Positions 1 to 64,000 of a stretch of DNA of 64,000 nucleotides are shown here, piece after piece. Source of the DNA: Octopus vulgaris (Eukaryota); assembly GCA_951406725.2 (NCBI GenBank), contig OX597818.1, forward strand, positions 4,588,001 to 4,652,000. The letters are read 5' to 3'. The position numbers and the translations under genes are program-made. The notes below the pieces were generated by a model. That model was not told the DNA's origin and searched no databases. It saw only the letters and a program-made list of their open reading frames with translations. Position 1 is the first letter of the stretch, and every line of letters starts with the position of its first letter.

Positions 1-4
1 TTAC

Positions 5-36
5 GTAACCCCAGGTTTACTGAAACAACTGTCAAG
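5..36 (+). ncRNA. 3' half of a putative minimal hammerhead ribozyme, cut by the window edge
   Basis: Stem gtaacc/ggtttac is followed by GAAAC-AACT-GTC. The CUGANGA half is not visible and may lie upstream of base 1. Confidence 0.3.
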
Positions 37-295
37 TTTTGAAATTACATATTTTATCTTATTTTGTACTTTTATTCTGTATTCTTTTGTGCTCCATGTA
101 AATAAATGTATATCAAGTCTGTCTTCAACGTCATTACTATCCCCATTTCAGTACAATTTGGATTTTTTAATAGAAATTTTAGCCTTGCATGAAGAATTCG
201 GAATTTAAGTTAAATTTTTTTGAGCATTACTATGAGTCTTCTATACTGAGTATACCCAGGTCGCCTATTGTCTGTCTGTCCCTTTCTTTTTTCCC

Positions 296-348
<53 letters not shown>

Positions 349-478
349 TGTCAAATTGTCTTTAGGCTGGCCGCACAGCCTTCAGCGTTCGCTTTCTAGA
401 AGATAGTATTCTTGTGATTACGTAACTGGGGTTTGACCTTGATCCGTCCACATTTCCCTATTGTGTTAAAGAGTAAAT

Positions 479-987
479 ATGGTCGCTCCGCTAACATTGT
501 ACACCAATGAAGAACAGAGATCAGTGATCTGATTTCTCTGGTCAGAAGGTGTTTCAGGGCTGAAATTTATCGCAGGTTTTCAGTGCAATACAGTGACAGC
601 ACTCTACCACGTAGAAGTGTATATAAGAGCATCGAAAAATTACCGGACAAGTGCGAAACAGGAAGAGAAGAGAGGACACCAATCAACCTCCACCACTGAC
701 GTGAAGATTCAACAAGCTCGAAATATGGTTCTGGCGAACTGACGAGTGGTCATCGATAAGGTGGTATGTTCTCGCAAATTAATCATGGTTCTGCATACAA
801 AGTCATCCTCAGTAAGCTCCCCCTTCCATAAAGTTTGTGTAAGAACGGTGCCAAAAAAGCTTACCGAAGCGAATAAGTGCAATCGTGTAGAGATCTGTCA
901 ATGCTTACTCGACCGTTATTATGATGAAGGCGAAGCTTTTTTGGAGGGAATAGTCACGAGAGATGGGTCCATCACTTTGAACCAGAA
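479..987 (+). mobile_element. mariner transposase remnant (N-terminal HTH to first catalytic Asp)
   Basis: Frameshifted translation gives EEQRSVI.FLWSEG, KVCVRTVPKKLTE (WVPxxL-like) and FLEGIVTRD. Confidence 0.8.
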
Positions 988-1065
988 ATGCTGGCCATGG
1001 CCGAAACTTGCAATTCATACAGAATCCCGAGATCTTTTGTCAAATCAAGTTTTATCGTTGTGGAA

Positions 1066-1152
<87 letters not shown>

Positions 1153-1487
1153 TGTGGTCAACCCATTGAAATTTCATTACAAAGCATTTTTTCTTTTTTC
1201 TCTTCTTCCTTCCTTTCTCATTGTATACCAATCAATATATTTGTAAATAAACATTTTCTCATAGATGACCTTTCAAGATGTCGATTTTAGGAAGTAGGAT
1301 AGGAAAGATAAGAAAAGAGAGGAAGAAGAAAAGAAAGAAAAATCGATTCTTAAGTGGGTAAAGTTTGAAAATAAAAGGAATTCAAAGTCTCAATACACAC
1401 ACACACATACAGACACACACGCACACACATACACACATACACACGCACACACATACACACACATACATATATACTTACATATATATA

Positions 1488-2285
1488 TATCGAAACGTTC
1501 CTGGTAGTTCTGTGGCGCGGCAACATATGACAGCACATGATTGCGTGTGCAGTGAGAGCTAGCGATGACCTTCATGAGGCAGTGTGACAAGTGACATCGC
1601 TGTGTTTACTTCGCAAGTTGTGAAATTTGTGTTTTATGACCATGTGTAAGCTGTAGTCTGCGATTTTCGTCATGGACAAGAAGTTGGAAGAAAGAGCCAA
1701 CGTGAAATTTTGCGTTAAACCTGGGAAGTCTGCTACAGAGATATTGAGCATACTAAGGCAAGCTTACGGCGACGAGGCAATGTTTCGAGTGGCACGAGCA
1801 CCTCAAAAGCGAAAGAATCTCTCTGGAAGATGAGGAGTGATCTAAAAGACCTGCCACGAGCGTCACACCCGGAAATGTGGAGAAAATTCATTAGCTTGTG
1901 CATGAGTATCATCGGAGAACAATCAACACCATTGCTGATGTTGTTGGTCTACCATATGGGCCCGCGTAGGCACTCCTAACGTCTGAATTGAATATGCGGA
2001 GTGTTTCTGCCAAGTTTCTCCCCCGCCTGCTGACCTCTGAGTAGAAAGACCATGTGTCAAAGTCATTCAAGATCTCCATCAGCGTGCCGCTGATGACCTA
2101 TCCTTCATGTCGAGGATCATCACTGGTGATGAGCGTTTGGTCTACGGGTACGACCCTCAGACGAAGCAGCAGTCGTCTCAATGAAAGAGGCCTTAATTTC
2201 CACGATCGAAGAAGGCATGACAGAGCCGCAGCTCAATCAAGAGCATGCTCATAATTTTTTTAGACATCCGCCGTATTGTGCTATC
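1488..2285 (+). mobile_element. mariner element, 5' part, decayed
   Basis: ATG at 1672 reads MDKKLEERANVKFCVKPGKSATE, later VSAKFLPRLLT and FMSRIITGDE. Multiple stops and frameshifts. Confidence 0.85.
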
Positions 2286-3030
2286 AGACACCAAAATTGA
2301 AGAGAATGTATTTGTAGCACCAGATATAAGGAAACTCATCAAGGATGAAAATTTTGAAAACTCTCTTAGTATTCTGAAAAAGATGTATGAATTAAATTTA
2401 AAGATGTGAGGCAAAACTTCTTGGGTAGTGACAAGGATCCAGACTACAAAGACATTGTGGGAAGAGTGCTGGAAATTTTGATGATGTAAAATGAGATTTT
2501 AAGTTCATTTCCTACATCAGTAATGGATGTGCGTAAAGAGCAAGGGAAATGGTTTCATCAAGACAAAATAAAAGAAGATATCAGGGAAGATGAAATGTCA
2601 CTATGATGGCTGACTATTGTTGGATATTGTATCTTGAATGTCTATTAAATGCTCACAAGCAGAAGAGTTCCAGGCATAGTTTCCAAGGGAAAAGGAAGAG
2701 ATTTTGAGGTGCCTTTTCACCTCTCAATTGCATTTGTACCATTTACATCATATAGGCGCAGACGTGGCTGTTTGGTAAGATACTGGTAAACTGACTGAAA
2801 CGGGTAAAAGATAAAGATAAAAGATTTTATTTTGCTAAATAAAGTACCAACAAAATTTTTATTAGTTTCATTTTGACCTACTATATATGGATTTACCTAC
2901 AAGTGATGGAATATTTTATCATTATATTGCTGGAAAACCTTAAAAAGGAATTTTTGATATTTCGAATTAGCATTACAAAAATATATAAAGTAACATATTA
3001 TCAAAAGAATTTTCAAAAAGTTCCAGTAAA
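2286..3030 (+). mobile_element. DNA transposon 3' remnant, probably Chapaev3/CMC-like
   Basis: Decayed FVAPDIRKLIKD, NFLGSDKDPDYKDIV, KVHFLH, EQGKWFHQD, RRYQGR and MMADYCWIL. The family name comes from recalled motifs, not a search. A short SINE fragment sits near 2754-2822. Confidence 0.6.
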
Positions 3031-3175
3031 CTTGTTATATATATATATTAATATATACATATATAAAAGGGATTATATACATGTGTGTGTGTGTATGTAC
3101 ATATATTTATACTCACACAAACACATACGTACTTGCTTACATACATACACACACATACACAAACGCACACACACA

Positions 3176-3210
<35 letters not shown>

Positions 3211-3251
3211 CTACATACACGCACAGAAAGTATGTGTGTCTCTGCGTTGAA

Positions 3252-3790
3252 TGAGAACTTGTAATTTTTATGGTGATTCATTAATTGGGTTCCAGCAAAG
3301 GAAATATATGCTCTCTAGTAATGAGTTACAGAACCCACTAAAGTGATACTTTAATAAAATAAAATAATTTTGAGCATTTAAGTGTTTTCCTTTTATGAAA
3401 ATACTGTATCACTTCTTGTGTTTCTCAGTAAATATGAGTAACATCACTTTGAACGTAACTTGAATTCAACTGCTAGTATCAACCAGATGTCTTACAGTTA
3501 ACAAGGCACCTTCTACATTGTTACTTCTAGCATGAAGTAGCAGCAAAATTTCTCTCAAATCTCACTCTAGTATCTTAAAATTGTGTAAGACAACATTGAA
3601 TATTGTAATACGAAGTTCAGAATCCTGAAAACAGAGGAAGGAATTCTTTTGACCCAATGTCCACCTAATCAGCACTGGCCTTGAGCTATATTAAAATAGC
3701 AGCAACAACCTAGTTATCATAAAAGGAAACAAAGTATTTTGAAATACTTATTACTGGAAGTTCTTTAGCTGACTTGAAATATAATAAAAT
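3252..3790. repeat. locally duplicated segment, copy 1 (others at 10769-10997 and 21339-21853)
   Basis: Shared gattcattaattgggttccagcaaaggaaatatatg...cactttgaacgtaactt. Copies 1 and 3 align over about 500 bp. Confidence 0.85.
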
Positions 3791-4000
3791 AGGGCTTACC
3801 TTGTATAAATTACAAAGAAACAGCTATTTTGGTATCAATTAATTTCACCTTTTGTACCGTAGCACTTAAGGATCGTCAGCCAAGCTTACTGTAGTCATTT
3901 ATTTTTCAAAATAGAAAATCGGATAAAATATATGTAAATGCGTGTATGCATATGCATACATACATATGTATGTATGCATATGTATATATGTGTATATTTA

Positions 4001-4342
4001 TATCTTTTATCTTTTACTTGCTTCAATCATTTGACTGCGATGATGTAGGGGCACCGTCTTCAATTAGAACACATCGACCCAACACTAATTTTTTCAAAGC
4101 CTGGTACCTATTCTAAGGGTCTTTTCTTGCCGAACCGCTAAGTTACGGGGTTGTAAACAAACCGACACAGGCTGTCAAGTGGTGGTGGGGTCAAACGCAA
4201 AGGCATGCACATATAGATATATACATTTATATACGACAATATTCTTTCAGTTTCTGTCTACTAAATCTATTCACAATGTAGAAGACATGTGCCACGCAGT
4301 GGGACTGAATACGGAACCGTGTGATTTGAAAGCAAGCTTCTT
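4001..4342 (-). mobile_element. tRNA-derived SINE (family A), decayed
   Basis: Reverse-complement similarity to 34805-35214 (cagtgggactgaa, gccgaaccgctaagttacgggg, A-rich repeat tail). Confidence 0.8.
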
Positions 4343-4770
4343 TTTCCATCTATATGCATATGCGTATAGAAAAATGTATAATTTCTTATGCGTTTATGTG
4401 GATTGGTATGCAGTTCCATGCGTGTATTTATCTGCATTTTCACAAATTGCGGCCTGAACATGATACATGTTACTCCTTTAATTTCACGCCCAACAGCGTA
4501 AACGATAGCAAATTCACTATCAAAGCAGAATAATAGTTTCCACCAAATATTTCTCTTAAAGACTTCCTACAATCAAATACTTTCGTCTCATTGTTCTTTG
4601 TTTCCTACTTCCTACACAACCACACCTAATTTTCATTCGCATTACTGCACCTAACTTAGGAACATGTTGCCAGAAAGAACCAAAGTAAACCACAGTTTAC
4701 GGCAAGAAAGTCGAAAGTCATTATCAGTCTTTTCCTTGTAAAACATCTCTGTCTGTCTGTCTATCTATCA

Positions 4771-4894
<124 letters not shown>

Positions 4895-5146
4895 GCTTGC
4901 CTGCCTGACTGCCTGACTGCCTGCCTACCTGCCTGCCTGCCTGTCTGTCTGTCTGACAACCTGCCCACCTACCTACCTGCATGTATAAATTGTATGATGC
5001 AATATATTAATAAATGTTTACTTCTGAAATACGTTTGATTAAACCCAAATTATCTTTTGTTTCAACTTTATTACACACATATACAAACACGGGCGCACAC
5101 ACATATATAGAAAGGTAAATGAATATATATTATGTATAATATTTAT

Positions 5147-5224
<78 letters not shown>

Positions 5225-5312
5225 AGTGTATACATATATTTATATATATATATAAAGAAATATATATATATTTCTTTAGAATTCACTAGAATCTCAATTA
5301 CTTAACCGAATA

Positions 5313-5351
<39 letters not shown>

Positions 5352-5426
5352 ATATCTTCTTACCCTCTTAGAGGATTTAAGTAAAATTATACAAATGTGT
5401 CCAACTGATTAAATTATTTCTATTTA

Positions 5427-5512
5427 TGCAGCTGAGGATAGCTCTGCATTTAAATTGATGTAATGTTTACATTGTTCAATTAAATGGAGCCGCTTGAAAC
5501 GGTCGTACTGCA
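5427..5512 (+). ncRNA. type I hammerhead ribozyme motif, canonical C3:G8, long stem II
   Basis: tgcag-CTGAGGA-[gctc..cattta..ttga / tcaattaaatggagc]-GAAAC-GGTC-GTA-ctgca, with a 5-bp stem I. Confidence 0.75.
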
Positions 5513-5662
5513 ACACCTCTGGATATCCTGTTGCATATTTTGATATGTTTGTATATATATATACATATAAATGAAGAACGATTAAATGAGTGCTCAACAC
5601 TGCATTGGTGGATATATAATTTCTTTATTTGTGAATTAAGGCTACCACTGGTTTCATGTTAA

Positions 5663-7965
5663 CTCTTGGTCTACCAGAGAAAATGTATGTCACTAATTAC
5701 CAACTGGGTCCAATGGACCCAGTATTTTTCTTTTAATTAAATTCTATTCAGACTACCACTATTTCTTAGCTACATAATATATACTATCAGGTGAATGAAG
5801 AATTACTGTTTCTAACAAATTTCAATAAAAATATACAGCTTACAAAATATATAAATTTTTTAAAATTACAAAAATACAGAATTACAGTTCTTCATGGCAG
5901 TGAATGCTGACAACATTGGAATGTTCTTGGAAAACATGGATATTGCAATTCTTACATGTAATACAAGTTTTCCTGTCTTTTTGGGGTCACACAAAGAACA
6001 TTTTCCTTTTTTTTTTGGCTGAGGAATCTCAAATGAGGTTGAAGATCGTCTTCTTTTCTTGTTTGGTTGAGAAATGTTAGCGGAACTAGAAGATTGTTTG
6101 TCATATTCTTGTTTAGCATTAACTCCAGCAAGTTCCTTTCCTTACTGAATAAGGCACTGTCTTCTTTTATCCTTGAAACTTTGCAAGTGAAGCTGTTTAG
6201 CAACAATGAAAGCATTCACTGCAGTTATACCAATCATGTTGTAGAATATAATCATAAGCCATATTCGAGTCATTCTATCTTATCTAGGGTATCTACTCCT
6301 TTTGTTTTGTTGTAACATGTAATAACTTCAGGTTTCTTTTCGGCACTTTTTGAATCAATTGAAGGCTGAGAGTGCATTGTACTCATAAGTGTGACGACAT
6401 AATTTTTCTTGGGACAATAAGATAGGATCATAGTATCCTTTTGAATCCTAGACTTGTAAAGAAACGATCACAAGTTATATGGTGACCAGTATTTTCAAGT
6501 TCTTTTACTAGGTCTTCAACAACCCTTGAACCTTGATTTGTCACTTTCCCTTTTACTGGGACTTTTCCAGTGTAGATTTGCATTTTCCAGGCATAAGATG
6601 TTTCGCTGTCGCATATTGCCCAAATTTTAATTCCATATTTCCCTGGTTTTGAAGGAATATATACTCGGAATGGGCAGCGCCCTCTGAATGAAGCTAATTG
6701 TTCATCAGTTGTCATGCATCAACTTGGAACATATCCATCTTGCAAATTCTGATTCCACATTTCAAATACTTCTTTTGTGGACTCCAATTTATCATCACTT
6801 CTCTTTTTTCTTCTTGAACTAGCATCATCAAAATGTAATACTTGTAAAATCTATTGAAATCTTCCCCGGCTCATAATTTAGTTGAAATTTTGGCGGCCAT
6901 CTTCTTGACTCCATAATTGTGTGACATTTTCATGTTTAGATTTATAAACACCTATAAAAATAATTAGTGCAATAAATTTCTTTAATTCAGAGTGATGAAT
7001 TTCCTTTCATTTATCTTTGTAAACAACCTGATCTTTATTATTTGTTCATGACGCATGAAGATAGTAAAACATGTTTAAATTGCAAGACTTTTTAGCAAAA
7101 CGGGATGGTCCACATTCTTGGCGCACAATATTGCAAGATGAAATTCTTACTGCTGCTTAAGTTAGAGGTTTAGAATGCCAATCTTCTTGTCTGTATCTAG
7201 AAACATATTGCTCATTCATAATTGGGTGGCTTGCAGATAATTGTTTTTGAGTATCTTCATCACCTGATGGCACAGAACCTAAACTGTCCAGCACACAATC
7301 ACTTTCACCACCATCTTCAGAGCAATAGAAGGAATCACTGCTATGGGAAGAGTTCCCATTCTTCATCTAATTCCTATAACCTTTTTGATATTTGGTCTTC
7401 ACTCAAGTTTCCACGTCTAACCATATTGGAAAGCACAACTGAGCTACATGAAACTTGAAGCAGACCAAAGGCAGATATTGCTCTCCCACATATTTATACC
7501 CTCCTGAAAGGTGATGCAATATATTGTAAGAATTGCGTCATCAGATAGAAATTTTGTGTCACACTAGCAGATTGAAGGTGATGCAATACCACACAAATTT
7601 ACAGGAATATTTTCATGATTTTTCCTATTTTATCAAAAATTCAGCAAATAAATTGAATACAATTTTATCTATTTTATATCTGATAAATATCTAGGAAAAT
7701 AATATTTGACACTGCTTTTATTCTGTTAGAGTAGTGACTGAGTTTAATGCGAGGGTCCAATGGACTCATACGGTAATTAATGTATAAAGTGAAATTGTCT
7801 AGCTTTTATAAACTTACAGAAAATTTCCCATTTGACAAATAAAAGAGAGTCAAGAAAAAATAAGAGTCACAAGAAATCAGCAGAATCAAATAATATAAAC
7901 AGTAGGAAAAAGCAACTGAAAAAAAAACTGAAATGGGTCCATTGGACCCATTGGTACACGGAAGT
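5663..7965 (-). mobile_element. piggyBac transposon, near full length, transposase inactivated
   Basis: TTAA at 5659-5662 and 7966-7969. Subterminal GGGTCCA(A/T)TGGACCC repeats near 5707, 7753 and 7935. Protein reads TTDEQLASFRGRCPFRVYIPSKPGKYGIKIW...ITCDRFFTS with a Cys-rich C-terminus. An empty paralogous site lies at about 8483-8504. Confidence 0.93.
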
Positions 7966-8300
7966 TTAAGAAGAGTAGGAAAAGAACCAAAGTAAACCAC
8001 AGTCTTGTGGACAGTAAGAAAGTCGAAAGTCACTATCAATATTTTCTTTCTAAAACATGTCTATCAGTCTGTTTTTTTGCCTGTCTCCCTGTCTGCCTGC
8101 CTGTCTGTCTGCCTACCTGCCTACCTACCTACCTGCATGTATAAATTGTATGATGCAATATTTAAATAAATGTTTACTTCTGAAATACGTTTGATGAAAC
8201 CCAAATTATCTTTTGTTTCAACTTCATTCCACACACACACACACCACAAAAATCCACGCGCGTGCACACACACACATATACAGAAAGGTTCTACATTTAC

Positions 8301-8377
<77 letters not shown>

Positions 8378-8602
8378 TGTATGTATGTATGTATATAAAT
8401 GTAGAACGATGATATGCGTGCTCAACACCGCATTGGGAGATATATAATTTCTTTATTTGTGAATTAAGGGTACCATTGGTTTCATGTTAAGAAGGGTAGG
8501 AAAATATACTATTTTCCTGTTCTTAACATGAAACCAATGGTAGCCTTCATATATATATATATAGGTTATGAGGTTATGAGAGGTAATATATATATGTTAT
8601 AT

Positions 8603-8699
<97 letters not shown>

Positions 8700-8856
8700 T
8701 GCAAATAATAATATTTTGCCTGTCTGTCGTTGTCTGATTATGTCTCTATCAACATAAACACACGCACACGCACACACATAAATGCATACACACACTCACA
8801 CATATACATACATACACACACATATATATGCATTTAGACATATGTATATATGTACA

Positions 8857-9900
8857 TTAGGGTTAAGACTTTTTCACACCCTAATAACTGTATACTGTAA
8901 TTCGATGAATAATTTCATAAAAGTCAAGAAACTAACATTTATTTTGCTTTATTTGGAAAAATCGTCGCCCCACCCAACTTAAGAAATTGATCACCACTTT
9001 TGACCCAAATCATCAAAATTCTAAAGGTGTCCATAACACCTGCTCAAGTTTTTACCAAACTTGGTGTGCTGACTTAATGCAATGCAGAAATAGTATATCT
9101 GAAATTTCAGCTTTCTAGTTGAAGCAGTTTCAGAGTTAATGGCTTTTAAAACTATAATCACTAGGTGGCACTAGATTCACACTTCAGTATTTTCGATGCC
9201 TGAATCCTTGTAAACGCAAGAGAGATGTGGAATAAAAGTGTATTTATACATTTTTAAGATTACTGAACTGAAATTGCACTATGCAAAGGTTCAAAACTAA
9301 GTTATTTTAAGACAGAGCCCACTACAAACATTCGATAACATACAAAATTTAAAACAATACATATTTAAAAATTTATAGGTTTAATTCAAATTTTAAATAA
9401 CTGTATAAGAAAAAGGGTGCTGAATGTTAGCAAATTTTTAAACATAACAAAGAATTAATGTTTTGTTAGATAAAATCAATCGAAGCTGAAGTTTCTCCTT
9501 CTTTTTACGAACATCATGAAGGTCTTGAAGGCACCTGATTGTCCGTTCTGCACTCTGATTTGTTCTGGGAATTTCCAGTTTTAATGGTTCTCAACTCCAA
9601 AAGTTTTTACAGAGTTCAATGCTTTTTTATGAACTTGCAGGCTACTACATAACTTCTGATAATCATGTGCATTGTCAGTAAACCAAAAATCTTCCCAGCT
9701 GTAAGAGATGAATCGACAAACATTGAGAAGCAAAACTCTTTTTCCTGGTAGAAGAATAAATGCCAAAAGAGCTAGTATTGCTCGAGAATTCCATCTTGCA
9801 TTACTCAAGTTGGGTATTTTTGAAACTTTACAATAGGAAATTTGCCGGTTTTTGAAATAAACGAAAAACTCTGGTCAAATGAAATAGAAATTTCATGTCA
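8857..9900 (-). mobile_element. DNA transposon 3' remnant, hAT/hATm-like
   Basis: SNARWNSRAILALLAF and downstream IPRTNQSAERTIR resemble the hATm ARW and ND.AER motifs. A TAGGG terminus lies near 8858. Confidence 0.5.
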
Positions 9901-10014
9901 TTTCGCCATTCTGCTGATTCAGTAATCTTTTCTTCACCAGCAAAACCACGGTGGTGTTCCAACATGACCGCAGCTACACGGCTGAAACGAATAAAACAAT
10001 AAAATTATATATAT

Positions 10015-10070
<56 letters not shown>

Positions 10071-10110
10071 TTGTATGTATACTAAAGTTGAAACAAATAG
10101 ATAATGTGGC

Positions 10111-10236
10111 TTAACCACACGTATTTCAGAAGTAAGCATTTATTAATATATTGCATCATACAATTTATACATGCAAGATTGTATAAGATTTTGCAGTAAC
10201 GTGTTTACAAAATATTACCACGTCGTCAGGTAATAT
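10111..10236 (-). ncRNA. decayed hammerhead-like motif in a repeat related to 4975-5045 and 8131-8200
   Basis: attac-CTGACGA-(about 95 nt)-GAAAT-ACGT-GTG-gttaa. The cleavage triplet is non-canonical (GUG). Confidence 0.3.
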
Positions 10237-11066
10237 TCCATTAGAGGTTTATCAGGTGATATGCACCAATGGGGTTATGCTAGCATATGAAATTTCAAAT
10301 ATATAAAGAAACTAATCAAAAAGATTAGGTTCTCATGCTAAGCAGATTCATTATTTTAAAAATAAAGGACAAAGTAAAAATGAGAGTGTAAGGTAAGATG
10401 TATGTACGTACGTATGTATGTATGTATGTATGTATGTATGTATGTATGTATGTATGTATGTATGTATGTATGTATGTATGTATGTATGTATGTATGTACG
10501 TATGTATATAAACTATGAGATCACTGAGATAAGCTGAATAAGTCGTCAGGCGAAACTATAAGTATCAGTCAAAAGGAATTTTATAAATTTCATAACATTA
10601 TATATTCTGTTGTTATTCTTGAACTTTCTTTAAAATAATAACTTTAAATTTACTCACACGCACACACACACACACGCGCGCATGCACACACGCGTGCATG
10701 CACACACGCAACACATACATGCATTCACACACACACACGCACTTACACACCTATGTGTGTATGTGTGTTGAGAATTTGTCATTTTGGTTTTGATGGTGTG
10801 ATTCATTAATTGGGCTCCAGCAAAGGAAATATATGCTCTCTAGGAATGAGTTACAGAACTCACTAAAGTGGTACTTCAGTAAAATAAAATAATTCTAGTC
10901 TTTTAAGTGCTTTTCCTTTTAGAAAAATACTGTATCACTTTTTGAGTATCCCAGTAAATATGAGTGACATCACTTTGAACGTAACTTAAATTCAACAACT
11001 ACTATCATCTAAATACTAGCCGTTGTCAACAAGTGATACACTATGTGGTTAATTGTCTTACCAGAA

Positions 11067-12510
11067 GACCCCAATCTACTCGTGGAAAAACCCACAGGGG
11101 CCTGACCAACAGGGCAAGAGCCCTTCTTTTATTTTTCACAGGCGCATGCTCAATATGGGTCCTTTCGCACTGATCATTTTTCCGACATTCACCCACCTTT
11201 CAACAAATTTGCTAGGAGGCAACACTTCCCTCTCCACCATGAAAAGGTTCATGAGGGTTTGGCCAAAGAGGAAAGTATCCGTCTTTAGCCCTTTCAAACG
11301 TGTTCACGACACTACTTCTTTTGCTTCAGCCACCAGACAAAGGAGGGCGGCGGGGCAATCTTCACTATGGATTCAGCTGATAGCCGGATCCGTCCCACAC
11401 GCGACAACAGATATTCGACATAAACTCACAGGTCAGCAATGATCGGGCACTGAACGGGTGCGTGCCGAGCAGTTTCGTCGCTCTGCGTGCGCATCAAACA
11501 GGCTCAGCTGACAGCACTTCCGTGCCTGTAAAGTTTATCCCGAACAGGCAATCCACAGACCCCGGCCCGAAAGTCCTCCGGAACAGACCAGTAAGTTGAT
11601 CCTCGATGACGCCCAGACTTTCCCCGAGAACATCGTCGCACTTTTCCTCCACTAACCCTCTATAGAACGCCAGAGTGGAACTACCACCAAACGCATTGTC
11701 CGCCTGGCGGAGGACTGTGAGCGCTTGATGGCACTCGAGGTTCCAAGCGCCCCTCCTCGGTCTACGCCTAATCCAGGATTGTAGCTCACTCAAAGAGACG
11801 AGCTGTGGAAGAGCGAGTTTAACAAACGGTGACCACACCTGCTCACCGTCAAGGAAACGCTGTAGATGCCGCAGCCTGAGCGCATGTCTCCGCATCAGCA
11901 ACTACGGTATGCCCAGGCTCCCATTCAGCAGCTGTTGACAGCAGATGGAGCGCGCTGTCAGCAGAATGCGAATCCTCCACAGAAAGCGGAAGAGTATGCG
12001 GACCAGCTTATTCAGCCAACATGAGGGGCAAGGGACGACGGTCAAGCGGTAATAGATGACGGATGCAATGTATGCATTCGCCACCTCGCCTCGATCTTTC
12101 AGGGACAGCTTCCTCTCGGCCCATTTGAGTGAAATTGGCCACCCTGTTCGTCACCTCGTCCCAGTTTTTCTCCACCTGGCGGTCTGGGCCGAACAAGGAC
12201 CCCAAGCAATTTAACTGGACCGTCTATCTAGCGCCCCACGTCACTGTTGGACGTAATGGACTTGCCTCACCAGGTGCCGACTTGGAAGCTCACTGACTTT
12301 TCTGCGTTAATTTTTGCTCCTGTCACCGTTTCATATTCTTTTAGTGTGTCGTCAATCAGGTCTATGTGCCTGTGGCTCGACACTATGACGGTGACATCGT
12401 CAGCATAAAGAGACATGCTTCTACCACATCCTAGATCACGAGGGACACCCTTCAATATCTCCAGCTTCCGCAGTAGTAGTTCAAGAGTCAGTACATACAG
12501 AAGGGAGGGA
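11067..12510 (-). mobile_element. L1/Tx1-clade LINE, 5'-truncated and decayed
   Basis: RT motif SLYADDVTVIV, YETVTGAKINAEKS, IYYRLTVVPCP and a C-terminal Cys/His region. GC-richer than the flanks. Confidence 0.85.
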
Positions 12511-12779
12511 AAATAAACTCATACTGCAAATACCCAACAAAATTAACAAAGCCCGCATGTACCATAGAAGAACACAACCTGCGCTGCAGAAAAGACACAC
12601 AATATAAAAACTAATACAACATAAGACTCAGCCCAAACCCCATAACAAAACGTACTGATACAATATCCCCCTCCCCCACAAAAATGCAGCACAAAGGTGC
12701 GACAAATATTGCAATAGAAAGTTGCTTGAAACTTTCAGATGTCGAAAAATAATAGTGGTGAGACAGGAGTTTCCGAAGA

Positions 12780-15700
12780 AACTCTGTTTGTAACAGCTAA
12801 AATGAAACTGGATTTTTAAAGGAAGGCCTCTCGCTCTGCAGTGGTTCAGTAAAGATGCAGGGTGACCACAGCTGTTATCCTATTACAGCATCAGCGGATA
12901 ATAGAGCCAGGAGGAGGAAGTGAACCAACGAAGAAAACACGATAGTGATGCAGTGCTATTTAGATAGTGAACCAAAAAGAAGGGGCTATAAAAAACGAAT
13001 GTTAACACTTTGGGTGGAGAAGGGTTTGTTTAAAGTGACTGAGCAGAGATTAGTAGATTAAGCTAATACTATTAGGAGAATAAAGTGGATAAAAGAATTG
13101 GAGGTAGAAGACAAGGCAGTGGGAAAGACAAACAACAATATAAGAGATACAATTCAAACCAAAGAAGAACCTAAAGGAAAAAATAATAACAGTGCTACAA
13201 ATGAGGAAGGCACCAACGACTTAAGTGATTTAAGTGAGGAAGATCTGAAGATTTCAGATGAGTAGCAGGAAGCAATGAGTAAAGAAGTAAGAAAAAGACT
13301 GCCAGTATTAAGAGGCACCAACAGAAGGAAGCTGCTAGATATGACTAGGAAAGCAGATTCTGTTATCAGGAGGGTAGTTACTAAAAATATAGGAGACACC
13401 AACTTATTGATCTATGCAGGATGGGGAAATAGTCACCAGAAGATAAAATATCTCACAGGGAAAGATAAAAAAAGAGCAAATGTGGTAAAGAAGACTATAA
13501 AATAACGTGAAGACTTTAAGAGAAGATCTGATTAGAATAGAAACCTGGAAACTGAACAAGTTAGGAAACACAAGAAGCAAATCTTCCCTCGCTAAAAGAT
13601 ACTTAGTCAAAGAAAAAGGATTTGGGACAGTAAAAGAAGAGTTGAAGCAACGTATCATAGCAGTAGCAGGCAAACTCTCCAGATATCAGAAAAGAATAGA
13701 TCAGTATCAACGGAATAGATTATTTGAAACAGACCAGAGGAGATTTTATAACCAAATAAATAGTGGAGAATGAAGTACTAAACATTAGAAATCCGATGCA
13801 GAAGAAGCTAGAAATTTATGGAGTAATATTTGGGATATGTCAGTCAATCATAATGGAAACGCAGTATGGTTAAAGAAAGTGAAGGAAGAAGTAGTGAACG
13901 AGAAACAGCCAGATCTAAGATTAACTAGTGCATTAATGAGTAAAGTGTTAGGAAAAATACCGAATTAGAACGGTCCAGGCTAAAGAACTTCAGTAGTTTA
14001 GGGAAGCTGAGGGAACAACTTCAAGATTGCCTTAATGGAGGAATAATACCAGATTGGATGACTAGAGGGAGGACAATATTCATTATGAAAGATATAAGTA
14101 AGACTAATACAGTTAGCAATTATAGACCAATCACTTGCTTACAATTAGTGTGAAAACTGTCAACAGGAATGCTTCAGAAAGCATTTACAAGCACTTTGAC
14201 AACCAGTATTTACTACCAGAAGAACAGAAAGGTTGCAGGAAAAAGGCTAGAGGAATACTTGATCTATTATATATAGACAAAGTAAAAGCGAGAAAGAAAA
14301 AAATTCTAACAAAAACATGGATAGATTATAGGAAAGCCTATGACATGGTGTCACACTCATGGATAAGTGAATGTTTGAATATATTCAGTATAGCAGAAAA
14401 CATAAGAGAATTAAATAGCTATAGCATGAAGAAATGGAAAGTCGATCTCCACTCAGGTGACACACTCATAGGGAAAGTTAATATCAAAAGAGGTATTTTC
14501 CAAGGGGACTCGTTGTCCCCTTTACTATTTGTATTATGTTTGATCCCCCTCAATTTAATATCAAGGTAGGCAAAGGCAGGGTGTCAGTTTAGAAATAGTA
14601 ATGAAAAAATTAACCATTTGCTCTACATGGATCATCTGATGCTTTTTAGTTGGAATGAAAAAGAGATAAATTACTTAATATAGACTGTAAGAATCTTCAG
14701 CAGAGATATAGGAATTTGGCATAGATAAGTGTGCAATATTAGTCATGAAAAGGGGACAGGTAGTCAGCACTGAAGGTATCCAATTATCAGATAGCCAGAC
14801 ATAAAAATCATTGAAAGGAGGAGAAAGTTATAAGTATCTAGGAGTATTAGAATCTGACAGAGTACTAACTACAGATATGAAAACGAAAATTGAGTAGTAC
14901 ATCAAAAGGGTGCGGAACCTAATGAAGTCAGAGCTGAATGGTCCGAATTTAGTGAAGGCTGTAAATACTTGGGCAGCATCATTACTAAGATACTCAGCAG
15001 ATTTTGCAGATTGGACAAAAACTGAATTAGCAAAGCTATACAGAACTAAGAAGAAATATTATATATGGTGGACTCTACCCAAGATCAGTAGTAACATGAT
15101 TATACCTACCCAGAGAGGAAGGTGGAAGAGGGTTAATATCCGTAGAAGACTGTATGGAGTTAGCTATATTAGATATAGATTCTATACAGGTAATAGTGAA
15201 GAAAGTTTATTAAAAGCTGCAAGAGTCACAGCGAAACATAGGGAAACCAAGAAGCCAAACGAAGTTAAAAACCAGAAAAAGGAACAGAAATTATCTGAAT
15301 TGCAGGAGAAGGCGTTGCATGGCAGATTCTCAAAGATAGTTGCAACAAATAGTAGTAGTGAGACATGTTTATGGTTGCAGAAATGAAAGCTGAAGAGGGA
15401 GACAGAAAGCTTGTTAGTAGTCGCACAAGATCAAGAATTAAGGACTAATTGGATAAAAGCCAAGATAGACAAAAACCAAATAGATTCCCAATGTAGATTA
15501 TGCAAATCAAAAGAATAAACTATTATGCATATAGCAAGTGAGTGTAGCATGTTGGTACAAAGAATACAAGAAAAGACATGATAATCTGGGGAGAGCAATC
15601 CACTGGGAGCTATGTAGAAAGCTAGGATTTGAACATATTGATAAATGGTATGAACATGAACCTAGTAAAGTACTAGAAAGCAACAAATACAAGATGTTGT

Positions 15701-16047
15701 GGGACTTTGACCTTCAGACTTACAGAGTAATAGAAGCTAGAAAGCCTGATTTGTTAGTAGTAAATAAAGAATATAAAAAGTGCCAGATAATTGACTTTAC
15801 AGTCCCTTATGATGAAAAAAATCAACATGAGAGTATCGAAAAAATAACAAAATACCAGGACCTAGCTAGTGATTTACAGAGACTATGGAAAATGTGGGTA
15901 AAATGTATCCCAGTAGTTATAGGTACATTGGAAATTATCCCTAAAAATCTGAACAGATGGATCGAGGAAATAGGCATAAAACCCAGTTTAGTATAGCTGC
16001 AGAAAACATTAGGGACAACTAGAATATTTAGGAGGGTTCTTGGCATC
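12780..16047 (+). mobile_element. R4/Dong-type LINE (RT plus restriction-like endonuclease), near full length, decayed
   Basis: NYRPITCL, EQKGCRK, WIDYRKAYDMVSHSW, RGIFQGDSLSPLLFVLCL, HLLYMD, a CCHC finger, RHDNLGRAIHW and RKPDLLVV...IIDFTVP...EKITKYQDL. Confidence 0.93.
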
Positions 16048-16057
16048 TATATACATA

Positions 16058-16289
16058 TTTCAGGTCATCCCATAAGCAATGTCTGGATTTTAAATAAGGA
16101 AAATAAGTGATGAGATCTTACATTTTGATGAAACTTAATCGTCAATATAGTTTCCATGATTATCTATGACATCTTTCTATCTACTCGTAAGCTTTTAAAT
16201 CCCTTTTATGAAAAACTTTTTCGGTGTGAAGAGAAGAACTCTGAAAGGTTAGTTGTTTCGAGAGTTCATCAAAATAATTCTGTATCCTA

Positions 16290-16290
<1 letters not shown>
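16058..16290 (-). mobile_element. mariner 3' end fragment
   Basis: ggtcatcccataa matches the TIR of the 53421-54659 element. Decayed C-terminus LSEFFSS...GFKSL. Confidence 0.55.
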
Positions 16291-16350
<60 letters not shown>

Positions 16351-16354
<4 letters not shown>

Positions 16355-16653
16355 AAATGGGACAAGAACGCAAAACATCCGGACAACTATGTGATACAAA
16401 AGGGGACAACAAAACATCCAGATAGACGATAAAAAAAGGACGGGTCATTCGAAGCTTCCTATCCTCAGTCAAGAACCGGATCATCCTCGCAATTTCGGCT
16501 GATTAATCTTGAGATTGCTCCAATCTGGCCAGCCCCAAGGAAAGTCTAAGCTAAGAGCATTAGATTCCTTGGAAGAAAGCATCGAATGTATACGAAAACA
16601 AGGACGGAAAAACAGACGATGTCACACAAATATAAATACAAAATACAATGAAA

Positions 16654-16740
<87 letters not shown>

Positions 16741-17171
16741 CAACAGGACATAACAACAGGTGTCTTTCGACTGGAGACGAATTGAATTCAGCTGGCGTGT
16801 GTGGAAATGAAGCCTTACGGCAGAGAAACAAAACTTTCACAAACACAGGGAAGAAAATTGATGTGTCAGTGACCACAGTCAGACGCAAAAAGAAGGCTAG
16901 CAGTCTGGCCTTTCGGTCACGTGAAAAGAGAAGACAGAGAAAAAGAGGAACAAAAGAATTAAGGAGGGGGAAAAGAGAGAGAGAGAGAGAGTGTAGAAGC
17001 AGAAGGACAGAAGAATTAAGGAGGGGCGAGAAAAATGACAGGGACATAGTGAAGTGAAAAGTGAATAAGAAAGGCAAGGAAATGTGAGAGGGGGGAAAAT
17101 GAATAATGATAGATGAATGTACAGATACAAATTCCTATCTTTCTATCTGTTCACTCATCAGTTACTCATAC

Positions 17172-17180
<9 letters not shown>
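16351..17180 (-). repeat. non-coding interspersed repeat with hammerhead-like fragments (related layout at 52740-53375)
   Basis: A ggctg...cagcc stem precedes GAAA, followed by CTGAGGA..gaagcttc-GAAT..GTC. It has a T-rich tail, internal (TTA)n and CT-rich tracts, and (TA)n flanks. Confidence 0.5.
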
Positions 17181-17258
<78 letters not shown>

Positions 17259-17375
17259 TAGCTGATCTCATTCGATTACTTGTACCACTTAACACACGTT
17301 AAATAGATATCATGGAATGTTTAGACTGATGTTTATCGATTTTATATCCTCTTCATTTTCTTATTTGCCTTATTT

Positions 17376-17479
<104 letters not shown>

Positions 17480-17487
17480 CTGTGTTC

Positions 17488-17523
17488 CTTTCTGTGGAAG
17501 AGCGTAGGCTCGAAACAGTAAAG
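17488..17523 (+). ncRNA. minimal hammerhead-like motif, A6U variant
   Basis: cttt-CTGTGGA-A-gagc(gtag)gctc-GAAAC-A-GTA-aag. A second, decayed copy at 48468-48503 (-) has the same CTGTGGA. Confidence 0.55.
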
Positions 17524-17609
17524 ACTTTTTCACTTCCCGAGCGTTATACTACTATATCTGCTTGTTGTCTACGCCACCTGTCTTCGTCTTTTGTTTTTTT
17601 GTGGATTCT

Positions 17610-17644
<35 letters not shown>

Positions 17645-17649
17645 AAATC

Positions 17650-17854
17650 AAAAAAGGAAAATACGTACACTGACATGGTTATAATATAATTTTTAATATA
17701 TCGACCGGTTTCGCAATCGCTATTCATGATATAATGTTTAATTTAAACATTATATCATTAAAATTAAACATTATATCATGAATAGCGATTGCGAAACCGG
17801 TCGATATATTAAAAATTATATTATAACCATGTAAGTGTACGTATTTTCTTTTTT
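17650..17854. repeat. fold-back palindrome (~95-bp arms), one hammerhead per arm
   Basis: The arms differ at about 2 positions. A 14-nt snap-back duplicate lies at 17745-17758. Confidence 0.92.
17772..17808 (+). ncRNA. 37-nt minimal hammerhead motif, A3:U8 variant (mirror copy 17697-17733, minus)
   Basis: tatatc-ATGAATA-gc(gatt)gc-GAAA-CCGG-TC-gatata, with a 6-bp stem I, palindromic ACCGGT and a GUC site. Confidence 0.7.
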
Positions 17855-17865
17855 TAATATACACA

Positions 17866-17946
<81 letters not shown>

Positions 17947-18022
17947 ATAAATATTAGGGAATAAATCCAAATTTACAGGGTAAAATCAGATTTAGGACTG
18001 AATCCAATTTATAGTAAAATAT

Positions 18023-18384
18023 TATATAATATTAATTAGAGACAAAACCACTATTATGCAAATCAAACAAAGAAAGACTTAATCCAATACATAAAAAAAT
18101 TTATATAAATTAAATAAAATTAAATTCGCCACTACAATTGTTTCGTGTCTCTTCTAAGGGCATTCATCAGGTGGTATTCAGATCTTCTATTCAATTTTAA
18201 GTTATGAAGACTTCATAACTTAAAATTGAATAGAAGATCTGAATACCACCTGATGAATGCCCTTAGAAGAGACACGAAACAATTGTAGTGGCGAATTTAA
18301 TTTTATTTAATTTATATAAAATTTTTTATGTATTGGATTAAGTCTTTCTTTGTTTGATTTGCATAATAGTGGTTTTGTCTCTAA

Positions 18385-18397
<13 letters not shown>
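18023..18397. repeat. near-perfect 375-bp palindrome (187-bp arms, 1-nt spacer at 18210)
   Basis: The centre reads agttatgaag-a-cttcataact. One arm mismatch was seen, in an A/T run. Confidence 0.95.
18246..18291 (+). ncRNA. minimal type I hammerhead motif (mirror copy 18129-18174, minus)
   Basis: ccac-CTGATGA-atgcccttagaagagacac-GAAAC-AATT-GTA-gtgg, with palindromic ACAATTGT. Stem II is imperfect. Confidence 0.75.
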
Positions 18398-18479
<82 letters not shown>

Positions 18480-18589
18480 TATACATATATGTATATATAC
18501 ATATATATATGTAAATAAACATATATATATATATATGAGTTTTAGTAATGCACACATTCATACATACATACGGACAGACACACATTCTC

Positions 18590-18637
<48 letters not shown>

Positions 18638-19370
18638 GTTGAAGTGCGTGTATATATATGTATATGTATATACATTTATTTATGTGTGTGTGTGTGGGTG
18701 TGTGTATATAGGTGTATGTGTATATATTGAGTATTGTATGTATGTACATGTATGTATGTGTGTGCATATGTGTATGTGTGTATGTGTGTGTATATATGTG
18801 TGTATATATGTATGTATATGTGTATGTATATGTATATATATGTATGTTGTGTATGTATGTACATGTAAGTATGTGTGTGCATATGTGTATGTGTGTATGT
18901 GTGTGTATATATGTGTGTATATATGTATATGTATGTATGTGGTTATGTATGTGTATATATATATATATATATACATATATATATACACATACATACACAC
19001 ATACATACATATACATATATACACACATATATACACACACATACTTACATGTACATACATACAATACTCAATATATCACATACATACATACACACATACA
19101 TACATACTTGCATATGTATACATACATGCGTATATGTATACACAAGCACACTGACGCACACACATGCGCACAAACGAACAAACAAGCAAAAAGACCGCAG
19201 CTCTGATAACGGAGAAGGTTGCAAAACGCAACGAAAATTTTAGAAAAATTTTAGAAAAAATAAATAAGCAAATAAGTATAAATAAGTAAGCAACTGCAGC
19301 GGGAAAGGTATTTTTAAGCCATTTAAGAAACACACAAAAACCGTTAGATTCACTTCAACATTTAAAATTT

Positions 19371-19426
19371 AATTTGCCAGAATATTTTCTTCGCTTTGAG
19401 CCCGCGACCTGATCACTGAAAAAATT
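19371..19426 (-). ncRNA. minimal hammerhead motif, G3:C8 variant
   Basis: aattttttca-GTGATCA-g-gtcgc(gggctcaaa)gcgaa-GAAA-ATAT-TC-tggcaaatt, with palindromic AATATT. It lies in repeat 19200-19512, related to 61795-61977. Confidence 0.6.
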
Positions 19427-19510
19427 CCGTGCTGCATAAATGAGTGGAAATCGAACCGGTCAGTGTGTTAAATAATAAGGCACTAAAAGAGAATGACTCT
19501 CCTCAGACAC

Positions 19511-19548
<38 letters not shown>

Positions 19549-19555
<7 letters not shown>

Positions 19556-19823
19556 TTAGAGACAAAACGACTATTATGCAAATCAAACAAAGAAAGACTT
19601 AATCCAATCCATAAAAAATGTTATATAAATTAAATATAATTAATCTTAATTATATTTAATTTATATAAATTTTTTTATGTATTGGATTAAGTCTTTCTTT
19701 GTTTGATTTGCATAATAGTGGTTTTGTCTCTAATTAATATTATATTATATTTTACTATAAAATTGGATTCAATCATAAATCTGATTTTTCCCTGTAAATT
19801 TGGATTTATTCCCTAATATTTAT

Positions 19824-19830
<7 letters not shown>
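19549..19830. repeat. third fold-back (arms 19549-19643 and 19646-19740), same family as 17945-18397, without the ribozyme
   Basis: attaattagagacaaaac...taattaa-tc-ttaatta...gttttgtctctaattaat. The right arm continues into ccctgtaaatttggatttattccctaatattt. Confidence 0.9.
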
Positions 19831-19893
<63 letters not shown>

Positions 19894-19894
<1 letters not shown>

Positions 19895-20544
19895 AGCAAT
19901 AATTAATCTCTGAACGAGGTATAAACAGTAGATGCACAACAATGTGAAGTATATTTGCAACTTAAATGTGGCTAACCACTAAGGGTGGATGTTACTGTAG
20001 CTTGTAGGCCCAGGAGAACATCTTCTCCAACTGGCTATTGACACACTTTCTGTGCCCTATCAGTACTTGCAAAGAGAAACCGTCCTTCCCATAGACCTGA
20101 CGTGATATGTACGGACCCGGGGCTACAAGCTACAATAGCATCCACACTTAGTGGTTAGTCACATTTAAGTGGCAAATATACTTCACATTGTGGTGCAGCT
20201 ACTGTCTATACCTCGTTCTGAGATTAATTATTGCTTGTTTACACTTTTTCTAGATCAGTGACTTTTCGTCACTGGAAAAAGGAGATATGTATTTGCATTG
20301 GGACCCCTTAGCATCGCAGACCGGTGATTGTCATGCGCTGACGACGGGTAAATAACCAGAAACTCGGCCCCGTGGGTATTACGTCAGGTTGGCGATGGGA
20401 AGGATGGCTTCCCCTTGCAAATACTGATAGGACAGAGAAAGTGTGTCAATAGCCAGTTGGAGAAGATGTTCTCCTGGGGCTACAAGCTACAGTAGCATCC
20501 ACCCTTAATGGTTAGCTACATTTAAGTTGCAAATATACTTCACA
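19894..20544 (+). mobile_element. retrozyme-like element A: 357-bp monomer (1.2 copies) plus an upstream inverted partial copy
   Basis: ggggctacaagctac recurs at 20119 and 20476. 19894-20120 is an inverted copy. A decayed HHR at 20332-20374 reads CTGACGA-cgggtaaataacca-GAAAC-TCG-GCC. Confidence 0.7.
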
Positions 20545-20557
20545 CACACACATATAT

Positions 20558-20754
20558 TCTCTCTTTACTCTTTTGCCGTTGTCAAGCGATGATGGGGGGG
20601 GGGCAAACACACGTACATATATACGACGGGCTTCTTTCAGTTTCCGTCTGGAAAGGCTATGGTCGGCCCGAGGCTATAGTAGAAGACACTTGCCCAAGGT
20701 GCCATGCAGTGGGACTGAACCCGGAAGCTACTTACCACACAGCCACTCCTTCGC

Positions 20755-20756
<2 letters not shown>
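20558..20756 (-). mobile_element. SINE family A, internally deleted
   Basis: ggcgaaggagtggctgtgtggtaagtagc head and the ggcaccttgggcaagtgtcttctac core. Confidence 0.85.
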
Positions 20757-20821
<65 letters not shown>

Positions 20822-20825
<4 letters not shown>

Positions 20826-20937
20826 TTATTTACAATTGACAGATATTTGTCCTCATCTTGTTTGTTGTTAACACAACGTTTCGACTGATATACCCTCCAG
20901 CCTACATCAGGTGTCTTGGGGGAATTTCGATCTTCTT

Positions 20938-21004
<67 letters not shown>

Positions 21005-21145
21005 TCACTACCTGGAATCGAACTCGGAATCTTGGGGTTAGTAGCCTGTGCTCTTAACCACTACGCCATATGCCCACGGGCATTATCAGGTAATTATCCG
21101 TCAATTGTAGATAATGTACATAATTCCTCATCTCTTAAATATAGT
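20822..21145 (-). mobile_element. tRNA-headed short element with an internal hammerhead and an inverted terminal copy
   Basis: tRNA-like head at 21075-21003 (A box tggcgtagtgg, B box gttcgattc), then (TAA)n(GAA)n. HHR at 20914-20871 reads acac-CTGATGT-A-ggctg..cagtc-GAAAC-GTT-gtgt. 21095-21118 is an inverted copy of 20823-20845. Confidence 0.7.
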
Positions 21146-21859
21146 ACTGTAATATATAATACATATATATATATATATATACACGCACACACATTCATAC
21201 ATAAATACATATAATAGAAGCTTATGTTTGGCAAGGCGTGATTACACAAATATGTGCGTAATTTGCAGGTTGATGCAGCCCATCCCCCACAAACACACAG
21301 ACGCGTGTAAGCGTCTTTATTTATGTATATGTTTCTCTGAGAATTTGTCATTTTGGTTTTAATGGTATGATGATTCATTAATTGGGTTCCAGCGAAGGAA
21401 ATATATGTTCTCTAGGAATGAGTTGCAGAACTCACTAAAGTGCTACTTCAGTAAAAGTCTTTTAAGTGCGTTTCCTTTTATGAAAATACTGTATCACTTC
21501 TTGTGTTTCTCAGTAAATATGAGTAACATCACTTTGAACGTAACTTGAATTCAACTGCTAGTATCAACCAGATGTCTTACAGTTAACAAGGCACCTTCTA
21601 CATTGTTACTTCTAGCATGAAGTAGCAGCAAAATTTCTCTCAAATCTCACTCTAGTGTCAAAATTGTCTAAGACGACATTGAATATTGTAATACGAAATT
21701 CAGAATCCTGAAAACAGATGGAGAATTCTTTTGACCAAATGCCCATTTGATCAGGATTTGATAACAGCAGGGTAACAGCAACAACCTAGTTATCATGCAA
21801 GAAGAAATATTTTAAAATTCTATGATTGGAAGTTCTTTAACTGAGCAGAAATATTTCTT

Positions 21860-22620
21860 TTTCTTGTAATTTGGGTAATTGCTGTTTCCTTATAGAGCAG
21901 GAATCTAATCAATGTGGGCTGTTCCCTCGTGTTCATAGTTGTTGACGATACCAAGCAATGTTTTAGTGAATTTGTTCAGTTCTTTTTCACAAGCATAAAA
22001 GACCAATAAACGATAGGTAGTATTACAGTGTCCATTGTCCACATCCGGTTTATTTCTATTTCTAAACTTTTGTATTTTGATAATTATCGGTACTTTTGTG
22101 GTTGTATTTCTCTCTGATGGTATTTCCACTTCTATTATTAGGCAGTTCTTTTCCTTCTTATCATTGATAATAGTGTCCAGACGTTTTGCTGTAATTTCCC
22201 GGTCTGTACGAAAAGGTATATCCAATAGTATGGTGGCGTTCTATTTTTCATGATTGTTTTTACCTGATGGTTACACCATTTCTCGGTGTTATATTCTTTA
22301 CAGACTTTGTGTACTGCTGCTTTGTTGGATGTATTTCATCTTAAGTTCTGGGTAATCAGAAGCAAGTTGTTCAATTGTTTCTTAGAACTTGCTACATATA
22401 TTGCATTGAAGGTCGATGCCATTTTTATTATTCTATGTTGGTCGGACTTTGTTCGAAGGCACTGGTCTTTTGCAGTAATGATGAGACCGTCTGTTTCTCG
22501 CTTAGGGCTTGTTGCTCTGAGCCATCTGTGTATCTTATTCTTTTCGCATATTTTCCACGCATTGCCCTTTCTTCCCATTTTGTACTTAGTTGCTTTTCTC
22601 CTTGATTTTTGGCTTCTTTT
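21860..22620 (-). mobile_element. R4/Dong-type LINE 3' remnant
   Basis: LKRETDGLIITAKDQCLRT-like and DIPFRTDREITAKRLDTIINDK...IIEVEIP. Confidence 0.75.
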
Positions 22621-22920
22621 TTACTTCTTGGGCAGAAGAAAAAGAATCTCATCTCTCAGCAGGAGATTTTCTTCTTCTTCTTCTTCTTCTTCTTCTTCTT
22701 CTTCTTCTTCTTCTTCTTCTTCTTCTTCTTCTTCTTCTTCTTCTTCTTCTTCTTCTTCTCCTCCTTCTTCTTCTTCTTCTTCTTCTTCTTCTTCTTCTTC
22801 TTCTTCTTCTTCTCCATCTCCTCCTCCATGCCCCACCACATCCTCCTCCTTCACCCCCTCCTCCTTCTCCTCCATCATCGTTGTCGTCGTCGTCGTCATC
22901 ATCATCATCATCATTGTTAA

Positions 22921-23106
22921 GGCGGCGAACTAGCAGATTCATTAGCACACTGGGTGAAATGCTTAGCGGCATTTCGTCCGTCGCCGAGGTCAGCTTTGCC
23001 TTTTATCGTTTCGGGGTCGATAAATTAAGTACCAGTTGTGCACTGGGGTCGATGTGATCGAGTTACCCCTCCACCAAAATTTCAGGCGTTGTGTCTTTAG
23101 TAGAAT
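22921..23106 (+). mobile_element. tRNA-derived SINE (family B); decayed minus copies at 57428-57600 and 57620-57715
   Basis: Shared ggggtcgataaattaagtaccagtt...ctggggtcgatgt.atcga...aaatttcagg.cttgtg.ct.tagtagaa. Confidence 0.7.
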
Positions 23107-23379
23107 GGTATTTTTATGGGGTTTTTCCATGAGCAGCCCTCAAAACTCTCCTCCCTATTGAGGATTACATTGTTGATTTTCTTTCTTTTTTCCTTTTAAA
23201 TGTTGTTATTCTTGTTTACACACAAAACCCTCACAACAACATCCACTAACACACACTAACACACACACACGCACACACACATTCTTTGTTTTGTCCTATG
23301 CTGTCCATAATATTTTTCTTAATGTAAACCCTTGTGGTTAATAAAGAAATCAGTATTATTGTTATTGTTGTTGTTGTTG

Positions 23380-23437
<58 letters not shown>

Positions 23438-23438
<1 letters not shown>

Positions 23439-23600
23439 GCGTTTGCACAGCTTCTAACGCTGGAGATGTACTACGGTGTCAGCTGTTCACTACCAGTGAA
23501 TTAAGGTAACACCTCTTATCTTTTGAGCATCCGGAGTATTCGAATGGTTCCAAGCAGTGCTGTTTTCTGCAAGTGCTCCGCCCTCTGAGCCTGCCGGGTG
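23438..23600 (-). mobile_element. R4/Dong-type LINE extreme 3' end with (TAA)n tail
   Basis: EHLQKTALLGTIRILRML, then a short 3' UTR and (TAA)n. Confidence 0.75.
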
Positions 23601-23802
23601 CAACACTGTCACCATCAATGACTTCAGTTTCATTACCACCGTTATTCTCAATATTTTGTTTTTTCATTGTCACTCATATGAGGTAATGATTATCAGGCTG
23701 CGCAATTACCAGTGTTTTTATTAGTGACACAATCACTAATTATTATTATTATTGTTGTTGTTGTTGCTGTTGTTATTATTATTATTATTGTTGTTGTTGT
23801 TG

Positions 23803-23888
<86 letters not shown>

Positions 23889-23894
23889 TTTATT

Positions 23895-24448
23895 GAGTGA
23901 GCGAGCAGAGCATGCCATCAAAGTGACACTGGGGTAAAATATACGAAGCCCAGTATACCCATCATGACTACCCGTCTGACAAGGGTACACCAGGCACATG
24001 CATCACAACCATATGTGCGCGACATGGTGATCTCATATCAAGATAAACAGCACATGACCTTGTAGGTGGAGCCCAGTTAGAATTTTCTTCAGATCGAGTA
24101 ACCCATCCCGCTCAAAAGGTCCTTGAATAAGGGTTGTTTAAGGACGTTGAACGAAACACCCATGTTTCCAGAGGTGAATTATTCAAACCCCAAAGAATCC
24201 TCCTCAACACATGGCTATGATGCTCCCCAACTACTTCTGCTCGTGATCAGAAATGCACATATCGTCAGCCACTAAGGGACATGGTCAACTGGTTAAGGTC
24301 AAACAACTGACAAGCAAAACTGTGGTATTGAGCAGAATATTTGCTGTAGCCCATCTTTTATACCAAGACAAAACTATGTACATGATAACACTTCCAATCA
24401 GTTAAGATCAGAAGCCATGAGAGCCACTGCCTGGTACTGCATCAGGGC

Positions 24449-24450
<2 letters not shown>
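23895..24450 (-). mobile_element. young ~555-bp non-coding element inserted in (TTA)n; truncated second copy at 24808-25268
   Basis: The two copies are nearly identical over about 460 bp. Both are flanked by (TTA)n on each side and have no ORF. Confidence 0.85.
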
Positions 24451-24519
<69 letters not shown>

Positions 24520-24522
<3 letters not shown>

Positions 24523-24735
24523 GTTTGACTTTTGCTTTATATTTGTACAAGTTGGCTCCAAGTCTCACCCAGAGACCTCAAGAGACAACTGGGTTGGAAG
24601 TTCATGTTGTTGTTATGCCTAGTGTGCCATATATTTGGGGGGTGGGGATGTTGTACTAATGAATGTCTAAAAAAAAATGGGTTTTTTTTTTTTTTTTTAA
24701 ACCGAAAATTATGTTTGTTTTAAACCTTGAGATTA

Positions 24736-24738
<3 letters not shown>
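24520..24738 (-). mobile_element. LINE 3' UTR fragment related to 25350-25547
   Basis: Shared atgtttgacttttgcttt..atttgtacaagttg.ctccaagtctcacccagag, more diverged than the neighbouring element pair. Confidence 0.7.
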
Positions 24739-24808
<70 letters not shown>

Positions 24809-25265
24809 GAGTGAGCGAGCAGAGCATGCCATCGAAGTGACACTGGGGTAAAATATACGAAGCCCAGTATACCCATCATGACTACCCGTCTGATAAGGGT
24901 ACACCAGGCACATGCATCACAACCATATGTGCGCGACATGGTGATCTCATATCAAGATAAACAGCACATGACCTTGCAGGTGGAGCCCAGTTAGAATTTT
25001 CTTCAGATCGAGTAACCCATCCCGCTCAAAAGGTCCCTGAATAAGGGTTGTTTAAGGATGTTGAACGAAACACCCATGTTTCCAGAGGTGAATTATTCAA
25101 ACCCCAAAGAATCCTTCTCAACACATGGCTATGATGCTCCCCCACTACTTCTGCTCGTGATCAGAGATGCACATATCGTCAGCCACTAAGGGACATGCTC
25201 AACTGGTTAAGGTCAAACAACTGACAAGCAAATCTGTGGTATTGAGCAGAATATTTGCTGTAGCC

Positions 25266-25337
<72 letters not shown>

Positions 25338-25349
25338 CATTATTATTAT

Positions 25350-27460
25350 ATGTTTGACTTTTGCTTTGAATTTGTACAAGTTGACTCCAAGTCTCACCCA
25401 GAGGCCTCAAGAGACAACAAGTTAGAAGTTCATAATGGTGTTATGCCTAGGGTGTCATATATTTCGTTTTGCACAAAGTATTGCTCTAAAGAATGTTTAA
25501 GAATACATAAGAAAAATATGAGTTTGTTTTAAAATTTGAGATTACATAAACAGTATTTTTACGTAGGATATGGGCAGTTCCCATGAGCACAATCTTTTCA
25601 ATTTCTGCCATTTTGGGGTTTCCTGATATCTGAGCTAGGTAGCAATCAGCTCCTTTTGCTATCTTTCCTAGGGTACCTATGACAACTGGTATTGTTTTAG
25701 TCTTGAGGTTCCACATTTTGCCAGTTTCAAGATCTTTTTACTTTCTCAGTTTTTGGTAGATCTTGACAGATACATTTACGTCGATTGGGACAGTCATATC
25801 AATGAGGAAGCATGATTTTTGTCTGAAGTCTTTCAATATGATGTCTGGCTTATTTGCATCTATCTTTCTGTCAGTTTGAATGGTGAAGTTCCAGAGGAGT
25901 GAGATGTGATCATTTTCAAGCACTGGAAGTGGTTTGTGTTCCCACCAGATTTTCTCATGGGGCAGGTTCAGGTTTTTGCATTTTACCCAGTGTTGTTCTG
26001 CTCTATCACGCCTGTTGAGATACTCTGTAGGCGCAAGAAGACTACACATTGAGACAACATGATCAATGGTTTCATTTTGTTGTTGACATACACAACATGT
26101 TGGACTACTGCCGTTCTTTAATACGTTGGTAGTTATTTGTAGGTAGGCATCGCTCTTGGGCTGCTATGATAAACCCTTCTCTTTCTGGTTTTAAGCCTGA
26201 ACACATTTACCATTGATGGGTAGGGGCTTTGTCAACATCGGCACTATTTGCTCTCTTTGGGTATTTGCCATTGAGAGGTTTTTCTTGCCATTTATCAGTA
26301 AGAATATCTAAGGCAGCAGTTTTAGCAAGGGTTTTCATACGCTTAGCATTTTCTGTGCTTGTTTCTAGTACGTCTAATACTGGAATTTATTGTATTTGGA
26401 ATTCACTTAGATATTCCTTTGCCTGTTTTTGTTACTGAGTATGATGTTACATCCCGCCATCATAGTTTTTCAGGTAGATATGTAGGTCAATTGTGGCAAT
26501 CTTCATTGTTAATTCCAGTTGTAAAAGTCCACGGCCAGCCTCTTTTCTTGGCAGGTAAAGTCGTTCTATATCTGCCTTAGGGTGGTGCAGTCTATCATTG
26601 TCAACAATTTTCATATTTTTCTGTCAAGATTACAGTTAATGAAATTGAAACAGTAAGTCACCACCGGTATGACTAAAGTATTGATCGCTTCGATCCTGCT
26701 TCATGCACTCAGCTCTGTCTTGAGTATTGCCTTTACCCTGTGATAACATTCTCTTCTAATCCTTTCCCTCATCACTGAACGTTTGATTTCGTCCCCTTCA
26801 AATCCCCTAGGTATTTGTAGCTCTCCGCTCGTTCTAACTCCTTTATAACATGTGGCCGGTCAAGATTAACTTTGGATCTTTCTGTCATTTTCCTTTTGAT
26901 AAATATAGCTTTTGCACATTTGTCATCACTAAATTGTTTAACAATCGCTAGTAAACTCTGCAGATGTTGGTAATTTTTTGCAAAAGGCTTTTGATCATCC
27001 ATGTAAAAGAGATGATTTATATTCTTATCAAACATTTTATAGCCATATTGTACATTATCGAGCAATTTTGAGAGAAGCATTAAGGCTAAACCAAAAAGAA
27101 GTGGTGATAGAGAGTCACCCTGGAAAATGTCACGTGAAATTCTTACATCTCCAGCATTGAAAAGTTCATTGTCACTGTTCCAAGTCAGTGTGGTTCTCCA
27201 TGATCTCATACTTACAGACGAGAAGTTTCGCAGAGTAGGTGCTATTTTATACATTTCCAGGAATTTCTTAATCCATCTATGTGGTAGACTATCAAAAGAT
27301 TTTTTATAGTCTATTCAGGCTATCGACAAGTTTTTGTGTCGTTTGTGACAATCTTCCAAATAATCTTATTGATGAGTAGTTGATCTTTACAACCATAGGA
27401 CTCACGTTTGCATCATTTTTGCTCATTAGGGAATATGCCACTTTCTATTAAAAAAACTAT
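25350..27460 (-). mobile_element. R4/Dong-type LINE, RT to 3' end, decayed
   Basis: DIFQGDSLSPLLF, INHLFYMDD, LLWNFTIQTDRKIDANKPDII...LIDMTVP, IPVVIGTLG and a (TAA)n tail. Confidence 0.9.
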
Positions 27461-27464
27461 ATTT

Positions 27465-28210
27465 CTTTTAATCACTTGTTTTGTTGGAGCTCCTGGAGTC
27501 TTGCATGCGTAGTAGGCTTACTACCTGCAACCTACCGTACCAAGCCATCTGTTCTTTCAGCTATCTGATACTTTCCTGATTATTCTGGCCGTGCCAAGGA
27601 GGCAAACCTTTTGTAACAGTTCTACTGGACACTCTATTCAAATTTCCTTTATATTCCTCTTGATGCCTCCTGATACTATTCCCAAGAACCCAACAATAAT
27701 TAGCGCTATCTTCACCTTCTTCATTTTCTCTAGCCGGGCTATTTCGTACTTAAGAGGATTGTATCTATCTATCTTTTCGCCTTCCTTCTTGATTTTCGTG
27801 GATCAAAGGAGCATGCAACATCAACTATATAGCTTATGTGGTGCACCTTGTCCACTACCACTAGGTCCGGCCTGTTATGCTCTAGCACCTGATATGTTTG
27901 GATTGGGAAATCCCTGAGAATTTTGCTTGTCTCCGACTCCGTCACTCTCTGTGGTCTGTTCTCATACCACGTCTTACTCTCTCTAGCCCCCACTTTCGCA
28001 CAGTTTCTAACACAGCACTGTCGTGCACCTGGTCGCGTCGTCACAACTTGTAGTGGTTTTAAGTTAGTCTAGGCTATTCGTTCGTGATATGGGCAATGGT
28101 TTCATCAATGGTTTCATCTATTGCAGATGCAGCATCGCGGAGACACTTGCTCATTCCTTAGGTTGACCCTCCAGTTCGTGGCCAAAGCTTGGTCTTGCGT
28201 TGCCAGTATA
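27465..28210 (-). mobile_element. R4/Dong-type LINE endonuclease and 3' end fragment
   Basis: WYENRPQRVTE..KILRDFPIQT..LEHNRPDLVVVDK...IVDVAC. Confidence 0.85.
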
Positions 28211-28259
28211 GTACTCCCAGTTATTTATTTATTTTTTTTTTGGTGTTCTTTTCATCAGC

Positions 28260-29830
28260 CAATCTTACCTATTTTTTCCAGCGACTTCTGTTCTGGCTAC
28301 ATGGAATTGACTGCGTAATTCTTCTTCATATCCTTTTTGCAGCACATTTTGAGAGTTCAAACTCCATCTTAATATCATTGGAGAAATTCTGCACAGACTG
28401 GACTAAGCTGATCAGTTCTGCCTCAGTTTTTTTGTGAATAGCTTCAGGTCGTTCATAAATAGCAAGAGATTAAGTTTTCCCTTATCTCTTCCCGGATCAT
28501 ACCCCAACTTTGTTTTCTGTAGTATTTCACTAAAGGGGATCATTCCCAGTACGAATATCAGTGCGGACACACTATCCTCCTGGAAGATTCCTCTCTTCAT
28601 TTTCACCTCTCCTAGTACTTGCTTCCCTTCTGTCAATTCCGTTCTCCAGCATTTCACGCTATTCTATATAAGGCTTCTCATATTTTCTGCTATTCCATAT
28701 ATTTCCATTGTTCTTATTATCCAGGAGTGAGGTATCATATCGTATGCTCTGCGATAGTCAACCCATACCATGCTCAGGTGTGTATATCTTCTCTTGCAGT
28801 TCCCAATAATTAGATTATCAATTAAGAGCTGATCCCTCGTTCCCCGGTTCCCTTTTCGGCACCCTTTATGTTCAATGGGTAGCAGCCCACTTTTTTCCAA
28901 GTATCTGTACAGTTCATCGCCCAAAGCACCTGACGTTAGTTTCCACATTAGGGGAAGGCATGTCATTGGTCTAAAGCTGGATGCAACATTTCCTCTTCAG
29001 GATCCTTGGCACATAACGATGTCTTTCCCTTTGCCATACAGCTGGGTACTGCACCTTCATGCAAGCATTCATCTTGCTATCCTTTCAGGGAGTCCTCTCA
29101 GTTTCTTCATCCAATAACCTTTGTCCTCATCCGGTCCTGGGCTCGTCCAATTTTGGGATTTTCTTAACTGCTTTTTTTATCATTTCTGTAGTTATCTTTA
29201 TGTCTTCTTGGACTTCTATATTTCTTAACCTATCTTGGATTTCATGTAGCCACTCCGCTTCATCATTATGTTTTACAGGTTGGTCCCAGATCCCTCTCCA
29301 GAATGCTTTGCTTTCCTCTGCAACTAGTATCATTGTTATGCGTATTTGCCCATCTAGTTCCTGAAACAGTTTCTTCTGATTTGTTTCAAACAATCTGTTT
29401 TTCCTGAAGTGTCTTTTTCTATTGTCATATCTTTCCAGTTTTGCTTTGATTGCTACTACTCTTTGTTTCAATTCTTCCAATATCATATCATAACCTTTAT
29501 CTCTTATTCTATATGTTCATTTCAGCATTTTTCTTATGCTTTCGTTCTTCAATTCCCCTCTTCTCAATCTATCAACTTGTCCTAAATGTCTTTTTAACTT
29601 TTTTTGTTTCTCACAAATTCGTCTACGCCAGAATAGTTTTTTACGTTCTGTTTGTTCTTTTCTTTTGTATCCAACTTTATCTGCAGTAACCATAGCTGCA
29701 ACCCAAATAATCTTGTTAGTTTCAGTTATATTTTTCGTCTGGAGTAGCCCAAGAGTCGAATCCATTTTTTTTGTTTCAGCTTTGAGTTTGCGTCGATCAA
29801 TGTGCCTAAGGGTGTTGGGGTGCCTAATCC
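28260..29830 (-). mobile_element. R4/Dong-type LINE, N-terminal region and RT
   Basis: LEELKQRVVAIKAKLERYD..NRLFETNQKK, HKGCRKGNRGTRDQLLID, WVDYRRAYDMIPHSW and RGIFQEDSVSALIF. Confidence 0.9.
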
Positions 29831-30189
29831 TGGTTTTCTCTAATATACCGGCACATCGTCACCCTGTGACCATAACGTCTCTGCAAAAGAATTTTGTAAG
29901 TTCGGAAAATATAAAGATCTGCTAATCGAAATCGAAAAGATGTGGCATCTCAAGACGGTTACAATACCAGTGATTGCAGAAACACTTGGAATGATCAAAA
30001 AAGGAACTGAAAATTATTTACAAAACCTTTATTACTAATCAATGAGATTTCAATTACACTTCTGAGCGGTCATGCGTTAGAAAAAGCTATCCTAAAGCGG
30101 TTCAAGTTTTTTCACTCAAGCTTATTTCTTCTAGAGCTTTATACGCTCAAACAAGGTTTGTAAGTTCTCTCTATAAATTGACTTCCTTG

Positions 30190-31055
30190 TCTACATATAT
30201 AAAATTCTTTGTTTGTCTGTCTGCCTGTTCCCTATGCATTCCCAAATGGCTCGACCAAATCAAATCAAATTTTACAAGGTAATAGAATCAAACCCCGTGA
30301 GTATCACAACGTGTACTTTTTTTTCATTTGGATTAAAACAATATAACATTGGCACTGATTTAGTATTACGTGTCAAAAGTGAAAGAATAAGATCTATAGT
30401 GTAATGTTATATTATATTGTTACACTTTTATTCTTTCACTGTTATTCTGCTGCGATAAATAAATGAATAATTTATATCCAAATGTGAACAACATTATGCA
30501 TCAGCAACTTTCCGTCATGACAGCGGAATGGTGTGTCAGTGTATGTGTTGACTGACATAATGAACGGCTGGAAGTGAAACTCTTGACAAAAAACAATTAG
30601 GTGGCAGGTTCAAGGCATATAAAAATACACATTTACCGTTCAATTACCAGTTAGTCATTATCGCAGCAGTTGCAAGGTTGCAAGGTATTTACAATTACAA
30701 ATTTACCCTTAAATTAATGGAGCCTCAATAGAAAAGGGAGGTGAAACTTTCCCAAGATCGGCACTCATGCTGCAGTACGTCAAATGAAGTCTCAAGAGAG
30801 AAGGGAGATGAGACTTTTCCAACATCAGCAAAGGCATGCACTAAACCCCCCCCCCAATTTTCCACGAGAAGCTAGGGCCTGGAATACTCCAAACGGATGC
30901 ATGACCTGTCGCTTAGTCGAATTAGCCCATTATTTTCTCCACTAATGTTTTGTCGTCAATGCTGCACTTTCCCGTATCACCTGTTCCAACAGAACTGTAA
31001 TATGTACTCAAACTATGCCATTTTAATCCCGAGCAAGGCTGGGTATCTCTGCTAG
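30190..31055 (+). mobile_element. non-autonomous Helitron-like element
   Basis: 5' TCTACATATATAAAA plus (GTCT)n. The 3' hairpin cccgagcaaggctggg is followed by CTAG|T. It shares gtattacgtgt.aaaagtgaaa with the 33143 element. Confidence 0.7.
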
Positions 31056-32561
31056 TAATATATACATATAGGCAAAAATGTTTATTTCCTTTTGAATACT
31101 ACTCGTAGACTGCAAAGCAGTGCTCATGACTTATGGCATCCCTTGTAGATCGATGCAATTGATGTTGGTCTTGAATTCCTACAAATTGAAGCTAGTAAGG
31201 AAAACGAAAGTGTATGTAGAGTGCGTGTATGATCAACCAGTTTGTAAAAGTGGTGAATTTAGTAAAAGTTATGTAGAGGAGATCTCCTTCAACATATTCG
31301 TATGAACTCTAAACTAACGAAATACTCTTCATACATTAAGTGTATTTACCGAAACTGTATCATACCACAATAACTGCTTACAGTTAGGAAGTATCTTGAC
31401 CATGATTACAATATATCACCAATGTCGAATTGAAACCATAACTCTTTCTTTCCCCACATATTTAATATAAAAATGTGGACATATGAAACGATAATTGCTT
31501 GATTATTAATGTCTCAAAGTACATCTTGGATCTTTTCGCTTTGACCGGCAGATTTTTAAAATAATTTCTTTGTAACTAAACACTTTTAAACTTCGTATAC
31601 TGGTAGTGTGTTACACAAAACATCTTTTTCTCTTGGATTTCGTAAGAAAATTCTGTAGTTTGTAAGCTATTGTTTAATTTCTTGCATTTCGGCAATTTCA
31701 ACCAATCAATGACGTCTATTGAGGTGAATACAATTTCTGCCGTATCAAATAATCTGAAATCCTATCCGCAAAATAAGGATTTCTGTCATCGACAGCAGGC
31801 GACTAATCTTGTGGGTGAAGAATATAAAACCCAGAAATTGACTAGCACTATATTTTTTCCACTTGGAAGGCAAAAGCAAATCTGATATTGGTGGAATTTG
31901 AAGTAACTATATGTAACAAAGGAATTTGTGCAGTGCTGTGCCGTTTCTGCCTGCTAAGTTCTCTCTTCCCAAGATAAGTAGTAATTACGTGGGTATAAAT
32001 ATATTTAGTGTGTAAAACATTCACAAAAAAAACCAAAAAAAAAAACCCAGGAGTTGAATAAGTATCATGTTCTTTTCGGTATTCTGTTCAAGTCCATGTT
32101 GGAGAACTGCCTTTACGTGTTGATAAATAAATGATGTCAGTCAACACAATGAAAGATTATCCTCTTCTAAATTTGATAACATATTTGTGAAATGATTCTC
32201 ACTCTATTGTTAAGAGGCAATTCACTGTAAAATCAGTGTATCAAAAGAGAAATAAGCAGAATTTTTTTTACAGTAATGTAATATAAGTTGGCTTCTAGAT
32301 GTCAACGTTCTCCCTGGTTTGATTATCATGAGCATTTTACTATTGTGGGATGTTAACTGGGCTGCGTGTTATGCATACAGGATGAACAGATGCAAACAAT
32401 ATATTTTAATTATAATATTTATTGAATCAGAGAACAATTGAATATAAACTAAAGACTGTTGGTAGAGAATGTAGGAGATTAGAATCGGGTGTAGTAATGG
32501 CTAATAAGATTCGTGCAGTTGGAGAATGTTGGTTTGTGATCATGAAGAATTCCTTTCTTTT

Positions 32562-32707
32562 CTAGCTGGAATTCAGCACAGGAAAGTAGGCGCTGCAAAG
32601 ACTAAGTGCTTCATTAAGACTCGTATATTCTGCAATGTGCTTTCCTGTTGAGAATGCAGATGTGACTTCAATGAAATTTAAACCGCCTCTGGCTTCTTGT
32701 TCTTCTG
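32562..32707 (-). CDS. candidate terminal coding exon of an unidentified host gene
   Basis: Acceptor ttttctctagttatttaag|. Open frame EEQEARGGLNFIEVTSAFSTGKHIAEYTSLNEALSLCSAYFPVLNSS*. AATAAA at 32423-32418. Unique, non-repetitive sequence. Confidence 0.3.
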
Positions 32708-32983
32708 CTTAAATAACTAGAGAAAACGTGAGTACTTCAAAGACAATATGGGTGGTATTCAGGATATAGCATAATATTACTGCAAATCGATTGGCTGATG
32801 ATCAAGACAGATCATATGACATAAGCGTGATCAACGCGTGGTATCAAACTGTTCACTGGGGATTTTAGGTTCGATTCTAGATCTTACTATACGTATTACA
32901 AGCTATCTGCTTAAGAAATACGTATACTATAATACTTTTATATAGTCATACGAAGAAATTATCTTTTACTACCGCTTCCTTTT

Positions 32984-33050
<67 letters not shown>

Positions 33051-33141
33051 ATCCTGCTTTCTCTTCCTCCAGTACATAGAAAATTGGTATTTCGAACGAG
33101 ATAACATAACAAGTTAATCGATGCTTAAACCGTCATGTAAA

Positions 33142-33142
<1 letters not shown>

Positions 33143-33193
<51 letters not shown>

Positions 33194-34649
33194 TGAGAAT
33201 GTGTATCTGTTTGTCTGTCTGTGTGTTTCCCTAAAACTTGAGAACTACACAACAAATTTCATTCAAATTTTACACATGCCTTACTTAGGGTCCGGGGAGT
33301 GTCATCGGCAAAAAAAGTTTTTAACTTTTTGTCTAGGGCGAGCCCACAGCGATATCATATCTTCTACACTACGATTCCCTAAAACTTGAGAACTACACAA
33401 CCAATTTCATTCAAATTTTACACATACCTTACTTAGGGTCCATGTAGTTTCATGGGCAAAATATGTTCAACTTGCCAAGAGCGAGCCCATAGCAATATCA
33501 TATCTTCTCCACTATTTCAGTATTACGTGTTAAAAGTGAAACAAAAACATTTCTCTATTGTATGTCAGATACTTTCACTGTAAAATTAGAGATAATAATA
33601 ACAATTGAATTATATGTAGTAAGTAATAATTAAAATCAAACTAAAGTATAATATAATCGTAACATAACAAAAGTAAAAATAGCAATTGGTGTAAAATTGC
33701 ATCAATGACTTGAACTTGAATTAGTGGTTTCACATGAATGGGAATAAATTAAAAATAAAATTAGCGTGCAGAAATGGAATAGTCCAGATGGAGCTGTGCT
33801 TTAACATTAGATTATCTGCTAATTAGCTATCATTAAGTATCTATATGAAGTTTGGCTGTATGTAATGTCTATTTTCTCGAACAGACGCTTCTACTGAGAG
33901 TACTGCTGTTGGTTTATTTCTTATACATAAAGGACTAAAGATTCAACGGAAGCATTTTTGTTAGAATGCCTTCGATAGAAGAAAGTTCAAAAATGAATTT
34001 CGCTGCAGCCGTCGGTGGGCGCGAACTCATTGAAATTAAAATAGAAGAAATACGGATTGATCACCGACAAAGACGGTGAATCTAGGATAACACCACCAAA
34101 CGAAATAAAAAATTAAATCAAAGAAAAGACTATTGTCTATAAAGTATACAATGTAGAGAAAAAAGAAGATTTGAACACCTGGAGGAAAGCACCATCGAAA
34201 AGTGTCTTGGTGCGACTATGAAAGATATCTAACTAGAGGCGGTAAATTCGCCACATTAGAAGCAAGGTTCGACTGAACGGAGCGTGCAAGGGAGTACTCG
34301 ACTCGAACCTTGCAAACTGGAAATATTTTATTTTTACCTTTATATCTGGGATGTAGGACGTCCCGGATAAAAATTTAAAATGTCCCCCCAGAAGTAGAGG
34401 TAGGCTGGATTGTAGCCACACTTCTATACAAGAGAGAGGACAAGATACAATTGATCGAAATTGCAAGAGACGGGCTTACAATTCCAGTCTGTTATATATT
34501 TTGAGTATTGTTATCACTAGCGATATCAAGATATAACTTTGTATTTTGTATTTTATGTGTAGATGTATATATATAGATGTACATGTAATATGTACACATA
34601 TATACATGCACTAGCACTATGACCCGGCAACGACGGGTCATAATGCTAG
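33143..34649 (+). mobile_element. non-autonomous Helitron-like element with an internal ~148-bp tandem duplication
   Basis: TC(AT)n-AAAA and gtctgtct start. 33227-33372 is repeated at 33375-33514. The 3' hairpin gacccg..cgggtc is followed by CTAG|T. Confidence 0.75.
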
Positions 34650-34728
34650 TATATATTTAAAAGACGAAAACATGGAGATCAGGAAGTTAATAATTGTTTT
34701 TTTTTATTAACGGCAAATTAGTCATCTT

Positions 34729-34804
34729 GACTTACAGCCGTTTCAGTTGATACTCAATACACATTAAATTTACATTTATGTGATATGAGAACAATATCAT
34801 CAGA
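34729..34804 (-). ncRNA. type I hammerhead motif with long stem II; stem I disrupted by a SINE
   Basis: CTGATGA-[ttgttctca..cacat / atgtg..tgagtatcaa]-t-GAAAC-GGCT-GTA-agtc. Confidence 0.65.
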
Positions 34805-35214
34805 GGCGCAGGAGTGGCTGTGTGGTAAGTAGCTTGCTTACTAACCACATGGTTCCGGGTTCAGTCCCACTGCGTGGCACCTTGGGCAAGTGTCTTCTAC
34901 TATAGCCTCGGGCCGACCAAAGCCTTGTGAGTGGATTTGGTTGACGGAAACTGAAAGAAGCCTGTCGTATATATGTATATGTATATATATATGTGCGTGT
35001 ATGTGTGTGTGTCTGTGTTTGTCCCCCTAGCATTGCTTGACAACCGATGCTGGTGTGTTTATGTCCCCGTCACTTAGCGGTTCGGCAAAAGAGACCGATA
35101 GAATAAGTACTGGGCTTACAAAGAATAAGTCCCGGGGTCGATTTGCTCGACTAAATGCGGTGCTCCAGCATGGCTGCAGTCAAATGACTGAAACAAATAA
35201 AAGAGTAAAAGAGT
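34805..35214 (+). mobile_element. full-length tRNA-derived SINE (family A, CORE-like; resembles octopus SINEs)
   Basis: A box tggctgtgtgg, B box ggttcagtcc, ccttgggcaagt core, internal (TA/TG)n and a (GAGTAAAA)n tail. Confidence 0.92.
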
Positions 35215-35617
35215 AGAGGGAAAAATATGTACATTTGGATGTTATATGCGTGCTTATGAATTCATTTTAGTTGACTGAATGTTATGGCTTATGATTTGTA
35301 TTCTTATATGCTCGGACGAGGAGTTTACAGGTTGATTAGAGATAAAGTAGAATGGGTAAATAAACTTAGAACAATAAATAAAGTAAATAGAGATGATAGA
35401 GGTAAGTTAAATTTAAATAAGGTAAGTTTATAGTTAATAACAGAATGAAATATTTATTTATAAAGTATGAATAAAAATATAAAAACATATATGTTCATGT
35501 ACACACACACACGCGCGCGCACACACACATACACACACACGCGCGCGCGCACACACACATACACACACACACGCGCGCGCACACACACATACACACACAC
35601 ACGCGCATATATATATA

Positions 35618-37456
35618 TAAAGAAAATAAGTCATAGTAGAAAATGCTAAAATAATTTTATCATGGAGTATATTTTAGTACCGGTTTCTGCCATTTTTGAC
35701 TTTTTCAACTAAGAGTAAAATAAGAAAAACAATTAAATTGGAGAAACGTTTTGTAGTATTTTCATAGTCTTTGAATAAGTAAATATTTCCATAGTTTTCA
35801 GGCAGTCTGTCTGTTTCTCTCTCTATTCCTTTTTGAATGTCTGGTAGGTTGGTAGGTAGGTAGGTAGTAGTAGTAAATTTGAAGGAATAGTTTGGGTACA
35901 GATAGTCGATGCTTTAAGCAGGAGCAGCCGAGAGAGGAGAAAAAGAAGTGAGAGAAGAAGAAAGAGGAGGAGGAGGAATTGAAGGAGAAGATGAAGGAGG
36001 AAGAGAAGTAGGAGTAGGGAAAGAGGAGGGAGAAATAGAAAGAAAAGAAAAGAAAAATATAGGAGTGCTGTACCACAGTAAATTGTCCGTGGAATCTTCT
36101 TTAATAGTCAAATGACCTAAAAGTGACCTGTTGTGGTCGTAGCAGTTGTGGTGGGAATGTTCTAAGTTCTTGTATTTCCATCTGGAATATAGCCACCAAC
36201 AACTTCCATTCCTTGACATCTTCATTAAGAAATCTACCAACAAAATAGAAACAGATATCTACTATAAGTCTACAGATTTCAATCAATATCTGCTATTCAA
36301 CTCTCGCCACACCAGACACACTAGAATGAATATCCCTTACAACCTGATAAAGACACACGACTACACGAACTAAAGGACACACTTATCAGTAGGAACTACC
36401 CATCATCACTAATTGATATAGGCTTTCAACGAGCCCGACAACTCAACATCCACAAATTCAGACATCCCAAACTAAAGAAGGATTTACAACCAAAAGCCCT
36501 ACCATAATTATCCACGCACAAACTCCTCAACAATGAGGCATTCGACACCATCCCTTTACTAAAAAGGGACCATAGAATGGATCACATCCTCCAAATACAC
36601 ACCATCATAAAGAGCAAAATACAACCCAAGTGTATGAAAAGTCATCTAAGACAGGCCCAAGTACACCCGTCAACAACATCAAAACCAACAGTAAAAAATG
36701 CGGAAGACCTAACTGTGGTATATGTGTCAACCTAATTGAAGGATCAGAATTCCCCTTCAAACAGGGTTAACGTTTTTTAGTGAAGAACAACTTCACATGT
36801 GCTTCGGAAAACCTAATATATGTATTAATTTGCTCAGGGTGTCAAGAACAATATATTAGTAAAATTAAAAACAATTTCGTCAGAAGATGATGGTACATAG
36901 ATTACAAATTAAAATACGAGAATACAGAAAAATAGGATTAAGCGAGCACATCGATATTTGCGCCACTAAAGAACAACACAACTTCAGAATTTTTGTCCTC
37001 TATAAATTCAGGGACAATGCAAATTATAGTCAGCGCATCAGCAAAGAAGAATACTTTATCACAAAATTTAAACCTCTTTTGAATTCTGCCACCTCAGATA
37101 GAACTACAACAAGAATTTAGAACATTCCCACAACTACTACTACGGCCACAGCAGGTTACTTTTAGGTCATTTAACCATTAAAGAAGATTCCACGAACAAT
37201 TCACTGCGGCACAGCACTCCTATATTTTTCTTTTCTTTTCTTTTCTTTCTCCTTCTTCCTCCTCTTTCCCTACTCCTACTTCTCTTCCTCCTTCATCTTC
37301 TCCTTCAATTCCTCCTCCTCCTAGCTCCTCCTTCTTCCACTTCTCCCACTTTCCCCTCCTCCTTCGTCTGCTCCTGCTTAAATCATCAACTGTCTGTACC
37401 CAAACTATTCCTTCAAATTTACAACAACCTACCTACCTGCCAGGCATTCACAAAGG

Positions 37457-37507
<51 letters not shown>

Positions 37508-37763
37508 AGAGAGAGAGAGAGAGTTAGAGAGAGAGAGATTGAGAGAGAGATAGAGAGAGACAGACTGCCTGAAAACGATGGAAATATTTACCTATTCAAA
37601 GACTATGAAAATATCTATAAAACATGTCACATAATTTTTTTCTCCAACTTAATTGTTTTTATTTTACTCTTAGTTGAAAAGTCTAAAATGACAGAAACCG
37701 GTACTACAATGTACTTCATGATAAAATTATTTTAGCATTTTCTAACTTGTCTTATTTTCCTTA
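35618..37763 (+). mobile_element. Penelope-like element: 5'-truncated RT/GIY-YIG ORF between inverted pseudo-LTRs
   Basis: LPFLDIFI..IETDIYYKSTD..QYLLFNSRH, FTCASENLIYVLICSGCQEQYI and RISKEEYFITKFKPLLN. 35618-36173 is the reverse complement of 37109-37763. Confidence 0.92.
37671..37706 (+). ncRNA. minimal hammerhead motif, U3:A8 variant, in the PLE pseudo-LTR (mirror copy 35674-35712, minus)
   Basis: tag-TTGAAAA-gtc(taaaat)gac-a-GAAA-CCGG-TA-cta. The mirror copy has a ttag/ctaa stem I. Confidence 0.65.
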
Positions 37764-38204
37764 TACATATAAACTTGCGTGTAACTTTTCTACCTTCTAC
37801 GAACACACACATATATTCTATCTGTATACCCACATGTATACACAGATACACGCATATACCCGCACGTATACATTCATCCGCACATACACAGAGGTACATG
37901 CATACATACACATATACACATATATACATACACATATATATGCGTGCACACAGACGCACACACATACATATACAAATATATATGTGTGTGTGTGTGTGTG
38001 TGTCAATATACATACACACACACACACATATATATATATATTTCAGCATGCATATACACACACAATTTCGTACCTACGCATACATACATACATACATACA
38101 TACATACATACATACATACATACGTACGTACGTACATACATACATACATAAATACATACATACAGACAGGCAGACATACGCATATACACAGATATATATA
38201 CACA

Positions 38205-39169
38205 CGTGCAGGTGAGTATCCATGCACGCTCTTGTACTCATGTGCATCTGCTGTCTGCTTCTTAAGCAGAGTTTGATCACCTCCTGTACCTACACCTAAG
38301 AACCATCTTGGCATCTGATGTGCGATTTGGATCACCAAGAACTGCAGATAAGTTCTGATCTTTGTGGATCTTAAAATGTCTTTTGAGGCCTCCGTTTGAT
38401 TTGTAAACCTTCTGACATACATTGCATTCAAAGGTGTGCACAGACATACAGGCAGAGTAGTTGGTAGAGGTTCGTTTTCCATGGGTTCGCAAATGAGATT
38501 TGAGCCCAGCAAAAGAAAGGCATGGTCTATCACAAACTGTTCACACGAAAAGGTCATTGGGATTCACCTTCTCGATCGTAACATTCTTCCTTAAATCTTT
38601 CTTTGAGTCTTGTATGCGTTATCCTGGTCTCTTCAAACGCTTTCATTCCACTTCACACTTTTGTTCGCCATCCAGCTCGATCTGAAGCAAGAGTTTCTGT
38701 CCTCTCGATCCATTTCAAGTGACTTCATAATAGTCCTTACGCTGTCCTTAAACCTTTTTTAGGTGTACGCCGATAGCGTTTCTGCTCTGCATGCTCACCA
38801 TAAAGCAGCTGTTTGGGCATGCGTTCATCCGCCATTCGAACCAAATGGCCACACCATCTCATTTGGTTTCTTAAAAGCATCGCTTTAATTGAGGTGATTC
38901 CTGCAGATGCAAGGACATCTGTGTTTGGAGTAAAAGAACTCCATTTAATATTTAAAATGCGATGAAGGCATTTTTTGGTGGATTTGCTCTAACAATTTAA
39001 AATGCCTTTCATAACAAGTTCATGTTTTACAAGAATGCAACAGAGATGGTAAGACAAATGATAAGAGCCAGCTTTGTATTGTTATTCATATGTCACTGGC
39101 ACCAAACGCGTGACTCCAAGCCACCAAATGCTTTTGCTGCCCTTTGAATTCGCAGATGTATTTTTCATT

Positions 39170-39170
<1 letters not shown>
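38205..39170 (-). mobile_element. RTE-clade LINE 3' part with C-terminal C2H2 finger
   Basis: QMRWCGHLVRMADERMPKQLLYGE and FECNVCQKVYKSNGGLKRHFKIH. Confidence 0.85.
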
Positions 39171-41189
<2,019 letters not shown>

Positions 41190-41241
41190 TGATTGATTGA
41201 TTCCAGTTCCAGCCTATGAGCTGTGGCCATGCTGGGGCACC

Positions 41242-41283
<42 letters not shown>

Positions 41284-41353
41284 TGTGTGAAATTTGATTT
41301 AGTATTTCTAAATTGAATTTTTCACTGTAAGTTAGGATTAATATTCCCTCAAA

Positions 41354-41392
<39 letters not shown>

Positions 41393-41397
<5 letters not shown>

Positions 41398-42860
41398 AAT
41401 TAGAGTATCTACGAGATACCACCATGCTGAAAATAGCAGCCATGATCTGACTTTAAAACCACCTAAATTGTCCGTATATCAACACGGAGAGAAAACAAAG
41501 AGACAGGATGAAACAAGTAAAAAATTACTGATAATTCTAGATCCGGATTTCTGACTTTGCATTTATGAATGCTTTGCCTCGTCAGTAGAATACACACAGA
41601 AGATAAACATAAATGCATATATATATATATATAATTATAACATACGAATACTTACATATACGAACGTATACCTACATATATATGCACGTATGCATCATAG
41701 CCAGTTCAAAATACCCACCGCTTAATTCCATGTGAGATATGGTCAAAATATCGCCGCAGTAAATACAGTGACGAAATGAATTTAAATTTATATAAATAAG
41801 GATAAGGTATCTCGTAGATACCCTAATTTATAACTTTAATAATTATTACCTTTGAAGGTCATTCTTTCCATGCTGACCACTTGATAAAATCGTTATTTTA
41901 TTTTTAAATTAACTATCTTATCCTTTTTTTATATAAATTTAAATTAAAATTTTAATTTTAAAATTTTAGCAGCAATATTTTAAGCTCTAATTTCTACTTT
42001 TCCAGGTTTAATTGTTAAGAATATTGTTAGTATGTGTCTGCATTTTTAATTGGCTAGTATTAAATATTATTAGTAGTTAAGTAAATATTTGGGAAGGGGA
42101 GGGTTACATTAGTGGAATTAAATTATCAAAGGGTTTATTCAACTTCATTAGTGAGAGACACATCTTTATGTCAAACAGTTATTAATGTTGCCAAGTGTGT
42201 ATGTTCAAAGGTTATTAAATGTTTACTAAGAACACGTAAAGGTGGTTATGTGAGGCAATAATAATTCTAGATGCAATGGTTATAGTCATTATTATTAGTA
42301 GAAATATAGTTAAGTAAAAATTTGGGAGGAAGAGAATTATATTATCGGAATTAAAGCTTCAAAGGGTTTATAGAAATTCTTCAGTGAGAGGCACATCTTA
42401 ATGTCAAACGGTTATTAATGTTATGTATTATATTATGTTATGTTATATAGTGTAGTTATACTATTCTATGATTTAATTGTGTATTTATTAATTACTTAAA
42501 TTTAGCCAACACATATTTTCCTGCATGAATACAAGAATTATTTTTCTCGTTTCGTAAGTTAAGTAGGGCATACTTAGAAGTAAGAACTTTTGAAGGCTTC
42601 TTCGATACATAGATTGCATTTCTTGTTATTAATTTTATAAGCCATTGCAGAAGCAATAATGTCCCATTTAATTTCAAATTGAATGTTTTTATCCTTCAAT
42701 TCCCATATAAATTTGCTTAATCCGGTGGAGTTGATTTTCTGTTTATTTTTAAAAGAGTGGAGATGGTTAGCCACGCGGGGTCTTTTCTTTATTTTCGGCA
42801 GACCCAATATAGAAATATTTTTACAAGAGTTTCAACTGTGCATTGATAAGCGCAAGGGAT
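41393..42860 (-). mobile_element. Penelope-like element 3' remnant (GIY-YIG C-terminus plus rearranged pseudo-LTR)
   Basis: ANHLHSFKN..STGLSKFIWELKD..IKWDII..KCNLCIEE..LLNLRNE..SCIH. Inverted repeats at 41393-41420/41806-41833 and 41781-41806/41917-41943. Tandem 42075-42190/42308-42422. Confidence 0.75.
41534..41591 (-). ncRNA. well-preserved type I hammerhead motif
   Basis: attcta-CTGACGA-ggc.aaa.gcatt(cata)aatgc.aaa.gtc-a-GAAA-TCCGGA-TC-tagaat, with a 6-bp stem I, palindromic ATCCGGAT and an AUC site. Confidence 0.8.
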
Positions 42861-43699
42861 TGTCTCCCTTAGACCGCTATTCGGAATCTACACACACAGA
42901 CACATTCTATATGTTGGGAATTTACTAACTCAAAGGTCCTGTCAAATAGTATTTGATCATCCTGTCAGCACTCCATCTATATATTCTGTTGATCAAAACA
43001 TGCATTAATGTCAGTAGAAATTCCATTTGCTATCATTTTGAGTCTGTAACTTTGAGCAATATCATCTAAGTTTTTTCTTTCTATTTCACCTACCACACCT
43101 GGTGCTGTTATTAATTGTGTCTCTTGATGATTTCAAGTTCAAGGTCAGACAACCATCTACTCTCTTGAATTGCTCTTATCTCGTCACAAATCCTCTTTGT
43201 TCACTATACATTCTCTGCCGATAAACTCTTACTAGAATTCCATTTTCCTTAACCAAGTTGCTCAAATAGCAGCACTCCATAAAAACAGTGTTTACCTATT
43301 TATTTCAACTCTATTGCTTTTCAGGGCTAGCGGTAACTGGATTATGATCAGATCTGCACTTCTGCACAGTGGGGTACTTGTTAGATGAAACATCTTCACC
43401 TCCGGTTCCAATAACATTTATGCTGTTACTTGAATTATTTGCTTCATTCTCTTAAAGAGCTTTTCTTCCTATGAGTTTTACTTCCTGTCACCAGAAGGGC
43501 ACCGAGTAAGGCTAAAGACTCCTTCCTGGAAATGAGACTTGCCTTAATCTTGCCAGATGCCAGCACGGTATTTTATGGTCATGGGGTAAATTATTATTAT
43601 TATTATTATTATTATTCACATACACACAACAGATTAAACTGTTGGAAAAGAAAAGAAAATTCCTAACATCGGGCTACAACAGAGTAACCTTAGATGTTA

Positions 43700-45200
43700 G
43701 GAACCCTCCTAAGCATCCAAGCTGTCCCTAATAACACTGTTTCCTGGAGCTATACTAAACTGAGTTTTATGCCTATTTCCTCTATCCATCTGTTCAGATC
43801 TTTAGGGATAGTTCCCAATGCACCTATAACTACTGGAATACACTTTACCCGCACTTTTCATAGTATTTCAATGGCTAGGTCCTGGTACTTTGCTATTTTC
43901 TCTATACCTCTCCTATTGATTTTTTCATCATTTGGGACTGTAAAGTCAGTTATCTGGCATTGTCTATTCTCTTTGTTTATGACAACTAAATCAGGCCACC
44001 TAGCTTCTATTACTCTGTTAAAGTCCCACAGCATCTTATATTTCTGAATGTTAAAGTCCCACAACATCTTATATTTCTGAATGTTAAAGTCCCACAACAT
44101 CTTATATTTTTTACTTTCTAGTACTTTGCTAGATTTATGTTCATATCATTTATGAATATGTTCAAATCCTAGCTTTCTGCATAACTCCTTAGGTTGTCAT
44201 GTCTTTTCTTGTATTCTTTCTGTGCCAGCATGCTACATTCACTTCCTATATGAGTAACAGTTTACTCTTTTGATTTGCATTACTTACACTGGGAATCTAC
44301 TTGGTTTTTGTCTATCTTGGCTTGTATCAAATTAGTTCTTAATGCTTGATTTTATACTGCTACTAGCAAACTTTCTATCTCCCTTTTCCTTTCTTTCTAC
44401 AACCATAACCATGTCTCACTACTATTATTTGCTGCAACTATCTTTTGGAATCTACCATGCAAAGCTTTCACCTGCCAGTCAGATAACCTCTATTCTTTTT
44501 TCTGGTTTTAAACTTCCCTAAGTCTTACTGTGACTCTAGCAGCTTTTAATAAACTTTCTTCACTATTACCTGCATAGGAGATTATATCACTCAAGCTAAC
44601 TTCACACAGTCTTCTACTGATATTAACCCTCTTCCACTTTTCTTTCTATGTAAGTATAATCTTGCTATTCCTGATCTTGGGTGGAGTTCTCCATTCATAT
44701 TGAATTCCTTCTTAGTTCTTCTGTCTAGCTTTGCTAATTCAGTTTTTGTCCAATCTACAAAAGCTACTGAGTATCTGAGTAATGATACTGCCCAGGTATT
44801 TGATAAACTTGAAATCTATCACGCTCCAGCCTTCACTAGATTCAGACCATTTATCTTTGACTTCATTAGCTTCCTCACCCTTCTGATGTACTCCTCAATT
44901 TTCGTTTTCATTTTTATAGTTAGTACTCTGTCAGATTCTAATATGGCTAGATACTTAACCCTAACCCTAACCCTTCTTTTAATGATTTTAATGTGTGGCC
45001 ATCTGGTAATTGGATGCCTTCACTGTTGACTACCTGTCCCCTTTTCATCACTAACATTGTACACTTATCTATGCCAAATTCAATGCCTATGTCTTTGTTG
45101 AAGAGTCTTACAATCTGTATTAAGTAATCTATCTCTTTTTCATTCTTACTAAAAATCTTTAGATCATCTATGTCTAATAAGTGGTTAATTTTTCCATGTT
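43700..45200 (-). mobile_element. R4/Dong-type LINE 3' half, same family as 12780-16047
   Basis: KINHLLDIDDLKIF...FGIDKC and ARWPDLVVINKENRQCQITDFTVP..EKIAKYQDL. A 33-bp triplication lies at about 44017-44110. Confidence 0.9.
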
Positions 45201-46274
45201 GGCATGCTTCTCCAAGTGCCGAGTCACAAGTCCACTGATTTATCTGTTTTGTGTTTGACAAAATAATTTTTTTAGCAAGCGGGGCCTCATATCAGTGAGG
45301 GGGGCCGGTGCGCATTGATGCCGTCGAGAGGTAGGCCCCGAAACGGCGCGCATTCTCTCCTGATGACCCCATACACTTGCTGGCTTCCGGTATACGGAGC
45401 TTTTGACTGGTAGCACTTGCATGTGCAAGTTGTTTGCAAGACATATATAATGAAAGGTAATCAAAATATGTTTTTACTATACAATATCATATAGTGCTAC
45501 TGAATCCAAAGACCTAGTATTCAGTAACGCAAAAGTACTGATGAAATAAAACAGCGAAGAATATGTTGTTCTGGTTAACGATGACTAAACCAAAATATAA
45601 TAGAAGGTTTTCCAGTCGTGACCATCCAAACTTTTATCGGTATCTGGGATTACATTATCTACTGTATCGTTACTGTTTTCAATAGTATGAGGGAGATGTC
45701 AGTACAAAAATTAGAATGTTGTGCAACTGCATACATTCGTTAAAAGATACATTTTTTGGGTACAAATTTGATAAACTTGAAATTTATCACGCTCCAGTCG
45801 TGATCCGGTTGTCTTTTTTTTAATACATGAAGCATCGTTGTTGACCAAGTACGTCTGAGTAATAGCAATATACAAACCAATACAGAAAAAAAAAACTCCC
45901 CCAAAATTCAAGAAATCTAATCAGCGTACTATCTAAGGGAAATAACTGGCAAAAGACACTAACAGAATTCCAGGGAGATGACTCTACATTTTGAAAGTGC
46001 AAGTGAATTATAACAGGAGAAAAAAAAAACGGGCAAGGGAGTGGGGCGACTGATTTCAACCTTTCTCTTGAACCAGTTTTCTTCTACTCCATGCACACCA
46101 AAAACTGGAATTTTTTTGTTGTACTTTCTTTTATTAATCTGAAAACAATCTTTCTTTACATGGTCGGTAACCATCTTAATTTCCTTAAACATTGTCAACC
46201 CTTTTCAGGGATGTGAAACTACAATATATGGGGGGACTTTCATTAACTAACATCTACATAATTTTATCTATCGT

Positions 46275-46626
46275 ATCTTTTACTTGTTTCAGTCATTGGA
46301 TTGTGACCATGCTGGGACACTGTCTTGCAGAGTTTTAGTTGAACAAATCAACACCGGTACTTATTCTACTGGGCTCTTTTGCTGACCTGTTAAATTATGG
46401 GGACGTATTCAACTCTGGTTGTCAAGCGGTGGTGGTGGTGGGGGGACATCCATACATACATACATATCAACTTGATAGGCTTCTTTCAGTTTTTATCCAC
46501 CAGATCTGCTCACAAGGCTTTGTTCAGTCCTGGGGCTGTAGTCTTTTGCTCAAGATATCATGCAGTGGGGTTGAACCTAGAGTTATGTGGTTGGGAAGCA
46601 AACTTCTTACCACAGAGCCTGTGCCT
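46275..46626 (-). mobile_element. SINE family A, decayed
   Basis: Colinear with the reverse complement of 34805-35214. Confidence 0.8.
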
Positions 46627-47253
46627 GTATCATAAATATCAATTATATAATGGGTGGAAGAGTAGCACCCGCCTCAGTGTATATGTTGAATTGGTTTGAA
46701 ACTTTTGAGAGAAACCAAATTCAACAAGGTGCGATAAAGGAAAAACAGTAAAGTACAATGTGCTTTTATCCCAGTATAATGGATATATTTTAGCAGTGTC
46801 ATGACTTTTTTATATATTGTTTTGCATTTTTAAAAGTTGCTTGAAGTATTTCATCACTGTAATTCTATCAGATTCTCCTACAAACAAATATCTGCATTTG
46901 TAACATTAACTTCAAACAGTATATTTAGCTTGAGTAGGTCACTAAACTGAGTTGTGCAAAGTTTTTAAATGCTCAGAATGCAATACAAAGTCATCATTGC
47001 ATAGATCATTGCATATTGATTTTAAACTGGGTAATTATAATAATGCATGATGTACAGTATTCATTTTGTAGAACTGTATTTTCCCTAGAAAAGAATAATT
47101 CCTTTGGAGGATATGAGATCACACTTTTCCTCTTGAAGCTGTTTATTAAGTAAATTGATTCTATCAAATATGTCTGATAAGTAAAGTATATCATTTTACA
47201 GCAGCCATTTGTTGGCTGAGATGGTTGTTAACCAGAAATTAGATAATAGTGTG

Positions 47254-47880
47254 TCAAAGTGCAACAAAACGATATTGACAATTACCTTTACATAACAATC
47301 TCACCTTTGTATGAATTATAAGGCATCCAAACTTTTCTTTATTTTGATTACAGAGTTCATGGAAGATGCAGTGATGTAAAGAATTTGATTTAATATGGTT
47401 AACGACTTTTATTACAATATTAAGAGCATTGTGTAGACGACCACTTAATTCTTTTGCAATTAAGTGTTGTTGGTGTATCACACAGTGTATGCAAAATACT
47501 TTAGGCACAGCATTTCTTTAAATTATGCAATGAAACCTCTGTGTTTGCTTGTCATGGGTGGAACACAATTATTAGGACAAGTGATCTTTGAGTGGAATAT
47601 TGTTTACCTCAAAGTAAGTGGCAACTTCTTTGAAAATTGTTTTGCCTTTAGTGTCTGTTTTAAAACTTCTGGCGAAAAACATTTCCTTTCTGAGTCTATT
47701 ATCATCCCAAAATTGAACATATGCCAATAAAATAGCTGTATTATATTTCAGGGTAGATTCATCAAGTTGAAAGGAAAATTGTTTTGCATGCAATTTACTT
47801 TTTTATATTTTCAGCTATTTCATCAATGTTCCATGGCAGTAACAAGTTGTTTAAAAGAATGAAACTAGTAATTTCACCAG
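47254..47880 (-). mobile_element. hAT (Charlie/Buster-like) transposase remnant
   Basis: FSFQLDEST..AILLAYVQF, HCVIHQQHL and HTKVRLLCKG. Confidence 0.85.
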
Positions 47881-47889
47881 CATTTTGTT

Positions 47890-48240
47890 TCATAACTGAC
47901 GAAATTAAAACAGATTCAACTGGCAAAATTTGATGAAGTTACATAATTTATCAAACTCAATAAGTTGTTATTCACCTGTTTCAAAGTTATCTGAGCAGTT
48001 GGTGTCTTTCTCTACTGCACCCCACACATAGTAATCAATGGGTGAATTAGGAGGCCAGAAATTGGGGCTGGTGAAATCATAGAAATTCTCCAACAACTAC
48101 TCTTTCTTGAGGTGTGGCAAGGCACTGAATCCTGCAGCCACACATATGGCCATCCAGCAACAACTGTCTCCAGTTGGGTTAGACCAAAGTCTCATGCAGC
48201 TTCACATAACCATCTGAATTGAGCCTAATTCTCTATCCAG
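47890..48240 (-). mobile_element. Tc1/mariner-superfamily (maT-like) transposase 3' remnant
   Basis: PYVWLQDSVPCHTS...FWPPNSP...DYYVWGAVE. Confidence 0.7.
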
Positions 48241-48610
48241 TTTATCATTAATTAAACAATATCTATTTCCAGTACAACACAGCATTAATCCAAAATACTC
48301 TCCTTTGATTTTTCCATACTATAGAAAAAATGTGTTTACATTCTTATTTCACTCCTTATCAGCCTACTATCTATTAGGGGAGAATTCACAAAAAAAACAA
48401 AAGACGAAGACAGGTAGTGTAGATAACAAACAGATGTATTCATTTAACACTCGGGAAGTGAAAATGTCTTTTACGCTTCAAGCCTATGCTCTTCCACAGA
48501 AAGGAACACAGAAAGAAACAAGGAGAGAAAATAAAGAATGTGTAGTGGCTAGCGATCTACTATATTTATTAGCTATCTTTGAGTAAACTGTTATTTCCCA
48601 GCCATAATAT

Positions 48611-48991
48611 ATTCTTTTATTCTTTTACTTGTTTCAGTCATTTGACTGTAGCCATGCTGGAGCATTGCCTTTAGCCAAGCAAATCGACCCCAGGACTTAT
48701 TCTTTGTAAGCCTAGTGCTTAGTCTATTAGTCTCTTTTGCTGAAACGTTTTTACAGGAGATGTAAACACACCAGCATCAAGCGATGTTGGGGGGACAAGC
48801 ACAGACACACAAACACACACACATACATACATACAATGGGCTTCTTTCAGTTTCCATCTACCAAATCCACTCACAAGGCTTTGGTCAGTCCGAGGCGATA
48901 GTAGAAGACATTTGCCCAAGGTGCTATGCAGTGGGACTGAACCCAGAACCATGTAACTGGTAAGCAAGCTACTTACCACACAGCCACTCCT
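48611..48991 (-). mobile_element. SINE family A, near full length
   Basis: Colinear with the reverse complement of 34805-35214. Confidence 0.9.
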
Positions 48992-49539
48992 AGTTGATAT
49001 TTGAAAAAATTTTATATTACTTTTATTTTTTGATGGGATATTGTATTCTGTTTTCACTTAATGCAAACTGTCAAATTTAGTTCAAACACTTTGTATATTC
49101 TATCTTGTAATTGAGTTTAATGTAAGAAGCTGAAAGCAAGTTAATAATAGGAATAGGTATATATAGGCTTTAACTATTACTAAATCTTAAAATTAGGGTG
49201 GGTGTAGTTCTGGTTATTAATTCCATGAGAGAAGAGCAAGATGACACAAGAAAAAGAAATGAGCTGCTGAGTACATTAGCACTGTATTAGTTAATTCTCT
49301 AACAGTTGGGTTTATCATTTGGGATTAAAATATGTTAACTAAATTATATACATGTATCTGCAGGTGTAAAATATTTAATATCACCCCAAGAAATAAGTGA
49401 GATCAGATGCTAAAGTTAAGAGTTGTTAAAAAATGTATCCAATGAGAGGATCTGGATCTCTATTGAAAGTTAGAGATAGAAGGATAGTTTGAACTTTGTG
49501 AACATATCTACCATATAATCATAGTCATGCTTGATGTTT

Positions 49540-49990
49540 CTTGGCAAAGAACAGAATAAGAGACTTGTATGAATTCATCATTCTCTGTATAAAGTTGTCA
49601 AAACATTGGGGATTTGAGACCATGTGCCTTGACTTTATTTATTACTGTGATAACAGTGTTCAACAAATTGTTAAGTCTACCACTTAGGTTATTCAAAACC
49701 AGAGATTACCTGTAGATCATAGAGAGAACTGCAAACGTGCTAGGTATAACTTTTTCAATAAATTGATGAAGCAGTGATGACAACCAATCATTGATGGTGT
49801 CCCATCAATTGCTCAAACATGAAATATTGACTCCTCTTTTATATCTATTTCTAGTTGTCTTATTAATAATAGCTCTTGAACCAAACATTAATATTTAACA
49901 AAGCAAACATAAGCAAGAAACAGACTTTTATTGCTTGGCAGAGAAGACTCATCTAACTGTAAAGAAAGTTTGGTTATTCAAAGTATGTTG
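49540..49990 (-). mobile_element. second, older hAT (Charlie-like) remnant
   Basis: LSLQLDESS..LAYV, IDGTPSMIG and NLSGRLNNLLNTVITVINKVK parallel 47254-47793. Confidence 0.7.
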
Positions 49991-50937
49991 TACAATATAC
50001 CTTCAAAGTTATATAGTATTTCACATTTTGAAACACATGTAATACACATTTTTAGAGAAAAAATTTCACGCTTCCACATCATCATTTTAATTTTCATAAT
50101 TAAAATCCAAAAAGAAAAAAATACCTAAGGAATTCTGATTTATGCATGATAGCTTTTCCAAATTTTTTTCTGAAAAAGTACGGATTATAAATGTTTCAAG
50201 AAAAATAAAAAAAGAAAGTGGTGCCTTGTATTCTGAAAGTACCATGAAAGGATTTAAAACAGCATGGATTAAAATGTTTTAAAGAAAGTTCTCCCATAAG
50301 AGTTTTGAAATGTGAGGTACTAAACAATGTGAAAAACCCTGAAAAAAAAAAAATCCTGGAGAAATTCTGATTTCTGTGAGACAGCTATTCTGAAAGTCTA
50401 AAAATATTATAAATTCACAATGATAAAGTTTCTAAAATATAAATTTGAAAAAATATGGTAAACTGGAAAAAAAAAAATTAAAATTGGGCTGGTTAAATGG
50501 TGAGCTTCAGTTAGAATTCCTCTCTTATGATATCCACCAATTCTAAAAAAATTATTAATTATAATAATTTATATTTATAATAACTGTTATTTTAACCAAT
50601 GTATGAATATGCTAGGTCAGACCTATTATTTAAAACAAATGTAAAGAGATAAATTCTGAAGTGTGTCTGACACTGAAAATTTAAAAATTTATAAAATTAT
50701 TAGAAACCAATTTAAGTAAGATCACTAACACTAATATTGCATTCATAAAAATGTGTTAAAATGATAGTACAGTTCTTTACTTAGAGCAAAATTTAAAATA
50801 CCAAATTAGAGATGACATGAGGAAATTTTTACCTTTGCTTTAAAATTACATGCTCAAGATAATAACTGTGCAAAGTCAAAATTGTAGTTGTCAAAAAGAA
50901 AAAAAATGATTTGTTAAATGAATCTTTGTGTGTGTGT

Positions 50938-51015
<78 letters not shown>

Positions 51016-51017
<2 letters not shown>

Positions 51018-51411
51018 CCAAACTGAGGGAGTGGAATAGGTAAAATCCAGACTGTATATGTTTCCTAGCTAGCAGATCCTCTGATGTAACAATTACTCAA
51101 TGGGGGGTACTCAGCTGCCTGCTCATCAGGCTGAAAATACCCTAATTATATGAAGGTTACATTTTGCTGTTAAGAAATCCTAAGTTAACTCCCTGAAAAT
51201 ATAATTTAAAATGATATCTTTTTTGTTTTCAAATTATAGCTTCAGTGAAATAACTTGGGATTCCTTGACAACAATATCTCCTTCGTATAATTAAGGTATT
51301 ATGAGTTGCTAGCTGAGTACCTCTCATGTAGGAATTATTACATTTGAGATTCTGCTAGCTAGGAAACATATGTCGCCTGAATTTTATCAGCTCCACTTCC
51401 TCAATCTGGAT
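51016..51411. mobile_element. ~400-bp fold-back MITE-like element
   Basis: Imperfect end-to-end palindrome, for example atatgtttcctagctagcaga/tctgctagctaggaaacatat, ggtactcagct/agctgagtacc and taattatatgaagg/ccttcgtataatta. Confidence 0.8.
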
Positions 51412-51430
51412 TTTTATTCACATGTGGTGA

Positions 51431-51507
51431 GCCCACATAGCTCAGTTGGTAGAGCATCAGACTCTTATGTAGTTGAGTGATGAAATCTGAGGGTCTCTCT
51501 GTGGGCA
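51431..51507 (+). pseudogene. tRNA-Lys(CTT)-like pseudogene or SINE head with a 17-nt intron-like insert and no T-arm
   Basis: gcccacatagctcagttggtagagcatcagact-CTT-a[tgtagttgagtgatgaa]atctgagggtc..gtgggca. The acceptor, D and anticodon stems pair. Confidence 0.6.
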
Positions 51508-51544
51508 ATAACAATTTTCATAGCTGTGACAGATACTGGAGTCA

Positions 51545-51718
51545 CACAACTGGCAGCCTTGCTGGTGGCACATAGAAGAACCCTTTACACTCATTAGGAA
51601 GAGTATCCAGCCATGCCAAATTAGACTGAAGTCTGTTTAGCCTCTCAGCGTACGAGTCCAGGTCAAACCATCCAACCCATGCCAACATGGACAACAGACG
51701 TTAAATGATGATGATGAT
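51545..51718 (+). mobile_element. RTE-type 3' tail repeat; related minus copies at 56548-56830, 60585-60755 and 63418-63975
   Basis: Shared ccaacccatgc.agcatgga.a.cggacgttaaa(tga)n terminus. Confidence 0.7.
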
Positions 51719-53420
51719 AACTCATGCTACTAACCATGAGCTATAAAAAAAAACTTTTTCAGCTTATTGAACTTTGATATGGGAAAAAGCCTACAACCTT
51801 TACCAATAAATTATTATTGTTCCTGAACATTGTTTTTTGTACATTGCTCGAAGCTTATAAACTTCATACACTTAGATCCTTGGAGCTTATAATTACATAT
51901 ATATATATGCACACACACACATATATACATACATGTACACAAATGTTTATGGCTGTAAATGTATACATTTATAAATAATGTATATATTTCACTGCTTTGT
52001 TCTATATATATATATATAAAACAAAGTGCATGTATGTAAAGAATGTGCTTGTTCTATGCATGCTGTACCAGGTGGCTGTTTCCAGTAAGTATTCCTAGGG
52101 ATCTGCTCAGGGTACTACTTACCACTGTCCACCTTCTTTGATACCAATGCCATATACATACATATATATTGTTCAAATTTATAGAAAAAGACAAAGGTGT
52201 AGGAACAACATATGTATACACACACACACACACACACATGATACAAATAAGAAAATGATATTTTTTAAAATACAGAGTTGCCATTAGAATAGCAGAAATA
52301 CTGGGTTAACTACCATTAGAAGGTGCAAAAATTTGTCAATAACCAGCCATGGGACTTGAACCCACATTCCTCAAAGACTGGCTAAGTGGTTTACCATTAA
52401 GCAGCAACTCCACATTCGAAAAAGTATCATCTTCTTATTTGTATTGTACAATACACATTTTGATGCTTAAAAAAAAAACTCCAAATATTTGTTTGTTTAC
52501 ATTTATACACACATGGTTGTTCTATAAAGCTAAAAGTATTTAGCGTCTATATTTAGCGTCCAACCCATGCTAGCATGGAAAGCGGACGTTAAACGATGAT
52601 GATGATTTGGTGGTCATTTTGTCAGTGAGCAGTTTAGCTTAATATGGTAAAGCACTCAACTGGAGTCTTTGAGGGATATAGGTTTGAGTCCCATAGTTGG
52701 TTGTATGCATATGCATACATATATATTATTTATATTATTATTTGATTGAACGCCACACATCCATTTCCAAGTAAGTTTATTTTAATCTTTTTGATGCGAC
52801 TCTGTTCTCTCCCCCTATCGTTTTCTCTCTCATCCTTGCTCCTTTTCACCATTTTCTATCTATCTCTCTCTCTCTCCCCTTCTTTCTTCTTTCTCTCTCA
52901 TTGCTCACACATGACCATCGTCCATCTTTCTTTTCCGCATGATCATCTTTCTTTTGTTTCAGGGCTGTCTTAGAGGCTGGACATATCCTATCTATCTCTC
53001 TCTTCAATCTTTTCTCTTGTCAAAGAAAATATTTCTCCACCATTTGCTATTTTACCCTCATTCTGGTCTAATGACCCTCCATGTTTGTTTTCGTCTGCTT
53101 TCCTTGTATGTCTCCACTGTCTTGTTTTTGTTTCCAACTTGACCCTCCATAAATCCCAAATTTTATTTTGATATTTGTGGGAGCAACTGCGTTCGAAGAG
53201 TCATATTGTCGTTCAATGCTTGAAATGAGTAGTAGATAGGCAGTTGACAACTGATGAAGGGTCATCCTTTATGTAACTTGTCCTGTTTTCCATTTGTTTC
53301 TCATGTTGTTTGTGTATTCAACTCATTTGTTTTCGTATTTCATGTTGTTTTCTGTTTGTAACGTCCTGTACCCATATATGCCTATATATATATATATATA
53401 GATATATTTATATATATATA

Positions 53421-54655
53421 TTGGGTCATCCCATAAATAATGTGGTTTTTTCAGTTGCATGAACTAAAAGTTGGAGGGATAACCTACCTGCATCAACTTG
53501 CTATAAAAGCAGGTAGTAATTTAACTTTGTCCTTATTTTTAGTGCAAGTTTTGAAGAGTGCAGTTCAATTTTAACAGTTATTTTTTAAAAGCTATAATGG
53601 AAGGGGCAAAGGAGCATATTCAGAATATTTTGCTTTATGAGTTCAATAAAGGTAACAATGCAATGGAAAGTACAAGGAATATAAATGCAGTATATGGGGA
53701 TCAGACAATAAATGTAAGTCAGTGTCAATGGTGGTTCAGGAAATTCTGAACCGGAAATTACAGCCTAGAAGATCATTCTGGAAGATCTGTAGAGCTCGAC
53801 AAGGATGTCCTGCAAACCCTAGTGGACCAAAATCCCACTGGAACTGCTGAGGAACTAGCAGAGAACTTGGATTTGGTCATTCAACCATTTATTGATACCT
53901 GCGTGCCATTGGAAAAGTCAGCAAATTAGGTCAATGGGTTCCTCACAAACTTTCTGAGTCTAGTTGCACGCAGAGAATGAATGTGTGCTCTGCTTTGCTG
54001 TCATGTCTCACAAATGAATCTTTTTTGGACCAAATAGTGACTGGTGGTGAGAAATGGGTTCTCTATAAAAATGTCAAGCGCTAGAGAAAACACCAGCACT
54101 CTAGACTAAAGAAGGTTTTCACTCACGTAATGTGTTGTTATTTGTTTGGTGGGATATGAAAGGTTTAGTCCACTTTGAACTTTTAAACCCAAACCAAACA
54201 ATAACAAAGGAGATCTACTGCAAGCAGTTTGAGTGGCTTAAGTCAGCACTAGAAGAAAAACAACCACCTTTGGTTTCAAGATGAAAGGTGTTCTTCCATC
54301 AGGATAATGCTTGGCCACATACAGCAAGGATGACATTCCAAAGGCTGGAGCAGTTTGATACTTCACCCACCATATTCGCTGGACATTACTCCATCTGATT
54401 ATCATTTATTCCGCAGTTTTCAAAATTATTTGGACGGAAAATTTACGAATTCTGTAGATGAGGTCAGGACAGTACTGGAGGAGTATTTTTCATCATGGAC
54501 AAGTGTATTTTGGAAGAGGGACCTTGCAAGTCTACCAGAGAGATGGATGAGCATTGTAGAAAATGAAGGAGAGTATATTATAGATTTAGAAAGAACTTTG
54601 TCTTAATTATGAAAAATAAAAGAAGTATAAAAAACCACATTATTTATGGGATGAC

Positions 54656-54659
<4 letters not shown>
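53421..54659 (+). mobile_element. full-length mariner (1239 bp), transposase inactivated
   Basis: Perfect ~31-bp TIRs ttgggtcatcccataaataatgtggtttttt with TA flanks. Protein motifs WVPHKL, IVTGGEKW, FHQDNAWPH and HPPYSLDITPSDYHLF. Confidence 0.95.
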
Positions 54660-54699
<40 letters not shown>

Positions 54700-55354
54700 T
54701 ATACACACACACATGCTAGGCTACCGGTGACCCAACGGTAGTCTAGTATACATTCCCAGCAATGGAGTTTTGTTTTTTTTTTTTTTCCTTTTCTAGGTTA
54801 TTTTGCATGCTTTCAATGAATGTGATATCAAAATCATGTGTAAATGGCTCCTTTCCCTAGAAAAGGAAAGATTTGGTTGCTATTTCTTGCATGCCCCGCT
54901 ACCATGTAACAGGTATTTCAGGTCCTTTATTGCAAATAGCTGTTACATGGTAGCAAGGCATGCTAGAAATAGCTGCCGAATCTTTGGAGGTGAGATACGT
55001 TGAATGCACTAAAAAAAAACCTATGGAAAAAATTATTTCACATTGAGGTTAGGAATGGGTCTTTTATGAAATATTTACCGTATTTTTAAAGTCATTTTCA
55101 TTTTAAAATATTTTTTAAATATGCCAAAAAAAAGTTTTGTAATGGTATTCACTAGAAAATAATTTTAAAAAAACATTAAAATGTTGTCTGTTTAAAGAAA
55201 GCTAAAATATTAATACTTACTGTACAAACAACTTACATTTTTGAAATGACATTCACTTAAAAATATTTCTAAATGATTAAAATATTGTGTTTAACAAAAG
55301 TGAAAATAGAAACATTTATTGTAAAACAAACAAATCGTAATTTCTTGTTGCCAA

Positions 55355-55623
55355 GTTACTGTGTCTAATTGAAAGGTTAGAGTTTTTTCCCTTTCAGGAT
55401 GAAGTTATATTTGGAATATTTTTCCCATTACGCACCATTTTGGGTATCTATACCTCCAAACCCCTAATATCTCAATAACTACTGGTCCAATTTACGTGAA
55501 ACATGTTATATTCCATTCATATTAGGAGCAAATTAATTCATAGTATTTTCCCATTATGTGCCAGTTTGGTTGTGCAACATTTCAAACAAGCAAAATTGAA
55601 CTTCACTTTTATTAGTATACAGA
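55355..55623 (-). mobile_element. Helitron-like 5' end fragment
   Basis: An A|TCTGTATACTAATAAAAG start. The 3' end is not defined; it may be the CTAG hairpin at 54716-54746. Confidence 0.4.
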
Positions 55624-55794
55624 TATATATAAGTATGTTGAGAGCTAGAGATGCTTAATATAGAAAACACACTATAGTGGTCAAATGATTTGAACTTAAA
55701 TTTCGAAATCTTTATTGAGTATTAGGTGCATGGGGTAAAGAGTGGCTATAAGAGAAATCCAGGTGAGCTGATATGGAGATGGTGACTAGGTTTG

Positions 55795-55825
<31 letters not shown>

Positions 55826-55829
55826 TGCT

Positions 55830-56475
55830 TGTTTCATGTTCTTGCTTGATGGGGCTGGGGTCACCCAAGGTTAGTGGTTTCAGAAGTATCATCATGCATA
55901 GAGCCAACCAAGACCACCAGTGCTCCCTATTGCTGGCAGTCCCATGTCAGCCCCTATGTATCCTTCAAGATGACATTGAGACTCTGGAGATCTTCCTTAA
56001 TCCTGTCCAGCCATCTGGTGCAGGGCCTCTTCCAACCTGCAGCTGCTGCATTGAACAAGTGTAAGACCCTGGTAGGATGATCTAGTGGGAGGTGGAGGAT
56101 ATGTTCATACCAGCACATGTGGTCGATGGCTATGAGGCAGGAGGCTGTGGCTGATGTGTGTGTGTGCATGCAGCTCTTTGTTGAATACATGATAGTGACA
56201 TCTGGTGTTCTCAATGGTTTTGAGGGCTCTGCTATCAGAGCTGCTGATTCTCTTTATCAGGGCCTTCATGAGAGTCTACACTTCTGCTTCATAGAGGAAA
56301 CTGGAAAGGATCAACACATTGTAGATGTGGAGCTTCATCTTCCGGGGGATAGAGCAGTACATTACTCCAGTGGCCAGACCACATCTGCAGTTGATCTCCA
56401 GGATCAGATCTTTATTGTTGGTGACTGTGGAGCTCAAATAGATGAAGGAGCTGACAAATTCTATGATATTGGTTG
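55830..56475 (-). mobile_element. RTE-type LINE 3' fragment
   Basis: WYEHILHLPLDHPTR...GWKRPCTRWLDRIKEDL. Confidence 0.75.
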
Positions 56476-57336
56476 AAGGACAAGCTTTGCTGATTCATCT
56501 TGGTCAGTGTTTCCCTGAGCTGGTTGAGTCACTGAATAGAGTGGTATATCATCATCATCATCATCATCGTTAAATGTCTGCTTTGCAAGTTGGCATAGGT
56601 TAGATGATTTGACAGAGGCTGGCTAGGCAGAGGGCTGCACCTAGCTTCACTGTCTGTTTTGGCAGGGACTGAATGTTTTTTATGTGGCACCAGCACTGGC
56701 AAGGCCTGTTTTGGCATGGTTTTTACAGCTGGATGTCCCTCTGAACATCAACCACTTTACAGTGTGGACTGCATGCCCCAGCTTTGGCAGGGTCACCAAG
56801 TAAGTTGCAAAAGAAAGATCGCTTTGTGATGTCTTGCTGTAAAGGAGATACATAGTTACCCAGTCAGTGGAATAGAGAAGGAGAGAGAGAGGGAGAGAGA
56901 TCAAGAATGAGGATAGAAACAGGCGTATTGCTGTAGAGGAGATACATGGTTATCCAGTGATAAAGCAAAAGAGAGAGTGAAAGTGATCAAGAATGAGAAA
57001 GTGAGTGGAAGGGAGAGAAAGGATGAGAATGCAAGAGAGAGTGAGAGAGAAAGAGATGGTGGTGATGTGCAAGGGCATACCCTCAAGGTATGGGGATCAG
57101 AATATAAACGGGATAGTAGAGTATTGCTAAGGGAGTATGATTAGGGAGTAAAGATTTCACATGAATGCAAAGAGTGTGGGGAATGCAGTGACTGGTGAAA
57201 CGTGGGTATATAGAGGAGGTGGGAGAAAACAGGATAGCTAAGATACAGTGAACAGGATACTGAGGACCAGGATTAGGGAGAGAGATATAAGCATAAGCAT
57301 AGTGCATGAAAAAGAGGAAATGTAAGGAAGAGAAGA

Positions 57337-57384
<48 letters not shown>

Positions 57385-57789
57385 CAGATATATTATAACA
57401 ACAACAACAACAACAATATTAATAGCAATCCTTTCTACTATAGATAGGCACAAGGCCTGAAATTTGTAGGAGGGGAATGTCGATTACATCGACCCCAGTA
57501 CACAACCAGTACTTAGTTTATTAATCTTGAAAAGATTAAAGGTAAAGTCGACCTTGGTGGAATTTGAACTCAGAACATAAAAACCAACGAAATGCTGCTA
57601 ACTATAATAATAATAAATTATAATCCTTTTTACTGAAGGCACAATGCTTTGAAATTTTGTGGGGAGGAGACTAGTTGATTACATTGACCCCAGTGTTTCA
57701 CTGGTACTTAATTTAGTTAGCTAGTTCCCTCTGATGTAAATTTACATCTTACATGCCACATTTTTTGTTTTGCATTTATTATTGACAGA

Positions 57790-58250
57790 ACATGAATTTT
57801 AATTAGAACAACTGCAGAGATTATTTTGTATATTTTGCTTAGATTTCAAATTAATTTGATTGTTAGAGGCAAAACCAAATTTGTGTTTCCTAAATTCTTT
57901 ATTATTATTAACATTTTCATATAATGTTATATTACTTCTCTTTCTAGAGGAATTCTTATTGGATTCAATGTCATTTATTTTATTAAACAGGGTTGTTTGC
58001 CTTTTCATGATGGTTATATTTGCAGCGTTTCTTTCTGTACAAGTTTTCTTATTCAGTTTAACATTTTTTAGATCATTATTGTTATTCTCAATATTCACTT
58101 TCCCACTGCGATCAGAATAGTTTTAAAAAAAATTTTCAAGGTTATCTTTTCACTGTGAGCTGCTATTATTTGTGCAATATTTCTACTATTAGAATACGCC
58201 AAACAGATTTCGTGTTTGTTACAAAACCGTGAAATATAAAAAGAACTTCA
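57790..58250 (-). mobile_element. Penelope-like post-RT linker remnant (Asn/Lys-rich)
   Basis: NKHEICLAYSNSRNIAQIIAAHSEK resembles the PLE N+HT+K+SYS..NI..II..HN motif. It is followed by an Asn-rich ORF ending CSC. Confidence 0.5.
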
Positions 58251-58379
58251 TTCAGTTTATACAAAACGTCCACAACCTTTCATCTTGATAAACCACTATT
58301 GTTCCTGAAAGTCGGTTTTTATATTTATTAGAAACTGTTTGAAGCTAACCTTCTTCCTACACCATGATCCTTGGATCTT

Positions 58380-58417
<38 letters not shown>

Positions 58418-58577
58418 TAAATTAGAGATAAAACCACTATTAGGCAAATCAAACAGTGAAAATCATAAGCCAATACACAGAAATAAAATTAATTAAAAAT
58501 AATATTAAATATAAAATATAAAAAATATAAAATTCCAAATTAAAATATTTAAATTAAAGTTAAAATCTAAAAAATTA

Positions 58578-59137
58578 TTGTTCGAAGGTTTATAATGGAC
58601 GCAGTTTGTGTGTCAAATAGCTAGCTTAAGGCGATGGCCTCATGGAGCTAATCAGCGACAGCTTTAGTCTTATATTTATAAGACTGCCATATTAGTATGG
58701 CAATAACTATTAATTTCCAGTAATGCTGCCGTAATCTCCTTTAGAGAGACTTAGTAATTTTAATATTTCTATTATTGAAAACAAGTGGATGTATTCCATT
58801 GAAACTAGGTAAATAAAGCCTTCGAACTGGGACGATCAGTAGCGACACCTGCAAGTCTGACTACGCTGCATTGATAAGGGGCAACAACCCTGAAACGTCT
58901 GTAGCTGTCTGACTGGCAGGATGAAGCGGCTGACCTCCCTTGTTCGAAGGTTTATAATGGACGCAGTTTGTGTGTCAAATAGCTAGCTTAAGGCGATGGC
59001 CTCATGGAGCTAATCAGCGACAGCTTTAGTCTTATATTTATAAGACTGCCATATTAGTATGGCGATAACTATTAATTTCCAGTAACGCTGCCGTAATCTC
59101 CTTTAGAGAGACTTAGTAATTTTAATATTTCTATTAT
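58578..59137 (+). mobile_element. retrozyme-like element B: 362-bp monomer (1.55 copies), nested in a PLE-type terminal repeat (58410-59907)
   Basis: 58578-58775 is repeated at 58940-59137 with 2 substitutions. The spacer holds the HHR, and the monomer has many hairpins. Confidence 0.8.
58865..58905 (+). ncRNA. minimal hammerhead motif, U3:A8 variant, apparently intact
   Basis: gctgca-TTGATAA-gggg(caacaa)ccct-GAAAC-GTC-tgtagc. Stem I extends outward (cctgc..agtc..gac / gtc..gact..gcagg). Confidence 0.8.
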
Positions 59138-59287
59138 ATATATATATATTTATTATTATTATTATTATTATTATCTTATTTTATTTATTTATTTATTTAA
59201 AAAAATTTTTTTTTATTATTATTATAATTTAAAAAAAAAAATTATATAACTATCAAAAAGTATTAAAAGTTTAATAAAGAGTAAAAA

Positions 59288-59798
59288 CACTACGATCGTT
59301 TCATGCCCGTAACCAATTCGAATAACAATAATTTAAATTCAATTAATAATTCGAATTATGGTTACAGGCACAGGAGTGGCTGTGTGGTAAGTAGCTTGCT
59401 TACCAACCACATGGTTCCGGGTTCAGTCCCACTGCGTGGCATCTTGGGCAAGTGTCTTCTACTATAGCCTCGGGCCAACCAAAGCCTTGTGAATGGATTT
59501 GGTAGACGGAAACTAAAAGAAGCCCGTCGTATATATGTATGTATATATATATGTGTGTGTGTATGTTTGTGTGTCTGTGTTTGTCCCCCTAGCATTGCTT
59601 GACAACTGATGCTGGTGTGTTTACATCCCCGTCACTTAGCGGTTTGGCAAAAGAGACCGATAGAATAAGTACTGGGCTTACAAAGAATAAGTCCTGGGGT
59701 CGATTTGCTCGACTAAAGGCGATGCTCCAGCATGGCCGCAGTCAAATGACTGAAACAAGTAAAAGAGTAAAAGAGTAAAGAGAGTCAATCTTCAGGTT
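59288..59798 (-). ncRNA. hammerhead motif split by a SINE insertion in stem II
   Basis: aac-CTGAAGA-ttgactc|SINE|gtaacc..aattcgaat..attcgaatt-ggttacgggcat-GAAAC-GATC-GTA-gtg. Confidence 0.65.
59366..59781 (+). mobile_element. full-length SINE family A
   Basis: Closely matches 34805-35214, including the (GAGTAAAA)n tail. Confidence 0.92.
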
Positions 59799-59902
59799 AA
59801 TTGTAATATTTTAATAAATAATCAGAAATATTTAAACAAAATAAAATAAAATAAATCCTAAATCTAATTTTTCCCTGTAAGTTTGGATTTACTCCCTAAT
59901 AT

Positions 59903-59936
<34 letters not shown>

Positions 59937-59940
<4 letters not shown>

Positions 59941-60342
59941 ATTGTCCAGAAAGTTTGTGCCGATTTATGGTAGCTTACTTTTTGACTTATTTCGGCACTT
60001 GATGCTTTGGGAACCAGACAAAAATTGCTGCAGCTTGGCTGGGATGTGTTACCCCACCCTCCATATTCACCAGATATTGCTCCTTCAGACTTCCACTTAT
60101 TCAGGTCTTAATGGTAAAAATTTCAATTCCTTGGATGACGTAAAAAGATACCTTGATGAATTCTTTGCCACAAAACTACCTCAATTCTGGGAAGAGGGTA
60201 TTTTCAAGTTAAAGGAAAGATGGAGATGCATTGTGCAACAAAATGGTTCATATTTGGTTGATTAAAAATGTAATGGCAAGTAATTATCGACCTTTTTCTT
60301 TCTTTCGTTTAAAAATCGGCACAAACTTTCTGGACAACCCAA
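59937..60342 (+). mobile_element. internally deleted mariner
   Basis: TIRs ttgtccagaaagtttgtgccgattt/aaatcggcacaaactttctggacaa. Protein reads [18 protein letters not shown]...GIFKLKERWRCIVQQNGSYL. Confidence 0.9.
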
Positions 60343-60350
60343 TATATATA

Positions 60351-60554
60351 TTCTTTTATTTTTTCCAGTCATGTGACTGCAGCCATGCTGGAGCACTAAC
60401 TTTAGTCGAACAAACTGACCCCAGGACTTATTCTTTGTAAGGCTAGTACTTACTCTATTGGTCTATTTTGCCAAACTACTAAGCTACGGGAATGTAGACA
60501 CGCCACCATTGGATGTCAGACGATGGTGGGGGACAAAAACAGACACACAAACAC

Positions 60555-60560
<6 letters not shown>
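60351..60560 (-). mobile_element. SINE family A, 3' half
   Basis: cagtcat.tgactgcagccatgctggagcac...gaccccaggacttattctttgtaag. Confidence 0.75.
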
Positions 60561-60586
<26 letters not shown>

Positions 60587-60783
60587 CATCATCTTTTACT
60601 CTCTGTTTTCCAAGCTGGCATGGGTTGGACGGTTTGACCAGAGCTAGGAAGCTTGACAGCTGCACCAGGCTCCAGTTTGATTAAACATAGTTTCTATGGC
60701 TGGATGCCCTTCCTAATACCAACCATTTTATAGAGTGTACTGGATGCTTTTACATAGCTCTATATAATTTATTGTATCTCTCT

Positions 60784-60832
<49 letters not shown>

Positions 60833-60919
60833 CACACAAACACGTACACATTCAGGGAAAGAAACTATCCTGGTGGGATCAGCAGAGTGGGTGGTGGCTC
60901 CTCTTTGAAATGCTGTTGT

Positions 60920-61320
60920 GTAAAACATTGCTTGTGTATGCAGAGAGAGAAGGTTTCATCCCTGATGTTTAAGATGTTATCTTTTAACTGGAAGATATTT
61001 AGCTTTTCAGTAATACAAAGCTCACATTTTGTGCCCCATCCCCTGTTTTTTCTGGCTTTAGCAATAATGCTCCATGATATCTGGATAGAGATGTCATATG
61101 TCTTTTATTTTTGTCCCTGAATAATGCCAGAATTTGTGTGTGTCTTTCCTTGATATATCATTCTAATATATCTTTTTGTTACTCCATTGGGATCCATGGT
61201 TTTGGTCTTAATTTTGAATATATACAACACATGAACTCCACACATAAAAGATACATGCCTCTGTGATGGACTTCTTCAACATACAAACAATACACATACC
61301 CAGAATATAATACAATGCTA
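60920..61320 (-). mobile_element. Penelope-like GIY-YIG C-terminal remnant
   Basis: IQISWSIIAKARKNRGWGTKCELCITEKLNIFQLKDNILNIRDETFSLCIHK parallels 42492-42807. Confidence 0.7.
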
Positions 61321-62500
61321 ACAAATTTCTCATTCAGCACAGTTTTCTCTCAAAAGTCAAACCCAAGGGAGCTAATCACTCAAAAGGTCTCATCCAAGAG
61401 TAGCGTCCCTTGATTTCTTGTTTTCTTCACATGTCTTTATTGTGAATTCCTAAGAACTTCCATGTTTTCATCCAAAATGGAGATGAACACAATTCCTCCA
61501 TGTGATTGGCTTGAAAAATTGCTAAGATATTAAGATATTTTTTAACATGAAACAAATGGTAGCCCTAATACACACACATACACATATGCAAGCTTGTACA
61601 TATGTATTTATTTTCAGAATATATGTATTTATATATATCTATGTGTATCTATATGTGTGTGTGTGTGTGTGTGTGTATTTATCATGTTTATTGCCATTGC
61701 TATCTCTACATATATAAGTGAATATACATATATATAACTGAAGGGAACAATGAGTAAAATTTACTGCATTTGTTACTTTTAGAAAAAGTTTATTCTGTTG
61801 TGTCTGTGGAGAGTCAAACAAAAAGGAACCCAGTACAAATAATGGACAGTCAAGACAGTCAAGAGGCAACGAAAATTTTGGGAAAATAAAAATAAGGAAT
61901 AAGTGGAAACCTTACCCATGAGTGTGTTAAATTATAAGGAACAAAAAGAAAATGACTCTCCCCAGACACAACAGAATATGCTTTAATACACGAACTCACA
62001 TAAAGAATCTTGCAAACCAAAAACGAAATAAGAAAAAGTTTATTTTTTACAAAAGTTCATCATCATCATCATCTAGCATTTAAAATCCGGGTTTTGTTCC
62101 CATTAACAGAGATGGCCAGATCTACTTCAATGCCATAGCAACTGAGGTAGGCAGGTGCAGCTCACCCCAATCTTTGGGCTGGCTAGTGCCCATTCTCCTT
62201 TGGTTTCATGAGGCTTTTTTGGAACTGGATTTTCTTCAGGGAGCATGCCCTTGTTTACCCCCAGCCTCAGTTTCTAGACATGAGTAGTCCCAAGACCAAG
62301 GCCTCTACCACGATTTTTAAGAAATGTGGTGGAAAACTAGCTCAAGAAGGCAGGGATGCTACTCCCTGAGGAAGGTAGGAACACTACTCCCCGAGTCCCC
62401 TTTCGGAGCCCAGCCCCTACTTCACGAAATCAGCTAAGCAAATGAACACAACACATTAAAACATTATAACATAATCTGAAAAACTATTTCAGAAAATTAC

Positions 62501-62640
62501 CTCCGTTCTCTTTGAGTATATAAGAAACAAATCTTGCTGGGGCAAAATGAGTAAGACAAGATATAGTAAATTTGTTTCTTCACTTCTCCAGAATTACATT
62601 TGAGAAAAGACTCATACTCATTCATATCTATCCTTAGACA
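62501..62640 (-). CDS. weak candidate internal exon
   Basis: ttgcatttctgatcttcgtag| then 140 nt open (CLRIDMNEYESFLKCNSGEVKKQIYYILSYSFCPSKICFLYTQRER) then |gtaatt. No recognisable homology. Confidence 0.2.
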
Positions 62641-64000
62641 CTACGAAGATCAGAAATGCAACAAAAATTTTATATATCTAGGTCAAATTGAAAGAGGATG
62701 TTAGTTCATAATGTGAAATTAACAAAACTTGACTAAATCTAAAAACTGAACAAGAAATATTCTTTATAGCTTCTTCACAATCTGTTTGAGTGGCACTCTT
62801 CACTATGCAGTTAAAAAGAAGAAATAATTGAAATTACTCATTACACATTTTACTCCAGTTTAGACATCATTCTTTGAAAACTGAAAATTATTAAATTAGA
62901 CATTGGTGTGAGGAAAAATTTGATTTGGAACCCGAAAGAGAAAAGAATATTGATTGTTAAGCACCAAAAATTATCGAGATATTTCATTAGCAATCCCAAT
63001 TACAGTTGGGTCAAAGTTGAGGAAAAATTTCTTCAAAAAGAAAGTACCTGTCATCTGACAATGTTTCAAACTCTCAACATAAGTAACTATGCCGACCAAC
63101 TTTTATTCTCACTGATGATGCGATACTTGCAATGTAAGGGTTTCAAACAGGTGTGGAGAAAATAAGAAATTACTCACTTCATTCCACTGTGTGTGTGTGT
63201 GTGTGTAAATTCAGATTATGTAGCAGAAGCAGCTCTATAATGTAAATGTTATCAATACCACATATTTAAGATGTGGTTAAGTATGTAGTTTTATGTTTAT
63301 ATATGTGGAAGCAGTGGTTTTATGCTTAAGAGAAATCCTTTAAAGATGTACAGTGTTAAATACATATTATATATGGGGATAGTGATTCAAATAAGCATGA
63401 ATAGTCTTGATATATATATCATCATCATCATTTAACGTCCACTTTCCATGCTAGCATGGGTTGGACAATTTGACTGAGGACTGGCAAACCAGATGGCTGC
63501 ACCAGGCTCCAATCTGATCTGGCAGAGTTTCTACAGCTGGATGCCTTTCCTAACGTCAAGCACTCCGAGAGTGTAGTGGGTGCTTTTACATGCCATCAGC
63601 ACGAGGGCCAGTCAGGTGGTACTGGCAATGGCTACACTCAAATGGTGTTTCTTACATGCCACCTGCACAGGAACCAGTCCAGTGGCAACGACTTTGCTTG
63701 AATGCTTTTTCATGTGCCACTGGTACGGAAGCCAGTCAGCTGCTCTGGCAATGATCTCGCTTGGATGGTGCTTTTAGTGCTCCACTGGCACAGGTGCCAG
63801 TCATTGAATTTGATTCGATTTCAATTTCACTTACCTCAACAGGTCTTCACAAGTAGAGTTTAGTGTCCAATGAAGGAAAGGTATGCATAAGTGGGCTGGT
63901 TACACCCCGGCATAGGCCACGGATTATGATCTCACTTGGCTTGCTGGGTCTTCTCACACACTGCATGTTTTCAAAATATATATATATATATCAACCTTAT

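What the first reader, a model, noticed from the sequence alone, without database searches (positions are those of the whole stretch)
20441..20492. Conserved co-varying RNA motif shared by the two divergent ~360-bp HHR monomers
Seen: family A reads gtgtgtcaa-TAGCC-agttg-gagaa-gatg-ttctc-ctgg-GGCTA-caagctacag. Family B (58608 and 58970) reads gtgtgtcaaa-TAGCT-agctta-aggc-gatg-gcct-catgg-AGCTA-atcagcgacag. The outer stem shows a compensatory C-G/T-A change. The inner stem differs in sequence but still pairs around the same GATG loop. In both families the motif starts about 70 nt after the HHR cleavage site, while the rest of the monomers barely align. Inference: an unnamed cis-acting RNA structure, perhaps an RT-recognition, priming or circularisation signal, or a second catalytic module.
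Basis: partly seen in the sequence, partly recalled or inferred. Interest (0 to 1): 0.8.

Follow-up and report, generated by a model that had tools for sequence, protein, structure and literature searches.

The report
Conserved 3' RNA domain of retrozymes
The motif is one covarying hairpin of a larger structure shared by more than ten families of small, ribozyme-bearing jumping elements in this animal genome, and that structure likely serves as the docking site that tells a borrowed Penelope-type reverse transcriptase where to start copying the RNA.

Summary
The motif is real: four copies in the window (none by chance), 70 nt after a type I hammerhead cut site in both families, and over 13,000 pattern matches genome-wide against 6 for the control. 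It is not a lone motif in unrelated monomers. Families A and B align colinearly over about 290 nt and belong to a radiation of at least 11 hammerhead retrozyme families (340-365 bp) with Penelope-type insertions. All four covary; P5 is 98% paired with 6 of 7 pairs changed on both sides. The GATG loop and the gtgtgtcaa leader are not conserved. Copies end at two discrete sites (145 of 155 ends): one inside the P5 loop, one 45-60 nt further, like the two reverse-transcription starts of the anole Penelope-like element. Best reading (0.5): a cis docking and start-positioning structure for a Penelope-type RT acting in trans. Against: none of 127 autonomous-element loci carries it in its own 3' end, and no function was tested. 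No Rfam match; not found in print in nine searches.

The parts
20451..20481 (+).
20431..20447 (+).
20490..20496 (+). P5 5' arm, family A; its partner lies in the optional tail, absent from this copy
20515..20530 (+). P4 hairpin, family A (degenerate in this copy); copy ends at site 1 near 20544 in an (AC)n run
20338..20370 (+). type I hammerhead core with stems II and III, family A; cleavage triplet mutated in this copy
20234..20544 (+). family A retrozyme monomer, last copy of a partial tandem (unit 357 bp)
20116..20233 (+). 5'-truncated family A copy with tail; P5 3' arm at 20198-20204
19894..20107 (-). inverted 5'-truncated family A copy with the motif (20046) and tail, ending in (AT)n
58578..58775 (+). 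5'-truncated family B copy with the whole 3' domain (motif at 58608)
58776..59137 (+). family B retrozyme monomer, 362 bp, ending at site 2 in (AT)n
58871..58899 (+). type I hammerhead core, U3-A8 variant, family B; predicted cut after 58899
   Evidence: variant described in PMC4209133
58960..58976 (+). P1 hairpin, family B
58981..59011 (+).
59018..59093 (+). P5 domain, family B: arms 59018-59024 and 59087-59093 enclosing P4 (59048-59063) and end site 1 (about 59076)

Best explanation
The motif is hairpin P2 of a covarying 3' RNA domain (P1, P2, P4, P5) kept by at least 11 non-coding hammerhead retrozyme families, and the domain likely acts as the cis signal that docks a Penelope-type RT-endonuclease supplied in trans and likely sets its two internal start sites. 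Shown from sequence: the colinear families, the helices and their covariation, the two discrete 3' ends (one inside the P5 loop 12-14 nt after P4, one after the tail), partial-tandem and inverted insertions, and copies that run through the hammerhead cut site. Inferred: tandem copies are transcribed; hammerheads cut as dimers and a host ligase closes a 340-365 nt circle, or an uncut multimer is used; the protein binds the P1-P2-P5 junction, nicks AT-rich or microsatellite DNA and starts copying at site 1 or site 2. P2 is the likeliest protein contact because it keeps primary sequence and an internal loop, but it is not the ruler for the start site.
For: Covariation across 16 copies of the most distant families: 91.3% of cells paired, 15 of 26 pairs with double changes, 0 of 500 shuffles as high, slid controls 29-51%; P5 98.2% paired, 6 of 7 pairs double-changed; P2 92% paired, 5 of 10 pairs in 19 rows. 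One-sided changes are G-U, which places the structure on the hammerhead strand. Mean identity among 8 lineages: P2 0.64, P4 0.64, P1 0.59, hammerhead core 0.59, spacers 0.27-0.42. 145 of 155 3' ends in four families fall in two clusters. 47 of 93 copies extend 5' past the cut site and 3 stop within 4 nt of it. Whole monomers of H, X and one B copy fold by energy alone into a rod with a multi-way junction holding these helices. PMC11167929 (main text): the anole element needs RNA from +20 to +172 around and after its hammerhead and starts at two internal sites, one in a stem-loop, which give the genomic tail. PMC8557442 (passages): partial tandems, inverted 5' copies, optional 30-40 bp tail, microsatellite bias. 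Young intact RT-GIY-YIG elements exist in the genome.
Against: No autonomous partner with the domain was found: 127 loci with PLE-type ORFs or GIY-YIG domains were searched with model R1 (35, 62, 30); the six loci with strong hits are separate retrozyme insertions (five read; L338 judged by strand and place only). A helix spanning site 1 in autonomous elements beat tail-shuffled controls in 1 of 6 cases, weakly (5 of 100). The P2-to-site-1 distance varies between families. The C-G/U.U element is swapped in the X group, and a young B subfamily tolerates an A.C mismatch. Family G2 and one B copy do not fold into P1, P2a or P5 by energy alone. Rows are related and structures were drawn from these sequences, so shuffle counts are not probabilities; R-scape was not available. 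End counts come from loci picked by queries that include those ends.
Confidence: 0.5

Rival explanations
1. P2, with P1, binds a host RNA-binding protein or stabilises the circle (nuclease protection, export, keeping the hammerhead off, ribosome docking in the manner of Alu-SRP9/14), while P4/P5 or local AT-rich sequence alone set the start sites.
For: The domain is absent from every autonomous element examined, which fits a need special to small non-coding circles. P2 is not at a fixed distance from site 1. PMC7229834 (parts 3-4) reports abundant stable circles whose hammerhead must be blocked by something other than self-pairing. The Alu comparison is recalled.
Against: P2 adjoins P5 through a short conserved A-rich linker in all families, and P5 encloses the main genomic end, so the helices look like one unit tied to reverse transcription.
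Confidence: 0.25
2. The conserved letters are a DNA-level internal promoter element (Pol III A-box-like, or snRNA type), and pairing is secondary.
For: The 5' half of P2 in A, B and C resembles a tRNA A box (consensus recalled). Hammerhead satellites of schistosomes and newts have internal Pol III and snRNA-type promoters (PMC2220036 passage). A TATA-like word is kept about 110 nt upstream of the cut.
Against: Families G, I, X and Y change the A-box-like letters while keeping pairing; double changes and G-U wobbles mark selection on RNA; no tRNA-like fold in 6 of 6 loci; no B box seen after it.
Confidence: 0.08
3. P2 has no specific role: it is a relic of common descent kept only by general selection for a compact self-paired circle.
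For: The families are homologous end to end; retrozyme circles are generally highly paired (PMC7229834); the motif alone is not unusually stable.
Against: The long rod is equally paired yet has 0.34-0.42 identity, against 0.64 for P2; unpaired positions such as the internal loop and the linker are kept in most of 21 rows.
Confidence: 0.12
4. P2 is, or belongs to, a second ribozyme (cleavage or ligation module).
For: A conserved internal loop near a multi-way junction in an RNA already known to carry a ribozyme.
Against: No Rfam family at E up to 10 fits it in three loci; loop and internal-loop letters vary; no clustering of copy ends at P2; circularisation of mussel and axolotl retrozymes is far better with RtcB than unaided (PMC7229834).
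Confidence: 0.04

Closest known systems
Metazoan non-LTR retrozymes (Cervera and de la Pena 2020, PMC7229834; Li et al. 2026, bioRxiv 10.64898/2026.07.22.740005)
   Same: Non-coding 340-365 bp units with one type I hammerhead, thousands of dispersed copies, short tandems, co-existing with autonomous PLEs; mussel repeats are 350-390 bp.
   Different: The parts of those papers read describe no conserved structure beyond the hammerhead and call the sequences species-specific. Here a 3' domain is conserved by covariation across families only 60-85% alike, and ties to two defined 3' ends. Unlike the Xenopus case, no homology to an autonomous element's pLTR was found.
Poseidon element of Anolis carolinensis, PAc (Frangieh et al. 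2024, PMC11167929)
   Same: Two internal reverse-transcription starts downstream of a hammerhead, the first in a stem-loop, giving an optional tail; required RNA lies between hammerhead and starts.
   Different: PAc is autonomous and its region overlaps the ORF; its starts lie about 85-150 nt after the cut versus about 175 and 220-240 here; no binding structure was defined there, and no sequence comparison could be made.
Neptune-type Penelope-like elements of the same genome (RT, Zn-finger linker, GIY-YIG)
   Same: Microsatellite-flanked 3' ends, optional tails, inverted 5' copies, hammerhead-like cores in some families.
   Different: They encode the protein and lack P1-P2-P4-P5. Clade names are assigned from domain order and recalled motifs, not from a tree.
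SINE 3' tails shared with partner LINEs; telomerase RNA TERT-binding elements (both recalled)
   Same: A structured cis element that would recruit an RT in trans; PLE RTs are sisters to TERT (PMC8557442).
   Different: No shared tail with a partner was found; starts are internal; no sequence or Rfam similarity to telomerase RNA.

Membership tests
non-LTR retrozyme | type I hammerhead with conserved core and three helices in each unit | tested here: met
   window's A copy is degenerate at the cut; most X copies have a C at core position 4; Rfam's hammerhead models do not score these variants
non-LTR retrozyme | non-coding units of 150-450 bp, dispersed and in tandem | tested here: met
   units of 340-365 bp; 2994 and 2456 first-look candidates; multimers at L256, L257
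non-LTR retrozyme | self-cleavage of the transcript | not testable with these tools
   needs an in vitro assay
non-LTR retrozyme | expression as linear and circular monomer RNA | tested here: inconclusive
   no holder on record as RNA; only contigs available
Penelope-like mobilisation (non-autonomous) | partial tandems, inverted 5'-truncated copy, optional 3' tail | tested here: met
   tail here 45-60 nt, longer than the 30-40 bp in PMC8557442
Penelope-like mobilisation (non-autonomous) | insertion bias to microsatellites or AT-rich DNA | tested here: met
   ends next to a listed microsatellite: A 24 of 36, B 44 of 53, X 26 of 26; C only 2 of 30 (ATG-type units were not in the list)
Penelope-like mobilisation (non-autonomous) | homology to the pLTR of an autonomous PLE | tested here: not met
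   0 of 127 PLE-type loci carry the domain in their own 3' end within the flanks held; survey incomplete, no Penelope/Poseidon query
autonomous PLE | RT plus GIY-YIG ORF within the element | tested here: not met
   no PLE ORF continuous with a monomer
tRNA-derived SINE | tRNA-like head with A and B boxes | tested here: not met
   A-box-like letters vary
known Rfam ribozyme or cis element (for P2) | match to a covariance model | tested here: not met
   only sub-threshold chance hits

The most novel reading that the evidence does not exclude
These retrozymes carry a dedicated, telomerase-RNA-like RT-docking domain of their own, not copied from any partner's end: P1-P2 binds the Penelope-type RT, and P5, formed with the optional tail, presents the internal template start. 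It would be the first defined recognition structure for Penelope-type reverse transcription and would explain how circular ribozyme RNAs capture an RT in trans.
Probability: 0.3. Interest if true: 0.8.

Novelty: new variant of a known kind. Interest (0 to 1): 0.55.

Why it matters
How non-coding hammerhead retrozymes are picked up by a reverse transcriptase, and what RNA structure Penelope-like RTs (the sister group of telomerase) recognise, are open questions. This genome offers a natural covariation series of more than ten families, two mapped start sites and young intact candidate partners, which turns the question into a direct binding and priming experiment with stem-disruption and repair mutants. 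It also suggests that the long-known optional PLE 'tail' is the 3' arm of a helix that encloses the main start site, at least in these retrozymes.

Tried and rejected
GATG loop as a conserved signal: rejected, loops vary. A pseudoknot from the P2 bulge to downstream AGCT words: no covariation by eye. Hairpin P3: covaries in B and C but is absent in G and Y (identity 0.27). P6: 74% paired, no double change. RNAalifold's first consensus joined P1 letters to distant partners; it was replaced once more families were in hand. One search had P1 set one column off (23.9% paired); corrected. Other taxa: strict pattern 0 hits in metagenomes; looser patterns gave 11 metagenome and 4 plus 0 viral hits, none scored by model R1, so chance. 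Sequencing runs: no RNA holder listed; family B is held by DNA or untyped runs of four coded organisms, three laid as contigs; one run guessed to be RNA has contigs on it, which shows nothing about expression. Partner search: protein and family searches; head-to-head junctions with PLE fragments at L030 and L013 may be plain insertions into old copies; motif pairs 2.4-2.5 kb apart are local duplications without an ORF. Tail-spanning helix in autonomous elements: not above controls in 5 of 6. No solved PLE protein. Earlier findings: none. Family Y 3' ends were not mapped (script stopped). No family A tandem monomer was folded whole (its row labelled A, L054, is family B).

Full report
Observation. 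The quoted sequences are at 20441, 58608 and 58970, with an inverted fourth copy at 20046; 4 matches against 0.00 expected. Each follows a type I hammerhead with a short palindromic stem III by 70 nt. Family A's core starts at 20338; its cleavage triplet is mutated in this copy relative to 13 others aligned. Family B's core at 58871 is the U3-A8 variant, described in PMC4209133 (parts 1-2 of 4 read). Rfam gives nothing at gathering level except two tRNA-like hits elsewhere, and only sub-threshold hits at E up to 10. Alone the motif folds unremarkably (8 and 51 of 200 shuffles as good).

The elements. Both families are abundant in G000, a 2.8-Gb animal assembly whose taxon no call determined (2994 and 2456 first-look candidates). 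They occur as partial tandems, often with an inverted 5'-truncated copy, and end in microsatellites, as Penelope-like elements do (PMC8557442, passages). The window's A locus shows all three traits. No monomer is continuous with an ORF. They fit non-LTR retrozymes (PMC7229834, passages and parts 3-4 of 6; bioRxiv 10.64898/2026.07.22.740005, parts 1-3 of 5). Cleavage and expression were not shown here.

More families. Patterns gave 1541 matches against 0 control, 3807 against 5, 4628 against 0 and 13,784 against 6 (some places counted twice, A and B excluded). Clustering 67 hammerhead-bearing segments out of 145 gave 9 families plus one deletion variant, 60-85% alike. Model R1 found two distant families, X and Y, beside autonomous elements; both have hammerheads. 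A and B themselves align colinearly over about 290 nt (score 114; shuffles 61 +/- 8, 0 of 1000), and 17 representatives align from upstream of the hammerhead to P4. The claim that the rest barely aligns is therefore wrong: the motif is shared by descent of whole monomers.

Structure. Compensatory changes occur in separate lineages: C-G to U-A (B), G-C to A-U (Y), and several in the inner stem (H, K, B, I, G, C3/C4). In the X group the C-G/U.U element becomes C.A/A-U, so it is not invariant. The gtgtc leader is the 3' arm of hairpin P1, rewritten with pairing kept in Y. Downstream lie P4 and a 7-9 bp helix P5 whose 3' arm is in the optional tail. Counts: 19 rows, P1 91%, P2 92%, P4 83% paired (six rows lack tails); 18 rows with tails, P5 97.6%, slid controls 10-58%; 16 rows with X and Y, 91.3% overall, 15 of 26 pairs double-changed, P5 98.2% with 6 of 7, P2 84% with G and X rows misaligned by MAFFT. 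These rows are related and the structure was drawn from them, so the 0 of 500 shuffles is not a probability. Mean identity among 8 lineages is 0.64 for P2 and P4, 0.59 for P1 and the hammerhead core, and 0.27-0.42 for spacers and the long rod. Of five real tandem monomers folded whole, H, X and one B copy recover the helices in a multi-way junction at the end of a rod that extends hammerhead stem I; G2 and another B copy lose P1, and G2 also P2a and P5.

Ends. Of 175 copies in four families, 20 run on into the next unit; 145 of the other 155 end in two clusters, about 68-74 and 112-132 nt after P2's 3' arm (loci were picked by queries holding these ends). Site 1 lies inside the P5 loop, 12-14 nt after P4; site 2 follows the tail. 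The distance from P2 to site 1 differs between families (shorter in Y, longer in G; read). 5' ends do not stop at the cut site: 3 of 93 within 4 nt, 47 upstream, 43 downstream, so the template was likely a circle or uncut multimer. In the anole element PAc the protein needs RNA from +20 to +172 and starts at two internal sites downstream of the hammerhead, one in a stem-loop, which yield the genomic tail (PMC11167929, parts 1-2 of 4).

Partner. The genome holds young intact RT-GIY-YIG families. None of 127 such loci carries the domain in its own 3' end within the 1.5-2.5 kb flanks held; six hold separate retrozyme insertions. Their own tails do not pair back above controls in 5 of 6 cases. The survey saw only best-scoring candidates and had no Penelope/Poseidon query, so a partner with the domain is not excluded, but this is the main result against the best reading. 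The motif was not found outside this genome's near kin (four coded organisms hold family B).

Mechanism and odds. Most likely (0.5) the P1-P2-P4-P5 domain docks a Penelope-type RT-endonuclease in trans and sets its starts, with P2 as the likeliest protein contact. Rivals: host-factor binding or circle stability (0.25), relic of descent under general pairing selection (0.12), DNA promoter (0.08; precedent in PMC2220036, passages), second ribozyme (0.04). Everything about binding and function is inferred.

Novelty. Retrozymes and their link to PLEs are known. A conserved 3' domain tied to the start sites was not found in the texts read or in nine searches; the library lacks most subscription papers and repeat databases, and the supplement of PMC7229834 could not be read. 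Verdict: new variant of a known kind, interest 0.55.

Noticed in passing
L092:3627-5414 and loci L110-L138: A very young RT-GIY-YIG Penelope-like family: 73 scored matches, most with a 775-aa open frame and 99-100% protein identity over the query.
   Followed up: partly
L326, L328, L331, L342, L348, L349: A 781-aa Penelope-like family whose 3' UTR holds tandem CCAAT-like and TGACGTC words followed by a TATA-like word, a likely internal Pol II promoter array.
   Followed up: no
L183-L212; G000:C5:115841777 and C1:59393512: Another young PLE family with open frames up to 1312 aa, a variant hammerhead and two 3' ends about 57 nt apart; its tail pairs back weakly (5 of 100 controls).
   Followed up: partly
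window 20280-20290 and equivalents: An A-run followed by a TATA-like word is kept about 110 nt upstream of the hammerhead cut in most retrozyme families; it may be the promoter or only part of the long rod.
   Followed up: no
L282, L286-L289, L350, L358, L360: Young family X mostly has C instead of U at hammerhead core position 4 yet is abundant (2691 candidates), suggesting cleavage may be weak or dispensable.
   Followed up: no
L030 (about 1320) and L013 (about 1440-1470): Family A copies joined head to head, without a microsatellite, to inverted 5'-truncated PLE ORF fragments whose other part is not found on the far side; possibly joint insertions that would name a partner.
   Followed up: partly
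family C loci L213-L241: Family C ends rarely abut (AT)n or (AC)n (2 of 30), unlike A, B and X, which may mean a different partner endonuclease; C copies also cluster near the start of contig C1.
   Followed up: no
window 51431-51507 and 52628-52702: Two tRNA-like Rfam hits above gathering score, likely SINE heads or pseudo-tRNAs.
   Followed up: no
window 43492-43615: Weak hit to model R1 (15 bits, E 0.2), possibly an old copy or chance.
   Followed up: no
window 18170 (-) and 18250 (+): The same hammerhead-like core occurs on both strands about 80 nt apart, likely another inverted PLE-type end.
   Followed up: no

What the first reader, a model, noticed from the sequence alone, without database searches (positions are those of the whole stretch)
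58578..59137. Retrozyme-like 362-bp tandem monomer with an intact U3:A8 hammerhead (candidate circular-RNA element)
Seen: a 198-bp direct repeat with a 362-bp period, only 2 differences and no ORF. It carries one HHR per period with a GUC site at 58897-58899. The monomer is strongly self-complementary (agtcttata-tt-tataagact, gccata-ttag-tatggc, ttcgaagg/ccttcgaa and an extended stem I). It sits within a PLE-type terminal repeat, next to a PLE ORF remnant. Established: animal non-LTR retrozymes are tandem monomers of a few hundred nt with type I HHRs that yield circular RNAs. Inference: a young cephalopod retrozyme family. A permuted 1.55-mer is what reverse transcription around a circular template would give.
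Basis: partly seen in the sequence, partly recalled or inferred. Interest (0 to 1): 0.85.

Follow-up and report, generated by a model that had tools for sequence, protein, structure and literature searches.

The report
Penelope-mobilised hammerhead mini-retroelement, 362-base ring
This is a 1.55-unit copy of an abundant, protein-free 362-base repeat that carries a self-cutting RNA motif; its relatives share a fixed end next to TA repeats, so it is likely copied by a Penelope-type retrotransposon, probably from a small circular RNA that has not yet been seen.

Summary
In detail: a 198-bp repeat, period 362, two differences, no ORF, and a type I U3:A8 hammerhead with GUC at 58897-58899. The locus holds only one hammerhead. 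Public-run contigs show a high-copy family (2747 and 2060 contigs in two DNA runs). Its unit closes head-to-tail in other samples with no ORF in between. Copies do not look freely permuted. Displayed 3' ends cluster at 58771-58775, mostly before (TA)n, with a minor end at 58712-58714. Summed depth falls 5'-ward around the ring, with a step after a 40-nt extension (58776-58815) resembling the Penelope-specific 'tail'. Best reading: a non-autonomous, retrozyme-type passenger of Penelope-like elements (PLEs), reverse-transcribed from a fixed internal site, probably on a ligated circle (0.5). The main rival is an uncleaved linear tandem template (0.33). The flanking PLE end and GIY-YIG remnant lie on the opposite strand and belong to older elements. 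Circular RNA, cleavage and two-hammerhead multimers are untested. The scan's earlier notes hold no look-alike. This is a new member of a known kind, with useful mechanistic evidence.

The parts
58578..58775 (+). Upstream partial unit (repeat copy 1); the 5' end of the insertion. It carries two private CpG-type transitions.
   Evidence: family has G at 58702 (98-99% of depth) and C at 58724 (96-97%)
58776..58815 (+). Candidate 40-nt PLE-type 'tail' (optional 3' extension between two reverse-transcription start sites); contains a 6-bp hairpin
   Evidence: inferred from a 7-fold step in summed contig depth after 58815 in both DNA runs; no displayed loose-end row confirms an end at 58815
58580..58827 (+). 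Folded domain A, closed by a predicted 12-bp helix 58580-58591/58816-58827
   Evidence: z -4.6 for 58578-58830
58829..58939 (+). Folded domain B: rod-like extended stem I that carries the hammerhead
   Evidence: z -3.8
58859..58909 (+). Type I hammerhead: stem I 58865-70/58900-05, internal loop 58862-64/58906, U3:A8 core 58871-77, stem II 58878-91, GAAA 58892-95, loopless palindromic stem III, predicted cut after C58899
   Evidence: family variant with a 2-nt insertion in stem III (ACAUGU palindrome) and a G-C for G.U in stem I
58940..59137 (+). Downstream repeat (copy 2), matching the family majority at both differing sites; its 3' end (59137, equivalent to 58775) is the family's main fixed end and the inferred start of reverse transcription
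59138..59149 (.). (TA)6 run at the insertion's 3' end: inferred target; no clear target-site duplication
   Evidence: (TA)n follows the same end in runs X4, X11, X20
58413..58577 (-). Landing site, left: AT-rich terminal sequence of an older PLE-end family (77-80% like 18029-18125, 18295-18391, 19548-19654, 19635-19740)
59150..59903 (-). Landing site, right: AT-rich stretch; a second, minimal PLE-type hammerhead (GAAA..GUA half at 59291-59302, long stem II up to ~59366, CUGAAGA half at 59789-59795) split by a SINE-like repeat (59366-59783); then a short inverted end piece at 59854-59903
   Evidence: reading it as one split hammerhead is an inference from the sequence
57720..58360 (-). Decayed PLE-type ORF remnant reaching the start of a GIY-YIG endonuclease; a neighbour, not part of the unit
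   Evidence: E 1.6e-10 to P0002, which continues into a YIG motif; atlas features 0.93 to a GIY-YIG cluster, family on 12% of members; no direct Pfam hit

Best explanation
The 560 bp are one insertion of a high-copy, protein-free repeat family whose 362-base unit closes head-to-tail and carries a type I hammerhead, and it was likely copied by a borrowed Penelope-like reverse transcriptase from a probably circular RNA. Shown: the repeat, the hammerhead motif, the family, the ring closure, and a main 3' end at 58771-58775 that mostly abuts (TA)n. Inferred steps: (1) tandem source loci are transcribed. (2) Two hammerheads pair their palindromic stems III and cut out a 362-nt monomer, whose ends are held together by the extended stem I and are ligated. 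(3) A PLE endonuclease nicks (TA)n, and the PLE reverse transcriptase starts inside the RNA at an AU-rich hairpin 238 nt past the cut site, or about 40 nt further on (the 'tail'). (4) It usually stops early, leaving sub-unit fragments without a hammerhead. Here it ran 1.55 turns, through the hammerhead site, giving two identical 198-bp repeats that later took two CpG changes. This single-hammerhead copy would be a dead end unless it pairs in trans.
For: (4 of 24 listed runs laid, all contigs, on 58420-58939): 2747, 2060, 56 and 15 contigs laid. The junction 58939->58578/9 appears in 3 of 4 runs, with several letter variants. The ring also continues through 58815/16 into the hammerhead arm in 4 of 4 runs (pieces 5-7, 16, 23, 31, 32), so both joints exist without an ORF. 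Displayed loose ends at 58772-58775 run into (TA)n in X4 (15 contigs), X11 (1) and X20 (3); two more X20 pieces stop at 58771 and 58774. Summed depth falls with distance 5'-ward round the ring from an origin at 58776-58812 (Spearman -0.85, -0.80, -0.81, -0.69; best of 21 origins tried) but not from the cut site (+0.05 to +0.50). Depth steps 7.4- and 6.6-fold after 58815. Two internal start sites 30-40 nt apart, AT-rich targets and the tail are PLE signatures (PMC11167929; PMC8557442). The two repeats agree at 15 of 15 sites polymorphic in the family; two independent members would do so with about 0.01-0.02 if sites were independent. U3 has no C variant at 5% or more in X2 or X4 (all T>C places accounted for), and natural U3:A8 cores are active in vitro (PMC3088659). 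Size, GC and a 6-bp/4-bp hammerhead without the 9/10.1 bulge match retrozymes, including 350-390-bp mussel units that make circles (PMC7229834), rather than PLE minimal hammerheads (PMC4209133).
Against: No call shows a circle, a cut end or a two-hammerhead multimer. A ligated junction has the same letters as uncut RNA, and no displayed piece aligns over more than 130 nt. The depth profile of the RNA? contigs follows the DNA profile (rho 0.74 and 0.68), and the displayed long RNA? contigs are host transcripts carrying fragments; this is a weak hint of read-through rather than unit-length RNA. Summed contig depth is no copy number, and the step after 58815 could partly reflect subfamily divergence at 58818-58835. 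X2 shows no 58775 end among its 6 displayed rows; 282 of 306 loose-end rows were hidden; a minor end lies at 58712-58714. Family variants do not favour the predicted fold (9 of 30 break a pair vs 11.3 expected, P 0.2). The hammerhead is weak on paper (no loop III, G.U at 10.1-11.1, slipped register). Eight of 9 Xenopus retrozyme dimers did not cleave in vitro (bioRxiv 2026.07.22.740005), and cleavage is dispensable for an anole PLE in vitro. No autonomous partner was identified.
Confidence: 0.5

Rival explanations
1. Same non-autonomous, PLE-mobilised family, but copied from an uncleaved linear read-through transcript of a partial tandem (a mini-PLE with pseudo-LTRs). The hammerhead is a mostly idle passenger and no circle is needed.
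For: Fixed 3' end, tail-like extension, 5' truncation and (TA)n targets are all ordinary PLE behaviour. Non-autonomous PLEs with pLTRs and head-to-tail copies are described (PMC8557442). Unprocessed RNA is the main substrate of the anole PLE. All predicted helices also form in the linear order 58578-58939. The RNA? contigs mirror the DNA profile.
Against: The hammerhead has canonical retrozyme proportions with a long extended stem I rather than the PLE minimal form. Both halves of the unit fold better than shuffles. Similar-sized units made circles in the three animals tested.
Confidence: 0.33
2. An ordinary pseudo-LTR of an autonomous PLE: a 5'-truncated partial tandem whose ORF lies at other loci.
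For: The window holds several PLE ends with minimal hammerheads, some with U3:A8. Most loose ends were hidden, so a branch into an ORF cannot be excluded.
Against: Past the tail the sequence runs straight into the hammerhead arm and back to 58578 in other samples, with no ORF. No frame of the unit has a Pfam hit or resembles the window's PLE remnants. The adjacent ORF remnant is on the other strand.
Confidence: 0.1
3. A monomer insertion followed by a local 198-bp duplication, or a miniature LTR element (TRIM-like) with 198-bp LTRs.
For: Near-identical repeats arise this way too; only one such locus was read in full.
Against: The 58939->58578 junction recurs in 3 of 4 runs with variants, so it is a family trait. 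There is no TG..CA border, and no clear target-site duplication at the ends. 5' ends vary (58803, 58840).
Confidence: 0.07

Closest known systems
Animal non-LTR retrozymes (Cervera and de la Pena 2020, PMC7229834; mussel units of 350-390 bp)
   Same: No ORF, unit 362 bp, GC 41%, canonical-proportion type I hammerhead with a weak palindromic stem III, compact predicted fold, head-to-tail joint, high copy number, PLEs in the same genome.
   Different: U3:A8 core. This locus has one hammerhead only. The family seems mostly dispersed 5'-truncated fragments with a fixed 3' end at (TA)n and a candidate PLE tail; the main-text parts read do not describe such ends. Circles and arrays are not shown here.
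Retrozymes as non-autonomous PLE derivatives (Li, Clavereau, Pollet, bioRxiv 10.64898/2026.07.22.740005)
   Same: Same overall conclusion: retrozymes ride on PLEs; dispersed monomer derivatives are described.
   Different: Their evidence is co-occurrence and pLTR homology, mainly in vertebrates. Here it is the insertion signature. By their rule (two consecutive hammerhead-bearing units) this locus is not an 'active' retrozyme.
PLE pseudo-LTR with tail (Poseidon of Anolis, PMC11167929; Penelope of Adineta, PMC3846280; Neptune/Naiad microsatellite bias, PMC8557442)
   Same: Partial tandem, fixed 3' end downstream of the hammerhead, candidate 40-nt tail, 5' truncation, AT/(TA)n target.
   Different: No ORF between the repeats (164 bp instead of about 3 kb); the hammerhead is not the minimal form.
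Non-autonomous Chlamys PLEs such as MRC1 (PMC8557442, section 10)
   Same: Non-coding PLE passengers that form pLTRs and head-to-tail copies.
   Different: Green-algal; the paper reports no canonical hammerhead in most Chlamys, and no circle is proposed.

Membership tests
Animal non-LTR retrozyme | Non-coding unit of about 150-450 bp, GC under 50% | tested here: met
   362 bp, GC 41%, longest ORF 29 aa, no Pfam hit
Animal non-LTR retrozyme | Type I hammerhead of canonical proportions (6-bp stem I, 4-bp stem II, short palindromic stem III) | tested here: met
   core is the U3:A8 covariant; no Rfam match
Animal non-LTR retrozyme | Loop 1 - loop 2 tertiary contact nucleotides | tested here: inconclusive
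   The internal loop 58862-64/58906 and hexaloop 58882-87 resemble canonical ones from recall; the machine-read Fig. S1 of PMC4209133 was too scrambled to confirm
Animal non-LTR retrozyme | Multi-copy family with head-to-tail units | tested here: met
   2747 and 2060 contigs; junction 58939->58578/9 in 3 of 4 runs
Animal non-LTR retrozyme | Loci with two or more consecutive hammerhead-bearing units | tested here: inconclusive
   Not met at this locus (one hammerhead); no genome held and contigs too short to test other loci
Animal non-LTR retrozyme | Self-cleavage and unit-length linear/circular RNA | not testable with these tools
   Only contigs available; RNA status of X11 and X20 is a guess
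Animal non-LTR retrozyme | No LTR, PBS or PPT | tested here: inconclusive
   Ends lack TG..CA and a clear target-site duplication; PBS and PPT were not searched for
Autonomous Penelope-like element | RT + GIY-YIG ORF between the pLTRs | tested here: not met
   164 non-coding bp between the repeats
PLE-mobilised non-autonomous element | Fixed 3' end with variable 5' truncation and AT/microsatellite target | tested here: met
   Ends at 58771-58775, (TA)n in 3 of 4 runs among displayed rows; depth gradient; minor end at 58712-58714
PLE-mobilised non-autonomous element | Optional 30-40-bp tail | tested here: inconclusive
   7-fold depth step after 58815 in both DNA runs; no displayed loose end at that place
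PLE-mobilised non-autonomous element | Sequence shared with an autonomous PLE of the same genome | not testable with these tools
   No genome held; no match to the PLE ends inside the window

The most novel reading that the evidence does not exclude
A retrozyme whose genomic copies carry the PLE-specific footprint (two fixed internal start sites 40 nt apart, (TA)n targeting) and whose circular RNA is read more than once round by a PLE reverse transcriptase. This would be direct evidence that PLE enzymes mobilise animal ribozyme circles, and a working model for how PLE partial tandems and pseudo-LTRs are regenerated.
Probability: 0.35. Interest if true: 0.75.

Novelty: new member of a known kind. 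Interest (0 to 1): 0.5.

Why it matters
Which enzyme copies animal retrozymes back into DNA is still argued from co-occurrence and pLTR similarity (PMC7229834, PMC7761336, bioRxiv 2026.07.22.740005), and how PLEs rebuild their partial tandems is unresolved. A high-copy family with retrozyme anatomy and PLE-type ends makes both questions testable: ends can be mapped over many copies, and a 362-nt circle can be offered to a PLE protein in the published in-vitro assay. My searches of the library listed no paper on cephalopod retrozymes or on PLE tails in retrozymes. The supplement of PMC7229834 and the bioRxiv supplements could not be seen and may bear on this. If no circle exists, it is a modest addition: one more non-autonomous PLE family.

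Tried and rejected
No genome is held for this window, so copies could not be surveyed directly. Rfam: no hammerhead family matched. A 24-nt exact pattern found 0 loci in metagenome, viral and prokaryote contigs, as expected for an animal repeat. No RNA holder on record was listed; this is no evidence either way. The left flank 58420-58533 was skipped as repeat by the read-laying tool, so its zero depth says nothing. A possible decayed endonuclease frame on the minus strand of the repeat was considered and dropped: no Pfam hit and no match to the window's PLE remnants. Word-index homologue searches for the ORF remnant and for P0002 found nothing; only the full HMMER search and the atlas placed it. 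The test of family variants against the predicted fold was inconclusive (30 of the 40 displayed variant rows used, those at 5% or more in a DNA run; 6 rows were hidden). 'Free circular permutation' was rejected for the 3' end. The idea that the flanking AT-rich arms are inverted repeats of the unit was rejected: the match is low-complexity (75% over 68 nt), and the arms belong to another PLE-end family. PMC6765202 was not read. Earlier scan notes hold no look-alike sequence and nothing for this genome.

Full report
Observation. The repeat is as described: 58578-58775 and 58940-59137, 198 bp, spacing 362, two differences. The unit has no ORF over 29 aa on either strand when read as a ring, and is 41% GC. 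A type I hammerhead lies on the + strand: 6-bp stem I, core UUGAUAA at 58871-58877, 4-bp stem II, GAAA, and GUC at 58897-58899. A strict descriptor gives this one hit in the window and none in 200 shuffles. The monomer folds far better than shuffles (z -6.8 linear; -6.6 circular) into two domains: A, closed by a 12-bp helix 58580-91/58816-27, and B, a rod 58829-58939 carrying the hammerhead. The repeated 198 bp alone are not unusually stable (z -1.3). There is only one hammerhead in the 560 bp. It has no loop III, a G.U at 10.1-11.1 and a competing slipped stem II, so it would need a partner to cut well; dimer action of such motifs is described in PMC4209133 and PMC7229834. Rfam does not recognise it. 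The U3:A8 core is a known natural covariant, active in vitro (PMC3088659 section 8) and common in schistosome PLEs (PMC4209133).

Surroundings. The unit sits inside an older composite PLE end that runs from 58413 to about 59903 between (TA)n runs. Its left arm and right tip match the palindromic elements at 17940-18400 and 19530-19835 (77-92%). The first of these carries minimal hammerheads on both strands (18170 and 18250). A second minimal hammerhead on the minus strand at 59291-59795 appears split by a SINE-like repeat at 59366-59783 (inference). The ORF remnant at 57720-58360 is real: it matches P0002 at E 1.6e-10, which continues into a YIG motif and resembles a GIY-YIG cluster by features (0.93; family on 12% of members). 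These neighbours are on the strand opposite to the unit's hammerhead and share no sequence with the unit, so I read them as the landing site.

The family. No genome is held. Public runs hold the unit in 20 of 24 listed rows, 10 studies and five organism labels. I laid 4 of them, all contigs, on 58420-58939 at 85% likeness. The DNA runs gave 2747 and 2060 contigs, and the two RNA-guessed runs 56 and 15. One 102-nt contig has depth 2334 against 43-52 for long flank-bearing contigs, so the family is high-copy; the summed depth gives no copy number. The joint 58939->58578/9 occurs in X2, X4 and X20 with several variants, and pieces cross 58815/16 into the hammerhead arm in all four runs. The unit is therefore a closed ring at family level, with no ORF. 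A common allele has a 2-nt insertion making stem III the palindrome ACAUGU and turns the stem I wobble into G-C. U3 has no C variant at 5% or more in either DNA run.

Ends. Among the 24 displayed loose-end rows (282 hidden), ends at 58772-58775 run into (TA)n in X4 (15 contigs), X11 (1) and X20 (3). One X11 end at 58774 runs into other sequence, two X20 pieces stop at 58771 and 58774, X2 shows none in its 6 rows, and a minor end lies at 58712-58714 (X20, X2). Long contigs begin at 58803 (X4) and 58840 (X11, X20). Summed depth peaks at 58744-58779, stays high to 58815, drops about 7-fold in the next bin in both DNA runs, and falls 5'-ward round the ring: Spearman -0.69 to -0.85 from an origin at 58776-58812 (best of 21 origins), against +0.05 to +0.50 from the cut site. 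This is the saw-tooth of target-primed reverse transcription from a fixed site with 5' truncation. The 40-nt shoulder 58776-58815 has the size of the PLE tail, which PMC11167929 traced to two internal start sites. The tail rests on depth only and could partly reflect subfamily divergence at 58818-58835.

One event. At the two differing sites the family has copy 2's letter (96-99% of depth), and both changes are CpG transitions in copy 1. The two repeats also agree at 15 of 15 family-polymorphic sites, expected at about 0.01-0.02 for independent members if sites were unlinked (linkage would raise this). So the repeats were identical on arrival, from one template read through the hammerhead site. 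That template was either ligated or uncut.

Mechanism and odds. I favour the retrozyme cycle with a PLE enzyme (0.5): dimer cleavage in tandem transcripts, ligation to a 362-nt circle, nicking at (TA)n, internal start 238 or about 278 nt past the cut site, usually early stops, here 1.55 turns. For it: canonical hammerhead proportions, a long stem I that would hold the cut ends together, a compact fold of both domains, and circles from similar units in coral, mussel and axolotl (PMC7229834). Against it: nothing here shows a circle, a cut or a dimer; all helices also form in linear order; RNA? contigs mirror DNA (rho 0.74, 0.68) and look like read-through; variants do not favour the fold (9 of 30 break pairs vs 11.3 expected); 8 of 9 Xenopus dimers did not cleave; cleavage is dispensable for an anole PLE. 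A linear uncut template gets 0.33, an ordinary pLTR 0.1, and local duplication or a TRIM-like element 0.07.

Comparison and novelty. It works like an animal non-LTR retrozyme and meets the features I could test, but arrays and circles are untested, and this locus fails the two-hammerhead rule of bioRxiv 2026.07.22.740005. That preprint already argues retrozymes are non-autonomous PLE derivatives, and PMC8557442 describes non-autonomous PLEs with pLTRs. What this adds is a probable cephalopod member, a U3:A8 core and a PLE-type insertion signature. Searches listed no paper with these. Verdict: new member of a known kind, interest 0.5.

Papers seen. bioRxiv 2026.07.22.740005: parts 1-3 of 5 (abstract to discussion), supplements not seen. 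PMC7229834: parts 2-4 of 6 and passages; supplement unreadable. PMC4209133: parts 1-2 of 4, supplement file 2 part 1 and a term search (no octopus or cephalopod in it; file 1 not searched). PMC11167929: parts 1-2 of 4. PMC8557442: passages and sections 5, 6, 10. PMC3088659: passages and section 8. PMC3846280, PMC7761336, PMC6155905, PMC13282606: passages only (the last has no mention of ribozymes in its main text). PMC6765202: search listing only.

Noticed in passing
window 17940-18400: Near-perfect 380-bp palindrome between (TA)n runs with a minimal hammerhead on each strand (cores at 18170 minus, 18250 plus) and an extension on one arm only: an inverted pair of PLE ends with a tail.
   Followed up: partly
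window 19530-19835 and 17640-17865: Two more palindromic insertions at (TA)n: the first is the 17940-18400 family without the hammerhead centre; the second (93% self-complementary) has a GAAA..palindrome..UC half and a degenerate core.
   Followed up: no
window 35650-37750: 3' fragment of a Neptune-like PLE (C-x4-C-x2-C linker and decayed endonuclease frames; clade label from recall, no Pfam hit) flanked by inverted ends, each with a U3:A8 minimal hammerhead (35708 minus, 37674 plus).
   Followed up: partly
window 41280-41620: Another PLE-type end: minus-strand hammerhead at 41585 with 6-bp stem I and an 8-nt palindromic stem III, and a terminal piece 80% like 59858-59905.
   Followed up: no
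window 59291-59795: Minus-strand minimal hammerhead with an unusually long stem II hairpin, apparently split by a SINE-like repeat that is 94% like 34804-35221.
   Followed up: partly
run contigs laid on window 58682 and 58735: Loose ends before 58682 (X2, 18 contigs; X11) and 58735 (X20) show diverged but similar letters: probably a sister family sharing the 3' hairpins 58682-58775.
   Followed up: no
window 51431-51507 and 52628-52702: tRNA-family Rfam matches above gathering score (37 bits), probably tRNA-derived SINE heads.
   Followed up: no
window 54873-54980: A ~107-bp near-perfect hairpin that draws several weak miRNA-family matches; probably a MITE or palindromic repeat.
   Followed up: no
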